NCBI GenBank assembly: GCA_963714015.1
Contig: OY970223.1
Span: 1,248,001 to 1,312,000 of the forward strand
Length of the DNA stretch: 64,000 nt
Direction of reading: 5' to 3'
Source of the DNA: Vulcanimicrobiota bacterium
Lineage (GTDB): Bacteria > Vulcanimicrobiota > Vulcanimicrobiia > Vulcanimicrobiales > Vulcanimicrobiaceae
Shown here piece by piece: positions 1 to 64,000 of the stretch. Below the pieces are notes generated by a model. The model ran no database searches and was not told the origin of the DNA. It was given only the letters and a program-made list of their open reading frames with translations. Both the position numbers and the translations under genes were made by a program. Within the stretch, counting starts at the first letter, position 1. Every line of letters starts with the position of its first letter.

Positions 1-80
1 CTCGGAATTGATTGGTATGGGGCTCATCGACCATCTCACCGTCTGCGCCCAACCGGCCGAGTTTTTTTAGAAGACGGAAG

Positions 81-102
81 TTCGAATAGCCGCCTATTCG
101 AA
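81..102. promoter_or_regulatory. Inverted repeat upstream of PadR/PhaQ-like gene (candidate operator)
   Basis: TTCGAATAG-CCGC-CTATTCGAA, perfect 9-bp arms, 28 nt before the ATG at 131. Confidence 0.4.
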
Positions 103-130
103 ACTCGTGTGACGGGATGAGTGAGAACGT

Positions 131-517
131 ATGGCAGTTGCGGTCGACACGGGCCGGGAGGGTGGACTCCCCCCAAAGGGCACACCGAAGAATTATCTGG
201 TAGCTTGGCTGCTGGTAATGCTCAAAGAGCAGAACCTTCACGGCTACGAGATTATGAAAGAACTCAAAGCCAGGTTCGACGTTATCGCGGATCCGGGAAC
301 GGTTTACCGGGCGCTGCGGCAGCTGGAACGCGATGGTTATATCTCGTCGTGGTGGGACCCGAAAGACCAAGGACCCGCCCGCCGCATCTACACGCTCACC
401 GAAGACGGCAATGCGGCGCTTGCCGTTTGGGGTGCGGCTTTGGAACAGTACCGCACGAACTTGGACGCCTTTTTCTCGTTATATGCGAGCGGCTGGCCGC
501 GGATAGGCGGAAAGTAG
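131..517 (+). CDS. PadR-family transcriptional regulator, PhaQ-like
   Basis: GTPKNYL..LHGYEIMKEL..DPGTVYRALRQLERDGYISSWW..GPARRIYTLTEDG winged-helix pattern, close to Bacillus PhaQ. Confidence 0.85.
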   Translation: MAVAVDTGREGGLPPKGTPKNYLVAWLLVMLKEQNLHGYEIMKELKARFDVIADPGTVYRALRQLERDGYISSWWDPKDQGPARRIYTLTEDGNAALAVWGAALEQYRTNLDAFFSLYASGWPRIGGK

Positions 518-547
518 TTCCAAACGCCGGTGCGAACCGGCGTTTCA

Positions 548-1342
548 ATGATCACCGTACTCTTTTTGGGGACAGGCGGAGCGCGCTTCGTCGTGGCGCG
601 CCAATTCCGCGCGTCAGGCGGGATGTGGATGCACTTCGGAAGCACGCAAATCCACGTCGATCCCGGACCGGGCGCACTCGTCCGCGCGCTCTCGAACGTT
701 CCGCCGTGTAACCCGCGCGAACTCGCCGGCATCGTACTCTCGCACAAGCACCTGGATCACTCCAACGACGTGAACGTGATGATCGAAGCGATGACCTCCG
801 GCGGCTTTCGGCGACGCGGCGTGCTGCTCGCTCCACGCGATGCCGTTGAGGATGAGCCGGTCGTGTTTCCGTACGCACAGCGATTCGTAGAGCGCCTGGA
901 GATTTCGCGCGAACGAAGCGGGCCTTATGCAATCGGCGAAGTGGAGGTGCGCACGTCAATCAAACACCTCCACGCGGTCGAGACGTATGGAATGCATTTC
1001 ACTTACCGGGGGCGCACGATTTCGTACATGCCTTGCGGGCGCTACTTCGAGGGATTGGCTGAGGACTATCGCACTCATTCACCGGATGTCCTCATCGTCA
1101 ACGTGCTGAGGTACCGCGACGGCATGGACGTCGACCATTTGACGTTCGAAGACGCGCGCAACGCCGTCCGCACGATTTCGCCCAAGGTTTGCGTGCTGCA
1201 GCATTTCGGGACCAAGATGCTCGAGCAAAGCCCCACGCGTTTGGCCGCGGAATTGCAGGAGCGGATTGGCATTCGAACGATAGCGGCGCGCGACGGCTTG
1301 CTGCTCGACGTCGAGACGGAGGTCGAAGCCGTTGCCGGTTGA
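548..1342 (+). CDS. MBL-fold metallo-hydrolase
   Basis: FLGTGG start, VDPGPG, SHKHLDH (HxHxDH), C-terminal QHFG. Confidence 0.88.
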   Translation: MITVLFLGTGGARFVVARQFRASGGMWMHFGSTQIHVDPGPGALVRALSNVPPCNPRELAGIVLSHKHLDHSNDVNVMIEAMTSGGFRRRGVLLAPRDAVEDEPVVFPYAQRFVERLEISRERSGPYAIGEVEVRTSIKHLHAVETYGMHFTYRGRTISYMPCGRYFEGLAEDYRTHSPDVLIVNVLRYRDGMDVDHLTFEDARNAVRTISPKVCVLQHFGTKMLEQSPTRLAAELQERIGIRTIAARDGLLLDVETEVEAVAG

Positions 1343-1757
1343 GTTCGTGCGTGCCAGCACCGAACAAGTGGAGTCGTTCGTCCGCCTCACGGAGCGCGAG
1401 GCACTCAAGAGCCTGTTCGAATTCAGCGTGATCTGGCACGAGCAGCGGCACGATCTGGCCGCGTTAGAGGGCACGACGATGGTCGCGCTCGCACAGATTC
1501 GCATTGCGGCCTCGCTCGCGCACGTCGAGCATGTGGTCGTGCTGCCGGAACACCGGGGCAAACGTATCGGGCGAGAGTTGCTCGAGCACGCCGCCGGCGC
1601 CGCGAGCTATTACAACTGCCACAAGATGACGGCGCTCGTCCCGCACAAGAGTACGGCTCAGACGTTCTTTGAACGTTGCGGCTATCGCGAGGAGGCGGTA
1701 CTCCCACAGCACACGTTCAAGCTCGACATGGCCGTGCTGCGCAAATTTCTGCTTTGA
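1332..1757 (+). CDS. GNAT-family acetyltransferase
   Basis: VVLPEHRGKRIGRELL acetyl-CoA motif, FFERCGY. Confidence 0.85.
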   Translation: MPVEFVRASTEQVESFVRLTEREALKSLFEFSVIWHEQRHDLAALEGTTMVALAQIRIAASLAHVEHVVVLPEHRGKRIGRELLEHAAGAASYYNCHKMTALVPHKSTAQTFFERCGYREEAVLPQHTFKLDMAVLRKFLL

Positions 1758-1760
1758 TCG

Positions 1761-2798
1761 CTACGGCATGCGAATCTTGCGTCCAGGTTGAGGGCGGCGA
1801 GCAGCGGGCGCGCCCACACGGTGCCAACCGCCTTGGCCCCGGCGCGCTTTGCGGGAGCCGTTGTACAGATAAACTGCTCCGCTACCCGTGCTGGCCGTTA
1901 CGACGGGTCCGCCGCCGCCGTAGGTAGCTTGCGCGTCGGTCGAAGTTCCGGTGACGCTGCCCTGCCGATCGAAGCCGTCGAAGATCTTGCCGCCTGCGCT
2001 GTGCGCGCCAATCTGCACACCGCCGCTGCCCACGCCAATCGCGACGTTGCCGTTCTGCGATTCGAAGCGCGCCACGCCCGGTGAGAACGTCCCATCGTCG
2101 TACGCAACGTTTCCGTTGATGCTGCTGACTTCGATCTGCTGGGCGGTGCAGTGTTCGAAAATCACGTTTCCGACCGCAGTCCGCGCGCGAACCCGATCGA
2201 ACGTTGAATTCGAAACGCGGATTCGTCCGCGTCCGGCCTCAAGGTACGCCGCGCCGCTGACGTCGTCGGCGAGAATTGGGCCGTTGCGGATTCTGCCGAC
2301 GAAGCTGCCGCCGTGGTAGCCCTGAACTTGAATCTGACCACGCCCGACTACGGCCAGCAGTAATGCGGTATTGTTCGGGATCGTCAGCGTGACCGCGGCG
2401 TTTTGATCGCCGCCGCGCACGAGCACACCGTCATGTTCGCCTTGCGAGAGCGAGTTCACGGCAAAATCTTCAGGCGGCAGTTTGAGCGGTCCATTCGGCG
2501 CTAAAATCGTCGTCTCGAAGATCGGAATATCGCCGCCGCGCAGCTGATTGCGAACCACGGGAGGCGCGAAGTGCTGCGCGTTCACGGGAGCGCTCGACGT
2601 GACGTGGACTTGCGGCTGATCCCAAGTGCGTACGGTGAGTGTTCCGGACTGCATCTGCATGCGCACTACTGCGGCTGGACCGACGGGCATCGTCAGGTCG
2701 GTGCCGCTGTCCGCGCGCGCCGGCGACCACCCAAGCGCAAACGCAAAGAGAGCGGCTGCCGCCGCCCCTGCGAGCCCTCTTACGCTCGGACTGTCCAC
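1761..2798 (-). CDS. Secreted DUF4097-like beta-strand repeat protein
   Basis: Signal peptide ending PARA, repeated TAVGNV/SINGNV/SQNGNV units; GTG start at 2798 chosen because TACAAT lies 6 nt upstream. Confidence 0.7.
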   Translation of the reverse strand: MDSPSVRGLAGAAAAALFAFALGWSPARADSGTDLTMPVGPAAVVRMQMQSGTLTVRTWDQPQVHVTSSAPVNAQHFAPPVVRNQLRGGDIPIFETTILAPNGPLKLPPEDFAVNSLSQGEHDGVLVRGGDQNAAVTLTIPNNTALLLAVVGRGQIQVQGYHGGSFVGRIRNGPILADDVSGAAYLEAGRGRIRVSNSTFDRVRARTAVGNVIFEHCTAQQIEVSSINGNVAYDDGTFSPGVARFESQNGNVAIGVGSGGVQIGAHSAGGKIFDGFDRQGSVTGTSTDAQATYGGGGPVVTASTGSGAVYLYNGSRKARRGQGGWHRVGAPAARRPQPGRKIRMP

Positions 2799-2839
2799 AG
2801 GTTCATTGTACGGCCCGCGGTGCGGCAAGCCATGAAAAT

Positions 2840-4240
2840 TCAATGAATTTGGGGCAGCTCTATACGGAAGAGCGCGCCCCCTGCGGCCGGACGCTCCGCC
2901 TCAACCGTGCCGCCGTGAATTCGCGCGATGGATCTGACGATTGCCAATCCTAAACCGGTTCCCGGAACCTCGCGGCTGCGAGACTTGTCGGTGCGGTAAA
3001 AACGGTTAAAAACGTGTAAAAGCTCGTCGCGATCGATTCCCGGGCCGGTGTCCTGCACTTCGACGATGCCCTTGCTTCCGTTGCCCCGGACGCGCACCGT
3101 AACCGAGCCTTCCGGCGTAAATTTGATCGCGTTGTCGATCAGGTTAGTAATCATCTGGCGCACCAGTGCCGGGTCGCCTTCGACGATTGGCGACTCCTCA
3201 GCGGCCTCGACGTTGAGTGCAAGTCCTTTGTCTCTCGCGCGCTGCGCTGCACCGTGTGCGGCGTCTTTGGCAATCGCGGCAAGCGACAGCGGCTCTTTCG
3301 GAATGGCGTCCCCCGAGTCAGCCTTTGCGAGCGTAAGCATGCCGCCGACCATGTTGGCGAGCGACGTCGTCTCGTCGATGATCGTCTGCAGACTCTCCTT
3401 GCGAACGGCTTCGTCTTTATCGCCCCAGCGGGCGAGCATCTGCGCGTTCGCATTGATCGAAGTCAGCGGAGTCTTCAACTCGTGTGATGCATCGGAGATG
3501 AACTGACGCTCACGCGCAAAGGCTTCTTCGAGGCGGGCAAGCAAGTCGTCGAAACTTTCCGCCAGATGACCGATTTCGTCTTTGCGTCCGTTCCACCGTA
3601 GCCGCCGATGCAGGCCTTCCGAACCGATTTCGTGCATCGCGCGCGCCAATTCGTTGATTGGGTTCGTCGCTTGCGAGGCGAGCAAGTAGGAAAGGAGAGC
3701 CACAGCAAGCGCCGCCGCGCCCAAGATCACCAGTATCGAGAATTCCGTCTGGCGAAAAGCGCTGTTGAGCTGGTCGAGCGGTTCGGCGATCTGCACGATT
3801 GCCGCGTGCGTACCGGTTGCCAGCAGCGCGCTGTAGACCAAAAACGGCCGTGCTTGCACGGTTACCTCGCGCGTGCTCGTCTGGCTCTTTGCGTTCGTTC
3901 CGCTCGGTCCGAACGTATGGATCGAACCCATGTTGAAGCTGGTTGCGAGCGGGTACCCGCGAGGGTCGTCGACCTCGATGTACGTGGTGGGGGAGGCCCA
4001 GCGCTCCAGGTTATCGGGATTCTCGAGTTCGAGCAGCGGATCGCCGTTGCCGGTAAAGGTGAACGCGTTCGAGGGTGCGGTGGTGCGTTCGATGTCCTGC
4101 ATGGTCGTGATCGCGCGCTGCTGCGCTTGATCGCGCAAAATTTGCTCGAAGCGCAGTGTGATCGCGAGGCCCAGCGCGGCGATGACGACGATGAGGAGAA
4201 GCGCGTACCAAAGCGCGATTCGCCACCGCAGCGAAGTCAT
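2840..4240 (-). CDS. Sensor histidine kinase (2 TM, HAMP, HisKA, HATPase)
   Basis: DEIGHLAESF HAMP, DASHELKTPL H-box, NLIDNAIKFT, DTGPGI, GTGLGLAI. Confidence 0.95.
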   Translation of the reverse strand: MTSLRWRIALWYALLLIVVIAALGLAITLRFEQILRDQAQQRAITTMQDIERTTAPSNAFTFTGNGDPLLELENPDNLERWASPTTYIEVDDPRGYPLATSFNMGSIHTFGPSGTNAKSQTSTREVTVQARPFLVYSALLATGTHAAIVQIAEPLDQLNSAFRQTEFSILVILGAAALAVALLSYLLASQATNPINELARAMHEIGSEGLHRRLRWNGRKDEIGHLAESFDDLLARLEEAFARERQFISDASHELKTPLTSINANAQMLARWGDKDEAVRKESLQTIIDETTSLANMVGGMLTLAKADSGDAIPKEPLSLAAIAKDAAHGAAQRARDKGLALNVEAAEESPIVEGDPALVRQMITNLIDNAIKFTPEGSVTVRVRGNGSKGIVEVQDTGPGIDRDELLHVFNRFYRTDKSRSREVPGTGLGLAIVRSIARIHGGTVEAERPAAGGALFRIELPQIH

Positions 4241-4249
4241 GAGCAGCGC

Positions 4250-4939
4250 CTAATCCTTGATAGTATAGCCGATGCCGCGGACTGTCGTGATCAGTTTGTC
4301 GTCGAAACCCTCGTCGATTTTACCGCGCAGATACCGGATGTACACGTCGATCAAGTTTGAGTCGCCCAGGAAATCGCTCCCCCAGACGCCGTTAAAGAGC
4401 TCGTCGCGCGAGTGCACCTTGTTGCGGTGAAGCAGGAGGTATTCCAATAGGGCGTATTCTTTTGCCGTCAAGTTGATGAGCTTGCCGCCGCGGACGACCT
4501 CGTGCCGGTCGCGATCCATCACCAAATCGCGATACTCGATGACGCTGCGCGCCGGTTCTTTGTCGCGCAGACGCGCGCGCACCCGCGCCAGCAGCTCTTC
4601 GGTCGCGAACGGCTTGGTCAGGTAGTCATCGGCACCCAGATCGAGTCCGGAGACGCGATCCGGCACGCGGTCCTTGGCCGTGAGCATGATAATCGGCACG
4701 CGGCTTTTGGCGCGCACGCGCTTGCACACTTCCAATCCGTCCATGCGCGGAAGCATCAAATCCAAAATAATGAGATCGGGCTCTTTGAGCGCTCTCTCCA
4801 GTCCGGTCAATCCATCCCGAGCGGATTCTACGGCGTAGCCTTCGTGCTCGAGCTCGAGTTGCAGCACGCGGCTGATCGCCGCATCGTCCTCGATAACCAA
4901 AATGCGATGCGGCTGCGTTTGCGCGGGGCTGGTTCTCAT
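4250..4939 (-). CDS. OmpR-family response regulator
   Basis: ILVIEDD, LDLMLP, LTAKD, GADDYLTKPF, wHTH VYIRYLRGKI..TVRGIGY. Confidence 0.95.
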   Translation of the reverse strand: MRTSPAQTQPHRILVIEDDAAISRVLQLELEHEGYAVESARDGLTGLERALKEPDLIILDLMLPRMDGLEVCKRVRAKSRVPIIMLTAKDRVPDRVSGLDLGADDYLTKPFATEELLARVRARLRDKEPARSVIEYRDLVMDRDRHEVVRGGKLINLTAKEYALLEYLLLHRNKVHSRDELFNGVWGSDFLGDSNLIDVYIRYLRGKIDEGFDDKLITTVRGIGYTIKD

Positions 4940-4948
4940 GCCATAGGG

Positions 4949-5320
4949 TTATCGACGGCTCGCTCGCAAAGCCCCCGCAACCGGCGTTAAATTCAACTGA
5001 GAAATCCAAAGTACGAGACCGCCGCCCAATGCGGTCCAGAATAGGAAATCGGGACGCGCAAACGTCGCAAGCGCAGCGGCGAGGTAGATCTTCAGGGTAG
5101 CAAAGGCGGGCAGAGAGCCTCCGTGCGTCGAGAGCACCGCGACCCAGGCGAGCAGCGCACAGAACGCGCCGAGAACCCAAACTTCCCACGGCTTGACCGG
5201 CATCGGCGTACGATAGATCGTGGCCGCCAAAATCGACGACCGCAAATCGGCGGGCGGCTCTTCCAATTCCAGCCCGAAGAGCGCGCGCTCCAGTTCCTCG
5301 TCCGTTTCGTAGGGTTTCAT
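4949..5320 (-). CDS. Putative membrane anti-sigma factor
   Basis: Overlaps the ECF sigma stop; N-terminal EEPPADLRSSIL then 2-3 hydrophobic segments. Confidence 0.6.
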   Translation of the reverse strand: MKPYETDEELERALFGLELEEPPADLRSSILAATIYRTPMPVKPWEVWVLGAFCALLAWVAVLSTHGGSLPAFATLKIYLAAALATFARPDFLFWTALGGGLVLWISQLNLTPVAGALRASRR

Positions 5321-5907
5321 TTTGATACTCCCGCGGCGTCCTCGCTCAGCATGCGCCGCAATTGTTCCTTGGCTCTAAATAAATGCGTCTTTACCGTACC
5401 CATCGGAATCCCCAGGACTTGGGCGATCTCTTCGTATTGGCGCCCCTGTAAATGATACAACGTAATTACTGTACGATATTTCTCCGGAAGGGCCTCGATT
5501 GCGGCGCGAAGCCTTCGGGCCTCGTCCTCGGCAATCGCCTGCGAATCCGGTCCGGCCGCCGGGTCGGCCCGCTCCGGCATCTCTTCGTTCGAGTATCGCC
5601 GCCGGCGCGAAAGACGATCGCAGCAGGCGTGGTACGTTATCGCAAAGATCCAGGTCGAGAATTTGTTACCCGGTTTGAAGGTGCGCAGGCTCCGGTAGGC
5701 TTTGAAGAAGGCCTCCTGAGCGGCGTCCCGGGCCTCTTCCTGATCCCGAAGCGTCCGGTAGGCGAGGTGGTAGACTGCGCGGTCGTAACGCTCGACCAGT
5801 GTGCCGAAGGCATCCGGGCGCCCCGCCAGGGCGGCTGCAACAAGAGCCTGGTCATCGTCATCGTCGGCCGGGTGAATGAGCGGTGCCTCCAATAGCGCTG
5901 CAGCCAC
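5317..5907 (-). CDS. ECF RNA polymerase sigma factor (SigW-like)
   Basis: AFGTLVERY, EEARDAAQEAFFKAY, FSTWIFAI, region 4 YEEIAQVLGIPMGTVKTHLFRAK; GTG start at 5907 inferred from the promoter. Confidence 0.92.
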   Translation of the reverse strand: MAAALLEAPLIHPADDDDDQALVAAALAGRPDAFGTLVERYDRAVYHLAYRTLRDQEEARDAAQEAFFKAYRSLRTFKPGNKFSTWIFAITYHACCDRLSRRRRYSNEEMPERADPAAGPDSQAIAEDEARRLRAAIEALPEKYRTVITLYHLQGRQYEEIAQVLGIPMGTVKTHLFRAKEQLRRMLSEDAAGVSK

Positions 5908-5915
5908 ATCACACC

Positions 5916-5942
5916 TACGCGCAGCCGCACGGCAATGTTTCG
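5916..5942 (-). promoter_or_regulatory. ECF (SigW-type) promoter for the sigma gene
   Basis: CGAAAC-N17-CGTA on minus strand. Confidence 0.65.
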
Positions 5943-6012
5943 CCATCGAAGCCCTTGGGGCTCCCCAATACATTCGAACGGCGGCGGGTCGGCGCGAGGC
6001 CGGGTTCCCCCG

Positions 6013-6038
6013 CGAAACATCGCTCAGGTCACGGCGTA
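6013..6038 (+). promoter_or_regulatory. ECF (SigW-type) promoter for the DUF4097 gene
   Basis: CGAAAC-N16-CGTA, close to the TGAAAC-N16-CGTA consensus. Confidence 0.7.
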
Positions 6039-6046
6039 GATAGGGC

Positions 6047-6976
6047 ATGCGGTACTCGAGAACGGGCATCATCATCGCCCTCGTCGGCGCCGAGATCTTC
6101 ATCGCCGGCGCCATCCTGGCTGCCTTGGGCGGTCACGGCAACTGGGCCTTCGGCTCGACCGGCATGCACACGGTTTCATTTGCGCCGCGCACGTTCGATC
6201 CGATCGATGCCGGCTCGACCCCGCACGTGCAGATCGACGACGCGGATTCGACCGTCACCGTGAGCGTGTCCAGCGACGGACTCGTTCACGTTTGGGACAA
6301 CACACGCTTCGGCGGAGCGATCTTCGCAAAGAATTCGCCGCCGCAATTGCAGGTGGAGCGCACGCCGGACGGCGCGCGGATCTATCGGCCTTCCGGCGAT
6401 AATGACTGGTTCAATCTGGGCTGGTCCGATCGGAAGATCTCCGTAGCGGTTCCCGCAAACGCAACGCTCGAGATCGTATCTTGCGCGGGAGCGGACATTT
6501 CGGGTCTGAACGGATCGATTCGCGCGCATTCCGACGACGGAGACGTAAGCGCGCGCGATCTACGCGGCGATGCGGATCTGTCGTCCGACGACGGCGGTAT
6601 CGCTGTGGCGGGAATGAACGCGCGTAGTCTTTCGGTTTCAACCAGCGACGGCGACGTGAATCTGCGCGACATCCAAGTGGACAGTCTTGACGGATCCACG
6701 AACGACGGCGACATAACGGCGTCCGGGTTGAAAGTCGCCGGCGGCAGTCTGAAGACGAGCGATGGTTCGGTTGAAGTCGCGCTCGGCGGCACGAATCTTT
6801 TGGTACACGCGCACACCGACGACGGCAGCGTCTCGTTCGACGGCCGCAAGGTTTCGACGAGCGACGACGATGACGATTCGTCAAGCGGCGACTATAAAAT
6901 GGGCAGCGGCGGCGGAACGCTGGAGGTCGCCTCAAATGACGGTAATATTCATATCAGCACGAACGGAGTCCAATGA
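6047..6976 (+). CDS. DUF4097-family beta-strand repeat protein, N-terminal TM
   Basis: Repeats SDDGDV/SDDGGI/TSDGDV/TNDGDI/TSDGSV/TDDGSV/SNDGNI. Confidence 0.85.
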   Translation: MRYSRTGIIIALVGAEIFIAGAILAALGGHGNWAFGSTGMHTVSFAPRTFDPIDAGSTPHVQIDDADSTVTVSVSSDGLVHVWDNTRFGGAIFAKNSPPQLQVERTPDGARIYRPSGDNDWFNLGWSDRKISVAVPANATLEIVSCAGADISGLNGSIRAHSDDGDVSARDLRGDADLSSDDGGIAVAGMNARSLSVSTSDGDVNLRDIQVDSLDGSTNDGDITASGLKVAGGSLKTSDGSVEVALGGTNLLVHAHTDDGSVSFDGRKVSTSDDDDDSSSGDYKMGSGGGTLEVASNDGNIHISTNGVQ

Positions 6977-7611
6977 CCATGTTATTAGCCAGCGGCAGCG
7001 ATGATTTTGTCGGCGCCATCGCAATCCTCGCGTTCATCGGGTTGCCGATAGCATATGCGATGGTCAATCGCATGCTTGCTCATCAAGAGCGAATGGAGAT
7101 GCTGCGGCGCGGAATGGTTCCGCCGCCCGATCCGAAGTGGGCCAAGAAGGCCGCCAAACGCGGCTGGTACGCGCAGGCTCCGTATACGGCAGCGCCGCCT
7201 CCGCCAGCGGGTCCGCCTCCGGGTTGGAACCTGGACGCCCAAAATCAAGCGGACTGCCATTTGCGTAAAGGGATCACGCTGGCATGCATCGGCTTCGCAC
7301 TGCTGATCGGTCTCTCGTTCATCGACAACTTGACCGGCACGCCGGGACCGTGGCTGCTTGGCGGATTGATACCGCTGTTCGCCGGAATCGCTCAAATCAT
7401 CATCGCTTTGGCGTCCGGTGCGCGACTCGGACCGGCCGGCGCCCCTTGGAACGATCGTGGAGTCCACGTTCAACAGCCCGGCCCGCAGTACCAGGAACAG
7501 ACTGCCGCCTACAGCAGCGGCCCTCGCGATGTGACTCCGGGCCCCTACGCCTGGCGTCCCGGCCCCACCACAGAACTCGAGCCGGGCCCTCGCCCGCCTG
7601 ACAAGCGCTGA
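6973..7611 (+). CDS. DUF6249-like membrane protein
   Basis: TM, HQERMEMLRRGM, LRKGITLACIGFAL, GLIPLFAG; ATGA overlap with upstream gene. Confidence 0.7.
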   Translation: MTMLLASGSDDFVGAIAILAFIGLPIAYAMVNRMLAHQERMEMLRRGMVPPPDPKWAKKAAKRGWYAQAPYTAAPPPPAGPPPGWNLDAQNQADCHLRKGITLACIGFALLIGLSFIDNLTGTPGPWLLGGLIPLFAGIAQIIIALASGARLGPAGAPWNDRGVHVQQPGPQYQEQTAAYSSGPRDVTPGPYAWRPGPTTELEPGPRPPDKR

Positions 7612-7631
7612 GATCAAGGCCCTAAGCAAAA

Positions 7632-7667
7632 GAAAAAACCGGTCGCCGCAGCGGCCGGTCTTTTTTC
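7632..7667. terminator. Bidirectional intrinsic terminator
   Basis: A-run, ACCGGTCGC-CGCA-GCGGCCGGT hairpin, T-run, between convergent genes. Confidence 0.8.
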
Positions 7668-7692
7668 ATGAACTATCCAGCAATCGGAGGGT

Positions 7693-7833
7693 TCACTTAC
7701 AGCTGACCAGGGCGATTGCCCATCCAGCCGCAGTTCTTGTCCGGACGAGATAGCCGTCCGAGGTCCGGTCATAGACTTGGTAGCCCGCTCTTAGCGCGTC
7801 GGCTAGCGATTTGAAGACCATGAGACCTGCCAT
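7693..7833 (-). CDS. 46-aa small protein, not in ORF track (MAGLMVFKSLADALRAGYQVYDRTSDGYLVRTRTAAGWAIALVSCK)
   Basis: ATG preceded by GGAAAGGAGGG Shine-Dalgarno, AT-rich upstream region, terminator downstream. Confidence 0.8.
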   Translation of the reverse strand: MAGLMVFKSLADALRAGYQVYDRTSDGYLVRTRTAAGWAIALVSCK

Positions 7834-7965
7834 TTTGTGGACCCTCCTTTCCTTTTTTCTAACTTCTATACCCTATAACGGCTTTTGTCGTAAAGAAGTT
7901 CAGTCTATTGTCGCAACTTAGATTAAAAATTGCGTTACGGAAGTATGTCGGGATGGTTGCGAGAA

Positions 7966-8799
7966 ATGCCGAACGACATGCAAGCGCTTACGCCGGCGAC
8001 CGTGCACGAAGCTCGCGTACTCGACAGGACGGAGCTTGCACCCGGCGTGGTCCTCCTTGGTTTTCACGCTCCGGAACTCGCCGGCGTGACAAAACCTGGA
8101 CAATTCGTCATGGTCGTTCCGCCCGGCGGTGAACGTGCCGCGACGGCGCTCGGCGTCTATGAAGCGCAGGGCGATCGGGCCAGCGTGCTTTTTTTCGTCT
8201 GCGGGCATCGGACTCGTGAACTTGCAGAATTGAGCTGCGGCGATCATGTTACCGTTTTTGGTCCTCTCGGTAATGGTTTCACACTTTCCGGCATAAGTCA
8301 CGCGGCGATAGTTGCAGGAGGCGTGGGTATTGCGTCTGTGCTACTTCCGGCCCAGTCCCTAGTACAAAAGGACAGCCGCGTCCAGTTGTACTACGGGGCG
8401 CGCACTGCAGAATTGCTCGTCGAAAAGGATCGCTTTGCCGCCGAAGGGTGCGAAGTCATTTGCGCGACGGATGACGGATCGCACGGGCACCACGGATATG
8501 TCACGCATGCGCTTGCCGCCGCGCACGAGCGGCCGCAGATGATTTTGGCGTGCGGCCCCTCGCCGATGCTGCGCGCAGTTGCCTACGTCGCCCGCGAATT
8601 CGGGATTCCCGCGCAGCTCTCACTTGAAGAGACCTTCGCGTGCGGCGTCGGCGGGTGTTGGGGCTGCGTCGTCGCGCTCGATCGCTCCAGCGCGCAAGCG
8701 CCTGGGTTTCCCCCGCCGCGCGCCGGCGGCAGCGACGTCGTCTATGCGCGCATCTGCAGGGAAGGCCCGGTGTTCTGGGCGCACGAGCTGCGATGGTAA
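7966..8799 (+). CDS. pyrK: Dihydroorotate dehydrogenase electron transfer subunit
   Basis: PGQFVM, GPLGNGF, GGVGIA, ACGPSPML, CGVGGCWGC..C [2Fe-2S] motif, EGPVF. Confidence 0.92.
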   Translation: MPNDMQALTPATVHEARVLDRTELAPGVVLLGFHAPELAGVTKPGQFVMVVPPGGERAATALGVYEAQGDRASVLFFVCGHRTRELAELSCGDHVTVFGPLGNGFTLSGISHAAIVAGGVGIASVLLPAQSLVQKDSRVQLYYGARTAELLVEKDRFAAEGCEVICATDDGSHGHHGYVTHALAAAHERPQMILACGPSPMLRAVAYVAREFGIPAQLSLEETFACGVGGCWGCVVALDRSSAQAPGFPPPRAGGSDVVYARICREGPVFWAHELRW

Positions 8800-9755
8800 C
8801 GACTGCAGTCGATCTATCGGTTCGCATCGGCAAGCTCGAGCTGGATTTTCCGACGCTCATGGGCAGCGGATGTTATGGATCCGGCGAGGAGTTTGCTCCG
8901 TTCGTCGACCTGGCAAGCATCGGCGGTGTCGTGCTCAAGAGCGTTACGCGCTTGCCCCGTCTCGGCAATCAGACGCCGCGTTTGGTGCATACGCCGGCAG
9001 GGATGCTCAACGCGATCGGATTGCAAAATCCCGGCATTGAATACTACTTGGAACACGAGGTCGCCAAGTTCAAGTCGCGTCCTTGCAAAGTCGTGGGAAG
9101 CGTCGCGGGGTTCTCGGTCGACGATTACGCTTACGTTGCCGAGCGATTAGCCGCGCGCGACGAGATTCACGCGATCGAAGTGAACATCTCGTGTCCGAAC
9201 GTGGCGTCGGAAGGCGAGACGTTTGCTTGCGATCCCAATCTGACCGCGCGGGTGGTCCGGGAAGTGCGCAGCGTGACGGACAAAACGCTGATCGTCAAGC
9301 TCTCGCCCAACGTCACCGATATCGCAACGATCGCTTGCGAAGCCGAGCGCGCGGGCGCAGATGCGCTTGCGGTCATCAATACCGTTCGCGGCATGGCTAT
9401 CGACGTTCAGACGTGGAAGCCGCGGCTCGGCAACGTCACCGGCGGCCTCTCCGGTCCCGCCATTCGCCCGATCGCGGTGCTCGCAGTGTACGAAGTTGCG
9501 CGCGCGGTGAAGGTTCCAATCGTCGGACAAGGCGGCATCGAAACGCTATCGGACGCATTGGAGTTTTTTTTGGCCGGCGCTACGGCGATCTCGATCGGAA
9601 CCGCCAACTTCACCGACCCGCGCATTCCCGTGCGGATCGCGGCCGAGTTGCGCGCGTATTTGGCAGCGCGCGGACTGCACTCGCTGCGCGATATTGCCGG
9701 CAAAGCAAACGTCGGTTTCGCCAGCCCATACCAATACGAGGGCGATGAAGGATGA
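8793..9755 (+). CDS. pyrD: Dihydroorotate dehydrogenase family 1B catalytic subunit
   Basis: GMLNAIGLQNPG, EVNISCPNV, VKLSPNVTDI, INT, GGLSGPAIRP. Confidence 0.95.
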   Translation: MVTTAVDLSVRIGKLELDFPTLMGSGCYGSGEEFAPFVDLASIGGVVLKSVTRLPRLGNQTPRLVHTPAGMLNAIGLQNPGIEYYLEHEVAKFKSRPCKVVGSVAGFSVDDYAYVAERLAARDEIHAIEVNISCPNVASEGETFACDPNLTARVVREVRSVTDKTLIVKLSPNVTDIATIACEAERAGADALAVINTVRGMAIDVQTWKPRLGNVTGGLSGPAIRPIAVLAVYEVARAVKVPIVGQGGIETLSDALEFFLAGATAISIGTANFTDPRIPVRIAAELRAYLAARGLHSLRDIAGKANVGFASPYQYEGDEG

Positions 9756-10475
9756 GCGCGCGTCTCGTCGTTGCGCTCGACGTTCCGGACCCCGGCCGCG
9801 CCGAAGCGCTGATCGATCGGCTTTATGAGCTCGATTTGATCTACAAGGTCGGATTAGAATCGCTTTACGGCTACGGGGAACGGATCTTTTCATATCTGGA
9901 AGCGCGCGACGTCCGCCATTTCATCGACGCGAAAGTTCACGACATTCCGCGTACTGCCGCCGCTGCGGTAGCGCAGCTGGTTCGTCACGGCACGCACATC
10001 GTCAACGTTCACGCGCTCGGAGGAACGGCGATGATGGGCGCTTGCATCGAATCGGTAAAGCAGCGCTCGGCCGAGCTGCCGTATGCCGGTCCCCCACGTA
10101 TTCGCGGTGACGATTTTAACGAGCATGACGCAGCACGATCTGGCCGAGGTAGGTTTGGACGGCAACGCTGAAAAGAACGCGTCGCGCCTAGCGCAGCTCG
10201 CGCGTGACGCCGGCTGTTCCGGCGTCGTTTGCAGCGCCCGCGAAGTTCGCGCGATTAAGGAGTGCGTGGGATCCGATTTCCTGACGCTTACGCCGGGGAT
10301 CCGTCCTGCCGGCACCGCCCATGGGGATCAGGTGCGCGTTACGACTCCGGCCGATGCGGTACGCGCGGGCTCCGATTATCTGGTCGTGGGACGGCCGATC
10401 GTGGAGGCCACCGATCCGCTGGCGGCTGCGAAGGCAATCCTGAGCGAAATGAACGAAGCACCGCTCTCATGCTGA
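9752..10475 (+). CDS. pyrF: Orotidine-5'-phosphate decarboxylase (one frameshift near 10080, probable sequence error)
   Basis: VVALD, DAKVHDIPRT in first frame; AVTILTS, TPGIRP, DQVRVTTP, VVGRPI in second frame. Confidence 0.9.
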
Positions 10476-11038
10476 ATGTGAACCTCGAACGCGAGCTCAA
10501 AGAACGCGGTGCGCTGCTCGGCGGGCACTTCAAATTGAGCTCGGGACGGCACAGCAACCGGTTCATCCAAAAGTTTCGAATCCTCGAAGATCCGTCGATC
10601 GTCGAACCGGTCGCGCGTGGGATTGCGGATGCATTTCGCGCAGAGCGCCCCTCAATCGTAGTCAGCGCGGCCGTGGGCGGCATCATCCTTGGTTACGAAG
10701 TCGCGCGCGCTCTGGGCACCAAAGCGATCTTCGTGGAGAAGGAGGGCGGCGTGCCGGTGCTTCGGCGCAGTTTCCACCTCAGTGCGAACGATCGCGTACT
10801 GGTCGTCGAGGACGTCGTCACGACCGGCGGTTCGGTCAAAGAAGTTCTCGGCGTCGTCGCTCAGACCGGCGCGCGGACGATCGGCGTCGGCGCGATCGTC
10901 AAACGCGGGGACGCTGATTTCGGCTTGAAGACGCATGCGCTGCTCGAAATGCCCATCGTGTCTTACGATCCCGCGGAGTGCCCGCAGTGTGCAGCCGGCG
11001 AGCCGATCGGCGATCCCGGCTCCCGCAGAGCGAAGTGA
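10469..11038 (+). CDS. pyrE: Orotate phosphoribosyltransferase
   Basis: GHFKLSSGRHS, VLVVEDVVTTGGS PRPP motif, C-terminal CPQC. Confidence 0.95.
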   Translation: MLNVNLERELKERGALLGGHFKLSSGRHSNRFIQKFRILEDPSIVEPVARGIADAFRAERPSIVVSAAVGGIILGYEVARALGTKAIFVEKEGGVPVLRRSFHLSANDRVLVVEDVVTTGGSVKEVLGVVAQTGARTIGVGAIVKRGDADFGLKTHALLEMPIVSYDPAECPQCAAGEPIGDPGSRRAK

Positions 11039-11508
11039 CTGCCAAGGCCGGCGTCACGATTCGCGAGGGCCGGCTCGACGACCGCCCATTCGTGCGCAGC
11101 CTCGGGCACCGCACCATTGCGGACTCGGTGGCCGCGTTCCGGCATTTCAATGCGGCGATGCTGGCCGCGAGCTACGACGGGCTGCTCGAATTCGTCTTTG
11201 CGCAGCCGCACGTCTTGCTGGTGGCGGAACGGGAAGGCCAACTTTTGGGTTTCGCACTCATGCTGACTTCGATGCCCGACGAGGTTACTCGCATGCCGCA
11301 AGGCTTCATCGCGTACATGGCGGTGGAAACTTCCGCCCGGCGCTGCGGTATTGCCAACCAGCTGCTTTCGGCCGCCGAAGAGGAAGCGCGGCGAATGGGG
11401 CTGCCGTATATGGGATTGATGGTCACCGAAGACAACGCTGCCGCGCTCAGGCTTTACGAGCGTTCCGGTTTCCTGACGGAGCGGCGTTTGCTGTGCAAGC
11501 CGCTCTAA
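11035..11508 (+). CDS. GNAT-family acetyltransferase
   Basis: MAVETSARRCGIANQLL, NAAALRLYERSGF; GTGA overlap with pyrE. Confidence 0.85.
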   Translation: MTAKAGVTIREGRLDDRPFVRSLGHRTIADSVAAFRHFNAAMLAASYDGLLEFVFAQPHVLLVAEREGQLLGFALMLTSMPDEVTRMPQGFIAYMAVETSARRCGIANQLLSAAEEEARRMGLPYMGLMVTEDNAAALRLYERSGFLTERRLLCKPL

Positions 11509-12644
11509 CCGAGAGCAGCCGGCGGCGGGTCTGGATTGCCGCCGGAGCGCTGATTTTTTTAGCGCTCGCGCTGATCTTTTTCACGCACATCCCGAAGACG
11601 GTGGCGATCTTCGTCACGGCTGCATTCGTGGCATCGGCGGTCGCGCCGGTCGTCGCGTGGCTCGAAGAACACCGTTTGCCGCGCGCGTGGGCGATTACCG
11701 CAGTCTACACGCTTTTGATCCTGTTCACGATCGTGCTGCTCGTGATCGTGGTGCCGATGAGCGTGGTGCAGTCGCAGCTGCTCATCGCCAATACACCGGC
11801 GTATTTGCACGCTGCTCAAGCATGGGCCATCGGCGCACAAGCGGCACTTCGCGCGCGTTTCCCGCAGGCCAACATTCCGCCCCAGTTGCTGAACATTCAA
11901 TCGTTCGGCGCCCAGCGGGTGAGCGAGATCCTCTCGGTGACGATCGCTTCACTCGGCGCCTTTGCGATCAACATCGCGACCGGGCTGTTCATCGCTTTTT
12001 CCGCGCTGACGCTTTCGTTTTTCTTTTTGCTCAACCATGAGGGACTTGCGCAAGGCTTCGCCGGGTTCTTCCCGCCCAGCAAGCGCGCGATGGCGCGAAG
12101 ACTTTCGACCGAAGCCGTGGGCGTCTTCGGCGGTTACATCGCCGGACAGGTGATCGTCAGTCTCATCACGGGCGTGGTCATCGGCGTGGTAACGGCGATT
12201 TTCGGGTTCAAGTTCGCGTTGTTGATAGGCATTTTGAGCGCGATCGGCTATGCGATCCCGATCATCGGCATGATCGTGGTGCAGCTCATCGCGCTGATGC
12301 TTTCCGCGCCGCAAGGGTTGTTCGTCGTCGTGATGGTTCAGGCGGTGATGTTCGCGATGGCTCGGGTGAGCGACAGCGTGCTGGTCCCGAAGATCATGGG
12401 CGGAACGGTCGGCGTCTCGCCGATTACCGTGATGTTTGCCGTATTCGCGGGCGGCGAACTCTTCGGTTTACCGGGATTGATCTTGGGAATCCCCGCGGCG
12501 GCGATTGCCCGGCTCCTGTGGCGCTATTTTCTGGGCCCTTGGCTGCACGGGCAGATCGACTCCGTCGACGACCATCGGCCCGAACCGCCGGCGATGATGG
12601 AAGATCCCGTCATCGAGCCGATCGTCGTGGTCGAACGCAGTTGA
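11493..12644 (+). CDS. AI-2E family transporter
   Basis: PVVAWLE, GGYIAGQV, IPIIG, LVPKIMGGTVGVSP, GGELFGLPGLILGIP; start approximate. Confidence 0.88.
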   Translation: MQAALTESSRRRVWIAAGALIFLALALIFFTHIPKTVAIFVTAAFVASAVAPVVAWLEEHRLPRAWAITAVYTLLILFTIVLLVIVVPMSVVQSQLLIANTPAYLHAAQAWAIGAQAALRARFPQANIPPQLLNIQSFGAQRVSEILSVTIASLGAFAINIATGLFIAFSALTLSFFFLLNHEGLAQGFAGFFPPSKRAMARRLSTEAVGVFGGYIAGQVIVSLITGVVIGVVTAIFGFKFALLIGILSAIGYAIPIIGMIVVQLIALMLSAPQGLFVVVMVQAVMFAMARVSDSVLVPKIMGGTVGVSPITVMFAVFAGGELFGLPGLILGIPAAAIARLLWRYFLGPWLHGQIDSVDDHRPEPPAMMEDPVIEPIVVVERS

Positions 12645-12949
12645 AGCGATTCCTCTCGGAGCCGCTCGAACCAATCTTCGGCGGCCCGTCCGCCGGCCCA
12701 CTTTATAGAGCGGGCGGCCATATGGAACCACTCCTGCCCGCAGCGTTTCGCCGGCAACACGAAAGACTGGACGTCGGCACCGTTTTGAAGACGTGGCGTT
12801 CGACGAAAGAGGACCGCGGGGACGTGTACCTCAAGCGGCACTGGTTCGAGTTTGAAACCAGCGCAAGCCGCAAAGCGGTTGTGTATTTCGATCGCGCCGC
12901 GCGCCGCGGCGGTCCGCATTGGTTTCTGTTTTCTTTAGAAGACGCGTAG
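12641..12949 (+). CDS. DUF6504-like hypothetical protein
   Basis: TTG start overlapping upstream stop; EPLLPAAF..VLKTWR..RHWFEFET..YFDR..WFL pattern. Confidence 0.6.
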   Translation: MKRFLSEPLEPIFGGPSAGPLYRAGGHMEPLLPAAFRRQHERLDVGTVLKTWRSTKEDRGDVYLKRHWFEFETSASRKAVVYFDRAARRGGPHWFLFSLEDA

Positions 12950-12950
12950 A

Positions 12951-13826
12951 GTGGAATATTTGCTTTTCGACGTATTCGCGGAGCGGCCGTTCCAAGGCAA
13001 TCAGCTCGCAGTCTTTCCGGATCCGGGCGGGCTGGGCGACGGCGCGATGCAGCGTCTGGCAAACGAATTGAACCTTGCGGAGAGTATCTTCCTCACGCGC
13101 ACCGGCAACGACGCGAGGCCGGCGTCCGTGCGCATCTTTACGCCTGCGCGCGAAGTGCTCTTTGCGGGGCATCCGACGGTTGGAGCGACGATCGCCATTG
13201 CGGACGTTCTCAAGTGGGTGCCCCAATCCGTCACCGAGTTCGTGTTGGAAGAACGCGTCGGCGACGTCGCCGTGCGAGTGGAACGATCGGGCGAGACGAC
13301 CGCGTGGCTGCGCACGCCGCCCGTCGACTTTCGCAAGACCTTCGACCGCAGCCTCGGCGCGGCGGCGCTGAGTCTGCCGAGCGAGCGCGTGCGGTCCGAT
13401 CTTCCCGTGCAAATCGTCAGCGCCGGAAACCCGTTTCTCTACGTTCCGCTCGTTGACGCGCAGGCGGTCGACGCGGCCGCATTGGACGTGCGAGCTCTCG
13501 GCAAATTCCTCACCAAATCGGATGATATCGTCGGCGTCTTTCTTTTCGCTCAGACGGAGCGCGGCACGTACAGCCGCATGTTTGCGCCGATGTCGGGCAT
13601 CGCGGAAGATCCCGCGACGGGGAGCGCCACCGGACCGCTCTACGCGTTCCTATTCCAAAACGGCGCCTTGAAAACTCCGGACGCTTGGTTTATCGCCGAG
13701 CAGGGCGTGAAGCTCGGCCGGCGCAGCGTTTTGCACGTGCGCGTGAACGCTGCCGGAGATCGTTTGGAATCGATCGACGTCGGAGGCGCCGCAATCCACG
13801 TGGGCGACGGCCGAATCAGCGTATAG
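12951..13826 (+). CDS. PhzF-family epimerase/isomerase
   Basis: DVFAERPFQGNQLAV, MQRLANELNLAE, RIFTP..FAGHPTVG, EDPATGSA, EQG. Confidence 0.92.
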   Translation: MEYLLFDVFAERPFQGNQLAVFPDPGGLGDGAMQRLANELNLAESIFLTRTGNDARPASVRIFTPAREVLFAGHPTVGATIAIADVLKWVPQSVTEFVLEERVGDVAVRVERSGETTAWLRTPPVDFRKTFDRSLGAAALSLPSERVRSDLPVQIVSAGNPFLYVPLVDAQAVDAAALDVRALGKFLTKSDDIVGVFLFAQTERGTYSRMFAPMSGIAEDPATGSATGPLYAFLFQNGALKTPDAWFIAEQGVKLGRRSVLHVRVNAAGDRLESIDVGGAAIHVGDGRISV

Positions 13827-13832
13827 CCGGGA

Positions 13833-15521
13833 CTACATCGTTTCGGGCGCGCTGACGCCCATCATCGCGAGTGTGCGCGCCAGCACCGTCTTGGTAGCCA
13901 GACAGAGTCCAAGCCTGGCCAAGCGCACCGGTCGATCGTCCACCAGAATCCGGCACTCATGATAGAACTGATGGAAGTCGGAGGCGATGTCGCGCGCATA
14001 ACGCGCGAGCCGGTGCGGCGCCAGATTATCCACGACGTTTTGCACGATGCGCGGAAGTTCGGTCAGCCGCCGCGCCAGCGCAATCTCCGAATCGTGCGTA
14101 AGCGCTTCAAGCGTTTGACCGGCTCGTGCGGCTAAAATGTCGGTCCCGTCGGCATTTTTGAAGACCGATTCGATGCGCGCATGACCGTACTGGACGTAGT
14201 AGACGGGATTGTCGTTAGTCTGCTCCTTTGCCAGCTCCAAGTCGAACGTCAGCGGCGACTCGGGCGAGAGCATGATGAAGAAGAACCGTGCCGCGTCGAC
14301 GCCGACTTCATCGATGATCTCGTCGAGCGTAACGATTTGGCCTGCGCGCTTGCTCATGCTCACCACTTCATTGCCGCGCATAAGCGTGATCTGCTGCGCA
14401 ATGAGCACCTCGAGGCGATCGCGATCGTAGCCGAGGGCTTCAGCCAATCCTTTGAGCCGCCCGATGTATCCGTGATGATCCGGACCGAGAATATCGATGA
14501 CTTTGTCCGCGCGCTGAAGCTTCTCGTAATGATAAGTCACGTCGTTGCTGAAGTACGTGGGCCGTCCGTCGCGGCGGATCAGCACGCGGTCCTTGTCGTC
14601 CCCATAATCGGTTGCGCGAAAGAACAGCGCGCCGTCTTCCGCAAACGTGTGGCCGAGTTCCGTCAAGCGCGCGATGCCCGCTTTGATGCGGCCGCTGTCG
14701 TGCAGCTCTTTCTCGCTCTGCCACAAATCGAAGCGCACGCCGAACCGATCGACGGTGCGCTGCTGCTCGGCGACTAGCGTATCGCGCCCGAATTTGGCGA
14801 CTGCGGGAAGCCAAACGTCTTCGTTCTCGTGCAGCCAGCGATCGCCGTCGCGCTGCACGAGCGCGCGCGCGATGGGGATGAGATATTCGCCCGGATACGC
14901 CTCTTCGGGCAGCTGATGCTCCGGTTCGTAGATTTGCCGGTAGCGCGCGTACAGCGAGCGCCCCAGGGTATCGAGCTGGCCGCCGGCGTCATTGACGATC
15001 CATTCGACGAAGACCTCATAGCCGCAGTAGCGCAGCGCTTTGGCGAGGGTGTCGCCGATGCTGCACGTGCGGCCTTGCACGACCACCAGCGGACCGGTGG
15101 GATTTGCGCTGCCGAACTCGAGCGAGATGCGCGCGTTCTTCTTTTCCGCTTGCCCGAATGCGGCGCCGTCGCGCATGATGCGCGCGATCATCGATTGCCA
15201 TACCGCCGGCGCCAGGCGTAGATTGATGAATCCCGCCGTCGGCGTCATGGCGGAAAAGAGATCGCGCAAGTTCGGATTGCGCTCGCCGACGGTTGCCAGG
15301 AGCGCGCCGGCAACTTCTTGCGGAGAGCGTTTCGCGAACTTGGCCAGCGAAAATGCGGCATTGGTGGCAAAGTCGCCGAACTCCGGACGCCGAGGCGCCT
15401 CAAAGCCTACCGAAACGTCCGCAGCTTGCGGATAGAGCTCGGCCGCGGCATCGCGCAGCGCTGCGGCAAACGCCGCTAACGCCGAATCAGGCAGCACGGG
15501 CTCAGTGGTGGTACGGCTCAT
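13833..15521 (-). CDS. argS: Arginine--tRNA ligase
   Basis: FGDFATNAA, EFGSANPTGPL, DDKDRVL, GPDHHGY, MSKRAG, NPVYYVQYGHAR, GVSAPETM. Confidence 0.97.
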   Translation of the reverse strand: MSRTTTEPVLPDSALAAFAAALRDAAAELYPQAADVSVGFEAPRRPEFGDFATNAAFSLAKFAKRSPQEVAGALLATVGERNPNLRDLFSAMTPTAGFINLRLAPAVWQSMIARIMRDGAAFGQAEKKNARISLEFGSANPTGPLVVVQGRTCSIGDTLAKALRYCGYEVFVEWIVNDAGGQLDTLGRSLYARYRQIYEPEHQLPEEAYPGEYLIPIARALVQRDGDRWLHENEDVWLPAVAKFGRDTLVAEQQRTVDRFGVRFDLWQSEKELHDSGRIKAGIARLTELGHTFAEDGALFFRATDYGDDKDRVLIRRDGRPTYFSNDVTYHYEKLQRADKVIDILGPDHHGYIGRLKGLAEALGYDRDRLEVLIAQQITLMRGNEVVSMSKRAGQIVTLDEIIDEVGVDAARFFFIMLSPESPLTFDLELAKEQTNDNPVYYVQYGHARIESVFKNADGTDILAARAGQTLEALTHDSEIALARRLTELPRIVQNVVDNLAPHRLARYARDIASDFHQFYHECRILVDDRPVRLARLGLCLATKTVLARTLAMMGVSAPETM

Positions 15522-15963
15522 TACGCGCGATCTTCGCCGCTCGGTAGAGTTGTTCCAGCACGATTGCGCGTGCCCACTCGTGCAGGAAGGTGAGCCGCGA
15601 AAGCGACCACACGAAATCGGCACGGCGGCGCAACGAGTCCGCCGCTCCGTAGGTTCCCGCAATGGCGAATGTCATGCGCCGAGTCCCCGCGTTGCCGACC
15701 GCTGCAACGCGGCGGCTGAGCTGCTCGCTCGATAGTTCCTCTCCTTCCCGATCGAGCAGCCAAAAGCAGTCGTCGTCGTGCAAAAGTTTGAGAATCCGTT
15801 CGCTTTCTTCGGCCATGGCCGCAGCCGGGTGCGTTCCGGCCGATGCTTTTACTTCGGCGATTTCCAAGGGGTAGTACGGCCCCAGCCTGCTCCGGAAATC
15901 GTTGCAAGCTGCGGCGACGTAACGCTCGCGCACCTTGCCGACGGCGATGATTCGCAGTTGCAT
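15502..15963 (-). CDS. rlmH: 23S rRNA (pseudouridine1915-N3)-methyltransferase
   Basis: IIAVGK, LSSEQL, SLSRLTFLHE, LEQLYRA, PYHH end. Confidence 0.93.
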   Translation of the reverse strand: MQLRIIAVGKVRERYVAAACNDFRSRLGPYYPLEIAEVKASAGTHPAAAMAEESERILKLLHDDDCFWLLDREGEELSSEQLSRRVAAVGNAGTRRMTFAIAGTYGAADSLRRRADFVWSLSRLTFLHEWARAIVLEQLYRAAKIARNEPYHH

Positions 15964-16011
15964 TCGCAGGCCTTTCGCAACGCGCGTGCGCGCGTCCGGG
16001 TTGATCCGTAT

Positions 16012-16590
16012 GTGGCGCAGCAGATGGGGCTGTTCGGAGCCGGTCCGAGGGTTTACGCCGACGACGAGACCGGCTCGATTGCATACTACCCGGCACTGTA
16101 CTCGGCGGCCGAGAGCGCGGATCTCTTCGATTTTCTCGAACGTTCGCTGCCTTGGGCGCATGAGACGATGTGGATGTACGACCGCACCGTCGCCGTGCCT
16201 CGCCTCATTGCGCGATTTGCGTCGGGCGATCCCATGCCGCAAGAGCTCGCGCAGGTCCAGGACCGGGTCGAGAGCTTTCTGGACGTGGCCTTCACCGCGC
16301 TCTCCGTTCAGTATTATCGCAACGAACTCGACAGCGTCGCTTGGCACAGCGATCACACCGAGGATCTCATCGAACTTCCGGTCGTCGCACTCGTCAGTTT
16401 GGGTGCCGCGCGCGAAATGCAGGTACGCAGCAAAGCTCGTCCCCGCCGCTCGTTTTCGCTCGATCTCGAGCCCGGCAGCCTCTTTGTGATGAGCGGCCGC
16501 GCACAGGATTTTTGGGAGCATCACGTTCCAAAATTGCGGCGCCCCACGCGGCCGCGCATCAGTGTAGCGCTGCGTCAGCGTAGAACGTAG
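16012..16590 (+). CDS. AlkB-family 2OG-Fe(II) dioxygenase
   Basis: VPRL, YYRNELDSVAWHSD (HxD), SLGAAR, EHHVPK, RISVALR. Confidence 0.9.
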   Translation: MAQQMGLFGAGPRVYADDETGSIAYYPALYSAAESADLFDFLERSLPWAHETMWMYDRTVAVPRLIARFASGDPMPQELAQVQDRVESFLDVAFTALSVQYYRNELDSVAWHSDHTEDLIELPVVALVSLGAAREMQVRSKARPRRSFSLDLEPGSLFVMSGRAQDFWEHHVPKLRRPTRPRISVALRQRRT

Positions 16591-17444
16591 CGCCGGCCCC
16601 GCCGCGCTTCGATACAGCCGTTCAGCTCGAGTATCGAAAGCGATGCAAGGACCGGTGCCGCTTGCGCTTGGGATCGCTCGAGAAGTGCGTCGAGTGTCGT
16701 CTCTCCTGCGGCCAGAATCTCCAGGATGCGAAGCTGCAGCGGATCCTCGGCAACCGGCCGCAGCGGTTCGGACATTCGTTGCGCTGGAACGTTCAAGCGT
16801 AAATCGTCGAGCACGTCCTGCGCGCTGCGGGCGAGGATCGCGCCGTCGCGGATTAGCGCATGGCATCCGGCGACATGCTTCCGGTCGACGTCGCCGGGGA
16901 CGGCGAAAACCGGAATGCGCCCCGCAGCCCAGCTTGCCGTATTGAGCGCGCCGCTTCGGGCGGGAGCTTCGATGACGACGACGGCGTCGACCAGGGCGGC
17001 GACCACGCTGTTGCGCGCCAGGAACTGGAACGGTTGTGCGTGGTGCTCCGGAGGATAGGGCGAAATCACGGCTCCGCCGGCCCCGAGCATCCGTTCCGCT
17101 ATGCCGATGTTGCGGCTTGGAAAGAAGGCGGCATGGCCGCCTCCCAGCACGCCGAGGGTGAACGAGCCCGCCTCCAGCGCGCCCTCGTGAGCGGCGGCGT
17201 CAATGCCTAAGGCGAGCCCGGAGACGATGCAGCAGCCCGCCGCTCCCAGTGCGCTCGCGAATTCACGCGCTTGGCGCTTTCCGTAAGCCGTGGCGCCGCG
17301 GGTCCCAACGATGGCGACTGCTGGTAAGCGCAGGCCCTCTAAGCTTCCGCACACCCAAATTTCACGGAAAGCGACGTTGCCGGCCGGGCGCTCGCCGCGC
17401 GCGGCGACCAAGGCGTCCCAAGGCAGAGGCAGGGGCGATTCCAT
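16575..17444 (-). CDS. dprA: DNA-processing protein DprA
   Basis: VAIVGTR, IVSGLALGIDAAAH, FLARN, VIEAPARSGALNTA, FAVPG, C-terminal wHTH. Confidence 0.93.
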   Translation of the reverse strand: MESPLPLPWDALVAARGERPAGNVAFREIWVCGSLEGLRLPAVAIVGTRGATAYGKRQAREFASALGAAGCCIVSGLALGIDAAAHEGALEAGSFTLGVLGGGHAAFFPSRNIGIAERMLGAGGAVISPYPPEHHAQPFQFLARNSVVAALVDAVVVIEAPARSGALNTASWAAGRIPVFAVPGDVDRKHVAGCHALIRDGAILARSAQDVLDDLRLNVPAQRMSEPLRPVAEDPLQLRILEILAAGETTLDALLERSQAQAAPVLASLSILELNGCIEARRGRRYVLR

Positions 17445-17568
17445 CACCGGCCCCATCACGCTCGTCCACGAGGAAACCAAGGGGGAAACTCACCGGCACC
17501 TGTGAATACCCCGCGCACACCAGCCCCGGTGAGGGTACCCCGCCGCCGGAGTTTCGAAGGAGTCAAAT

Positions 17569-17718
17569 GTGGCAGCAGAAGCCTACTGTGTGAAGTGCAA
17601 GACCAAGCGTCAGATTAAAGACGCCGTGCAAATCACGATGAAAAACGGTCGTCCGGCTACCGAGGGCAAATGCCCGGAGTGCGGGACCAAGATGTTCAAA
17701 ATCGGCGCCGCGAGCTGA
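17569..17718 (+). CDS. DUF5679-like zinc-ribbon small protein (49 aa), not in ORF track
   Basis: GTG after GAAGGAG; AEAYCVKCKTKR..MKNGRPATEGKCPECGTKMFKI, two CxxC pairs. Confidence 0.85.
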   Translation: MAAEAYCVKCKTKRQIKDAVQITMKNGRPATEGKCPECGTKMFKIGAAS

Positions 17719-17742
17719 GATTCGCCCCCAGCCGCAGGTTTC

Positions 17743-17780
17743 GTCGCCGATGAGCAGTGCTCTCGGCGACTTGTTTTTTT
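17743..17780 (+). terminator. Intrinsic terminator
   Basis: GTCGCCGA..TCGGCGAC stem followed by TTGTTTTTTT. Confidence 0.8.
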
Positions 17781-17807
17781 GCGCCGGGTTCCCTAGTGCC
17801 TTATAAT
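17779..17807 (+). promoter_or_regulatory. Sigma70 promoter for the nrdR operon
   Basis: TTGCGC-N17-TATAAT. Confidence 0.7.
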
Positions 17808-17857
17808 GGGGGCACCCACAAGATGTGGGCCGATCGCAGCCAGGGAGCTCACCCCAT

Positions 17858-18310
17858 TTGATTTGCCCGACATGCCGGAAGAACGAGACCCGCGTGGTGG
17901 ATTCGCGCGACGACGAGAACGTCGTGCGCCGCCGCCGCGAATGCCTCGATCCGCGCTGCAAACACCGCTTCACCACGTACGAGCGGATGGAAGCGCCGCG
18001 ATTGTTCGTCGTCAAGAAGGATGGTCGCCGGGAACAGTTCAGCCGGGAGAAGATCCTCGCCGGCCTGCGCCGGGCATGCGAGAAGCGTCCGGTCTCCGAG
18101 TCTCAGATGGAGGCGATCGCGGCAGGACTGGAGCGCGAGCTCTTCGCGCGTGGTGAGAGCGAAGTGCCGTCCACGACGATCGGCGAGAAGTTGATGGAAG
18201 CGCTGCGGAACCTGGACAAGGTAGCCTATATTCGCTTTGCGAGCGTCTACCGGCAATTTCGCGACGTCGAAAGCTTTCAGGAAGAATTGGCAACGCTGCT
18301 CTCCAAGTGA
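17858..18310 (+). CDS. nrdR: Transcriptional repressor NrdR
   Basis: CPTC..TRVVDSR..RRRREC..RFTTYER, ATP-cone, LDKVAYIRFASVY. Confidence 0.97.
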   Translation: MICPTCRKNETRVVDSRDDENVVRRRRECLDPRCKHRFTTYERMEAPRLFVVKKDGRREQFSREKILAGLRRACEKRPVSESQMEAIAAGLERELFARGESEVPSTTIGEKLMEALRNLDKVAYIRFASVYRQFRDVESFQEELATLLSK

Positions 18311-18316
18311 GCCGCG

Positions 18317-18811
18317 ATGCGGCCTGCCGTTACGGTATCCTTGAAGCGTTTGCCCGAGGGTGAGGGTCTTGACGTGCCGCTCTACATGAGCGCGCACGCC
18401 GCCGGCGCCGATTTGTTTGCCGCCGTTTCCGGCGATCTCACGCTGTTTCCCGGTGCGCGTGCCTTGATTCCGACCGGGTTCTCCATAGCCTTGCCGGACG
18501 GATTCGAAGCACAGATTCGGCCGCGCAGCGGTCTGGCGTATCGCAACGGCGTTACCTGTCTGAATTCGCCGGGAACCATCGACGCGGACTATCGCGGCCC
18601 GCTCTGCGTGCTGCTCGCCAACCTCGGCTCCGAGCCGTACGTCGTCCATCGCGGCGATCGTATCGCTCAATTGGTTGTCGCTCCCATTGCGCGGGCACAT
18701 TTTCAGATAGTGGACGAATTGAACGAAACGGCGCGCGCGGCCGGCGGCTTCGGCAGCACCGGAATCGGCACGGATGTCAGTCTCTCCGGCGCCCGCGGGG
18801 ACGCAACGTGA
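18317..18811 (+). CDS. dut: dUTP diphosphatase
   Basis: [36 protein letters not shown]. Confidence 0.96.
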
Positions 18812-19785
18812 AAGTTTACGTCGTCGGCGCCGGTGCGGTGGGCACGTATTTGGGCGACGTGCTGCAGTCGATCAACGTGGAGGTGACGTACGCTCCGCGC
18901 GACATCGAGCGCGTTTCACCGATCGACGCCGACGTGGCGATCGTGGCGGTCAAGGCCTATGACACCGAAGGCGCGATCGAGACGCTGCGCAAGGGAATCG
19001 CATATCCCGAAAAGTGCGTCTTCGTGACGCCGCAGAACGGCGTGGGCAACGAAGAGAAGATCGCGGCGGCGTTCGGAGCGGACAGCGTGGTCGCCGCGGC
19101 GCTCACCACGCCGGTCGACCGGGGTCGTAACCACGGTCACGGGATACCCGCCAAAGAGGGCGGCCTGGCGTTCGCGCCGATGGGGCAGAACGCGTATAAC
19201 TGGCTTACCGCGACGTTTGCGAGCAGCGGCATGAAGGTTCAGGTCGTCAACGATTGGCGCGCGCTCAAGTGGTCGAAGCTCGCGCTGAACGTCGTGGCAA
19301 ACGCCAGCTGCGCGATCCTCAACGTGCTTCCCAACCGTCTCGTCCACTTTGAAGAGATCTTCACGCTCGAGATTCGCGCGATCCGAGAAGTGCGCGCGGT
19401 GATGCAGGCAATGAACGTCACGCCGATCGATCTGCCGCGCTATCCCGTGCGGGCGCTTCAGGGCATCGCAACGCTGCCCAGCCCGATTGCGCGCCGTCTG
19501 CTGGCAGGCCGCGTAGCCGGTGCTCGAGGTACCAAGCCGCCCTCACTGCTGACCGACCTGCGCGCCGGAAAGGCGCAGACCGAGGTAGACTTTCTGAACG
19601 GGGCCGTCGCATGCGCCGGCCGCGACAATAACGTTCCCGTCCCCGTGAATGCCGTCTATTCCCGCGTTTTGGACGACATCGCCCACATGCCGCAATTGTG
19701 GGCGAAATATCGCGAGCGGCCTGATACGCTGGCGATGGAAGTGGAAGCCGAGGTCAAGCGCACTCGCGCGCTTGCCCGCAGCTGA
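18808..19785 (+). CDS. Ketopantoate reductase family protein
   Basis: [41 protein letters not shown]. Confidence 0.85.
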
Positions 19786-19804
19786 TTTCAAAGCGAGGTA
19801 AAGC

Positions 19805-20665
19805 GTGCGGCACCCGGACGTAAATGAGACGATCGAAGGCTGGTGGATTCTTCACCGCATGTTCGCGGTCGACCGGCGCCGTTGGAGCGAGCTTCCGGAG
19901 CAAGCACAGGCGGAAATCACTCGTGAAGCGGCGGACGCGCTTCACCAGATGAAAGAAGCCTGCCGACGGCGACGCCGGTTTGGTACAGCTGCTCGGACAC
20001 AAAGCGGATCTGATGCTCACGCACTACGCGCAGAGTTACGAGGGCTTGGCGCGCGCGCAGATGCAATTTGATCGCTGCGAACTCAACGAGTACCTGGAGC
20101 CGCGGGACTCCTACGTCTCCGTGCTGGAGTTAGGCCTCTACGAGGCAACCGGCAAGATCCACGCCGCACTTCAGGATCGCGATTTGAAACGTTTCTCCCC
20201 CGAATGGAATGCGGCGTTCGATGAACTGCTGCAAGAGCAGGCGACGCATCCCCGCAACGCGGCTAGACTAACGGCGCGAATACCCCAGCGCCGCTACGTT
20301 TGCTTCTATCCTATGGATAAGAAACGCGACGGATCCGACAACTGGTACACGCTTCCGTTCGAAGACCGGGCGCGTCTGATGCTGGACCACGGCAAGATCG
20401 GACGATCGTTTCACGGTCTTGTGACTCAAGTGATCAGCGGATCGATCGGCTACGACGATTATGAGTGGGGCGTCGATCTTTACGCGGACGACCCGCTCGT
20501 CTTCAAGAAGCTGATTTACGAGATGCGCTTCGACGAGGCAAGCGCGCGATACGCCGCATTCGGTCCCTTTTTCACCGGCGTGCAGTTCTCAATCGCGCAC
20601 TCTCGACGTATCTCTCGGGACGCAGTGTACCGGCCCTTGTGGAACCGGAGGCCGCGACCGTCTGA
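19805..20665 (+). CDS. hemQ: Coproheme decarboxylase (chlorite dismutase family), frameshifts near 19955 and 20600
   Basis: ETIEGWWILH, GHKADLM, CFYPMDKKR..NWYTL, HGKIGR, GSIGYDDYEWGV, EMRFDEASARY. Confidence 0.88.
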
Positions 20666-20676
20666 GCAACTGCGAG

Positions 20677-21141
20677 ATGCGTGAAGCGCTCGACGAGGAC
20701 GTCTCGTATATCGTCGCTCTCTTCAAACGCGCGCACGTGTCCGAATTCATGAACGTCCCAAGCCGCGATATGGTGCTGGCGTCAATCGAACATCCGAGCG
20801 CCGAGAACTACATCATCGAAAGTCATGGCGAGCCTTTCGGAAACTTCGTGCTGCGCAACCAAGGCTTCTTGATCGAGTTCTTGGCATTGGCGGTGTCGCA
20901 GCCGCAGGCGGGCGCGGGAACGTTCGCATTGCGCTGGGGCGCCCGCCGGGCATTCGAGGATCTCGGAGCGCATCGCGTCTACTTGGAAGTGCGCGAAGAT
21001 AACTCCGTTACGCGCCGTTTGGTGGAACGGCTGGGCTGGGTTCAAGAAGCGCTCTTTCGCGACGGATTTCAAGACGAGCGCACCGGCGAATTTCGAAACC
21101 TTTGCGGGTACGGCATGCTGCGCGCCGAGTACCGAGCCTAG
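20677..21141 (+). CDS. GNAT acetyltransferase (RimJ/RimL-like)
   Basis: AFEDLGAHRVYLEV..N..ERLGW..E..R, YGMLRAEY. Confidence 0.8.
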   Translation: MREALDEDVSYIVALFKRAHVSEFMNVPSRDMVLASIEHPSAENYIIESHGEPFGNFVLRNQGFLIEFLALAVSQPQAGAGTFALRWGARRAFEDLGAHRVYLEVREDNSVTRRLVERLGWVQEALFRDGFQDERTGEFRNLCGYGMLRAEYRA

Positions 21142-21145
21142 GAAA

Positions 21146-21624
21146 GTGAAGTCTGTACTTTCTGCGTCATGGAATCGCCGTCGACGCCCAGGATTTTGCA
21201 GGCAGCGACTTCGACCGGCCGCTGACCAAGGAAGGCCGAGAGAAGATGGCCTGCGAGGCCGGAGCGATCGCAGTCTCTGAATCTCGGCTTGGACGCAATT
21301 ATGACAAGCCCGCTGCTGCGCGCTCGTCAAACGGCAGAATCGGTGGCCGGCGAACTCGGCATGGAGAAAGATCTGCGCATCGACGATCGTTTAGATCCCG
21401 GCTTCGAGGGCCGCCGTTTGTTGGAAATGCTGCAAGAGCATGCCGGCTGTGACGCACTGATGATCGTCGGCCACGAACCTAGTATGAGTACGGTTCTGAG
21501 TGGACTGATTGGCGGCGGGAGCATCGATCTGAAGAAGGGCGGTCTTGCGTGCGTGGAGCTGACGGATCGTTCGCTCGCGCGCGGGACGCTGCAATGGCTG
21601 GTCTCGCCGAAGATCCTGATCTGA
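21146..21624 (+). CDS. sixA: SixA-like phosphohistidine phosphatase (frameshifts near 21152 and 21274)
   Basis: LYFLRHGIA..DFDRPLTKEG in one frame; TSPLLRARQTAE, VGHEP, LKKGG in the next. Confidence 0.8.
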
Positions 21625-21647
21625 CCGTACCGGTGGACGGCTCGCTT

Positions 21648-22058
21648 TTAAGTTCGTGCGGCTTCGAGGCTCGGCCGGTAGGTTCCGAAAGACCACAGAT
21701 TTCCTTCGACATCCCGGCATGAATAGTCGCGCGAACCATACTCCTGATCCGTAAGCGGGCGGACGATCTCGGCTCCCGCCGCCGTTGCTCGCGCAAAGTG
21801 CGCGTCCGCATCCGGAACGCAGACGTAGATCGCAGCCGTTACGCCCCCGGCCTGCGCCGGGCTCATAATCTCTAGGCTGGTTCCTTCCCGGATGCTTCCG
21901 AGCATCAGTACGGAATCGCCGTAGCGCAGCTCCGCATGTTCGACGTACTGCGCGGTTTCATAGACCGCCAGCTTCTCGAAGCCGAATGCCTCGCAAAGCC
22001 ACCTAATTGCTTTTTTGGCGTCTTTGTACCTGAGCGCCGGAAACATCGTTTGAGCCAT
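21648..22058 (-). CDS. VOC/glyoxalase family protein
   Basis: PALRYKDA, EAFGFE, HAEL, DAHFARA, DQEYGSRDY..D.EGNLWSFGTY. Confidence 0.9.
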   Translation of the reverse strand: MAQTMFPALRYKDAKKAIRWLCEAFGFEKLAVYETAQYVEHAELRYGDSVLMLGSIREGTSLEIMSPAQAGGVTAAIYVCVPDADAHFARATAAGAEIVRPLTDQEYGSRDYSCRDVEGNLWSFGTYRPSLEAART

Positions 22059-22212
22059 GTAGTAATCTCCTTTGGCACAGTTCCACGACTCCGCGCAAAG
22101 CATCGCCCGGAGCCGGCGACCAGCGGCCGACCGTCCAGGAATCGCGCATTCTCTCAACGCGCTCAATGCTGAACATTGCATCCGAAGAGTTCGCCGCCGC
22201 AGGCGCAAATGA

Positions 22213-24792
22213 CTACTCGTAGCGCAGCGCGCCGACCGGATCCATTCGCGCTGCTCGGGACGCCGGTATGATTGCTGCCGCGACCGTGCAAGCGACCAGC
22301 GCGAGCACGACGAGCGCGAACGTCAACGGATCGAGGACGGAGGTTTCGAAAAGAATTCCCGACAGCGCACGCGTGAACAATGCTGCTAGGACGATGCCGA
22401 AGGCGATCCCTAAGGCGCTCTGCCGCAATGCCCCGCCAATCACATCGCGCAATAGATCAGCGGATTGAGCTCCGATCGCTCGGCGAATCCCCAGTTCGTG
22501 CGTTCGCCGTTCGACACCATAAGCGCATACGGCGTAGACCCCGGAGATTGCTAGGATCAATGCGAGCAAAGCGAAGAATCCGAACAGCTCGACAAGTATC
22601 TGCGCCTTGAACGCGTCTCGTGCGAAGAGTTCGCGGTACGAGGAAATCATGGGCGGCGCAAGCTCAGGATCTACCCGCGCGAAGGCTTTGTCGATGGCTT
22701 TTGATGACGGTGAAAGACCGTCCGAGAGCCGCAGCAAGAAGCCTCCGGCAAACGGTGCTTGCGCAAGCGGCAAGTAAGCCCGGGCCTGGGCTGGACCGCT
22801 GAACGAATCACGTGTGTCCGCGACGACGCCGACAATAGCATTTCCACGTTGCGGCGCATCTCCGTCTTCCGGCATGACGCGTCGTCCGAGCACGTCCGTC
22901 GTTCCGAAGAAAGCGCGAGCGAACGTTGCGCTCACGATCATTACCGGCCGGTCAAAGGCGCCGTCCGAATCGAGAAAGTACCGGCCGCGGACCAGCGGAA
23001 TTCGCAGCGTCTGGAAAAATTGCGGTTCTACGAACGATATAGGCGCGTCTCGCAGCTTCTCAACCCCTGCAGGGGTTGCAAAGCCGGTGGAATTCACCTG
23101 TCCGGAAAACGGAGCATCCGTCGATGCGGCCACTTTTACAACGCCTGGGAGCAACGCCAAACGATTTTCGAGGCGACGGACGCCGGTTTTAGGCAGGCCG
23201 TCCGTTTGTACCCAGTACGTGTTCTGCCCATCGAATCCGACGTCGACGTGCGTCAGCGCTAAGAAGCTTCGGAACAGAAGGCCGGCGGGAATTGACAGTG
23301 CCACTGCCAGGGTGATTTCGGCCACGAGGAGCCCGGCTCGGATCCTTCCGGTGAAGGCGGCGCTCGTGGATCTGCTAGAGGAATGCAGCGACGTGGCGGC
23401 GTTGCGGCGACGCGCGAGCGCCGGGAGCGTTCCGGTGAAGAACGCCACGACGACCACCAGAGCTGCGGAGTACGAGAACATTCGTCCGTCGATCGCGACG
23501 TCTTGCCAACGCGGCAAATGCGAGGCGCCCATTTGAGCAAAGAAAGAAAGCGTGAGCTGTCCCAGCATCAAACCGCAGGCACAGCCGAGGGCCGTCAGCA
23601 GCCCCGACTCAACAGTGGCTTGAACGATAAGGCGCGACGATGATGCGCCCAGTGCGGAGCGGATCGCAAATTCTCCTTGACGAGCTGCGGTGCGGCCGAG
23701 CTGCAGATTTGCGACGTTCACGCAAGCAACGAGCAGCACGATGCCGGCTGCTGCGTACAATAGCCACAGCAGCAGTCTTAGCGGCGCCGTAATGCGCTCG
23801 AGCAGTGGGGTTACTACAGTGCCGACAAACCCACCCTCGTGATTGCCGGGCCGCAGCCGTGTGCTTCGCTTTAGTATGCGATCGAGGTCTCTGCGCGATT
23901 GCGCCGGATTAACATTCTGCTTCAAACGCGCGATCACGGAGTAGTTGAAGCTTCCCGGAGCAAGAGCCTCGCGATCGTGAGTTGGAATCGGGAGCCATAC
24001 TTCCGTCGGAATCATTCCCCAGTTGTCCGGTGCATCGGTGTTGGGTACGATGCCGACCACGCGATAACGGCCGTCCACACTATGGGGACCACGAGCTCCG
24101 TAATCGATGCTGTTCAACAGAATGCTTCGTTTGAGTATGCCGGGATCGGCGCCGAACGACTCGCGCCAGAGCCCTTCCGAAATGACGGCGCGGTTCGTCC
24201 CCATATCGGCCGCCGTAAACGTACGGCCTAACTCGGCATGGATGCTCAGCAAAGAAAAGAAGTTCGGATCGATCTGCCGTCCTACCAACTCCCGAGGCGT
24301 TCCTGCTCCGATAATCGTGTACCCCGTGGAGCGCGATAGGGATACGGAATCAAGGGTGACGTTGTCGCGCTGAATATCCCGAAAATCCGGATAGGGCAAC
24401 TGAGGCGATGGACCGTGGCGAAGGGTTTCGTTGATAAAAACCAATCGGTCCGCGTCCGGATAGGGCAGCGGTCGCAACAGGACGTTCGCCACGATGCTCG
24501 CAATCGCGACGTTGACGCCCACCGCGACTGCGATCGTTCCAACGGCGACGATGGTGAAGAGCGGCGTTTTGGCAAAAGATTTCACTGCAAAGCGCAGGTC
24601 GCGGACGATCGCTTCACCATGCAATTGCATGCCGGCACCGAAAACGTTCCAACACGTGCGCAAAAGCGGCAGCGGTTTATGCCGCGAAGCATCGAGGTCG
24701 TGTTCCAGCTCCTCGCCGAAGTGTTCGCGAAACTCGCGCGGACAAAACATCAGCGCGATGTGCAGCAGCCACGGCGGCTTGATGCCGATCAC
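22213..24792 (-). CDS. Duplicated MacB/FtsX-type ABC permease (ADOP-like)
   Basis: DLRFAV..P.FT, LLRPLPY, LVACVNVANLQL, EFAIRSALGA, RRTHELGIRRAIGA, DPVGALRYE; GTGA overlap with PadR stop. Confidence 0.9.
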   Translation of the reverse strand: MIGIKPPWLLHIALMFCPREFREHFGEELEHDLDASRHKPLPLLRTCWNVFGAGMQLHGEAIVRDLRFAVKSFAKTPLFTIVAVGTIAVAVGVNVAIASIVANVLLRPLPYPDADRLVFINETLRHGPSPQLPYPDFRDIQRDNVTLDSVSLSRSTGYTIIGAGTPRELVGRQIDPNFFSLLSIHAELGRTFTAADMGTNRAVISEGLWRESFGADPGILKRSILLNSIDYGARGPHSVDGRYRVVGIVPNTDAPDNWGMIPTEVWLPIPTHDREALAPGSFNYSVIARLKQNVNPAQSRRDLDRILKRSTRLRPGNHEGGFVGTVVTPLLERITAPLRLLLWLLYAAAGIVLLVACVNVANLQLGRTAARQGEFAIRSALGASSSRLIVQATVESGLLTALGCACGLMLGQLTLSFFAQMGASHLPRWQDVAIDGRMFSYSAALVVVVAFFTGTLPALARRRNAATSLHSSSRSTSAAFTGRIRAGLLVAEITLAVALSIPAGLLFRSFLALTHVDVGFDGQNTYWVQTDGLPKTGVRRLENRLALLPGVVKVAASTDAPFSGQVNSTGFATPAGVEKLRDAPISFVEPQFFQTLRIPLVRGRYFLDSDGAFDRPVMIVSATFARAFFGTTDVLGRRVMPEDGDAPQRGNAIVGVVADTRDSFSGPAQARAYLPLAQAPFAGGFLLRLSDGLSPSSKAIDKAFARVDPELAPPMISSYRELFARDAFKAQILVELFGFFALLALILAISGVYAVCAYGVERRTHELGIRRAIGAQSADLLRDVIGGALRQSALGIAFGIVLAALFTRALSGILFETSVLDPLTFALVVLALVACTVAAAIIPASRAARMDPVGALRYE

Positions 24793-25145
24793 GCTTTTCC
24801 CGTGGACGGTAAAAACCGGCGTGAACGCGCCAACCGTACCAGCGACTCCAAGCGTGCCGATTCGGCTTCGGCAATGCGACGGCCGCGAGGCGTCAGACGG
24901 TAGAACCGCCGGCGTTCGTCGCCGTCGCGGCCTTCGACCTCGACAATCCATCCGTCGGCGAGCATCTGTTTGAGCTTCTGATACAGCGTTCCGGCAAGGA
25001 TTTCAACGGCGCCGCGGGTCGAGGCTTCGACTTCCTTGATGATGCTGTAGCCGTGCCGCTCGCCGTCGCCCAGCGCAAGCATGATGTGAAATGCCGGAGT
25101 GCTTAGTGGAAGCACCGATTCAATGTGAGTCTGCCGTTTGGCCAT
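24789..25145 (-). CDS. PadR-family transcriptional regulator
   Basis: FHIMLAL..RHGYSIIKEV..AGTLY..RRRFYRLTPRG. Confidence 0.9.
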   Translation of the reverse strand: MAKRQTHIESVLPLSTPAFHIMLALGDGERHGYSIIKEVEASTRGAVEILAGTLYQKLKQMLADGWIVEVEGRDGDERRRFYRLTPRGRRIAEAESARLESLVRLARSRRFLPSTGKA

Positions 25146-25163
25146 AGCACCTTCGTAATTCAC

Positions 25164-25188
25164 AACTATAGTTCATGTAACTATAGTG
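25164..25188. promoter_or_regulatory. Tandem palindromic operator, probably for PadR
   Basis: AACTATAGTT (perfect palindrome) and AACTATAGTG, 15-bp period, between divergent genes. Confidence 0.6.
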
Positions 25189-25250
25189 CTCCCGAATACG
25201 AAATGTCAATCGACGGCATGAATGGGGAGTTTACGAAAGAAGAGCGCGCC

Positions 25251-25793
25251 ATGGACCCGATGGATTGGCTGCACCGCGTCGGCGCGTGGCGCGAGTTCTA
25301 CATTTTCACGGGCACCGCGGCCTCAACGCTCATGGGCCTGATGTTCGTCGTCATGTCCCTTGCGCAACGTTCGCTCATGACCGAACAAGGACGCGGCGCC
25401 ATCGGCGCATTCTTTACGCCCATCGTCATATTCTTCGCAACCGAAATGGCGGTGTCCATGCTGCTGCTCATTCCGGCGATTTCGCCGCTGTGGCTGGGCG
25501 TGGGTCTTGGCATCGCCGGTCTCTTTGGGACGGCGTACATGCTTATGAGAGGCGCCCACGCGCGTTGGAAACGACGCTGGGATCTGGACGTCGACGACTG
25601 GGTTTGGTATTTTGCGCTTCCCGCCCTGAGTTATCTCGTACTCATCGCGGGTGCGATCTTGGTGTTGAACTCTTCGTCGTTCGGGCTTTACGGCGCGGCG
25701 CTCGTTATGGGCGCGTTGCTGTTAATCGGCGTGCGAAATGCTTGGGACTTGGTGGTCTTTACCTTGCTGCGCCACGAATCCGAAGGGTCGTAA
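25251..25793 (+). CDS. Hypothetical multi-pass membrane protein
   Basis: WREFYIFTGTAASTLMGLMFV, about 5 TM segments, IGVRNAWDLV. Confidence 0.75.
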   Translation: MDPMDWLHRVGAWREFYIFTGTAASTLMGLMFVVMSLAQRSLMTEQGRGAIGAFFTPIVIFFATEMAVSMLLLIPAISPLWLGVGLGIAGLFGTAYMLMRGAHARWKRRWDLDVDDWVWYFALPALSYLVLIAGAILVLNSSSFGLYGAALVMGALLLIGVRNAWDLVVFTLLRHESEGS

Positions 25794-25815
25794 TCCGGCT
25801 ACCTTGTCCGGCGCT

Positions 25816-26181
25816 CTAGAGAAAACTGTGTGCATCTTCCTTCGCGGAGCACCCGCCGACTCGAATCACGCGAGCCCCGGGTTGTTCGGGGAGCTGCCCA
25901 GCGGGCATGATAGTGAAAAGCTCGTCCAGGCCGGTCACTGAGAAAATCCGCCGAACGCTGAAGCTGGCGCCGAAGAGGGGAATCGGATGGCGGAATCCCG
26001 CGTCGAGGCGCATGCGGCGCAGTCTCACGAGCGCATTCAAGAGCGTAGAATCCAGGTATGCCAGCCGGGCCAAACACACTTGAATGTCGGGCAATCGGGC
26101 AGCCGCCTCCACGGCATCGGAAATCTCCCGGCTTTGGAAGACGTCGATCTCACCCGCAAATTCTACGAGGGTCATCTCCAT
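25816..26181 (-). CDS. STAS-domain anti-sigma factor antagonist
   Basis: GEIDV, LAYLDST, VRRIFSVTGLDELF. Confidence 0.85.
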   Translation of the reverse strand: MEMTLVEFAGEIDVFQSREISDAVEAAARLPDIQVCLARLAYLDSTLLNALVRLRRMRLDAGFRHPIPLFGASFSVRRIFSVTGLDELFTIMPAGQLPEQPGARVIRVGGCSAKEDAHSFL

Positions 26182-26351
26182 GGGACACGACTATAACACT
26201 GTTGTTACGTAGCATCAAGACGCCGAAAAAGTAAACGTTTGCGGCTTTCTTTTTTGCCGGTTCGGCGACTCTGCAGCAGCGGTACAGGTGAGTAGTCGGC
26301 GTCAACGAACGGCTTTCGATCCTTTCTGCCTAGATTCAGGAGGATATCGTC

Positions 26352-26627
26352 GTGCCGAGATTTATGGTCGAACGAACCTTTCCCGATGGACTGCACGTTC
26401 CGTCGAACCCCACCGGCGCGGACGCCTGCCTCACCGTCGTCGGCAAGAACGCCGGCGAGGGGGTCACATGGGTACATTCTTACGTTTCCAACGACAAGCG
26501 CAAGACGTACTGCATCTACGACGGTCCCACCGAGGGCGCGATCCGCGAGGCGGCGACGCTCAACGGTTTACCAATCGACACCGTCACGCAGGTCTCTGTT
26601 CTCGATCCGTACTTTTATCACGAATAG
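26352..26627 (+). CDS. DUF4242-family protein
   Basis: MPRFMVERTFP, VTWVHSYVS..KTYCIYDGP..AIR..NGLPID; AGGAGG RBS. Confidence 0.85.
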   Translation: MPRFMVERTFPDGLHVPSNPTGADACLTVVGKNAGEGVTWVHSYVSNDKRKTYCIYDGPTEGAIREAATLNGLPIDTVTQVSVLDPYFYHE

Positions 26628-26681
26628 CGCCCCTCCTCGACGGCACAAGGGGGCTGTTTTGCCGGGTCGTATTGTTGAAGT

Positions 26682-28256
26682 ATGCCATACGCCGATCCGG
26701 CGCGTTCCGCTTATTGCGCTGCGCGGCATCTGCTGCGTCACGCGGGAAACGCGCTCGAGCTCCGGCGCAATCCACTCGTTTGCGCGTCCGTAGACCGGGA
26801 GCTTAGCGATCCGCGTCTCGTAAGCGTCGTCCAAGCCAAGATCGATCGCGCTTTCGCGGCGATGGATCAAAATCCGGCTGCGTTCAGTGTGCGCCGGCGG
26901 TCTCGACATGCCGCCATTCTGCTCCGGTGCGACGTATTCCGGGAGCCGCGCCGAACGGTCGCCCGGGCGCTGACTCTTTCGCTGCCGCAGTTCGAACGCG
27001 AACGCCGAGCGGCGATGACGCGCTTTCTCGAATCTTTTCAGCGGTCCGGAACCGGCGGCGAAGCCATGGTCGACTCCGTACGCACCGGCTTGGCGCGGAC
27101 CGTGCGCGATCGCGCCGTGCGACTTGCGGACTCGGGCCATCGTCAATCCGCATTGACGCTGCTCGACGACGTCGTACGCAATGCCGGCCCGATGCAAAAG
27201 GTGCAGTCGCTCATCCGGGTTGCTGAAATCGAAGCGGGCGATCACGCGGTGCATCGCGCCAAGGCGGCGCTGAGGTCGGCAGCAACGGTGCTGCAAGGAG
27301 ATTCGCTCACTTCGGAGGAGTCCGGCCGTCTTTGGCTCGCGCATGAAGCGGCCGCACTACGTGTTTGCGCCGTGGAGCATGGGCCGCAAGCGGCTGCGCA
27401 GTCGATTCTCGAACGCCGCAGCTTGCCGCCCAGTGCCGAGAGCATCGCACTGCTCGTATCGCAAGCAGAAGTCCTCGACGCCTGCGGCATGGCGAAGGCT
27501 TGCCGTCCTTTCGTTTCCCAAGCGCTCGAACTCGTCCCCGCCGTGCCTGAAATCGAGCCGGCGACCGGCGTAGATCTTGCGGTTCTGAAAAGTCAGCTGA
27601 ACTTTTGGCTCGATCCATCGGCCAACGGGCGGGCCGGTCTCGACGAAGCGATCTCGATTGCGCGAGGGGCCGGGTATGCCGGACGAGCTGTATTCATGGA
27701 ACTCTCGGCTTTGGGCGGCCGATGGGCTGCAACGAATGCTCCGGAGACGCGGCGCAAGTATCGCGCCCTTTTGGAGCACATCAGGCGTTACGGGGAGATG
27801 CCGCGCGAGACGCGGTTCGTCGCATACTGGGATGCCGCGGACGTCGAGTGCGGTCTAGGCGATCCTTGGCGTGCCGCTGAGGCCGCGCGAAACGCTCTGG
27901 CTCTTGCTCCGAACCCGCAGCGAGCATTGCTGATGAAAGCGCTCCTGGCCAGGGCCTACGCTCGCGGGCGGCGGCTCGCCATGAGCGAGCGAATTGCTCT
28001 GGAGGTTATCGAGGACCGGGATGCCGGGCGATCGGGAATGGCCGTTTTCTCGGCGAAACGCACCCTCGCGTACCTGGCTTCACTCGGACACCGCCCGAGG
28101 GAGGCTTGGCAGCACCTAAGCGACGCCCGCGAACTGGCACCGCGCTATGGAACGGCGCGGGCAGCTGCCGACCTCGAGCAAACGCTCACAAAATTCAGGC
28201 GGCAAACGGCGCCTTCCGTTTCCATCGTTTTTCGATCGCCGGAACCGTCGGTCTAG
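26682..28256 (+). CDS. Hypothetical protein, N-terminal HTH-like module and TPR-like helical C-terminus
   Basis: LRRNPL, ILLRCD..TVARALTLSLPQFERERR helix-turn-helix-like; Ala/Leu-rich repeated helices. Confidence 0.6.
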   Translation: MPYADPARSAYCAARHLLRHAGNALELRRNPLVCASVDRELSDPRLVSVVQAKIDRAFAAMDQNPAAFSVRRRSRHAAILLRCDVFREPRRTVARALTLSLPQFERERRAAMTRFLESFQRSGTGGEAMVDSVRTGLARTVRDRAVRLADSGHRQSALTLLDDVVRNAGPMQKVQSLIRVAEIEAGDHAVHRAKAALRSAATVLQGDSLTSEESGRLWLAHEAAALRVCAVEHGPQAAAQSILERRSLPPSAESIALLVSQAEVLDACGMAKACRPFVSQALELVPAVPEIEPATGVDLAVLKSQLNFWLDPSANGRAGLDEAISIARGAGYAGRAVFMELSALGGRWAATNAPETRRKYRALLEHIRRYGEMPRETRFVAYWDAADVECGLGDPWRAAEAARNALALAPNPQRALLMKALLARAYARGRRLAMSERIALEVIEDRDAGRSGMAVFSAKRTLAYLASLGHRPREAWQHLSDARELAPRYGTARAAADLEQTLTKFRRQTAPSVSIVFRSPEPSV

Positions 28257-28320
28257 GGGTCGCCCCGGCCCAGCGATAAGGGCATGATATTCCGCCATTT
28301 CCTCCCTAGGAGAACCGACC

Positions 28321-29567
28321 GTGCGCAACCGTCCCCTGCCCTCGAGCGTCGCCGTTAGTCTGACGCTCGTCGCGCTTCTCGCAGGCTGTTCGCAGCTGCA
28401 AGGCTCGCGCGACTTGCCCCCTTCCGGCTCTATGCAATCGAACGCGACTCGCGCCCAGAACACTGCGGCGCTGCTCAAAGAACCGAAGTCACCATTCGAT
28501 CTGCTCGAATTGCAACTTGCCGGCAAGCTGCCGGCGCCGGTACCGCCGCAAACGCTGCGTTACAGTCTGCAGCAGTGGAAGCTCGACCGGCCGAAGCTGG
28601 CATTCCACGCGGGAGCCAAGGTCGGGCTTTGGGCGTCCGATACCAACTTCAATTATCTCTTGGGTCAGGACGCCACGGGACTGAATACGGTCACCGCCAT
28701 CGACGCGTCAGCTGAATCAGCTGCTTTGCGCCGATAGCGCTCAAGGTAGATCATCAACAGAACCTGTGGGTCGGCTGCGAACTCATTTCGCAAAGCGGCA
28801 ACAACGGCGTCGTACAGGAATACAGCAGCGCTGGCACTTTTGAAAAGCAGTTTCTGCCGGCTTGCCCCACCCCGGTGAAGCAGTGCGGATCCTTCAACGG
28901 CTACGGGTACGACAGCGGGGTCGACTCGCAAGGCGACGTGTTCGCTTCCCTCAACTTGTACAGCATTGAAATATGCAACCCCAGTTGCGTGAGCAGTCTA
29001 GGCGCCGGTTTCGAATGGTGGCCGAAAGGCAAACAGACCGCCGTGCCCAAGTTGATCTCCGCGGGCACGAGTTGCAGCCCGATCTGCGGCGTCGGTTTCA
29101 TGGACGTCGACACCAGCGGAAATCTCTGGTTCACTTTCAGCGGATACGATAAAAACAACAACTACGGATTCGGCCTGGGTAAGATCGTGAATCCGACGAC
29201 GAAGCCTTCTCTGAGGATAGTCGAACCTATCGGCACGTACGGGTTCTTCGGCGGCGTATACGTCAGCGGCGGCGGCAGCACCCTGAACGTGGTCGATCAG
29301 AAATCGCGCACGATCCTGCAGTACCACCTGCCGCTGCTTCAAAAAGGCGCGCCGTTCAACGTGCTCGGCCCGATTCCGCAAAACGCGTTCGGCGTAGGCG
29401 ATCCGATATCGGGCGGATTCAATAAGCTGGACGAAAAGATCGCTGTTGGGGATTCCGGCGGCTGGCTCGATCTTGGATCCGTTTCGACGAACAAATGGTC
29501 CGGCGTTGCCAGTCCGAATTTTTATAGCGGCATCGAAGGCGCGGCTTATACGCCATCGGATAAGTAA
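28321..29567 (+). CDS. Cys-rich lipoprotein, probable beta-propeller (frameshift near 28715)
   Basis: Lipobox LAGC; KVDHQQNLWV, VDSQGDVF, VDTSGNLWF blade-like repeats; reading frame open from 28716 to 29567. Confidence 0.7.
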
Positions 29568-29582
29568 CGCAGTCCGGCATCG

Positions 29583-31121
29583 TTATGCGGCGCGCGTGTC
29601 CAAGCGCTCCAGACTGCGATAGTGGATCGCCTCAGCGACGTGTTCTGCGGTAATAGCCTCGGCGCCGGCTAAGTCCCCAATCGTGCGCGCCGCGCGAGCG
29701 ATGCGATCCAGTGCCCGGGCCGAAAACTGTCGGCGTGATGCGGCCCGGGCGAGCAGGTCCATCGCTGCGCCGTCGAGGCCGCAGAACGTCCTAACGGCGT
29801 TGCCCGGTATTTCGGCGTTGCAGCTAATCCCCGTTCCGGCAAAGCGTTTGCGCTGCCGTTCTCGTGCGGCAACGACGCGTTCGCGAATCGCCGCCGAACG
29901 TTCGGCCGGCTGGGGCCGCACCATATCGTCGAAGGCGACCCGCGCCACTTCTATCTGCAAATCGATGCGATCGAGCAACGGTCCGGACAACTTGGAGACG
30001 TACTTCGCAACGGCGGCGTCGTCGCAGCGGCATTCGGCAAATCGAGCGCCGCGATAACCGCACGGACACGGGTTCATCGACGCGACGAGCATAAAACGCG
30101 CCGGATACGTGAACGTGCCGGCCGCGCGAGCGATCGTGACGACGCCTTCTTCGAGCGGCTGGCGCATGACCTCAATCGACGCACGCGTGAACTCGGGCAG
30201 CTCGTCCAAAAACAGCACGCCGTTGTGCGCCAGACTGATCTCTCCCGGCTTTACGGCAGAACCGCCGCCTACCAAAGCCACTTGGCTGATAGTATGATGC
30301 GGGAATCTGAACGGGCGCGCGCGGACGATGCCGGGCGCGGATCCGAGCAGTCCGGCGACGCTGTAAATCTTCGTGACCTCCAACGCTTCGTTTGCCGTCA
30401 TCGGCGGAAGTATCGAGGGCAGACGCCTGGCGAGCATCGTCTTGCCGCATCCCGGCGGTCCGACGAACAACACGTTGTGCCCCCCGGCCGCGGCTATCTC
30501 CAGCGCGCGCTTTGCGTCGCTCTGACCTCTTACGTCGGCAAAGTCACCGAAATAAAACTGTTCCGAGCTCGCGATATCCGGAGTTCGCGTTTCAATCCGC
30601 CACTGAGGGCCGTTTCCGAGGAGCACCGCCACGGCCGACTGCAGCGAATCTACGGCATACAGATCGATGCCTTCGACGAGCGCGGCTTCTTCGGCGTTGC
30701 CGGCGGGCACGATCAGTTTTGTGAAACCTGCGTTCCGGGCGCCGAGCACCATCGGCAAAATGCCGTTCAGCGGGCGAAGGCTGCCGTCGAGCGCGAGTTC
30801 GCCGAGCGCCGTGAAGCTTTGCAGCACCAGCCGATCGATTTGCTCGTCGATCGCCATCAATGCCAGGGCGATGGGAAGATCGAATCCCGGTCCTTCCTTG
30901 CGAACGTCGGCCGGTGAAAGGTTGATCAGCAGCCGTCCGGCCGGATATGCAAAGCCTGAATTGAATATGGCCGAGCGGACGCGGTCGCGCGACTCGTTCA
31001 GTGCGCGATCCGGTAAACCGATAATGCCCAGAGCCGGCGATCCGGGAGAACTGTCGGCTTCGACGCGAACGATATAGCCGTCGATGCCGAGCATTGCGGC
31101 TGAGAAAGCAAGTGAAAGCAC
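29583..31121 (-). CDS. comM: ComM/YifB Mg-chelatase-like AAA+ helicase
   Basis: IIGLPD..ESRDRVRSA, NLSPAD.RKEG, GPPGCGKT, PGEISLAHNGVLFLDE, MNPCPCG, LSGPLLDRID. Confidence 0.95.
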   Translation of the reverse strand: MLSLAFSAAMLGIDGYIVRVEADSSPGSPALGIIGLPDRALNESRDRVRSAIFNSGFAYPAGRLLINLSPADVRKEGPGFDLPIALALMAIDEQIDRLVLQSFTALGELALDGSLRPLNGILPMVLGARNAGFTKLIVPAGNAEEAALVEGIDLYAVDSLQSAVAVLLGNGPQWRIETRTPDIASSEQFYFGDFADVRGQSDAKRALEIAAAGGHNVLFVGPPGCGKTMLARRLPSILPPMTANEALEVTKIYSVAGLLGSAPGIVRARPFRFPHHTISQVALVGGGSAVKPGEISLAHNGVLFLDELPEFTRASIEVMRQPLEEGVVTIARAAGTFTYPARFMLVASMNPCPCGYRGARFAECRCDDAAVAKYVSKLSGPLLDRIDLQIEVARVAFDDMVRPQPAERSAAIRERVVAARERQRKRFAGTGISCNAEIPGNAVRTFCGLDGAAMDLLARAASRRQFSARALDRIARAARTIGDLAGAEAITAEHVAEAIHYRSLERLDTRAA

Positions 31122-31308
31122 GTCACTCTTTACCGACAGGCGAGGACGCGAACAAGACAAAACCGCCACCGGGGCTCGCTCGGCTTGCTTGCCGCGGACA
31201 CTCGCTCGGCCGGTTGGGAGACAGGTTCTCCACATCCCTCACAGGACGCAGGGGCCACCTGTGGATAGCTTAAAGCCCCGTGCGAACGCTTCCTAAGGAG
31301 CAACAACG

Positions 31309-32272
31309 TTGAAGAATTTCCGCTTGCCGGCCGCACTGGCGGCCGCCGGTCTGCTGCTGGCCTCATGTTCGGGCAACTCGTCGGGCTCGAGCTCTTCAAG
31401 CCCGGGATCAAACGGAACCGCGCCGGCCGGCCCCGGCAGTAAAACCATTGGGGTCTCGATACAGGACACTGAGGCGCAGTTCTACCAGCAGATGCAAGCC
31501 GGGATGCAGGCGGAAGCTAAGAAGTTTGGTTACCGGTTGATCGTCGTGGACGCAAATCGCGACAACGCACGTCAGCAGTCACAAGTCGAAGACTTTATCT
31601 CCCGGCACGTCGACGCGATTTTGCTGACGCCCTTCGATTCACAAGCAATCGGCAGCGCTATAGCCGAAGCTGAATGGTGCGAAAATCCCGGTGTTCACCG
31701 CGGATATTGCAAGCACCAGTAAGCAGGGCCACGTGATCTCGCATGTTGCTTCGAACAACGTGCAGGGCGGCGAACAGGCCGGAATGCTGATGTGCAAGGC
31801 GATCGGAAATAGCGGCAGCGTAGCAATTCTCGACGAGCCGGAAGTGACCAGCGTGCAGGATCGCGTCAAGGGCTTCAAGATGGCGCTCGCGCAGCATTGC
31901 CCGAACGTTAAGGTCGTGGCCGATACTGATTCGGGTGGTACGCGCACGAAGGCAAGCAACGACATGAGCGACATTCTTCAGGCGCATCGCGATCTCAAAG
32001 GCGTCTTCGGCGTGAACGACGACTCCGCACTCGGTGCGCTGACGGCCGTCCGTGCAGCGAATGCAAGCGGCATCGCGATTGTCGGGTACGATGCGACGCC
32101 GGAGGCCCGTGCCGCAATCAAGAACGGCCAGATGTACGGTGATGCGCTGCAGCATCCCGATCAAATCGGCAAGCTTGCGATCGACGCGATCCGCGACTAC
32201 TTCGCCGGAAAGAAAGTGCCGGCGCATGTCGACGTACCGGTCGGAACGTTTACGAAGGCCAACGCGCACTGA
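31309..32272 (+). CDS. Sugar (ribose-type) ABC transporter substrate-binding lipoprotein (frameshift near 31672)
   Basis: Lipobox LASC, QVEDFI, SNNVQGG, DRVKGF, NDDSALGA, VGYDA, QHPDQIG. Confidence 0.88.
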
Positions 32273-33771
32273 GCACTCCGCTGCTGGAGATGCGCGGCAT
32301 CGGGAAGTCGTTTCCCGGCGTTCGCGCGCTGGACGGCGTCTCGCTGGACCTTTATGCCGGCGAAGTCCATGCACTAGTCGGCGAAAACGGCGCCGGTAAA
32401 TCGACGCTGATGAAGATCCTCGCCGGCGCGCAGCCCGCCGACGCCGGTGAGATCCTCATCGACGGCAAAGCCGTGTGCGATCGACTCGCCGGGGGCCGCA
32501 GAAAAACTCGGCGTAGGCATGATCTATCAGGAGTTCAACCTGGTACCGGCGTTGACTGCCGTCGACAACATCGTGCTCGGAAACGAACCGGTGCGAGGAA
32601 TTCTGCTGGACGAACGCGCCGCGCGACATCGCGCGGCCGCAGTCTTTACGGAACTCGGCATCAGCGTGCCGCTCAATGCCGAGGTCGGCCGGCTCTCCGT
32701 TGCTCAGCAGCAGATGATCGAAATTGCCAAAGTGCTTTCGCGGCACGCCCGCATCATCGTCATGGACGAACCGAGCGCCGCGCTTACCGATCGCGAGATC
32801 GACGGGCTCTTCGCCGTCATCGCGCACGCTCAAGGCCCGCGGCAGCGGGCATCTTTTACATCTCGCACCGCATGGAAGAGCTTCCTCGCATTGCGGATCG
32901 CATAACGGTGCTGCGCGACGGCAAGGCGATCGAAACGCGAAAAGCTGCGGATTTTCCGCCGGACGACATCGTACGGGCGATGGTGGGCCGCCAACTGGAC
33001 TCGCATTTTCCGGACTTGCCCACCATTGCGGCGAACGCGCCCGTCGTGCTCGAGGTTCGCGACTTGGTGCGCGCGCCCGCAGTAAACGGCGTCTCGTTTC
33101 AAGTTCATGCCGGCGAGATCTTGGGGCTTGCCGGATTGGTGGGCGCCGGGCGTACGGAAACGGTGCGGGCGATCGCCGGCGCGGACGTCCCGCAAAGCGG
33201 ACAGGTTCTGGTAAGCGGTCAGCCGATGCAAATTCGTACGCCGTCCGACGGCATCGATGCGGGCATCGCGTTTATCACCGAGGACCGCAAAGGTCAAGGT
33301 CTCGTACTCGGCATGAGCGTCCGTGAAAATATCACGCTCGCGCAGCTTGGACGATTCGTCAATCGGGAGATGCTGATCGACCGCCGCAAAGAAGAAGATG
33401 CGGCGCAGAAGTACATTGCGGAGTTGCGAATTCGCACGCCCGGCCCCGAGCAACTCGTGCGTAATCTCTCCGGCGGCAATCAGCAGAAAGTGGTCCTGGC
33501 GAAATGGCTGCTCGGTCAGGCCAAAATTTTCCTATTCGACGAGCCGACGCGCGGCATCGACATCGGCGCGAAGGCAGAAATCTACAACTTGATGGTAAAC
33601 CTCGCGCAAGGAGGCGCGGCAATCGTCATGGTCAGCAGCGAGCTTCCGGAGGTCCTGGGGATGTCGCATCGCATTTTAGCAATCCGTCAGGGGCGCGTCG
33701 TGCGCGAATTTACGCGGGCGCAGGCAACTCCCGACGCCGTCATCGCCGCAGCAACGGGAGCGGCCGCATAG
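32269..33771 (+). CDS. Sugar ABC transporter ATP-binding protein, RbsA-like (three net-compensating indels 32475-32845)
   Basis: GENGAGKSTL, IYQEFNL, MDEPSAAL (alternate frame), ISHRMEE, LSGGNQQKV, DEPTRGID. Confidence 0.9.
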   Translation: MSTPLLEMRGIGKSFPGVRALDGVSLDLYAGEVHALVGENGAGKSTLMKILAGAQPADAGEILIDGKAVCDRLAGGRRKTRRRHDLSGVQPGTGVDCRRQHRARKRTGARNSAGRTRRATSRGRSLYGTRHQRAAQCRGRPALRCSAADDRNCQSAFAARPHHRHGRTERRAYRSRDRRALRRHRARSRPAAAGIFYISHRMEELPRIADRITVLRDGKAIETRKAADFPPDDIVRAMVGRQLDSHFPDLPTIAANAPVVLEVRDLVRAPAVNGVSFQVHAGEILGLAGLVGAGRTETVRAIAGADVPQSGQVLVSGQPMQIRTPSDGIDAGIAFITEDRKGQGLVLGMSVRENITLAQLGRFVNREMLIDRRKEEDAAQKYIAELRIRTPGPEQLVRNLSGGNQQKVVLAKWLLGQAKIFLFDEPTRGIDIGAKAEIYNLMVNLAQGGAAIVMVSSELPEVLGMSHRILAIRQGRVVREFTRAQATPDAVIAAATGAAA

Positions 33772-34797
33772 TGAACGCCGAAGTCCACGCCGAGATGTCC
33801 AGCGCTGCCGCCGAAAGCCGAAAAAAAGAAACGCGGACGTACTGGCTGCGGGTGCTTTTGGGAATCGTGCTGCTGATCGCCGTCGCCATAGCGATCAACG
33901 CCGCTGCGCACGGTTCTTTTCTCCAACCCGGCAACATCATCCAAGTCCTGCGGCAGATTACGTACAACTGCATCATGGGCGTCGGAGAAACGTTCGTCAT
34001 CATTACGGCCGGCATCGATCTGTCGATCGGTTCGCTGATCTCGCTTTGCGGCGTGATCATGGCGCTTTTTGCGAACGCAACGGGCTTGCACGGTTTCGCG
34101 CTTATCGTGGCGACACTGTTGGTGGGACTCGCGGTCGGCGGCGCAGCCGGATTCATCAACGCGGTTCCGGTCGTCAAGTTGAATCTGCCGCCGTTCATCA
34201 CCACTCTGGCAATGATGCAAGTCGCCCTCGGGCTTTCGTATATTGCCTCCGGCGGCCGTCCGGTGGCGCTGAACTCGACGGATCTCCAAAATACGGGCTT
34301 CGGATCCTTCCTGCATACCGGCATTCCGAATCCGGTGATCTGGATGATCGCCGTGCTTGGTTATCACCTCGATCTTGCTGATGCGCACGCGGTTCGGCCG
34401 CTACGTGTTCGCGCTGGGCGGAAACGAAGAGGCCGCGCGTTTGGCGGGCGTAAAAGTGGGGCAGGTCAAGACGCTCGTCTACGTGATCAGCGGCATGTGT
34501 GCCGCGGTCGTCGGTTTTCTGTACTTGGCGCTCTTTTCGTCCGGCTCGCCGCAGACCGGAACCGGAAGTGAAATGCTCAATGCGATCGCCGCGGTAGTCG
34601 TCGGCGGCACCAGTCTTATGGGCGGGCGCGGAAGCATCGTCGGCACGTTTTTCGGCGCGCTGCTGATCGGGCTGCTCGACAACGCGATGAACTTGTTGGG
34701 AATCAACTCCTACCTGCAGCTCGTCGTGCTCGGCGCGGTTATTCTCCTCGCAGTCGTCGTGGACGAACTGCGTAAGCGGTACTTGCGCAGGGCATAA
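33771..34797 (+). CDS. Sugar ABC transporter permease, RbsC-like (frameshift near 34356)
   Basis: GIDLSIGS, PPFITTLA, TRFGRYVFALGGNEEAARLAG, AIAAVVVGGTSL.GG.G. Confidence 0.9.
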
Positions 34798-34807
34798 AGG
34801 ACTCCGT

Positions 34808-36697
34808 ATGTCCGATAGAGCGCGGCGCTCTCGAGCAACCGAGCCGCTCCCCGCGCTGGCATTGGCCGCACTGGGCGTGGTTTTCGGCGATATCGGCACC
34901 AGTCCGCTGTACGCTTTTCAACAGTGTTTTACCGGCGATTTTCCCGCCGCCGCCACGACGCAGAACATTCTCGGGATCTGTTCGCTGATTCTCTGGACGC
35001 TGATCGTCGTCGTTTGCATCAAGTACGTGACGTTCATGATGCGATCCGACTACGACGGCGAAGGCGGTATCCTGGCGCTCCTCGCGCAGATGCTTCCGCC
35101 CAAGCGGACCGCGATGCCGGTCGGTCTGGGGACGCTCGCGCTGATGGTGCTTTTCGGCGCATCTATGCTCTACGGCGACGGCGCGATTACGCCCGCGATC
35201 TCCGTGATCTCGGCGCTGGAGGGCCTGGACGTCTGGACGACTGCGGCGCACCGCTTCATCGTTCCGCTGGCAGCCATCATCCTCGTCGGATTGTTCGCCG
35301 CGCAAAGCCGCGGCACGGGGAAGATCGGCGCGCTCTTCGGGCCTATCATGGTTCTCTGGTTTGCGGCGATCGGCGCAGCGGGCGCGTACCAGATCGTGCT
35401 GCATCCTCACGTGCTCATTGCGCTCTCGCCGATGTACGCCTTCGGATTCATCGTGCACAACGGTTTGCGCAGTCTGCTCATCTTCGGCGCGGTCGTGCTT
35501 TGCGTTACGGGAGCTGAAGCGCTGTATGCGGACCTTGCTCACTTCGGACGGCGCCCCATTACGTACGCTTGGTATTTCGGCGTTTTCCCCGCGCTCGTTC
35601 TGAACTACTTCGGACAGGGCGCGTTCGCGATCGACTCACCCAAAATCATTCAAACGTCGCCGTTCTTCGCAGTCATTCCGCACTTGCTCGTCATTCCGAT
35701 GGTGCTGCTGGCCACGGCCGCTACCGTCATTGCCTCGCAAGCGCTCATCTCCGGCGTCTTTTCTCTCACGTATCAGGCCATGCAACTGGGCTATAGTCCG
35801 CGATTCCGGATCGTGCACACCTCACGCCACTACGCCGGCCAGATATTCATGCCCACCGTAAACACGCTGCTCGGTGTGGTCTGCATCGTCCTCGTCCTGA
35901 CGTTCAAGTCTTCGAATGCACTCGGCGGAGCATACGGTTTGGCGGTTACGATTACCATGCTCACGACGACCATTGCTTACAGCCAGCTGCTTCGCAAGCG
36001 CTGGCAACGGCCGGTGTGGCAGTGGGCGCCGCTGATTTTGCTCTTTCTCTGCTGGGACATTCCGTTTCTTATCGGCAACGCTTCGAAGTTCATCTCCGGC
36101 GGCTGGGTGCCGTTCGTACTGGCCGTTTGGCTGTTCACGCTCTTCACGACCTGGAACCGGGGCCGCCGCCGCATGATGCAAAGCCTGAACGCGCACACGC
36201 TGCCGGTCGAGGAATTCCTAAGGGAAGCAAAAGACGTTCCGCTCATCAGCGGCACGGCGTTCTTCTTGAGTCCCGACCCGCACGGCATTCCGTTCGTATT
36301 GCAGCATCAATATCTGCGCAGCCACATCATCTTCGACAAAGTGATACTGCTCACAGTCATGCACGCCTCGCGGCCCTTCGTCCACGCGGACAACCGTTTG
36401 GAGATCGAAGATTTGGCGCCGCGCCTGATGCGAGTGAAGGCCTGGTACGGCTTCATGCAAGAGCCGGGTATCCGCGACATCCTGCACCAACTGCGCAAAA
36501 AGCGGCCGGATGCCGACTTTTCTCACCCGACGTACTACCTCGCCAGCCCGAAAATTCGCGACGATCACAAGAACGGATTGCCGAGATGGCAACGCAACCT
36601 GTTCCGCTGGATGAATCGAAACGCGCGCCCCCTCACCGACACGCTGGGATTACCTCCGAACAACGTCATCGAGTTCGGCGTAGAAGTCCGCATTTAG
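34808..36697 (+). CDS. kup: KUP/HAK/KT potassium transporter
   Basis: LGVVFGDIGTSPLYA, DGEGGILAL, GDGAITPAISV, TGAEALYADL, ATVIASQA, AYGLAV. Confidence 0.96.
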   Translation: MSDRARRSRATEPLPALALAALGVVFGDIGTSPLYAFQQCFTGDFPAAATTQNILGICSLILWTLIVVVCIKYVTFMMRSDYDGEGGILALLAQMLPPKRTAMPVGLGTLALMVLFGASMLYGDGAITPAISVISALEGLDVWTTAAHRFIVPLAAIILVGLFAAQSRGTGKIGALFGPIMVLWFAAIGAAGAYQIVLHPHVLIALSPMYAFGFIVHNGLRSLLIFGAVVLCVTGAEALYADLAHFGRRPITYAWYFGVFPALVLNYFGQGAFAIDSPKIIQTSPFFAVIPHLLVIPMVLLATAATVIASQALISGVFSLTYQAMQLGYSPRFRIVHTSRHYAGQIFMPTVNTLLGVVCIVLVLTFKSSNALGGAYGLAVTITMLTTTIAYSQLLRKRWQRPVWQWAPLILLFLCWDIPFLIGNASKFISGGWVPFVLAVWLFTLFTTWNRGRRRMMQSLNAHTLPVEEFLREAKDVPLISGTAFFLSPDPHGIPFVLQHQYLRSHIIFDKVILLTVMHASRPFVHADNRLEIEDLAPRLMRVKAWYGFMQEPGIRDILHQLRKKRPDADFSHPTYYLASPKIRDDHKNGLPRWQRNLFRWMNRNARPLTDTLGLPPNNVIEFGVEVRI

Positions 36698-36699
36698 CG

Positions 36700-37368
36700 C
36701 TAAAACGGAAAGTCGTTGTCCGTCAGTCCGACGTTGGTTTTGATCTCCGAAAACGCTTCGTCCGCAACCACTTTGTCGCCCTGATAGCGCTGCTGGCGCA
36801 CGGGGAAGTGGGTCGTCTTGTCAAGGTCGATGACCATGCGCGTGACGCCTTGATTCTGCGACGGATCCGCGACGGTCAAGTCGAGCTCGTCCGTCGGCTT
36901 GCCGTCGACGTCGGGGCCGTTCTTCTGCGTGAGATCGCCCTTGATCGTTTTGTACTTGTCGACTTCGTTCTGCATCAAGCCGTCGGGAATCGTATAGCCG
37001 CGCAGCGACGTAGCCTGCGGATCGTGTACGGGTACCGTCCGTGAGAACGTTGCGAAAAGGACTTTCTTGTGCCCTTTGACCGTGTCGCCGCCTTTCCACA
37101 CGCCGCCGCTTCCCGCGCCGTCACCCGAGACGATGTCGACCTTCGCCAACGCCGGCCGTTTGAACGCGTAATGGTAGACGCGGTCTTGCGTCGAGTTGCC
37201 CAGGACTTCGTGCGCCTTGACAGTCATCGTGTAATCGTTGATCTTCGCGAACGCGTCGTCGAACGCGGTAATGGCGGGCGCGCCGGCTGCGGATGCGGGC
37301 ACGGCAATCAGCCAAGCGGTGAAAGCAAAAAGCGGAAGGCTGCAAAGCAGCGCGCGGGCATTCTTCAT
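36700..37368 (-). CDS. Secreted LolA-like/outer-membrane-lipoprotein-sorting fold protein
   Basis: Signal peptide; DYT, FKRP, IDLDKTTHFP, FSEIKTNVGLTDNDF end typical of the LolA fold. Confidence 0.65.
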   Translation of the reverse strand: MKNARALLCSLPLFAFTAWLIAVPASAAGAPAITAFDDAFAKINDYTMTVKAHEVLGNSTQDRVYHYAFKRPALAKVDIVSGDGAGSGGVWKGGDTVKGHKKVLFATFSRTVPVHDPQATSLRGYTIPDGLMQNEVDKYKTIKGDLTQKNGPDVDGKPTDELDLTVADPSQNQGVTRMVIDLDKTTHFPVRQQRYQGDKVVADEAFSEIKTNVGLTDNDFPF

Positions 37369-38003
37369 CCCGGGGTATTCTCTTGGATCTGGTCGTTTCC
37401 GCTCCCGGCCGGCTGGTCTACCAAAACTGTACCGTGTTTGCCCTCGACGCCGATGAGCACGTCGCATTTTGCGTTGGCGGCAATTTCCTCGATGTCCCGG
37501 CCCAACGGAGCGCCGGTATACTTCCCTTCCAGGTACGAGCCGAGCATGATCAGGTTAGCCTTCTCGCTCTTGGCTCGGTCGAGTACGGCTTGACCCGTTT
37601 CGCGCGCCTTCAATATCTCGGTGCGGATGCTCACGCCGCTGCGCATGGCCATCGTTTCTGCTGCACCTAATGCGTCCAGTGCGGCGCGTTCTTCCTCCGG
37701 CATTCCGGCATCGGGCGGCAGCGTGAACGGTACTTCGATCACGTAAATCGCAAGCAGATCGGATTTCTCGCCGCGGGCAATGCGGGCTGCGAGCGCCATC
37801 ATCGGACCGGAGTTGATCTCCGGCGCAAATACGACGATAACGCTGCCGAGTTGGCGCTCCAACTCCGTCTCGGCTTGAGTGGCGAGCTTTTGCACGAATG
37901 ACGTGGGCGGATGCAGCATCCACCACAGGACGGAGTACACCGCGGCGGCCAGCGCAACCGCGATAATTGCGCCCGAAGGCGAGACCGCGGCAATCAGCGT
38001 CAT
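37365..38003 (-). CDS. Universal stress protein with N-terminal TM helix
   Basis: IYVIEVP, ANLIMLG, LGRDIEEIAANAKCDVLI. Confidence 0.85.
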   Translation of the reverse strand: MTLIAAVSPSGAIIAVALAAAVYSVLWWMLHPPTSFVQKLATQAETELERQLGSVIVVFAPEINSGPMMALAARIARGEKSDLLAIYVIEVPFTLPPDAGMPEEERAALDALGAAETMAMRSGVSIRTEILKARETGQAVLDRAKSEKANLIMLGSYLEGKYTGAPLGRDIEEIAANAKCDVLIGVEGKHGTVLVDQPAGSGNDQIQENTPG

Positions 38004-38185
38004 GGTTGAGGTGCGCGTCCCTTCAGGAAGGTGAAAATACGATAAACACCCAGCGCCATTAACAGCAGACCGAAGATTATTCCAGTCGCCAATTCCCAAT
38101 GCAGGCCTCCGGCGGCGAGACGCACCACGATGAGTGCCCCAAGCACGACGTACAGTGCGTAAAACGCCAAACGCACCGGAATCAT
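38000..38185 (-). CDS. Small 2-TM membrane protein
   Basis: 61 aa, two hydrophobic helices, ATGA overlaps on both sides. Confidence 0.7.
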   Translation of the reverse strand: MIPVRLAFYALYVVLGALIVVRLAAGGLHWELATGIIFGLLLMALGVYRIFTFLKGRAPQP

Positions 38186-39801
38186 CGAGGCACGCCCTTT
38201 GCGCGCGCGTCTGCGGCCTTCACGTTTTGCAGATACTCGTCCATCAATTCCAGCTCGCCCGCGTTGCGCAGAATCTCGCTCTGGGCGGAGCGAAAGTCGC
38301 GCGGCTGGGAACCGAACACCGGAAAGCCCTTATTTCGGCGATACCAGATGTAACAGAGTACGCCTGCGAGCAGCCACAGCGGTCCCGCTATTCGCCCGAT
38401 GTCGTGCGTGATCAGCGTGAATGCAAGAATCGATGCGATGCCGATAAAGCCGAACACGGCGATGACGGGAAACTCCACGCGCTCGCCGCGGTACTGCATC
38501 GGCACGTTCAGCGGCATCTTGAATTTGCGCGGGCTGAACGGATCGCGCAAACGGAGCGCAATGAGCGCGATGAACACGAACGAATAACTGGTCGCCGCGC
38601 CGAAAGCATAGAGATCGCCCAAAAACGTGATGCCGTCCTCGCCGTGAAACAGCCGGCTATACGTAGCGCGCGCCGTGGGATCGAGGCCGGGAAGTGCCGC
38701 AAACACCAGCTCGACGAACGCCAAGGCGCAGAACGTCACGATGGAGATCGCCGGCGTGCGGAAGCGGCGGTGCACGCGCTGGAATATCGAAGGCAGCAAC
38801 TTGGCGGAGCTCATTGCATAGGCGATGCGCGAGCTGCCGAAGACGCCCGAGTTGCTGGAGATCAGCAGTAGGATGGCGCCGAGTATCGGGACGTAGTACT
38901 GTGCAATGAGTCCCCAATACGGAACCTGAGCGGCCAAAAGCGCGACGCCCTTGCCTTGATTATCGCTGCTGTTGGGGAATATTTGCCAGAACGCAATCGC
39001 GTGTCCGGCGCGGTCGTGCAGAGTATGCCAAGGGTGCATCCCCAGCGCCAGGTTCGAATATCCCAGCGCGAAGATCAGAATCGTGAGGATCAGTGCGAGC
39101 GAAGTGCGCGGAATCACCGACGCCGGCCGCTGCGTCTCTTGTGCCGCCTGCGATATCGATTCGAGTCCGACGAAGGAAATGATCGCGAGCGAGACACCTT
39201 GCATGAGCGCGAACGGTGAGGGCCAAGCGGTCTGCATGGTATGCACGAGAAGCCCCGGATCGAATGCGAACAAAAACGCGAAGCAGAGGATAAGCGTTTC
39301 GCTCAACACGTCGATGGCGCTGACCGACCCTTGAAACGCCGTGCTTTCGCGTACTCCTAGAACGTTGAGTCCGCACAGGCCGGCAATCAAAATGGTCACC
39401 GCGGCGAAATGGACCCACGGGTGCAGCGAGGACACGAACTGGGGCGCCAACTGTGAGAGATAGTCTACGCATGACCAAGCGAACAGCGTGACGTCGATGG
39501 TGAAGTCCAGCAGCACCGCCCACCCGGCTACGAATCCAAAGAAATCGCCTAGGCCGCGCATCACGAAGTATTGGCCGCCGCCTGCGACGGGATACGTTGC
39601 GGCGAGCTCCGTGTAGGCGAGGCCGATCAAGACGTAAACGATGCCTGCGAAAAGAAAGGCGACGTTCGACGCGCCCGCCGCATAGGCCAGGACCAATCCA
39701 AGCCCGACGAAGATGTCGGCCCCGACGTCGGAGTAGCCCCATGCGAACGAGCCCCATGGGGTTACCGCGCGGCGCAGTTCCGGTTTTCGCTCCTCGGGCA
39801 T
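38182..39801 (-). CDS. APC-family permease
   Basis: ELRRAV, YTELAATYPVAGG, FVGLESISQ, SSRIAYAMS, RFRTP; about 12 TM. Confidence 0.92.
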   Translation of the reverse strand: MPEERKPELRRAVTPWGSFAWGYSDVGADIFVGLGLVLAYAAGASNVAFLFAGIVYVLIGLAYTELAATYPVAGGGQYFVMRGLGDFFGFVAGWAVLLDFTIDVTLFAWSCVDYLSQLAPQFVSSLHPWVHFAAVTILIAGLCGLNVLGVRESTAFQGSVSAIDVLSETLILCFAFLFAFDPGLLVHTMQTAWPSPFALMQGVSLAIISFVGLESISQAAQETQRPASVIPRTSLALILTILIFALGYSNLALGMHPWHTLHDRAGHAIAFWQIFPNSSDNQGKGVALLAAQVPYWGLIAQYYVPILGAILLLISSNSGVFGSSRIAYAMSSAKLLPSIFQRVHRRFRTPAISIVTFCALAFVELVFAALPGLDPTARATYSRLFHGEDGITFLGDLYAFGAATSYSFVFIALIALRLRDPFSPRKFKMPLNVPMQYRGERVEFPVIAVFGFIGIASILAFTLITHDIGRIAGPLWLLAGVLCYIWYRRNKGFPVFGSQPRDFRSAQSEILRNAGELELMDEYLQNVKAADARAKGVPR

Positions 39802-39817
39802 GGCTATTCGCAGGCCA

Positions 39818-41068
39818 CTAGTAGCCTATCGCGGTGCGCTCCAAGGCGTTGATGAGATATTCGGTTTCGCTCATCTGCTCCGACAGATCGTAATCGCGGA
39901 AGACTTCGAGCGCTTCGTTCAGCTTGTTGACGCCGTCGCGCAGCTCCTCGCGCTCGCGCAATCCGTCGGACGCTTTTTGCAGAATCATCGTGCCGTATTT
40001 GAGCGCCGTCTTGGCGTACTCCAAGCGGTTGTCGACCGCGGCCAGTTCGTGCAGCGCGGCCAGAAAGTTGTTCTTGGCCTCGTCGTACCGTCGCCGGCGC
40101 GTCGCCAGCATGCCTTTGAGCACCGCTTCGTACGCGTCGTTCCGGTTGCGCGACGGTGCGAGTGCGCGATCGATCGCTTGGCGCAGCTCCGGATTGTTCT
40201 GCGGCGGCGGTTTGCGCTGTTCGCCCGATTTTTTGGAAGCGGCCGAAGGAGAGAGCAGCACGTTGAGATCGGCGATGTAGTCGCGCGCCGTTTGGTATCG
40301 TTTGCCCGGATCCTTGTCGATGGCGCGCATAATGACGCGTTCGAGCGGTTCGGGGATGTTGCGATTGATCTCGTGCGGGGGCGTAGGCGCGTCGTGCACG
40401 TGTGAAAAGATCGTTGCAACCAAGTCGTCCTTGTCGTTCCGGAACGGCACGGTGCCCGTGAATATTTCGTACATGACGATGCCGACGGAGTAGAGGTCGC
40501 TTCGAACGTCCGCGGGTTTGCTAAGGAAGCGCTCGGGCGCGAGATAGCCGATGGTTCCGACGATCTGACCTGTGCGCGTCGTCTGCGTCATGTCGCTCGT
40601 GCGGCGCGCGAGGCCGAAGTCCATGACTTTGACGTGCTTTCCGTCCTCTATCGTCATGATGTTGGACGGCTTGATGTCGCGATGGATCGTGCTTTCGTTG
40701 TGCGCGTACTCGAGCGCCTCGAGTATGTCGATCAGGTAGGTCAGCGCTTGACGATAGGAGATCGAACCGCCCTCGAGATCCCGCAGGGTCTTGCCCCGCA
40801 CCAACTCCATGATGATGAACGAGATGCCGGATTCTTGTCCGACGTCGAACACCTGAACGATGCGCGGATGGTTGAGCTTGGCCATCGCCTGCGCCTCGCG
40901 CAGGAACCGCTGATTGACGTCGTCGGAACGGTCGATCAGCACCTTGATCGCCACTTCACGCTGGAGGGTGCGGTCCAACGCGCGGTACGTGTCTGCCGTC
41001 CCGCCCCGGCCGATCAGCTCCAGAATCTCGTAACGGCCGCCCAGTGTCCGCCCGATAAACGTGTCCAT
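39818..41068 (-). CDS. Cytoplasmic Hanks-type Ser/Thr kinase with helical/TPR-like tail
   Basis: GRGG, VAIK, HRDIKPSN, DFGLA, GYLAPE, SDLYSVG; no TM segment. Confidence 0.95.
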   Translation of the reverse strand: MDTFIGRTLGGRYEILELIGRGGTADTYRALDRTLQREVAIKVLIDRSDDVNQRFLREAQAMAKLNHPRIVQVFDVGQESGISFIIMELVRGKTLRDLEGGSISYRQALTYLIDILEALEYAHNESTIHRDIKPSNIMTIEDGKHVKVMDFGLARRTSDMTQTTRTGQIVGTIGYLAPERFLSKPADVRSDLYSVGIVMYEIFTGTVPFRNDKDDLVATIFSHVHDAPTPPHEINRNIPEPLERVIMRAIDKDPGKRYQTARDYIADLNVLLSPSAASKKSGEQRKPPPQNNPELRQAIDRALAPSRNRNDAYEAVLKGMLATRRRRYDEAKNNFLAALHELAAVDNRLEYAKTALKYGTMILQKASDGLREREELRDGVNKLNEALEVFRDYDLSEQMSETEYLINALERTAIGY

Positions 41069-41147
41069 CTAAAAGGCGCTCCGCCCGGAAAGGCGCTGCG
41101 GCCTAACCTCCGCCCGGGAGGGCCGCGCGCCGGTCAACAAACCCATG

Positions 41148-41489
41148 TCAAAAAGCATTCCGGTGCAGGGTCATGCGTTCTCCGTCAACTGCCACCACGT
41201 CGAAGCGGACGAGGGCATTCGGAGCGACGATTTGCACGTAATCGGCCGCGAGCCTGCGAAGCGTCGCCCGTTTACGCGCGTCGACTGCGCAGAACGCCGA
41301 GCCGAAGCTGCGCGACGTCCGGCTTTTTACCTCGACGAAGACGATGGTCGAGCCGTCACGGCAGACAAGGTCGACTTCCCCGCCCGGCAGGCGCAGATTG
41401 CGCGTGACGACGTTGTACCCGGCCTCTTCGAGAAAGGCCGCTGCACGGGACTCACCTTGCCGCCCCTTTGCTCCGTTACTGCTGGGCAA
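41148..41489 (-). CDS. yraN: YraN-family endonuclease
   Basis: GRQGE, RNLR..GEVDLV, VFVEVKSR, RFDVV. Confidence 0.9.
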   Translation of the reverse strand: MPSSNGAKGRQGESRAAAFLEEAGYNVVTRNLRLPGGEVDLVCRDGSTIVFVEVKSRTSRSFGSAFCAVDARKRATLRRLAADYVQIVAPNALVRFDVVAVDGERMTLHRNAF

Positions 41490-42210
41490 GCACGCCTTCG
41501 GCGAAAGCCGCCTCGAACGGATTGGGCGCATGCGCCTCCCAGCCGAAGGCGAGCTGCGCTTCGCGCACTCTCCACCAGCCGGACCGGTGGTGGACCGAGG
41601 GGCCGTGTTCCTTGAGCGCGGCGATGTGCTCGGGAGTGGCATATCCCTTATGGTCGGCAAATCCGTAGCGCGGCTCGACTTCGTGCAGTTCGGCGAGCAT
41701 CCGATCGCGATGGACCTTGGCGACGATGGAGGCGGCAGCAATCACCGCGCAGCGCGCATCGCCCTTTATCAGCGGCTCTTGCGGGCCCACGAAGGAGCGA
41801 ATCCTCACCGCGTCCGTGAGGAGGTATTGGGGCCCGACGGAGAGCGCCGCGATAGCGCGCTCCATTGCAAGTACGCTCGCCCAATAGATGTTCAGACGGT
41901 CGATCTCCTCGACGCTCGCTTCGCCGACGGCCCATGCAGCGCACTCTTTTTTGATCTGCTCGGCGATAATCGCGCGCAGCTCCGGCCGGACTTGCTTGGA
42001 ATCGTTGAGCCCGCGGATCATCATCGGATGGGCGCACACGACGCATGCGGCAACCACCGGACCGGCAAGCGGACCGCGTCCGACCTCGTCGACGCCGCCG
42101 ACGAATTGGTATCCCTGCCGGCGAGCTGCTTTTTCGATGGCGTGAATGCGATGGAGACGCCTGCGCTCGCGCTCGTAGGCGTTCTTAGCCTTACGCTGCT
42201 TGGGCGTCAT
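41476..42210 (-). CDS. rnhB: Ribonuclease HII
   Basis: GVDEVGRGPLAGPV, LNDSK, KGDA..IAAASIVAKV.RD, HKGY. Confidence 0.96.
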   Translation of the reverse strand: MTPKQRKAKNAYERERRRLHRIHAIEKAARRQGYQFVGGVDEVGRGPLAGPVVAACVVCAHPMMIRGLNDSKQVRPELRAIIAEQIKKECAAWAVGEASVEEIDRLNIYWASVLAMERAIAALSVGPQYLLTDAVRIRSFVGPQEPLIKGDARCAVIAAASIVAKVHRDRMLAELHEVEPRYGFADHKGYATPEHIAALKEHGPSVHHRSGWWRVREAQLAFGWEAHAPNPFEAAFAEGVLAQQ

Positions 42211-43018
42211 TGGGTGCGCGCTCCAAAGTAATGCGTCCGAATTTGCCTTCGTTGAAATCGCGGATGTACGATTGTGCCGCGTTGTGCATGTCCACTTCTC
42301 CGCCGCGCCGCATGAAGCCGCGCGATTTGGCGAACGTCTCCAAGTCGGGTACTTTCGTTCGCCCCTTCGTAACATCTTTGAGCCAGCGATGAAAACGTGC
42401 CGCAACGTCCTCGGGGTCGTAGCGCTCACGCGGAACGGCGCCGACGATTGCCAACTTCCACTGCGCTTCGGGCGAAGATATTTTCGGCACCAAGATGCCG
42501 GGAGTGTCCATCAGTTCGAGCGCCGGACTGACCCGAAACCATTGCAGCTGACGTGTGACGCCGGCCCGGTCTTCGGTTCGCGCGGCGGAGCGGCGCAGCA
42601 AGCCGTTGATGATCGACGACTTGCCTGAGTTGGGCACACCGACTACCATTACGCGCTGCGTACCGCGAGAACCGAGCGCTAACTGTCCCAAGTAGAACCC
42701 TGCCTTTCCGACGCTGGCCTGCTCTCTTCCGTTTACCGCAATCACGCTGCGCCCGCCGCGCGAAAGGAACTTGAGCCAAGCGGCGGTCTGCAGCGGATCT
42801 GCAAGGTCCTCTCGATTCAGCGCCAGCAAGCGGGGGCGTTTTCCGGCAATGACGTCGAGCATCGGATTCGCACCGATTTGCGGGACGCGCGCGTCCACGA
42901 CTTCAATAACGATGTCGATCAGCTTCATATAGTCGTCGATGCGCCGCATCGCCGTGGCCATATGGCCCGGGTACCACTGCACGACTTGTTCGAATTCGCG
43001 ATCCAATGCCGCGCTCAC
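42191..43018 (-). CDS. rbgA: Ribosome biogenesis GTPase RbgA/YlqF
   Basis: QWYPGHM, EVVDARVP, GVPNSGKSS, AGVTR, DTPGIL. Confidence 0.95.
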   Translation of the reverse strand: MSAALDREFEQVVQWYPGHMATAMRRIDDYMKLIDIVIEVVDARVPQIGANPMLDVIAGKRPRLLALNREDLADPLQTAAWLKFLSRGGRSVIAVNGREQASVGKAGFYLGQLALGSRGTQRVMVVGVPNSGKSSIINGLLRRSAARTEDRAGVTRQLQWFRVSPALELMDTPGILVPKISSPEAQWKLAIVGAVPRERYDPEDVAARFHRWLKDVTKGRTKVPDLETFAKSRGFMRRGGEVDMHNAAQSYIRDFNEGKFGRITLERAPNDAQAA

Positions 43019-43524
43019 AAGGCACCGAGCCGGCCGACAGGCCATATTCCCGCCAGGGCTTTGCCCAGTACCTGGCTCTGCGGCACGAATCCCCACGAAC
43101 GGGAGTCCTCGCTGACTGCGCGATTGTCGCCCAGTACGTACAATTCGCCGGTCGGAACCGTTACTGCCGGAAAACTGCGCTGATCCGCATAAGCAACATA
43201 CGGCTCGTCGAGCGGCAAGCCGTTCACTAACACCCTGCCGCGATCGATTTGCACCCGATCTCCGGGGAGTCCGATAATGCGTTTGATGAATATCTCCGGC
43301 GTAGGATCGTCGTGGTGAAACGCGATGATGTCGCCGCGCACGGGACCATGCAGACGGTAGGCGATTGTATCGATCAGGACGACCTCACCGGAAGCGATGT
43401 GCGGTGCCATCGAGAGACCAGTAACCTGAGGCGTTCGCATAAAAAATGCGAGCGCCAAAGCGGCGAGTACCGCGACCTGCAGCGTAGCGCTGGCGACCGT
43501 TCGCCAATGCAATTGCCGGAGCAC
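43015..43524 (-). CDS. lepB: Signal peptidase I (short copy)
   Basis: GLSMAP (Ser), FIKRIIGLPGD (Lys), GDNR..SEDSR.WG. Confidence 0.9.
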   Translation of the reverse strand: MLRQLHWRTVASATLQVAVLAALALAFFMRTPQVTGLSMAPHIASGEVVLIDTIAYRLHGPVRGDIIAFHHDDPTPEIFIKRIIGLPGDRVQIDRGRVLVNGLPLDEPYVAYADQRSFPAVTVPTGELYVLGDNRAVSEDSRSWGFVPQSQVLGKALAGIWPVGRLGAL

Positions 43525-43542
43525 GGGTTTAGGGCTTCGCGC

Positions 43543-44286
43543 TTATCTCCATAAAATCTTCGCGTGGCTCAGCGGCCAGAATATCAAGAATGCGTGTCCG
43601 GTGAAGTGCCCGGGCTTACCTTGCTCGGGGCCGGCCGCGAAATTGCCCGCGTCCTGCGCGAATCCCCAGATGTGCGAATCCTCCGAATCGTTACGGTTGT
43701 CGCCCATCATGAAGTAGCAATGCTCTGGAATACGATCGGGCGCGCTCCAATCTTTGCGCGGCGGAATGTTCGCGGTAGTCGGATCCAGCGGCTGCAGCCC
43801 GGTGCCGCCCGCATCAACGTAAATATTGTAGTTTTTGATCACCATGTCGTATGCCGGCGCCTCGGCGATATAGGGTTCGGCGAGGGGTTTGCCGTTCAGA
43901 ATCACTCTGCCGTGCCGGATGCTCAGCGTGTCGCCCGGGCGCCCGATGACGCGCTTGATGAAATCATCCGTTGTCGGAATCGGCGGCGGAAAGACGACGA
44001 TGTCGCCCTCGGACGGTTGACGAAAACGATACTCGAATTTGTTCACCAGCAGCACGTCGCCGATCTTCAGCGTCGGAATCATCGAACCGGACGGAATGTA
44101 ATACGTGCGCGCCACGAATGTAATCAGCAGAAACGCGGCGACCCCTGCGTAGATGAACGGATCCAGGTACTCGCGCGCGAAGTTCGTCGACTTTCCCTCC
44201 GATCCGGCGCGAACCGGCTGAAGGGTCAGCACCACCCTCGCGACGAGAAAGACTCCGACGAGTCCCAGCAGTTCAAACGGGGTCAC
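43543..44286 (-). CDS. lepB: Signal peptidase I (long copy)
   Basis: IPSGSMIPTL, FIKRVIGRPGD, GDNRNDSEDSH.WG. Confidence 0.92.
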   Translation of the reverse strand: MTPFELLGLVGVFLVARVVLTLQPVRAGSEGKSTNFAREYLDPFIYAGVAAFLLITFVARTYYIPSGSMIPTLKIGDVLLVNKFEYRFRQPSEGDIVVFPPPIPTTDDFIKRVIGRPGDTLSIRHGRVILNGKPLAEPYIAEAPAYDMVIKNYNIYVDAGGTGLQPLDPTTANIPPRKDWSAPDRIPEHCYFMMGDNRNDSEDSHIWGFAQDAGNFAAGPEQGKPGHFTGHAFLIFWPLSHAKILWR

Positions 44287-44320
44287 GGCGATTGCTCCCA
44301 TAAGGTGCGCGCCTTGCGTT

Positions 44321-45071
44321 TCAGTTCAGCACGCGCAGCCGGTAAAACGGCCACAGTAATAAAAAGGCGCGCCCGGTAAAATGCGCGGTCGTAGCGGTCG
44401 TTGCCAGCGGTCCAGAGGCAAAGCGTCCCTTCAGCTGCGCAAATCCCCATACGTGGGAATCCTCGGAGTCGTTGCGATTGTCGCCCATGACGAAGTAGAA
44501 TCCCCGCGGGATGCGGTTCGGACTCTGCCACTGTGCGCGAGGCGGGATGTCGGCCTGCGACGGATCGAGCGGCGTGAAGCAGCCATCGCCGCTGTCGACG
44601 TAGATACCATAATTTTTGATCGCCAGATTGTAGTCGGGACGCTGTTCGATATACGGTTCATGCTGCGGTTTGCCGTCGACGTACACGATGCCGCTTTGAA
44701 TGCGCAGCGGTATCCCCCGGCACGGCGATGACGCGTTTGACGAATTGGCTGCCCGATTGGATCGGAGGACGAAAAACCACGATGTCGCCGCGATGCGGCG
44801 GAAAGAACCGGTAAGCGAACTCGTTGACGAGCAAGACGTCACGCTGCTGCAGCGTGGGAATCATCGAACCGGACGGAATGTAGAAGGTACGCACGACGAA
44901 CGTGATCAGAAACAGCGCAGCCAAACCTGCTGCGATGAAGACGTCCACGTATTCGCGAAATACCCCGCTCCCATGCGCCGCGCGGCTTCCGGCGGGCGCC
45001 GGTTTGAGAGTGAGCGCGATTCGGACTGCGGTAAGGGCGCCGAGCAGTCCGATTAACTGCAGCGGAGACAG
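44321..45071 (-). CDS. lepB: Signal peptidase I (long copy; frameshift near 44709; possible CTG start)
   Basis: IPSGSMIPTL, FVKRVIAVPGD, GDNRNDSEDSH.WG; N-terminus LSPLQLIG aligns with VTPFELLG of neighbour. Confidence 0.85.
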
Positions 45072-45086
45072 GGTGAGAACTGCGAG

Positions 45087-45434
45087 CTAGCGGGATTTTT
45101 TCTCTTTGATGCGCGCGGCTTTGCCGACTCTCTCGGTGAGGTAGTAGAGCCGGCTGCGGCGCACGATGCCGCGCTTGGAAACCTCGATGCGATCCAGGCG
45201 CGGGCTGTGCAGCAAAAACGTCTTCTCGACGCCGACTCCGTGCGCGACGCGGCGGACCGTGATCGACTCGTGCGCGCCGCCGCCCTTGCGAACGGTGACC
45301 ACGCCTTCGAACATCTGGACGCGCTCTTTACCGCCTTCGACGACTTTGGAGTACACCTTGACCGTGTCGCCCGGACGGAACTCGGGGACGTTGTCCTTGC
45401 GCTGCTCGTGGTTCAAGACATCGATGACGTTCAT
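45087..45434 (-). CDS. rplS: 50S ribosomal protein L19
   Basis: [35 protein letters not shown]. Confidence 0.98.
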
Positions 45435-45504
45435 GACTGCAATTCTCTTCTACACTGCGCTAAATCAAAGAAGGCCGGTGGGGGGTGCCCACGGCAACCT
45501 TGCG

Positions 45505-45533
45505 ATTCTAGCACGTCGTCCGGTGAGCCGCAA
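45505..45533 (-). promoter_or_regulatory. Sigma70 promoter for rplS
   Basis: TTGCGG-N17-TAGAAT. Confidence 0.65.
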
Positions 45534-45541
45534 GGACGCTT

Positions 45542-46237
45542 CTAGTCGTCCGGTTTGCCCTTGAGGTCGGGCCGGCGAGCGCGGGTGCGTTCGCGTGACT
45601 GCTCCCGCCGCCAAGCGGCAATCGCCGCATGGTTCCCCGAGAGCAGCACTTCCGGCACCGAAACACCGCGAAACATCGCAGGCCGGGTGTAGCTCGGGTA
45701 GTCGAGGGCTCCGTCGTTGAAAGATTCGGCCGCAAGCGATTCGGTTCGGACAACGCCGCCGAGCAGGCGCACGGTCGCATCGATCATCGCCAGCGCCGGC
45801 AGCTCGCCGCCCGTCAGCACGAAGTCGCCCAGCGAGTACTCTTCGATAGGATAGAGGGCCGCGAGCCGCTCGTCGATTCCTTCGTAGTGTCCGCAGATGA
45901 AGATCAGCCGGTCGAAGCCCTCGGCAAAGCGCCTTGCATCGGCTTGCGAGAACGGTTTCCCCCCCGGGGAGGGCACCACGATCGCTCGGCGTTCACCGGC
46001 CGCCGCCTCTGCCAAAACGGCGTCCATAATGCGAGCCAGGGGCTCGATCCGCAGCACCATGCCCGGGCCGCCGCCAAACGGCACGTCGTCCGCGCGCTCG
46101 CCGCCGGAGAGCGCGTCGAGCACGTGATGGTAGCGGACGTCGACCATTCCCGCTTCGACCGCGCGCCCCACGATTGAGAGCCCGACGAAAGGCGCAAACA
46201 CCTCCGGGAAGAGCGTTAGGACGTCAATCGTGAACAT
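45542..46237 (-). CDS. trmD: tRNA (guanine37-N1)-methyltransferase
   Basis: DVLTLFPE, DD.PFGGGPGMV, CGHYEGIDER, SLGDFVLTGGE, YTRP, VLLSGNH. Confidence 0.97.
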   Translation of the reverse strand: MFTIDVLTLFPEVFAPFVGLSIVGRAVEAGMVDVRYHHVLDALSGGERADDVPFGGGPGMVLRIEPLARIMDAVLAEAAAGERRAIVVPSPGGKPFSQADARRFAEGFDRLIFICGHYEGIDERLAALYPIEEYSLGDFVLTGGELPALAMIDATVRLLGGVVRTESLAAESFNDGALDYPSYTRPAMFRGVSVPEVLLSGNHAAIAAWRREQSRERTRARRPDLKGKPDD

Positions 46238-46247
46238 AGCCGCCGAA

Positions 46248-46724
46248 GTGTTCAACTTACGCAACGTTCTGGCTCTTTTGACCTCGCCGCGCACTCCCTA
46301 CGACGCTGCTCTGCGAGATCTCGCTCACGGCAAACCGGCGGAGGCGCTGGACGCTCTCGACCGTTTGCTCGCGCTCGAGACCGACACGCAGCAGCGCGCA
46401 GCGATTGCGAATAAACGCGGCGTCGCCCTGGTCGCATTGGAACAGCGCGATCGCGCTCGGATCGCGTTTGAAGATGCTGTGGGAATCTCGCCCGAGTTTG
46501 CGCCGGCGCTGGTGAACCTCGGCAATTTGGAGTTCGAATCCGAGCGGTTTGAAGCGGCCGCAGCGTTTTACGAACGCGCGCTTCAAAGCGATCGCGAACT
46601 GGCCTCGGCGCATCGCCACTTGGGGCTGGTCTACCGGCGAATGGGCCGGCAAAGCGAAGCCATGCGTTTGCTCAGCCGCGCCCGGCGGCTGGAGGGGCGC
46701 GCAAACACTAAGCCAAGAAAATAG
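46248..46724 (+). CDS. Tetratricopeptide repeat protein
   Basis: NKRGVAL, ALVNLGNL, AHRHLGLVY TPR units. Confidence 0.8.
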   Translation: MFNLRNVLALLTSPRTPYDAALRDLAHGKPAEALDALDRLLALETDTQQRAAIANKRGVALVALEQRDRARIAFEDAVGISPEFAPALVNLGNLEFESERFEAAAAFYERALQSDRELASAHRHLGLVYRRMGRQSEAMRLLSRARRLEGRANTKPRK

Positions 46725-46728
46725 AGAT

Positions 46729-47214
46729 ATGCCGGAATCCGATCACATTGCGCTTTCCGACGAGTTGCTTGCGCTCATGCGGGCCGCTGCCCAGAAGGCG
46801 CTGGATCTTCACGAGACGTTCGTAACGCCGCGCGCGCTGCTGCTCGCAATGCTCGACGAGCCTTCGATCGGGCCAAGAATTGCGGGAGTCGTTAACCGCC
46901 GGAAACTGCTCGATGCCGCAGCCGCCGGCACGGATGCGGTGCGTCTGGAAGACGACGTTTTGCCCTCGACGGGAGATCCGGCTCTGGCGCGCTACGATAC
47001 GCTGGCGTTCAAAACGCCGGATAGCGGTTCGAGCGTTTGGCTCGATCCCCAGACGTATCAGATTCTTCAAGAAGGCGCGCGGCGCGTCGACGACCGGTAT
47101 CTTCCGAAACACGCGGCGCTGGGGATGGCGGCCGAAGCAGTGCATGCTCCGGGCGAACTTGCAGCACTTGGAGTCGACGCGGGCGCGCTGGCCGAAGCGC
47201 TCTATAAGCTTTGA
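46729..47214 (+). CDS. Stand-alone Clp N-terminal-domain-like protein
   Basis: AAQKALDLHETFVTPRALLLAML and a second repeat YLPKHAALGM..LAALGVD; no AAA domain. Confidence 0.6.
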   Translation: MPESDHIALSDELLALMRAAAQKALDLHETFVTPRALLLAMLDEPSIGPRIAGVVNRRKLLDAAAAGTDAVRLEDDVLPSTGDPALARYDTLAFKTPDSGSSVWLDPQTYQILQEGARRVDDRYLPKHAALGMAAEAVHAPGELAALGVDAGALAEALYKL

Positions 47215-47257
47215 CCAATCGCCGCGATTCCGTCCGGCGGCAGCGCAGCCGTAGACG

Positions 47258-47725
47258 TTATTTAACGAGATCCGCGGACGTGATCTCTTCCAAATATTCG
47301 AAGAGCTGCGGCAGCGTGATCTTTTCGAGCGCCGTGCGCTGCAGCATACCGTCACCGTCTTCGCCTTCATCGCGCAAATAGCAGCGCGACTCGACGCCGC
47401 TCTCGCTGTCGCTGATGAAAGAGACGGCAAAACCTTTTCCCGGCATCTCGTCGTAAATGCGCATCGTCGCGGGATTGAGAATCTCGATCGAGTGGCTTTG
47501 GTGATTCGCATCGAAGATCGTGATCGTCAAGTAGTCGCGGTTTACGACCTCGATCGAACCGACGACGAAGACGTTCTTGGCCGAAAAAAACTCGTGTCCA
47601 CGTTTGTTGCGGCTCGAGACCTCATAGAAGACGCGATGCGCGACGAACCGGTTCAGAATTTTCCGAAGGGTCGCGAGGGACGCGAGCGTCTCAGTGCGGT
47701 TGCCTCGCGTGTAGATGATCTTCAC
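47258..47725 (-). CDS. Hypothetical protein
   Basis: Globular composition, GC3-biased codons from GTG 47725. Confidence 0.65.
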   Translation of the reverse strand: MKIIYTRGNRTETLASLATLRKILNRFVAHRVFYEVSSRNKRGHEFFSAKNVFVVGSIEVVNRDYLTITIFDANHQSHSIEILNPATMRIYDEMPGKGFAVSFISDSESGVESRCYLRDEGEDGDGMLQRTALEKITLPQLFEYLEEITSADLVK

Positions 47726-47792
47726 GAGCCGCCAAACTTTGCACGGGGCCGGAGGAGGGCCCTGCCGCCGAGCGGCTGGAAAATCCTCGATC

Positions 47793-48017
47793 GTGCTTTC
47801 CATTCCGGATATGGCCATTCTGGGCGTTCTCGCGCTGCTCGTTTTCGGCGAGGAACGCCTCCCGGGCATCATGCGCCAAGCCGGCCGCATCATGCGCGAA
47901 GTGCAGAACACCTCGCATTCGTTCATTCGGGAGATGGAGCGCGCCGCCGACGTCAATGAACCGGTTGCGCCGCCGCCGGAGCCGCCAGACGACGCCAAAG
48001 GCGAAGAACCGCACTGA
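47793..48017 (+). CDS. Twin-arginine translocase TatA/TatB-family subunit
   Basis: TM helix, LLVFGEERLP, amphipathic helix, acidic Pro-rich tail. Confidence 0.85.
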   Translation: MLSIPDMAILGVLALLVFGEERLPGIMRQAGRIMREVQNTSHSFIREMERAADVNEPVAPPPEPPDDAKGEEPH

Positions 48018-48456
48018 CGTACGCTTGCGTTTCCGGATATGGTGGGATGCCTCCATATCGCTGCACGGCTCCCTCGCCGGCATTGTACGCAGCAAGCGTC
48101 AAAGCATACTGCTCCCGCATCCCGTAAGCCGAATACCGATCGAGCAAATAATGCAGATGCGCGGCGACGCCGTGAATGTTCGCCGATGGATCCGCCGCAT
48201 CGACCCCCAAATTCCGCGCGGTCCCAGGCATAAGTTGCCCTAGTCCGACGGCGCCTGCGGGAGAAACTGCGCCGGGGCGCCAGTCGGATTCGACCGCAAT
48301 GAGCGCGACCATCAGCCGAGCATCCAGACCTTGCGCGTCCGCTTCGTCGATCACTGTTTGCGCAAGACGGATGGACTGGGCAGTCGGAAGATGCGGGTTG
48401 AAAGCGCAGAGGGCGCGAGCGTAGAGCAGTACGATCGACGTGAGCAGCAGATGCAC
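47953..48456 (-). CDS. Lytic transglycosylase (SLT domain)
   Basis: AVESD, SPAGAVGLGQLMPGTA, AAYNAG, PPYPETQAYV. Confidence 0.9.
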   Translation of the reverse strand: MHLLLTSIVLLYARALCAFNPHLPTAQSIRLAQTVIDEADAQGLDARLMVALIAVESDWRPGAVSPAGAVGLGQLMPGTARNLGVDAADPSANIHGVAAHLHYLLDRYSAYGMREQYALTLAAYNAGEGAVQRYGGIPPYPETQAYVSAVLRLWRRLAAPAAAQPVH

Positions 48457-48482
48457 GAATCCTGTAGTGCCCGCGCGCAACG

Positions 48483-48510
48483 AAAAAAGGCCCCGAACTG
48501 CGAGGCCTCT
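48483..48510 (-). terminator. Intrinsic terminator
   Basis: AGGCCTCG-CAGTT-CGGGGCCT followed by T-run on minus strand. Confidence 0.7.
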
Positions 48511-48529
48511 TCGATAACCGCTATAACCG

Positions 48530-48820
48530 TCAGATGTTGAAGTTCTGGCGCAGTTCGTTGATTCGCTGCTGCAGCATCTGTTTGGCTTGGCTCTGCAGCC
48601 GTTCTTTTTGATCTTCCGGAAGCCGCTGATACACGAGGTATCCCGCGGCGGAGAGCAATCCGCCGAGAACGCCGACGAGCAATGCCTTGCCCGCTTCGTT
48701 GCCGCCGCTGTTCTCCGTGTTCTCGTAACTCACGCTTGCATTCTCCGCGTATGTGCCCTTATAGCCGTTGCTTCCCGACCATTGTTGCTCCGGGGGCGTA
48801 GACCGGAACGTCTCTGACAT
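48530..48820 (-). CDS. Hypothetical single-TM protein (YtxH-like)
   Basis: AGGAGG RBS; LLVGVLGGLLSAAGYLVY then coiled coil. Confidence 0.75.
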   Translation of the reverse strand: MSETFRSTPPEQQWSGSNGYKGTYAENASVSYENTENSGGNEAGKALLVGVLGGLLSAAGYLVYQRLPEDQKERLQSQAKQMLQQRINELRQNFNI

Positions 48821-48885
48821 ACTGTTGCCTCCTACCGCTTGCGACTTCGTGCCCAGCCGTATCATACCCGGCTGAAGCGGCGTGG

Positions 48886-49225
48886 TTACGGTTCACGCTC
48901 TTCGGTGACTCGAACGTGCTGCGGATACTGACGGGCGATCTGTTCGACGGCAAGCCGCGCGGTCTCGACGATGGCGGCAACTCGCTCGTCTTCGCGGGAG
49001 CGCTGCGGCCAGCGCATGGCGAGGTCTCCCGAATGCTGCGTGACGTCGAGCGGAAGCTTGACGTGCGCTTCCAGCCCCAGACGAGCAGCCTGCAAAATCG
49101 CCGAAACGGCCGCGCACACCAGCGAGTATTCATCCGAGCTGGTCTCGGCGATCTCGCACGTGACCGGACGCAAAAGCAGAGGACAGCCTATCAAGGCTGT
49201 CCCTGCGGAAAACGACCTCCAGCAT
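48886..49225 (-). CDS. prp: Ribosomal-processing cysteine protease Prp (frameshift near 49157)
   Basis: MLEVVFRRD..ASGH in one frame, LVCAAVSA..IARQYPQHV in next; directly after rplU. Confidence 0.85.
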
Positions 49226-49233
49226 ATGCTGCC

Positions 49234-49551
49234 TTATGGGAGCTGGATCTTCGTTATCTTGACTTCGGCGAACCGCTGACGGTGACCGGTCAGCTTCCGG
49301 ACGCGCTTCTTCGGCTTGTATTTGAAGACGAGAATCTTCTTGTCTTTGTCCTGTCGCAGAACCGTGCCGGTGACCGATGCGCCGCTGACAATGGGAGATC
49401 CGAGCGTCACGCCGTCACCGCCCTTGCTTGCAAGGACGATGCGGTCGAACGTCACGTCGGAACCGACCTCGCTCTCCAGCAGGTCGCACTTGATAACGTC
49501 ACCCTCGGAGACCTTGTACTGCTTTCCGCCGGTCTCGATAATCGCGTACAT
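49234..49551 (-). CDS. rplU: 50S ribosomal protein L21
   Basis: MYAIIETGGKQYKV, FKYKPKK, GHRQ. Confidence 0.98.
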   Translation of the reverse strand: MYAIIETGGKQYKVSEGDVIKCDLLESEVGSDVTFDRIVLASKGGDGVTLGSPIVSGASVTGTVLRQDKDKKILVFKYKPKKRVRKLTGHRQRFAEVKITKIQLP

Positions 49552-49561
49552 AACCTTTGGA

Positions 49562-49590
49562 ACATTAGCAGAGGCCCCGGTGCCTGTCAA
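49562..49590 (-). promoter_or_regulatory. Sigma70 promoter for rplU
   Basis: TTGACA-N17-TAATGT, only 10 nt before the ATG. Confidence 0.7.
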
Positions 49591-49620
49591 CGCTGCCCGC
49601 GCAGCACTAGCCGCAGGCGC

Positions 49621-49650
49621 TTGACCGTTGGGCGGCAATCGTGCTATTGT
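49621..49650 (+). promoter_or_regulatory. Sigma70 promoter for the ABC exporter operon
   Basis: TTGACC-N18-TATTGT with TG extension. Confidence 0.55.
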
Positions 49651-49699
49651 CGCAGAGAAGTCTATAAAATAGACCAGTCTGAAGGGATTGACGCTGCTG

Positions 49700-50298
49700 A
49701 TGGACGCACGAGAAGCGCGGGAGCACTTGGAAATGGTCGACGCGATCCTGAAAGGGGAGAACGCGACGGCGGAACTTGGGCTTGCCGCGAACTGGGGTTC
49801 ACCCTCATCGGCTTCGGCCTCGGTGCGGGCATCCTCAACATCGCCTACCAGATGGGAAGCGTAGAGAATTCCAATCCGGCCCTAGTAATTGCCGGAAGCG
49901 TGCTCCTGCTCGCCTCGCTGATCTATATGGCCACGTGGATGGCGCTTGGGTATCGGAACGCGGAGCGCATATCGCTCGCAGCGGTGCGCAGCGGTCGCGT
50001 GATGGGGGCGGTATGGGGAAGCGTCTTCGTTGCAGCGCTCTGCCAACCGCACGTTTTTACGGGTTGGTCCGCCAGCGCAATTTGGAGTCTGGGCGGCGCC
50101 ATCTCGCTGCTGGTCAGCGGTTTCTTCGGCGATCGGCGCGCGCTGTGCGGCGGATTGATTCTGCTTGCGTCGATGCTCGTCGCCAACTACGTGCCCTCGA
50201 TTACCGGTTATGCGCTCGCCGCGGGGTTCTTTGCCGGTTATGTCGGCAGCGGAATCCTGTACGTTCTCGGGTCGAACCCGGCGCGAAATCGTGGATGA
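49700..50298 (+). CDS. Hypothetical membrane protein (frameshift near 49770-49795)
   Basis: MDAREAREHLEMVDAIL start, then about 6 TM helices in another frame. Confidence 0.65.
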
Positions 50299-50575
50299 TC
50301 TGCTGCTCTCCAAGATTCGCCTGGGCGTCATCGCGGAGCTGCTGACTGCAAAATGGGCTGCGTTCACCGACTTGCAGCGCGCGACGCAAACGACGAACGG
50401 AAATCTCGGCGCGCACCTTGCGAAACTCGTCGAAGCCGGCTACGTCTACGAAGAGAAGACGTTTGTAAACCGCCGCCCCCAATCGCGTTATAGCCTATCG
50501 CCAATCGGCAAGGCTGCATTCGTCGAGCACGTTCGAGAGATGCAGTCGCTGCTGAATAAAGGAGAAACCGCATGA
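50291..50575 (+). CDS. Winged-helix transcriptional regulator (HTH_34-like)
   Basis: SKIRLGVI, TNGNLGAHLAKLVEAGYV, RPQSRYSL..GKAAF. Confidence 0.88.
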   Translation: MDDLLLSKIRLGVIAELLTAKWAAFTDLQRATQTTNGNLGAHLAKLVEAGYVYEEKTFVNRRPQSRYSLSPIGKAAFVEHVREMQSLLNKGETA

Positions 50576-51422
50576 GCTCTGGTGCAACTCCGGAGCCTCC
50601 GCAAGAGGTACGGCAAACATATCGCGGTCGACGGCGTTTCGTTTGCCGTCGCGAAAGGCGAAGTTGTCGCGCTGCTCGGCGCCAACGGCGCAGGCAAGAC
50701 CACCACGCTGGAGATCTTACTCGGCCTTCGGCGCGCGGACTCGGGCAGTGTGGAACTGAACGCGCGAACCGTCGGCGTAACGCCGCAAGAAACCGGCATG
50801 CCGCAGAACGTCCGCGTGCGCGAGATCCTCGAGTTCGTGTCGTCCGCACTACCCAAATCCGGCGGGGGCGCATGCGATTCTCCAGGCGTTCGATCTGCAG
50901 CAACTGGCCGCGCGTCAGACCGGCGGATTATCCGGCGGTCAATTGCGCCGCCTCGCGCTTGCGCTCGCATTCGTAGGTCAGCCCGAGCTCGTCGTGCTGG
51001 ACGAGCCGACCACCGGTTTGGACATCGAGGCGCGCCGCAATGTTTGGGCGTTCGTCCGCGCGTACGCCGAAGGCGGCGGCACCGTACTCCTCACCACGCA
51101 TCATATGGAAGAAGCCGAAGCGCTCGCGAGCCGCATACTCGTGATGAGCGCGGGATCGATCGTGCGCGACGGGACGCCGGCTCAAATCCGGCGCACCGTT
51201 ACGACCCGCAGGCTCTCGTACGCCGGACGTCCCTTCGAGCCGTCCGCGTTTGGGATCGACGGCACGGTGCAGCAAGACGACGGTCGCGTCATCATCACCA
51301 CAGCCGATACGGACGCGTTGCTCCGCGCGATGGTGCGAAACGATATTGCGTTTACCGATCTCTCCGTAACCGGCGCAAGCCTGGAAGACGCGGTCCTCTC
51401 GCTGACAGGAGTTTCCAAATGA
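50572..51422 (+). CDS. ABC exporter ATP-binding protein (frameshifts near 50578 and 50850-50880)
   Basis: GANGAGKTT, LSGGQLRR, VLDEPTTGLD, LTTHHMEEAE. Confidence 0.88.
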
Positions 51423-52153
51423 TCGCACTGCTCGGGCAATACGTCCGCATCCAGTGGCTTCAACTGATCCGTATGCCGGGATTCGTCATCCCGACGATCG
51501 GTTTTCCGGCCCTATTTTACTCGCTCTTCGATTTGAACTTCGCTCGCGCGCACTTGAATATTGCCGGCGTGCTGATGCTCGGATACGTTGCGTTCGCCAT
51601 CATCGGCGTGACGCTCTTTCAATTCGGCGTCGGCATAGCCAATGAACGCACGACGCCGTGGGAGCGCTACGTGCGGACGCTTCCCGCGCCGGTCGGGGTT
51701 CGTTTCGGCGGCCGAATCGTCGTCGCTGCGATGTTCGGTCTCGTCGCCGCCGGCTTTGTGGTGCTCGTTGCCTCGCTGGCAACCGGCGTTCACTATACCA
51801 TATCGCAATGGGCCGCTATCGGCGCAGCAATGTTGGCGGGCGGGGCGGTCTTCACCATCTTCGGTATCGCCATCGGATATTGGTGCACGCCGAAGTCGGC
51901 GATTCCGATCGCGAACGTGTTCTATCTGCTGCTGTCGTTTGCGGGCGGTCTGTGGATTCCGCCGTCGGAACTTCCCCAGTTTGCGCGCGTCATCTCGCCC
52001 TTCACCCCTACGCGCCAGTTTGCCGATCTGCTTTGGAATGCGCCTTCGGGATTGTCCGTTCACGCGTTGACCGCACTTGCGGTATTCGGAGCGGGATTTG
52101 CGATCGTCGCCGCAATCGGTTACCGCCGCGACGAGAAACAACGATATGCCTGA
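51419..52153 (+). CDS. ABC-2 type permease
   Basis: 6 TM, FGVGIANER..W..RTLP, FAGGLWIP..LP. Confidence 0.9.
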   Translation: MIALLGQYVRIQWLQLIRMPGFVIPTIGFPALFYSLFDLNFARAHLNIAGVLMLGYVAFAIIGVTLFQFGVGIANERTTPWERYVRTLPAPVGVRFGGRIVVAAMFGLVAAGFVVLVASLATGVHYTISQWAAIGAAMLAGGAVFTIFGIAIGYWCTPKSAIPIANVFYLLLSFAGGLWIPPSELPQFARVISPFTPTRQFADLLWNAPSGLSVHALTALAVFGAGFAIVAAIGYRRDEKQRYA

Positions 52154-52888
52154 TGCCATGAACGTCGAACGGTCGCCGTGGTGGTACCGGCGCCGCGACG
52201 CCGTGTTCGGAATGATCTACGGTATCGGCTTCTTCGGCGCTTGGGCCTTCTCTGCGGCGACGCATCAACCGTATCGTCCGTGGTTCGTGGCTATTGCGCA
52301 GGAGTGGGGCAGCGACGGATGGACGCGAGTTGCCGCTGTCATGATAGGGTTGATGGCTGCAAGTTTCATACTGCGCCTTTGGGGTTCTCAGCTATCTTCA
52401 CACGAACGTCGTGTGGAGCGATGATGCCCGCACCGACTCACTCGTAATCGCGGGACCATTCCGCTACCTTCGCAATCCGTTATATGTGGGGAACATCCTG
52501 ATGGCCTTGAGCTTCAGCTTGTTCGCGCCGATCGGCGGCTGGATAGATATAAACGTGATGAACCTGGTCTTCGTCGGGGCGTTGATCCGCTGGGAAGAGC
52601 GGGGGCTCGAAAGCTCGGTACGGTGCCGCCTACGATGCTTACTGCACAACCGTTCCCTCTTTGCTGCCCAGGATTCCGCCTGCGGCCGGCAACGCGTTCG
52701 TTCGGCCTTCCGTTATTGAAGGGCTCCGGTCGGAAATTTTCGTCGGCTGCCTCTTTTTGGGTATGATCGTGATGTTCGTGGCGCCATTGAGTTACGGGTT
52801 TGCCGCTTTCGCGGTATTGTACGTCGCCGGTATCGTCGCACAGCGTATTGCGGCAGGCAGAGCGGAGAACTCCGGGCAAGTAGGTTAA
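52146..52888 (+). CDS. Isoprenylcysteine carboxylmethyltransferase/PEMT-family membrane methyltransferase (frameshifts near 52390 and 52615)
   Basis: LRLWG, LVIAGPFRYLRNPLYVG, EE..L, VP.LLPR. Confidence 0.78.
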
Positions 52889-52891
52889 ACG

Positions 52892-54328
52892 ATGCGGAGC
52901 GCCCGGTTCGTCTTAATCGCGTGGGGCGCCGTTGCTGTGGTGACGGCGCTTCGCGCTGTCTTTGCGGCGACTCTTCCATTGACCGGAGACGAAGCGTACT
53001 ACTGGGAATGGAGTCGCAGACTTGCTGCCGGCTACGTCGATCATCCGCCTGCCGTCGCGTTTGCAATCGCGGCATTCTCTTGGCTTGGCCGCTCGCCGCT
53101 GGCAATTCGTCTGCCTTTCATTTTATGCGGATTGCTGACCGCGCTTGCGGCAGCCGGTGCCGCAGCTGCGTTGACGCGCAATGCGCTCGCCGGTGCGGCG
53201 GCTGCGCTCTGCGTTTCGCTCGCTCCGATAATGAACGTCGGATTCGGCATTGCAACTCCTGACGGGCCTTTCGCCTTAGGCTGGGCTGCATCGCTCTACT
53301 TTGCGGTAGTTGCGTTTCGCGATCGACGGCGGCATTGGTTCGTGGCGCTGGGCCTCGCGCTGGGCGTTACCATACTTTCGCGGTACTTCGGATTTGCTTT
53401 GATCCTCGGCGTCGTCATTGCGGCCATCGTTTCGCGCGAGCGCAAGCTCTGGCGCGACGGGCTTTGGATCTCCTTCGTGCTGGCATTGGGAATGTACGCT
53501 CCGTTCTTGGCTTGGAACGCCCACCACCACTGGAGTTCATTCGGTTTTGCGCTTTTCCAGCGGCATCCGGCAGATGAAGCGGGTGCGTTTCGACCTGCTC
53601 TGCTCTATGGGCTGGATGCACTTGCATTCTCGCCCGGCCTGTGGATCGCGGCGACTCTCCTGATCCTCAGAATGAATCAACCTCTTGTGACGTGGACGGC
53701 TCTCCCGCTCTGCGTTCTGCTGTTCGCACTGGCGTTTCACGAGCGCGTCGAGGTCTACTGGTTTATCGGTCCGTTCGTTTCTGTGTGCGTGGGATTAGGA
53801 ACCCTGCGTCCCGCCAGCCCGTGGATATGGGCGCCTGCAGCGGCGCTGAGTGCCGTAGTATTTGTCGCGGCAACGATTCCCGTGCCCGTATTCTCCGCAC
53901 TCGAACGCGCCGGACTGCATTTGAGCGGCGGCGGTCCGTTTGAAATTTTCACATACCGCCGCTTGGCCGCAGATGCCGGCGCGATAGCTCACGCGCACGA
54001 TGCAGTCGTGATGACCGACGGATACGGCTTCTCCTCGCTGCTCGATTTTTATGCGAACGTGCAGCCGGTAGTCATCGGCTACGACGCGCAAGGCACCGAA
54101 TCCGAACGCTGGTTCAGCGACCGCAGCCGGCCCACGCAAGCGCTTTTCATCGACAAGGTTCCGCTCTCGACTCGCCCGGATTTTTCACAACAGCTGAATC
54201 GCGCGTGCGGCCACGTCGTGCCCGGTCCCGTTCTGGCTTACCGGTACCGCCGCTACTTCACGACGTGGTGCGACAAAATGACGCCGAACGCCGTAGCGAC
54301 GCTGCGCTGGCGAACTGCGGCCAACTGA
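52892..54328 (+). CDS. Glycosyltransferase family 39 (ArnT/PMT-like)
   Basis: DEAYYWEWS, GYVDHPP, TPDGP, PFLAWN; multi-TM. Confidence 0.88.
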   Translation: MRSARFVLIAWGAVAVVTALRAVFAATLPLTGDEAYYWEWSRRLAAGYVDHPPAVAFAIAAFSWLGRSPLAIRLPFILCGLLTALAAAGAAAALTRNALAGAAAALCVSLAPIMNVGFGIATPDGPFALGWAASLYFAVVAFRDRRRHWFVALGLALGVTILSRYFGFALILGVVIAAIVSRERKLWRDGLWISFVLALGMYAPFLAWNAHHHWSSFGFALFQRHPADEAGAFRPALLYGLDALAFSPGLWIAATLLILRMNQPLVTWTALPLCVLLFALAFHERVEVYWFIGPFVSVCVGLGTLRPASPWIWAPAAALSAVVFVAATIPVPVFSALERAGLHLSGGGPFEIFTYRRLAADAGAIAHAHDAVVMTDGYGFSSLLDFYANVQPVVIGYDAQGTESERWFSDRSRPTQALFIDKVPLSTRPDFSQQLNRACGHVVPGPVLAYRYRRYFTTWCDKMTPNAVATLRWRTAAN

Positions 54329-54331
54329 TCA

Positions 54332-56569
54332 TCATTTCGGGCTAAGCGTCAAGGTTCGCACGGCTCCCGCGCTGACCGCGGCGTCACTGAACGGCAGCGG
54401 AATCATGCGCTGGTCGATCCAGGCCGCGCTCTGATCCTTGTAGTGGCCGGAACCCGGCTCGCCTGATTCACCGCTGGGAATGACGATGCCGCCGGCGTCC
54501 CAGTCGCCCACATCCCAGACTGCGCGAAAGCTTTGGGTATCGCGCGTGTTCTGCACGTGTATCGAATAACTGTCGCCGTCACCCGGCAGCAAGACGCCGT
54601 TCAAGAATCCGAATCCCAATGCCGCCAGCGGATGTTTGATCGGAACCGGATCGTAGGCACCCCATGTCTGCAACAGCCGCGAACCTTGCTGCTTTACCGC
54701 GGCGCGTAATGATTCCACCAGCAGCTCGTCGTAGTCGCCGTTGCGCCACCACCCCGCGGGTCGCTCGCGCAGGACCCGCATCAGCAGCACGATCTCCGTA
54801 TTCGCCGCGAGATTGGGGCGATCGCTGGCGCTGTACGCTTTGCTCGCGGGTCCGGCAGCGTAGTCGGCGAGCGACTGCGCCGCAATCTGGGCCACTGCGC
54901 GCACGATCGGTGCGCCGGTCGAGCCCGGATCGAAACGGCCGTTCCACTGCCGGACAGCTTGCATATAGGGCCGCAGCGTGGCGTCTTGTTGCACGTGCTT
55001 GCGTTGCGCGGCGGCAAGCAGGTTTGCGGCGAGGTCGCGTTCGGGAAGTGAAAGCGTATCCGTTTGGAACGACGCAAAATCGTTTACACCCAGCTTCGGC
55101 TTCGAATGAAGCATCTGCTTGATTCGCGCGGCGCGATAAGGCGGTTCGAAGAACGCCGTGAGGCGGTAGGGGTAACCGCGTCCGTACATGCGATTATTGG
55201 CGGTAAACACCAGGCTGCCGGGTGAGGCTGCAACCTTCGGCAGTCGATCGAACGGGACGAACGGATAGAGCGGATCGGTCGCGGCGTGAACGCGCAATCC
55301 CCACGACGGATCGTCGGGAATCAGTCCGGCGAGCTGATACGCGGCACTGCCGGTGCGATCCGCCAGCACGAAATTCTGCGGCGGGCCGGGGTATTTGCGC
55401 AAGGCGTCGAGCGCCTGCGCGATCGATCGCGCACGATCGAGCCCTTCGAACGTAACGAGTGCAGTGCGCGGCGTGCGGACGGCGTTCCAGTCGACGGCAT
55501 ATGCGGTCCGTCCCTCGGTGCGCGCGACGAAGCCATGGGCCGTGGAATAATACGTTGCCGTAACGTCCCGCCCGAAGCGCACGTGAAAGATTTCGCGCCG
55601 CTGCCGCGCGCCGTCGAGAGAATCGCGATAGACGACTTCGGTCGTGACCGTTCCGTTGGTGGCGCCCCATGCGAGGTCGTCGTTATGTCCCAGAATAACG
55701 CCGGGCGTTCCGGCAAGCGAAGCCCCGGCGACGTGCAGATCGGGATCGTGCAGGTCGAGCAAATACCAAACGCCGGGGATCTGGAGCCGAAGATGCGGAT
55801 CGTTTGCGAGCAGCGCGTGCCCGTCGGCAGAATGCCGGGCGCCCGTGGCCCATTCGTTGCTGCCGATCGGTTCACGTCCCGGAACGGCAAACGCCGCGCG
55901 CGCCTGCCGCGGAGTGAGCGGCGGGACGGGTGCTTTCCGCGGCGAGGTGAGCGGGACGTCGTATGCGGGATCCGTGATCGAGTAGAGCTCGCGCGCCCAC
56001 GAGACGCCGGTCGTTCGCGCTACCCGATCGCGCGTGATGACGTCATCCCAAGGATCGATCAAATCGAGCGCCGTCGCCATCCCGACGGCGAGCGAGTCCT
56101 GCGGCTCCCACGGCTGCGGCCGGTAAAGCAGAAGATGAAATTCCACGGGCAGCGGCTGCTGCCGCATGGCCGCGTTGATTCCGTCGCAGAACGACCGTAC
56201 GATCGCGCGATCGCCCGCAGTCATGTTCGACCACTGTTCCCGCGCTATCGCTGCAATGTCCACGATGCGCGCCTTCTCGTCGGCTGCCAGCGCCGCAGGG
56301 CCGATCACTTCGGCAAGTCTGCCGTAGACGTACCGTCGCAGCAGATCCATTTGAAAAAGCCGGTCGGACGCTTCGGCATATCCCTGCGCGAAGAACAGAT
56401 CGCGATCGTTGCGCGCCCGAATATGCGCAATGTCCCGATTGTCGCGAATTATTTGAACCGAAGCACTCAGGCCGGGCTCCCGAAGCGTTCCGGCGGTTTG
56501 CGCCGCCGCCCGCATTCCGGCGAGCGCGTTAACTACCCAGGCCAAGACAAGTGCCAAAATTAGGAGCAA
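54332..56569 (-). CDS. Penicillin acylase family Ntn-hydrolase (true start may be ATG 56633 with a frameshift)
   Basis: FFAQGY..DRLFQMD, GSNEW nucleophile, LLANDPHL, TANN, GESG. Confidence 0.92.
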   Translation of the reverse strand: MLLILALVLAWVVNALAGMRAAAQTAGTLREPGLSASVQIIRDNRDIAHIRARNDRDLFFAQGYAEASDRLFQMDLLRRYVYGRLAEVIGPAALAADEKARIVDIAAIAREQWSNMTAGDRAIVRSFCDGINAAMRQQPLPVEFHLLLYRPQPWEPQDSLAVGMATALDLIDPWDDVITRDRVARTTGVSWARELYSITDPAYDVPLTSPRKAPVPPLTPRQARAAFAVPGREPIGSNEWATGARHSADGHALLANDPHLRLQIPGVWYLLDLHDPDLHVAGASLAGTPGVILGHNDDLAWGATNGTVTTEVVYRDSLDGARQRREIFHVRFGRDVTATYYSTAHGFVARTEGRTAYAVDWNAVRTPRTALVTFEGLDRARSIAQALDALRKYPGPPQNFVLADRTGSAAYQLAGLIPDDPSWGLRVHAATDPLYPFVPFDRLPKVAASPGSLVFTANNRMYGRGYPYRLTAFFEPPYRAARIKQMLHSKPKLGVNDFASFQTDTLSLPERDLAANLLAAAQRKHVQQDATLRPYMQAVRQWNGRFDPGSTGAPIVRAVAQIAAQSLADYAAGPASKAYSASDRPNLAANTEIVLLMRVLRERPAGWWRNGDYDELLVESLRAAVKQQGSRLLQTWGAYDPVPIKHPLAALGFGFLNGVLLPGDGDSYSIHVQNTRDTQSFRAVWDVGDWDAGGIVIPSGESGEPGSGHYKDQSAAWIDQRMIPLPFSDAAVSAGAVRTLTLSPK

Positions 56570-56610
56570 AACGGCGAGTGCAGTCTGCGGTAAGGCTGCT
56601 GCGCCGCCGC

Positions 56611-56916
56611 TTAGACGTCGACGTATACGTCATCGCCTTCGACCGTGACTGCATACGTTGCCACGCCGATAACCGCCGGCAGCGTCAGCGCCTCGCCGGT
56701 ACGCACGTCGAACTGCGCGCCGTGCCGAGGGCATTCGATCTTGCATCCGTCTAAATTTCCTTGATCGAGCGGACCTCCGTCGTGCGTGCAGACGTCTTCG
56801 ATCGCATAGAGCTCGCCCTCGCAGCGGCAGAGCAACACCCCGGCGCCGGCCGTCACGACGCGAAGCGTCGTGCCTTCAGCGATGCTGCCGGTCTTTGCGA
56901 CGGGTCCGCTTTTCAT
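56611..56916 (-). CDS. Rieske-type [2Fe-2S] ferredoxin
   Basis: CTHDGG..CPRHGAQFDVRTG. Confidence 0.92.
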   Translation of the reverse strand: MKSGPVAKTGSIAEGTTLRVVTAGAGVLLCRCEGELYAIEDVCTHDGGPLDQGNLDGCKIECPRHGAQFDVRTGEALTLPAVIGVATYAVTVEGDDVYVDV

Positions 56917-56994
56917 GCGCGTGCAGTTTCGCGCGCATCCGATTTCGCCTTGCGGATGAGCGGAAAACATCCGCAAAGCCCCAAAGAATGCGGC

Positions 56995-58395
56995 ATGAAG
57001 ATATCTCCCTTGACGGTGGCTTTTGCGGGTCTGGCCGTCCTGCTGTTAGGTGCGGCTCCGGCGCCGGATTATCAAGCCATGATGAAGGTCATGAAAATTC
57101 CCGGAATGGTGGTGCTCGTCATGGACCATGGAACCGTCGTAAGCGATAACGCCTACGGCGTGAAGAACCTGACGTCGAACGCACCGGTCGACGAGCACAC
57201 GCGCTTCGAGATCGGTTCGATCACCAAGCAGTTCACCGCGGCGGCGATTCTGCGGTTGAAAGAAAAAGGCAAGCTCGCTCTGGACGATCCATTGGCCAAG
57301 TACCTGCCGCAATACACTGCCGCCCGCGACGTCACGCTGCGGCAAATGCTGTTGCAGATTAGCGGCATTCCGAACTACACCGACACCAAAGCGTTCGGCA
57401 AACTGATCGCTCTGCGAAACGGGAGCTGCGTAGTCACCGAACCTGGAAACGTTGAACGCGTCATCACGATGATAAAGAATCAGAAGCTGGATTTTAAGCC
57501 CGGCACGAAGTGGGAGTACAGCAATTCGAACTATTACTTGCTGGGACGGGTTGTGGAGCTCGCGTCCGGAGAACCGTGGGCGCAATACATCAGCGAGCAC
57601 ATTTTTGCGCCGGCGGGCATGACGGAATCCTCCTTCATGGAAGACGAAGGGTCCGTTCCCGACATGGCGACGGGATACGTTTACGATAAGCGGCGTTTCG
57701 TACCGGCGGCCTCGTTCAACGGCTGGGCGGGAGGAGCCGGTACGATCGTTTCGACTGCGAGCGATCTTGCAAAGTGGGATGCCGCGCTCTTTGCCGGCAA
57801 AATCATACCGCCGGAGGACGTCAAGTTGATGACTTCCCCGGGTAAGCTGCCGGCGCTCAGCGGTCACTACGGCTTCGGTTGGGTGATTGATACGTACGAC
57901 GGCCAGCAGCGCGTCTGGCACAACGGCGGAACCCTGGGCTTCAATGCCAGCAATCAAATCTATCCCGCGCAGCGCCAGGCCGTAATCGTCCTGACGAATG
58001 TTGCCGGAGGCGCCGACGCAATCGCGGACCGCACATTCTCCGGGCTCCATCCTGAGCTTGCCGCCGCGCAGAACAAGCCGGCGTCAGGGGAAGATCCCGC
58101 CGTGACCGCGCGCGCTAAGACGGTGTGGTCGGAATTCGTCGCGGGTAAACTCGATCGTTCGCAATTCACGGACGCGATGAACAAAGCTATGACGCCCCAA
58201 GTTATCTCGGGGGCGGCTGCCCAATTCGCGCCCCTCGGCAGCGCGACGTCGTGGGTTTATACCGGGAAACATGCGGATGGCGGTGGTACGACTTACGCAT
58301 ACCACGTGACCTTCGCAAACGGCGCCTCGCTCAACGTGTACATGACCGTCGACGCCTCGAACAAAATCGCCGGATACCTGGCTACGCCGTCTTAA
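56995..58395 (+). CDS. Secreted serine hydrolase, beta-lactamase class C-like
   Basis: Signal peptide, GSITKQF (SxxK), YSN, WHNGG. Confidence 0.9.
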   Translation: MKISPLTVAFAGLAVLLLGAAPAPDYQAMMKVMKIPGMVVLVMDHGTVVSDNAYGVKNLTSNAPVDEHTRFEIGSITKQFTAAAILRLKEKGKLALDDPLAKYLPQYTAARDVTLRQMLLQISGIPNYTDTKAFGKLIALRNGSCVVTEPGNVERVITMIKNQKLDFKPGTKWEYSNSNYYLLGRVVELASGEPWAQYISEHIFAPAGMTESSFMEDEGSVPDMATGYVYDKRRFVPAASFNGWAGGAGTIVSTASDLAKWDAALFAGKIIPPEDVKLMTSPGKLPALSGHYGFGWVIDTYDGQQRVWHNGGTLGFNASNQIYPAQRQAVIVLTNVAGGADAIADRTFSGLHPELAAAQNKPASGEDPAVTARAKTVWSEFVAGKLDRSQFTDAMNKAMTPQVISGAAAQFAPLGSATSWVYTGKHADGGGTTYAYHVTFANGASLNVYMTVDASNKIAGYLATPS

Positions 58396-58412
58396 ATCGT
58401 GACGAATGCGGC

Positions 58413-59825
58413 TTAGCCGACTGAGCCTTCCATCTCCATTTTGACGAGGCGATTCAGTTCGACCGCGTATTCCATCGGGAGTTCCTTGACGAAGAAATCG
58501 AAGAACCCGTTGACGATCATTGCGGTAGCGTCGGCTTCGGATAGGCCGCGGCTCATGGCGTAGAAGAGCTGCTCCTCGCCGATTTTACTGACGCTGGCCT
58601 CGTGTTCGACCGTGGAGCGCTGCTCGTGGATCTTCATCGTGGGCTTGGTATCGCTCGCGGACTGCTCGTCCATGATGAGCGCGTCGCACTTCACGCGCGT
58701 TTTCGCGCCCGTCGCGCCGGGATGCACTTCGACCAAGCCGCGATACGTGGTCTTGCCGCCGTGCGCACTGACGGATTTATTGGTCACCACCGACGTCGTG
58801 TTGGGCGCCGCATGAATCACTTTGGCGCCGGCGTCCTGGTGCTGCCCTTCACCGGCGAATGCCATCGAAAGGATCTCGCCGCGCGCGCCTTCTCCCATCA
58901 AGTAGATCGCCGGGTACTTCATCGTCAGACGTGAGCCGATGTTGCCGTCGACCCATTCGACCGTCGCGTTCTTGTGGGCGTACGCGCGTTTGGTGACCAA
59001 GTTAAAGATGTTGCGGTACCAGTTTTGAATGGTCGTATAACGAATCGACGCATCTTCGAGCGCTATGAGCTCTACGACCGCGCTATGCAGCGAGCTGGTC
59101 GAGAACTTGGGGGCCGTGCAGCCCTCGATGTAGTGAACTTTTGCGCCCTTGTCGGCAATGATCAGCGTGCGCTCGAACTGGCCCATATTCTCAGCGTTGA
59201 TGCGAAAATAGGCCTGGAGCGGCATCTTGACTTCGACGCCGGGCGGAACGTAGACGAACGAGCCGCCCGACCAAACGGCGGAATTCAGCGCAGCGAACTT
59301 GTTGTCTGCGGGCGGAATGATCGTCGCGAAATACTTCTGAAGGATCTCGGGATACTGTTTGACGGCTGTGTCCATGTCGCAGAAAAGGACGCCAAGTTTC
59401 TCGAGCTCGGTGCTGACGTTGTGGTAAACGACTTCGGATTCGTACTGTGCCGACACGCCGGCCAAAAACTTACGTTCGGCTTCGGGAATCCCCAGACGAT
59501 CGAAAGTGCGTTTGATGTCGTCGGGGACGTCGTCCCAAGAGCGCTCCGCCCGGTCGGTCGACTTCACGAAATAGTGGATATTTGCAAAGTCGATCTCATT
59601 CAGCAAAGCCGTGTCGCCCCACCCCGGCATGGGCTTGCTCAAGAAGATCTCCAGCGCTTTCAAGCGGAAGTCGCGCATCCAAGCGGGCTCGCTTTTCATC
59701 TCGCTGATGCGCGTGACGATTTCGCGGGTCAGACCCTTCCCCGATTTGAAGACGTAGTTTTCGGGGTCATGAAAGCCGTGTCGATAGTCGTCGACGATTG
59801 CCGTGGTCTTCAGTTCGGTGGCCAT
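58413..59825 (-). CDS. sufB: Fe-S cluster assembly protein SufB
   Basis: [51 protein letters not shown]. Confidence 0.97.
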
Positions 59826-59909
59826 CTGCTGCTGTCGAAATTCCTCTTCTTAAGACGTAGGCCGGCGCACGGGCCGACTTTCAGGCTACCCCCGGCGAGG
59901 GCGATAGTC

Positions 59910-59939
59910 AAGATAGTGAAGTCCTATCTTCACTTTCAA
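59910..59939 (-). promoter_or_regulatory. sufB promoter with overlapping inverted repeats
   Basis: TTGAAA-N18-TATCTT on minus strand; AAGATAG-N7-CTATCTT and AGTGAAG-N6-CTTCACT. Confidence 0.5.
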
Positions 59940-59976
59940 ACCTTCCGGGTCTTCAAAAGTTTCCTCTCCGAATTAC

Positions 59977-60011
59977 TTTACAGGGGGGGTCTGAGGGGAT
60001 ATCATATCCCC
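59977..60011 (+). promoter_or_regulatory. Sigma70 promoter for speD overlapped by a palindrome
   Basis: TTTACA-N17-TATCAT; GGGGATAT-C-ATATCCCC covers the -10. Confidence 0.7.
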
Positions 60012-60268
60012 CGGTCTCTTTATTAAACGCTCTAGCCTTCCTCAGCGGCTGCGGCCGAACGGCCGAGCCGGTCCTGAAGGAGCCAAAGCGTGACGAAGCG
60101 GCCACGGGATATGGGAGGCGCGCCCTTACGCGCCATCGCGGCGAGACGCCCGCGCACCGAAAAAGCGCCGGCAAGAGTTCGCCGATAGGTCGGGGACGTG
60201 ACTGCACTGCAGGCGCCAGCCGACGTGGTCCGGAGGTGGGATTTCCCCCAAGTTCGAGGAGATAGAAA
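60012..60268 (+). promoter_or_regulatory. Long structured speD 5' leader with candidate uORFs
   Basis: About 255 nt between promoter and speD; nested hairpin 60027-60091; short ORFs 60022-60093, 60090-60188 and 60198-60272. Confidence 0.5.
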
Positions 60269-60682
60269 TTGAAGGCACTCGGTACGCACATTGTGTGCGA
60301 ACTCTCGGGGTGTGACCCGAAGGCCCTCACGGACGTCGATGCCGTCCACGCCATGATGATTCAGGCGGCCACTGCGGCCCGCGCGACCATCATGGAGAGC
60401 GCCTTTCACCGGTTCGAGCCACAAGGTGTATCTGGGACCGTCATCTTGGCGGAATCGCATCTGTCCATCCATACTTGGCCCGAGAAGGGCTACGCCGCGA
60501 TGGACTTCTACACGTGCGGCGACCACACGGACCCATGGCTTGCCTGCGAACATGCCGCGAACGTGCTGTCGGCCAAAAACGTGCTGACCACCGAATTCAA
60601 GCGCGGTATCGAGGCGAAAAACGGCACTTACACGCACGTGGTGACCGCGACCGAAGCCGCCGATCGTCCAAAAACAGCCTGA
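60269..60682 (+). CDS. speD: S-adenosylmethionine decarboxylase proenzyme
   Basis: LGTHI, FEPQGVSG, ILAESHLSIHTWPE (pyruvoyl Ser), DFYTCG; GAGGAG RBS. Confidence 0.95.
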   Translation: MKALGTHIVCELSGCDPKALTDVDAVHAMMIQAATAARATIMESAFHRFEPQGVSGTVILAESHLSIHTWPEKGYAAMDFYTCGDHTDPWLACEHAANVLSAKNVLTTEFKRGIEAKNGTYTHVVTATEAADRPKTA

Positions 60683-60705
60683 GCTTCTCTTCGAATAAAA
60701 CATCA

Positions 60706-60738
60706 AACAGCGCGTCAATCGACGCGCTGTTATTTTTT
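60706..60738 (+). terminator. Intrinsic terminator after speD
   Basis: AACAGCGCGTC-AATC-GACGCGCTGTT-ATTTTTT. Confidence 0.85.
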
Positions 60739-60785
60739 CGTTAACTCGGTCATAAACGTGAACAGTAAGAGACGATACAAGTCGT

Positions 60786-62568
60786 GTGAAGAATGCATTA
60801 TCCCGACTTGAAATCGTCTTCGTGCTTGGTTTCGCATTTTTGACGGCTTGCGGCGGCGGCGGTGCCGGCGGAAGCTCGGCTCAATCGGCCGGCGGAGGAC
60901 TTATGCCCGCCGCGCCGTCGACGCCCCAGCCCAATCAGAGTTGGCAAGGTCCGGTCGGCTACTTGCAGAGCGGCGGGCCGCTCATTAGTACCGGAGCGAT
61001 AACGCACGGTACTCGGCAAGCAATTGTGGCGGTGATGTCGGGCGATACCGCATCGGGAACGTCGTTCAGTCCCGACAATTTGACGGTCGACACGCAGGGC
61101 AGCAGCTCGCCCAGCAGCTTACGGCGATCCGCCGGGATGCGGGCCCGCCGGTCGTTGATCTCGCAAGTCGTGCCCGTTGAGGCGCACCCGGCGGACGATT
61201 CCGCGCTGCTGCAAAAGCTTCGCGGCATTGCGGCTCCCGGCGCTCGCGCACAATACTCGGAGCGGCGACGCGAGAGCGTCGTTCCCTCGAATCCCGCTGT
61301 TGGTTCGACTGCATCGATTTGGGTCGAAGACGGAGTCGGCACCAACTACAGCGTCCAAGTTCCGGCGACGCTCGTCGTGCAAACCGCTCATGGAAACATT
61401 TGGATGGACGACACGCTGCGCAATACGGCGGCGTGGAGCAATGCAGCTCAGATAGGAACCGACTTCGAAAACGGTTACGTCTCGGACACGGCGCACTTCG
61501 CTCATCCCGATTATCCGGATAGCGCGCCCGGGCTGCAGGCTCAATATCAATCATGCGATTCGAGCGGTCACGTCACCGGTACGGGCAGCGGGTACATCAC
61601 CGAGCCCATCGACCATCGAGTGGACGTCATGGTCGTGAACTCTGCAGACTTGGGGGGATACGGCGGATACTTTTCCGCCGCGAACCTGATGAATCAGAGC
61701 GCTCTAAACTGCCTTGGCGGATCGTATGAATCGAACGAAGCGCCGTTCATTTTCGTCGGATGGTTCCAGAGCCAGAGTTCGGACTACGAGCTTCGCGAAG
61801 ACATGGTTCGCGGGACCGCCCACGAGCTTCAGCATCTCATCAATTTCGTGAACCACGCGCTGCTCCCGGAAGGCTCCTCGAGCCCTTCGTTCAACGGTTC
61901 GGAGTCGCCGTTCATCAACGAGGGCCTTTCAATGCTCGCCCAGGACTTGGCGGTGCAAAAAATGTACGGCGCCCAAGGCGTCAACTTCGATGCCGACGAT
62001 GCGCTCGCGCGTGCCGATGCTTATTTGTCCAATCCGGGCAACTTTTCGATCAGCACGTTCGCGGGCGTCGATTCGACCGAGTGGGGCGGCGGCGGATCGC
62101 CGCGCTACAACTGCTTTGGCGGCTGTTACGGCGGCGCGTATCTCTTCGAGCGTTATCTGCACGATCGCTTCGGAGGCGATTCCTACACGCACGCGATCGA
62201 AACAAGCGGCTCCGTCGGTCCGCAGAACCTTCAGAACGTCACGGGAGAGAGCTCCAGCGACCTGCTCGACGACTTCGCGCTTGCGATGGCCGCGAACGCG
62301 CTGGGTGTGAACAGACTCCGGGCGCTTCGCGTTCGGAACGCTGGGCCTTTCGGGAACGTACGCCGATCAGTTCGGCGAGCAGAAGACGCTCGGCGGTCTC
62401 TACGCTGCGGCGATTTCTGCCGGCGGATCCGTGAACGTTCAGGCGCCGCTCGGAGGATTCACGTTCGTTTCAGTGGCGAGCGTTCCGGCCTCGGGCGTTC
62501 CGCTGACAGTAACCGATCACGCCTCCGTCGGCGGCTTTGCACTCACAGGGGGCCTCGCAGAACACTAG
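60786..62568 (+). CDS. Lipoprotein zinc metallopeptidase, M30-like (frameshift near 62312)
   Basis: Lipobox LTAC; GGYF, TAHELQHLINF (HExxH), INEGLS; natural-looking C-terminus ..GGLAEH* in shifted frame. Confidence 0.75.
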
Positions 62569-62730
62569 GGCCCGTTAATACATTATCGCATAGCCCGTAT
62601 ATCCGGCCCTTTTTCGCTCTCGCGGCGTTGCTGCGGCTGCCACAATGCTGCGGCATTGCGTCAGTCCTCGCGCCTTGCGAGAACAAAAAATGACCGCATA
62701 TCCGAACCATGGACAATGTGTTAACGGGCC
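62569..62730. mobile_element. Foldback MITE (ERIC-like) with CTAG target-site duplication
   Basis: Ends GGCCCGTTAATACATTATC / GACAATGTGTTAACGGGCC (17 of 19 match), imperfect arms about 55-60 bp, CTAG at 62565-62568 and 62731-62734. Confidence 0.8.
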
Positions 62731-62752
62731 CTAGCGCGAACCTGCCAGGCCC

Positions 62753-63640
62753 ATGCCCAAAACTCAGCACTGGCAGTGGTACGTCGAAGAGTTTTTTGCG
62801 ACGGAGCAGCATCATCACGCGATAGAGCGCGTGTATTTCGCGGGCAAGACGCCCTTTCAAAGCGTCGGAGTCATCGAGACACCCGTGCTTGGTAAGATGC
62901 TGATTCTCGACGGCGATACACAGAGTGCCCAGCACGACGAGAAAATCTATCACGAGTCGCTCGTCCATCCCGCGCTCGCGGCAGCGCGCGATCGATCTCA
63001 AGTGCTGATCTTGGGCGGCGGCGAAGGTGCGACGCTTCGCGAAGTCTTGCGGCATCCCGGCGTCAAGCGCGCCACCATGGTGGATATCGACGGCGAAGTC
63101 GTCGAACTTTCGAAGAAGTTTCTCCCGGAATGGTCCGCAGGAGCCTTTGACGATCCGCGTGCGCGCGTGATCGTGGGTGATGCGCTGCAATTCTTGGCGC
63201 GCGACCGCGAGATGTACGGAGCGATCATCTCCGATTTGACGGAGCCGCTCGCGGACTCGCCAAGCAATCCGCTCTTCTGCGACGCGGTGTTCAAGGACAT
63301 CAAAGGCCGCCTGGACGAGGGCGGCATCTACGTGCTGCAGGCGAGCACGGCCGGCTTTCACAACCTGACGCTCCACGCTAAAATGGCGCGCACGCTGCGC
63401 GCGTACTACAAGCACGTCGTTTCGTTTTACACGCACGTTCCGGCGTTCGACAACGACTGGGCGTTCATCGCGTGCAGCGATGCCGTAGACGTCGCCCAGC
63501 TCCAGGAAGACGCGATCGAGCGCTATTGCTCCGAGCTGCGCGGTGAGAATTTCTTCTACGACGGCATAACGCACCGCCGGCTTTTCGCGCTGCCGCTGTA
63601 CCTTCGGCGGGAACTTGCCAAAACGGGAGACACTTTTTGA
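62753..63640 (+). CDS. speE: Spermidine synthase (polyamine aminopropyltransferase)
   Basis: TPFQ, LILDG.TQ, YHESLVHP, VLILGGGEGATLRE, VDID, SDLTEP. Confidence 0.93.
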   Translation: MPKTQHWQWYVEEFFATEQHHHAIERVYFAGKTPFQSVGVIETPVLGKMLILDGDTQSAQHDEKIYHESLVHPALAAARDRSQVLILGGGEGATLREVLRHPGVKRATMVDIDGEVVELSKKFLPEWSAGAFDDPRARVIVGDALQFLARDREMYGAIISDLTEPLADSPSNPLFCDAVFKDIKGRLDEGGIYVLQASTAGFHNLTLHAKMARTLRAYYKHVVSFYTHVPAFDNDWAFIACSDAVDVAQLQEDAIERYCSELRGENFFYDGITHRRLFALPLYLRRELAKTGDTF

Positions 63641-64000
63641 AGCGCTACGCTGATAAGACGGTTCTCGTAACGGGCGGCGGTTCGGGTCTAGGCCGGGACA
63701 TGGCGATTGCGTTTGCCGCGGAAGGCGCCGAGGTTTGCGCGATCGGGCGCCGCGCCGAAGCGCTGGAAGAGACCGCTGCGATCGCTGCTTCGGCCGGGGG
63801 ACGCGTCTTCGGGTTGACGTGCGACGTGCGCGATCCGCAGCGCGTGCAAGAGATCCTCGCGGAGATTGTCCGGCGCACCGGACATCTGGACGTTCTGGTC
63901 AACAACGCCGCCGGCAACTTCGTCGCGCCGGCCGAACAGCTTTCGCCCAACGGTTTCAAAGCCGTCGTCGACATCGTCCTCAACGGGACGTTTCACTGCA
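63637..64000 (+). CDS. SDR oxidoreductase, 2,4-dienoyl-CoA reductase-like (partial, runs off window)
   Basis: VTGGGSGLG, CDVRD, LVNNAAGNF..LSPNGFKAVVDIVLNGTF. Confidence 0.88.
   Translation, partial: MKRYADKTVLVTGGGSGLGRDMAIAFAAEGAEVCAIGRRAEALEETAAIAASAGGRVFGLTCDVRDPQRVQEILAEIVRRTGHLDVLVNNAAGNFVAPAEQLSPNGFKAVVDIVLNGTFHC

Follow-up and report, generated by a model that had tools for sequence, protein, structure and literature searches.

Riboswitches that sense polyamines have long been sought. The only validated spermidine riboswitch is a variant of SAM-I, a four-stem RNA whose 13 representatives belong to Bacillota (Salvail et al., 2023; PMC10853860). In the parts of that report drawn on here, the RNA acts by transcription termination, and the Bacillota class is presented as confirming natural spermidine-sensing riboswitches, earlier claims being called unconvincing (PMC10853860). 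The RNA considered here is the leader of speD, a gene for S-adenosylmethionine decarboxylase (AdoMetDC), in a bacterium of the Vulcanimicrobiota; the window is the whole stretch of 64,000 nucleotides that was analysed, and all coordinates are positions within it. So far as the published account of the SAM-I variant goes, the two RNAs are alike in being cis-acting leaders before polyamine genes, speD among them, and candidates for feedback control. They differ in fold, the speD leader having three tandem arms, no closing P1 and no SAM-clan match in place of the four-stem SAM-I architecture; in platform, the speD leader being without the terminator used by the SAM-I variant; and in distribution, its element occurring in one order-level lineage of another phylum.

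Riboswitches of the SAM-II, SAM/SAH and preQ1 types use translational platforms composed of Shine-Dalgarno, anti-Shine-Dalgarno and anti-anti-Shine-Dalgarno segments. The speD leader resembles them in its serial order of a G-rich look-alike, a pyrimidine stretch and the genuine Shine-Dalgarno sequence with alternative pairing, and perhaps in a loop-to-tail pseudoknot. It differs from them in showing no similarity in sequence or by model, and in having a box that is its most widely conserved part beside a lineage-specific, sensor-like domain; the usual riboswitch pattern is the reverse, a conserved aptamer with a variable platform. Leader-peptide or upstream open reading frame (uORF) control of polyamine genes is exemplified by SpeFL and by the MAGDIS uORF of AdoMetDC, both cited in a preliminary description of this locus. 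The speD leader is likewise a long leader at a polyamine gene, presumably under translational control, although what is conserved in it is RNA pairing rather than any peptide or frame. STAB-SD elements and standby or decoy sites share with it a perfect Shine-Dalgarno complement that lies in an untranslated leader and is not followed by a start codon at initiation distance. Elements of the STAB-SD and standby kind need no multi-arm fold with invariant junctions and are not tied to a single gene family throughout a phylum, as the speD leader is.

A comparison with Rfam 15 (cmscan, permissive filters), proposed in the preliminary description, matched no known family in the leader. Nothing was returned at E values up to 10 in 59700-60400, and 10 related loci gave nothing at E values up to 5 and no SAM-family match; the highest-scoring match in the leader reached 15.9 bits, where the gathering score is 72.2, and lay on the opposite strand. 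In open-access papers and bioRxiv full text, neither a speD/speH leader motif nor riboswitches of Eremiobacterota were found described. The leader RNA is absent from Rfam 15 and, on these comparisons, is unrelated to the known spermidine riboswitch. It is an uncatalogued, covariation-supported structured RNA that most likely regulates speD translation; that it is in addition a riboswitch sensing a metabolite is plausible, at about even odds.

The speD Locus and Its Transcription

The speD leader lies in a gap of 443 nt between the divergent genes sufB (58413-59825, minus strand, with a SUFBD_core domain) and speD (60269-60682, plus strand). The latter encodes a speH-type class 1b S-adenosylmethionine decarboxylase proenzyme of 137 aa, whose product matches PF02675 (AdoMet_dc) at 137.6 bits and the TIGR03330 equivalog at 144 bits, against a cut-off of 75.65; the protein used as a query gives a single match in the whole genome. 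A spermidine synthase gene (speE) is found 2 kb 3' of speD at 62753-63640. According to the part of the literature cited here, arginine or ornithine decarboxylases occur among SpeD homologues (PMC10407285). That speD is single-copy, has speE nearby and scores as it does with the equivalog model favours a true AdoMetDC as the predicted activity of its product. The ribosome-binding site of speD (60256-60271, plus strand) consists of GAGGAG at 60256-60261 and a TTG start at 60269-60271. TTG is taken as the true start because the start column is conserved in 30 relatives, where it reads TTG in 26, GTG in two and ATG in two.

Upstream of the leader, a promoter-like site (59977-60005, plus strand) comprises a -35 element TTTACA (59977-59982), a 17-nt G-rich spacer and a -10 element TATCAT (60000-60005). 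It had been picked out in the preliminary description, was recovered by a promoter scan, matches the consensus at 10 of 12 positions, and predicts a transcription start near 60012. Two promoter-like sites were seen in the region where shuffled sequence gives an expectation of 0.3, and a TTTACA...TAnnAT pair is shared by the full set of 24 published family leaders of speD, whose lengths range from 186 to 315 nt. No terminator-like site was found on the plus strand in 60012-60268, the sole nearby one overlapping the -10 box. Downstream of speD, a terminator-like hairpin of the intrinsic type (60706-60731, plus strand) has an 11-bp stem followed by ATTTTTT; given this hairpin, the speD transcript would be monocistronic.

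Contigs from RNA libraries (four soil or rhizosphere libraries from four studies) cover 60098-60314, and at 85% likeness to the window they come from relatives. One contig of 257 nt spans 60110-60348, running from the conserved core of the leader into speD, and another of 517 nt spans 60183-60695. The interval 59850-60097 is covered by no RNA-library contig and is uninformative on the start site. Each sequencing run that contained words of the sequence had only a small share of them. The contigs fit co-transcription of core and speD, if weakly, because they are contigs and DNA carry-over is possible.

A Conserved Three-Arm RNA

The conserved core of the leader is a block of 140 nt (60111-60250, plus strand) that is matched by covariance model R1 and comprises three hairpin arms and a 3' box. 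Against 23 family relatives it averages an identity of 0.83, to be compared with 0.85 at codon positions 1 and 2 of speD, 0.51 at position 3 and 0.49 in the 5' segment of the leader. Indels in the core are not multiples of three, and the conservation is that of RNA structure. The preliminary description had proposed a check for RNA covariation; compensatory pair changes were indeed found, but within 60111-60250 rather than in the hairpin that it had drawn further upstream.

The first arm, P1 (60117-60134, plus strand), pairs GGCGCG with CGCGCC around a loop that opens with CCC. Its six pairs are formed in 99.4% of alignment cells, and among 78 distinct sequences a G-C pair is replaced by A-U in 12 and by C-G in three; P1 also appears in the RNAalifold prediction and in the single-sequence fold. 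The second arm (60139-60184, plus strand) is built from P2 (60139-60145 with 60178-60184) and P3 (60148-60155 with 60165-60172), divided by a conserved internal loop, ..GACGCC-C / C-CGGCAAGAG.., with both sides changed in 6/7 pairs of P2 and 7/7 pairs of P3 (78 distinct sequences). The P3 tip is variable in length: it has 8 nt in the window and as many as about 60 in members of the sister family. The third arm (60189-60224, plus strand) consists of P4 (60189-60193 with 60220-60224) and P5 (60195-60217), the latter capped by a triloop and interrupted by the conserved internal loops GGGGA / CCAG. In the same 78 sequences both sides change in 6/9 and 4/4 pairs of this arm, and CUGC/GCAG becomes GUGC/GCAC in 17 sequences. 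The junctions and internal loops AUCG, GACGCC-C, CCGGCAAGAG, GAUAGG, GGGGA and CGCCAG are near-invariant.

RNAalifold applied to a MAFFT alignment of 27 leaders predicted 31 pairs, 16 of them with compensatory changes, and the working model of 33 pairs is a refinement of that prediction. In a MAFFT alignment of 24 family sequences, 97.3% of its cells are paired and 13 pairs are changed on both sides. The observed values were reached by none of 500 shuffles in four of five measures and by one of 500 in the fifth, and models slid along the alignment paired only 22-43% of cells. In the model-fitted alignment A5 (90 matches, 78 distinct) 98.1% of cells are paired, 25 of the 33 pairs show double changes, and 159 double-change cells are counted where 29 are expected, counts that lean toward the model because A5 was fitted to it. 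Ten of the top 20 column pairs by mutual information are pairs of the model, and all three arms are reproduced by a single-sequence fold of the window. The three covarying arms and their near-invariant junctions constitute a conserved fold.

Thermodynamic stability was dropped as evidence, because leader and core fold like shuffled sequence (z = 0.12 for the whole leader, z = 0.20 for the core). A search for pseudoknots by mutual information brought up no prominent non-nested Watson-Crick pair; the further pairs with high scores reflect the division into two clades and for the most part lack complementarity. A 3-bp helix between columns 4-6 and 197-199 was rejected, as it fits one clade and fails in the other. 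A closing helix between a 5' GGGAGG and a 3' UUUCCC can be formed in every sequence, yet its native energy of -7.40 kcal/mol compares with -7.54 for permuted partners, 466 of 500 permutations being at least as good as the native one, and with no covariation support it too was set aside.

Distribution and Linkage to speD

Within the window's genome, model R1 has a single match, at 60111-60250 (163.8 bits, E 2.5e-37). When 151 genomes sampled evenly from the phylum were surveyed, R1 was matched in 70 of the 71 that belong to the window's family and in the one genome of its sister family, and in none of 78 genomes (one of them unpublished) from the other 19 families. As judged by these matches, the survey shows an element confined to one order-level lineage, within which three-arm RNAs are kept across about 45 genera.

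Linkage to speD is close. In the one family genome of the survey lacking an R1 match, speD was also not found. The gene was found in 52 of 61 related genomes, or in 47 of 56 if five unpublished genomes, all having speD, are left aside. Five further family genomes in which speD was not found include four with no R1 match; the fifth (G028) has a match of 25.6 bits that was discarded as spurious, being apparently coding sequence without the box. Where loci were fetched through R1, the speD start lies 37-44 nt 3' of the box in 30 of 30, and it lies 35-51 nt 3' of the box in all 73 fetched R1-match loci that were checked.

A pattern scan for the box followed by speD codons, run over 185,579 species genomes, gave at least 119 stretches, of which 80 loci were examined. 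Among the matches listed, 43 carry the full element (102-161 bits) with speD, seven have speD and the box but no three-arm domain, and 30 have no speD and were taken as chance matches. All 43 full-element loci in public named records thus have speD downstream. Four public loci in which no speD follows (L105, L111, L133, L156) gave weak R1 matches, at 17.8-19.8 bits, that were treated as noise. The titles of the 43 records mostly name Vulcanimicrobiota, Candidatus Eremiobacteraeota, Baltobacteraceae, Lustribacter, Aquilonibacter, Tumulicola or Rubrimentiphilum. Other phyla are named in the titles of four records (L087, L091, L112, L153), which are presumably bin labels.

The Shine-Dalgarno-Mimic Box

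The 3' end of the core is formed by the box GGAGGUGGGAUUUCC (60232-60246, plus strand), within which GGAGGUGGGAU is invariant in alignments A1 and A2. The box begins with GGAGGUG (60232-60238), a perfect 7-nt complement of the 3' tail of the genome's own 16S rRNA, which ends ..GGAUCACCUCCUUUCU; the rRNA was located with RF00177 and its 3' end was read directly. Because no canonical start codon lies 3' of GGAGGUG at initiation distance, this Shine-Dalgarno mimic is not a translation start. AUU or AUC follows the box in most leaders, and a uORF initiated at that codon was considered and rejected, since its frame to speD is not constant and the codon is missing in four leaders. The box also contains a pyrimidine run, beginning at 60242, that can pair either with the mimic or with the speD Shine-Dalgarno sequence.

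The box extends well beyond the three-arm domain. Of 120 distinct leaders from across the phylum, 119 carry it 33-52 nt 5' of the speD start, and this extends to families whose leaders are short, different and without the three-arm domain. It was found in 8 of 9 genomes of a class-level sister family and in four more families of the phylum, and in 13 of 16 genomes of one large-genome family by a count of printed leaders. Its 3' arm varies (AUCUCC, AUUUCC, AUUUUCC and similar), and its two arms can form a hairpin of 3-6 bp in 119 of 120 leaders; the 3' arm is complementary to the true Shine-Dalgarno sequence as well (GGAG, GGGGG, GGAAGG). Judged across these leaders, the box is the widely conserved part, and the domain upstream of it differs by lineage.

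Blocking the mimic in silico consistently lowers the predicted accessibility of the Shine-Dalgarno sequence in short leaders of other families, for example from 0.56 to 0.04. Results are mixed for leaders of the window's family: over 113 leaders in all, accessibility fell in 47 and rose in 33, and in the window it went from 0.44 to 0.37. Within the sister family, a CCC/CCG triplet about 7 nt 5' of the box tracks a GGG/CGG in the box loop, apparently one clade-level compensatory change that suggests a small pseudoknot. For the window's family a candidate for the same part is the CCC that opens the P1 loop, which does not vary there.

A Proposed Riboswitch-Type Leader and Its Alternatives

The best explanation of these results is that 60111-60250 forms the sensor-plus-switch part of an undescribed, riboswitch-type, cis-acting 5' leader RNA of speD, a reading that we hold to be as probable as all others together. 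The three-arm fold would bind a small molecule of the pathway from SAM to spermidine, most likely spermidine or decarboxylated SAM acting as a feedback signal and less likely SAM itself, and binding would decide the fate of the adjoining box. In one state of the box UUUCC would pair with the GGAGGUG mimic and leave the speD ribosome-binding site open; in the other it would pair with speD's own GGAG and close the site. A liganded fold that captured the mimic, for instance by pairing its GGG with the CCC of the P1 loop, would free the pyrimidine arm to mask the true Shine-Dalgarno sequence, so that translation would fall in feedback repression. The polarity may also be the opposite, the ligand stabilising the pairing of mimic and pyrimidine arm and thereby opening the site. 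Control would fall on translation initiation, because the leader has no terminator.

Several observations count against the riboswitch reading. The switching helices and pseudoknots are without covariation, RNAalifold found no conserved Shine-Dalgarno-sequestering helix in the 27 leaders, and predictions of Shine-Dalgarno masking are inconsistent in the window's family. The box is moreover more widely conserved than the sensor-like domain, which leaves room for a trans-acting factor that reads it. The more specific proposal of a new class of polyamine-metabolite riboswitch, confined to one Eremiobacterota order and acting through a phylum-wide mimic box joined to lineage-specific sensor domains, is advanced as a tentative one, with the balance somewhat against it.

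The leader might bind a protein or the 30S subunit in place of a metabolite, the three-arm domain serving as scaffold or recognition surface. This alternative is rather unlikely, and the same low estimate covers its candidates taken jointly: autoregulation by SpeD, CsrA acting on GGA motifs, and a ribosome decoy or standby site at GGAGGUG. The position of the box, fixed relative to the start irrespective of upstream sequence, speaks for such a reader, as does the exact 7-nt complementarity to the 16S tail, and ribosomal-protein leaders display similar covariation and single-gene linkage. Against it stand the lack of a start codon at Shine-Dalgarno spacing and the variable frame of the AUU/AUC codon, and we know of no AdoMetDC that binds its own bacterial mRNA. 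The case for CsrA is that GGA occurs in both the box loop and the Shine-Dalgarno sequence of the window, as it does in the box and Shine-Dalgarno sequence of most leaders (the box loop of L035 is without it), and that CsrA is encoded in the window's genome (87.6 bits) and in 67 of 71 family genomes. Set against this, CsrA was found in just 2 of the 9 genomes of the class-level sister family (one of them unpublished; counts from assemblies), the family with the box in 8 of 9, and was not found in three family genomes of 96-99% completeness that carry the full element. Its candidacy as the box factor is weakened by this patchy presence, which does not track the box.

An element that senses nothing, holding a 30S subunit in the manner of STAB-SD and shielding the mRNA from 5' decay for constitutive stability or expression, is improbable. 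It would account for a strong Shine-Dalgarno sequence without start codon in an untranslated leader and for the 5'-proximal hairpin present in most relatives, and it agrees with the absence of a demonstrable switching helix in the window's family. A stabiliser, however, needs no three arms with junctions held near-invariant across so many genera, and it leaves unexplained both the exclusive linkage to speD and the presence of one copy per genome. The riboswitch-type leader is preferred as well to a separate small RNA gene that merely adjoins speD, which we consider very improbable: a discrete, highly conserved block with its own promoter upstream would suit such a gene, but no terminator lies on the plus strand between block and speD, the distance to the speD start is held within 35-51 nt in 73 of 73 loci, an RNA-library contig joins the two, and the block was not found where speD was not found.

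Short Reading Frames in the Leader

The preliminary description had explained the leader by a chain of three coupled uORFs. Frame A (60022-60093) reads IKRSSLPQRLRPNGRAGPEGAKA* from ATT, frames B (60090-60188) and C (60198-60272) are present as open reading frames with the peptides that had been given for them, and B and C start with GTG. A nested hairpin at 60027-60091 had been held to hide the Shine-Dalgarno sequence of frame B; folding 60020-60100 to minimum free energy does give this hairpin, with -33.6 kcal/mol (z = -2.55; 3 of 200 shuffles equally stable). This hairpin, frame A and the start of frame B all fall in a variable 5' segment of the leader (60012-60104, plus strand), which is unalignable, with a mean identity to relatives of 0.49, as low as between unrelated sequences. 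Over roughly its first 90 nt the leader varies in length and sequence even inside the genus, and relatives have a shorter hairpin of other sequence in place of this segment. The proposed masking of frame B thus belongs to a lineage-specific insert. The preliminary description had also suggested, as an impression, that G-P-x-x-x-K coding strings such as GPEGAK recur upstream of speD in other bacteria; among 214 loci fetched, the 18-nt coding string is limited to the window's own two loci.

As coding frames, A, B and C show no conservation among relatives. The stop of frame B (TAG of GAUAGG) is GAAAGG in 8 of 24 family leaders in alignment A2. An open reading frame of at least 15 codons from GUG, homologous to frame C, occurs in 18 of the 24 family leaders and is absent from six; it lies in frame 0 relative to speD in seven, in frame 1 in four and in frame 2 in seven, and its interior carries 1-nt indels between close relatives. 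That it is found in as many as 18 leaders follows from its GUG belonging to the conserved RNA. The overlap of the frame C TGA with the TTG start of speD, described earlier as coupling the two, is present in the window and kept in just five others of the 24. Substitutions track base-pairing rather than codon position. The preliminary description had cautioned that Arg-rich short frames arise by chance at such GC content; the 6-kb neighbourhood has 93 open reading frames of at least 20 aa, and frames A, B and C are no more than chance expectation. With no conserved frame, stop or peptide, frames B and C are best read as by-products of reading through GC-rich RNA, not as genes.

A relay in which the three frames pass ribosomes to speD, with arrest or attenuation sensing polyamines or arginine, has the existence of all three frames, the overlap at TTG and the uORF control of polyamine genes in other organisms (as cited in the preliminary description and carried over from it) on its side, but is contradicted by the comparison of relatives and has next to no probability. 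What stands of the earlier proposal is its regulatory-switch candidate, a speD leader that is long, structured and conserved, the uORF-relay mechanism having failed that comparison.

Implications for Polyamine Regulation

If the riboswitch-type reading is true, a second, structurally unrelated leader would stand at the committed enzyme of spermidine synthesis, and would constitute a testable orphan aptamer. Such an aptamer would be tractable, being an RNA of 140 nt with a handful of candidate ligands. Should it have no ligand, the element would still be a well-defined, covariation-supported family of cis-regulatory RNA. In either case it would be a regulatory RNA from an uncultured soil phylum with almost no experimental genetics. 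The phylum-wide mimic box suggests in addition that a fixed switch module may gain different sensor domains in the course of evolution.

Occurrence of the leader and box in other genomes

The box, a Shine-Dalgarno mimic followed by a pyrimidine run that lies at 60232-60246 in the window, extends to families of the phylum whose speD leaders lack the three-arm domain, where it reads GGAGGUGGG(A/U)UYUYCC and is found approximately 35-45 nt before speD (loci L200-L205, L210, L211 and L215-L230). Short hairpins upstream of the box differ among these families, each having its own set. Within one family of the phylum, the box is missing from two of 16 genomes and present as a degenerate copy in one other.

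Several public records with the element or a short leader (L087, L091, L112, and L153, as well as L108 and L134) carry titles of Alphaproteobacteria, Rhodospirillales, proteobacterium, Acidoferrum or Acidiferrales. Their SpeD proteins are 61-79% identical to that of the window, and these records are probably mislabelled bins. The pattern scan, a genome search anchored on the box plus speD codons, also caught a repeated intergenic element with no relation to speD. It is common to four public MAG records titled Alphaproteobacteria (L096, L127, L138, and L148) and reads ..CCACCTCCCCC..GGG-GGAGGTCGGATTTCCC-CGGTTTGC..AAACCGG..GGAAATCCGGG.

Sequence features around the leader

On the minus strand, a sequence scan marked 60168-60185, within the leader, as terminator-like. 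This site is the reverse complement of the 3′ strands of the P3 and P2 helices together with the A-run of the P3 loop, and is therefore most likely a by-product of leader structure. Downstream, a 635-aa ORF (60786-62693) lies between speD and speE; its N-terminus is lipoprotein-like (..FLTAC), and searches of Pfam and NCBIfam returned no match.

Between sufB and speD lies an inverted repeat, AGTGAAG-N6-CTTCACT (59907-59940, inside AAGATAGTGAAG...CTTCAC), which in the window overlaps a minus-strand promoter-like site at 59939-59910. Similar repeats, CAAGATAGTGAAG...CTTCACTATCTT, occur upstream of the speD leaders of several relatives. The window's repeat has the appearance of a suf-operon operator. 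The spacer of the plus-strand promoter-like site preceding speD (59983-59999; TTTACAGGGGGGG..AGGGG.TATCAT) is G-rich and conserved, with the same place keeping this character in relatives that belong either to the family of the window or to the sister family. A conserved G-rich stretch of this kind is unusual for a promoter spacer; it may be a site for a regulator or a feature resembling a discriminator.
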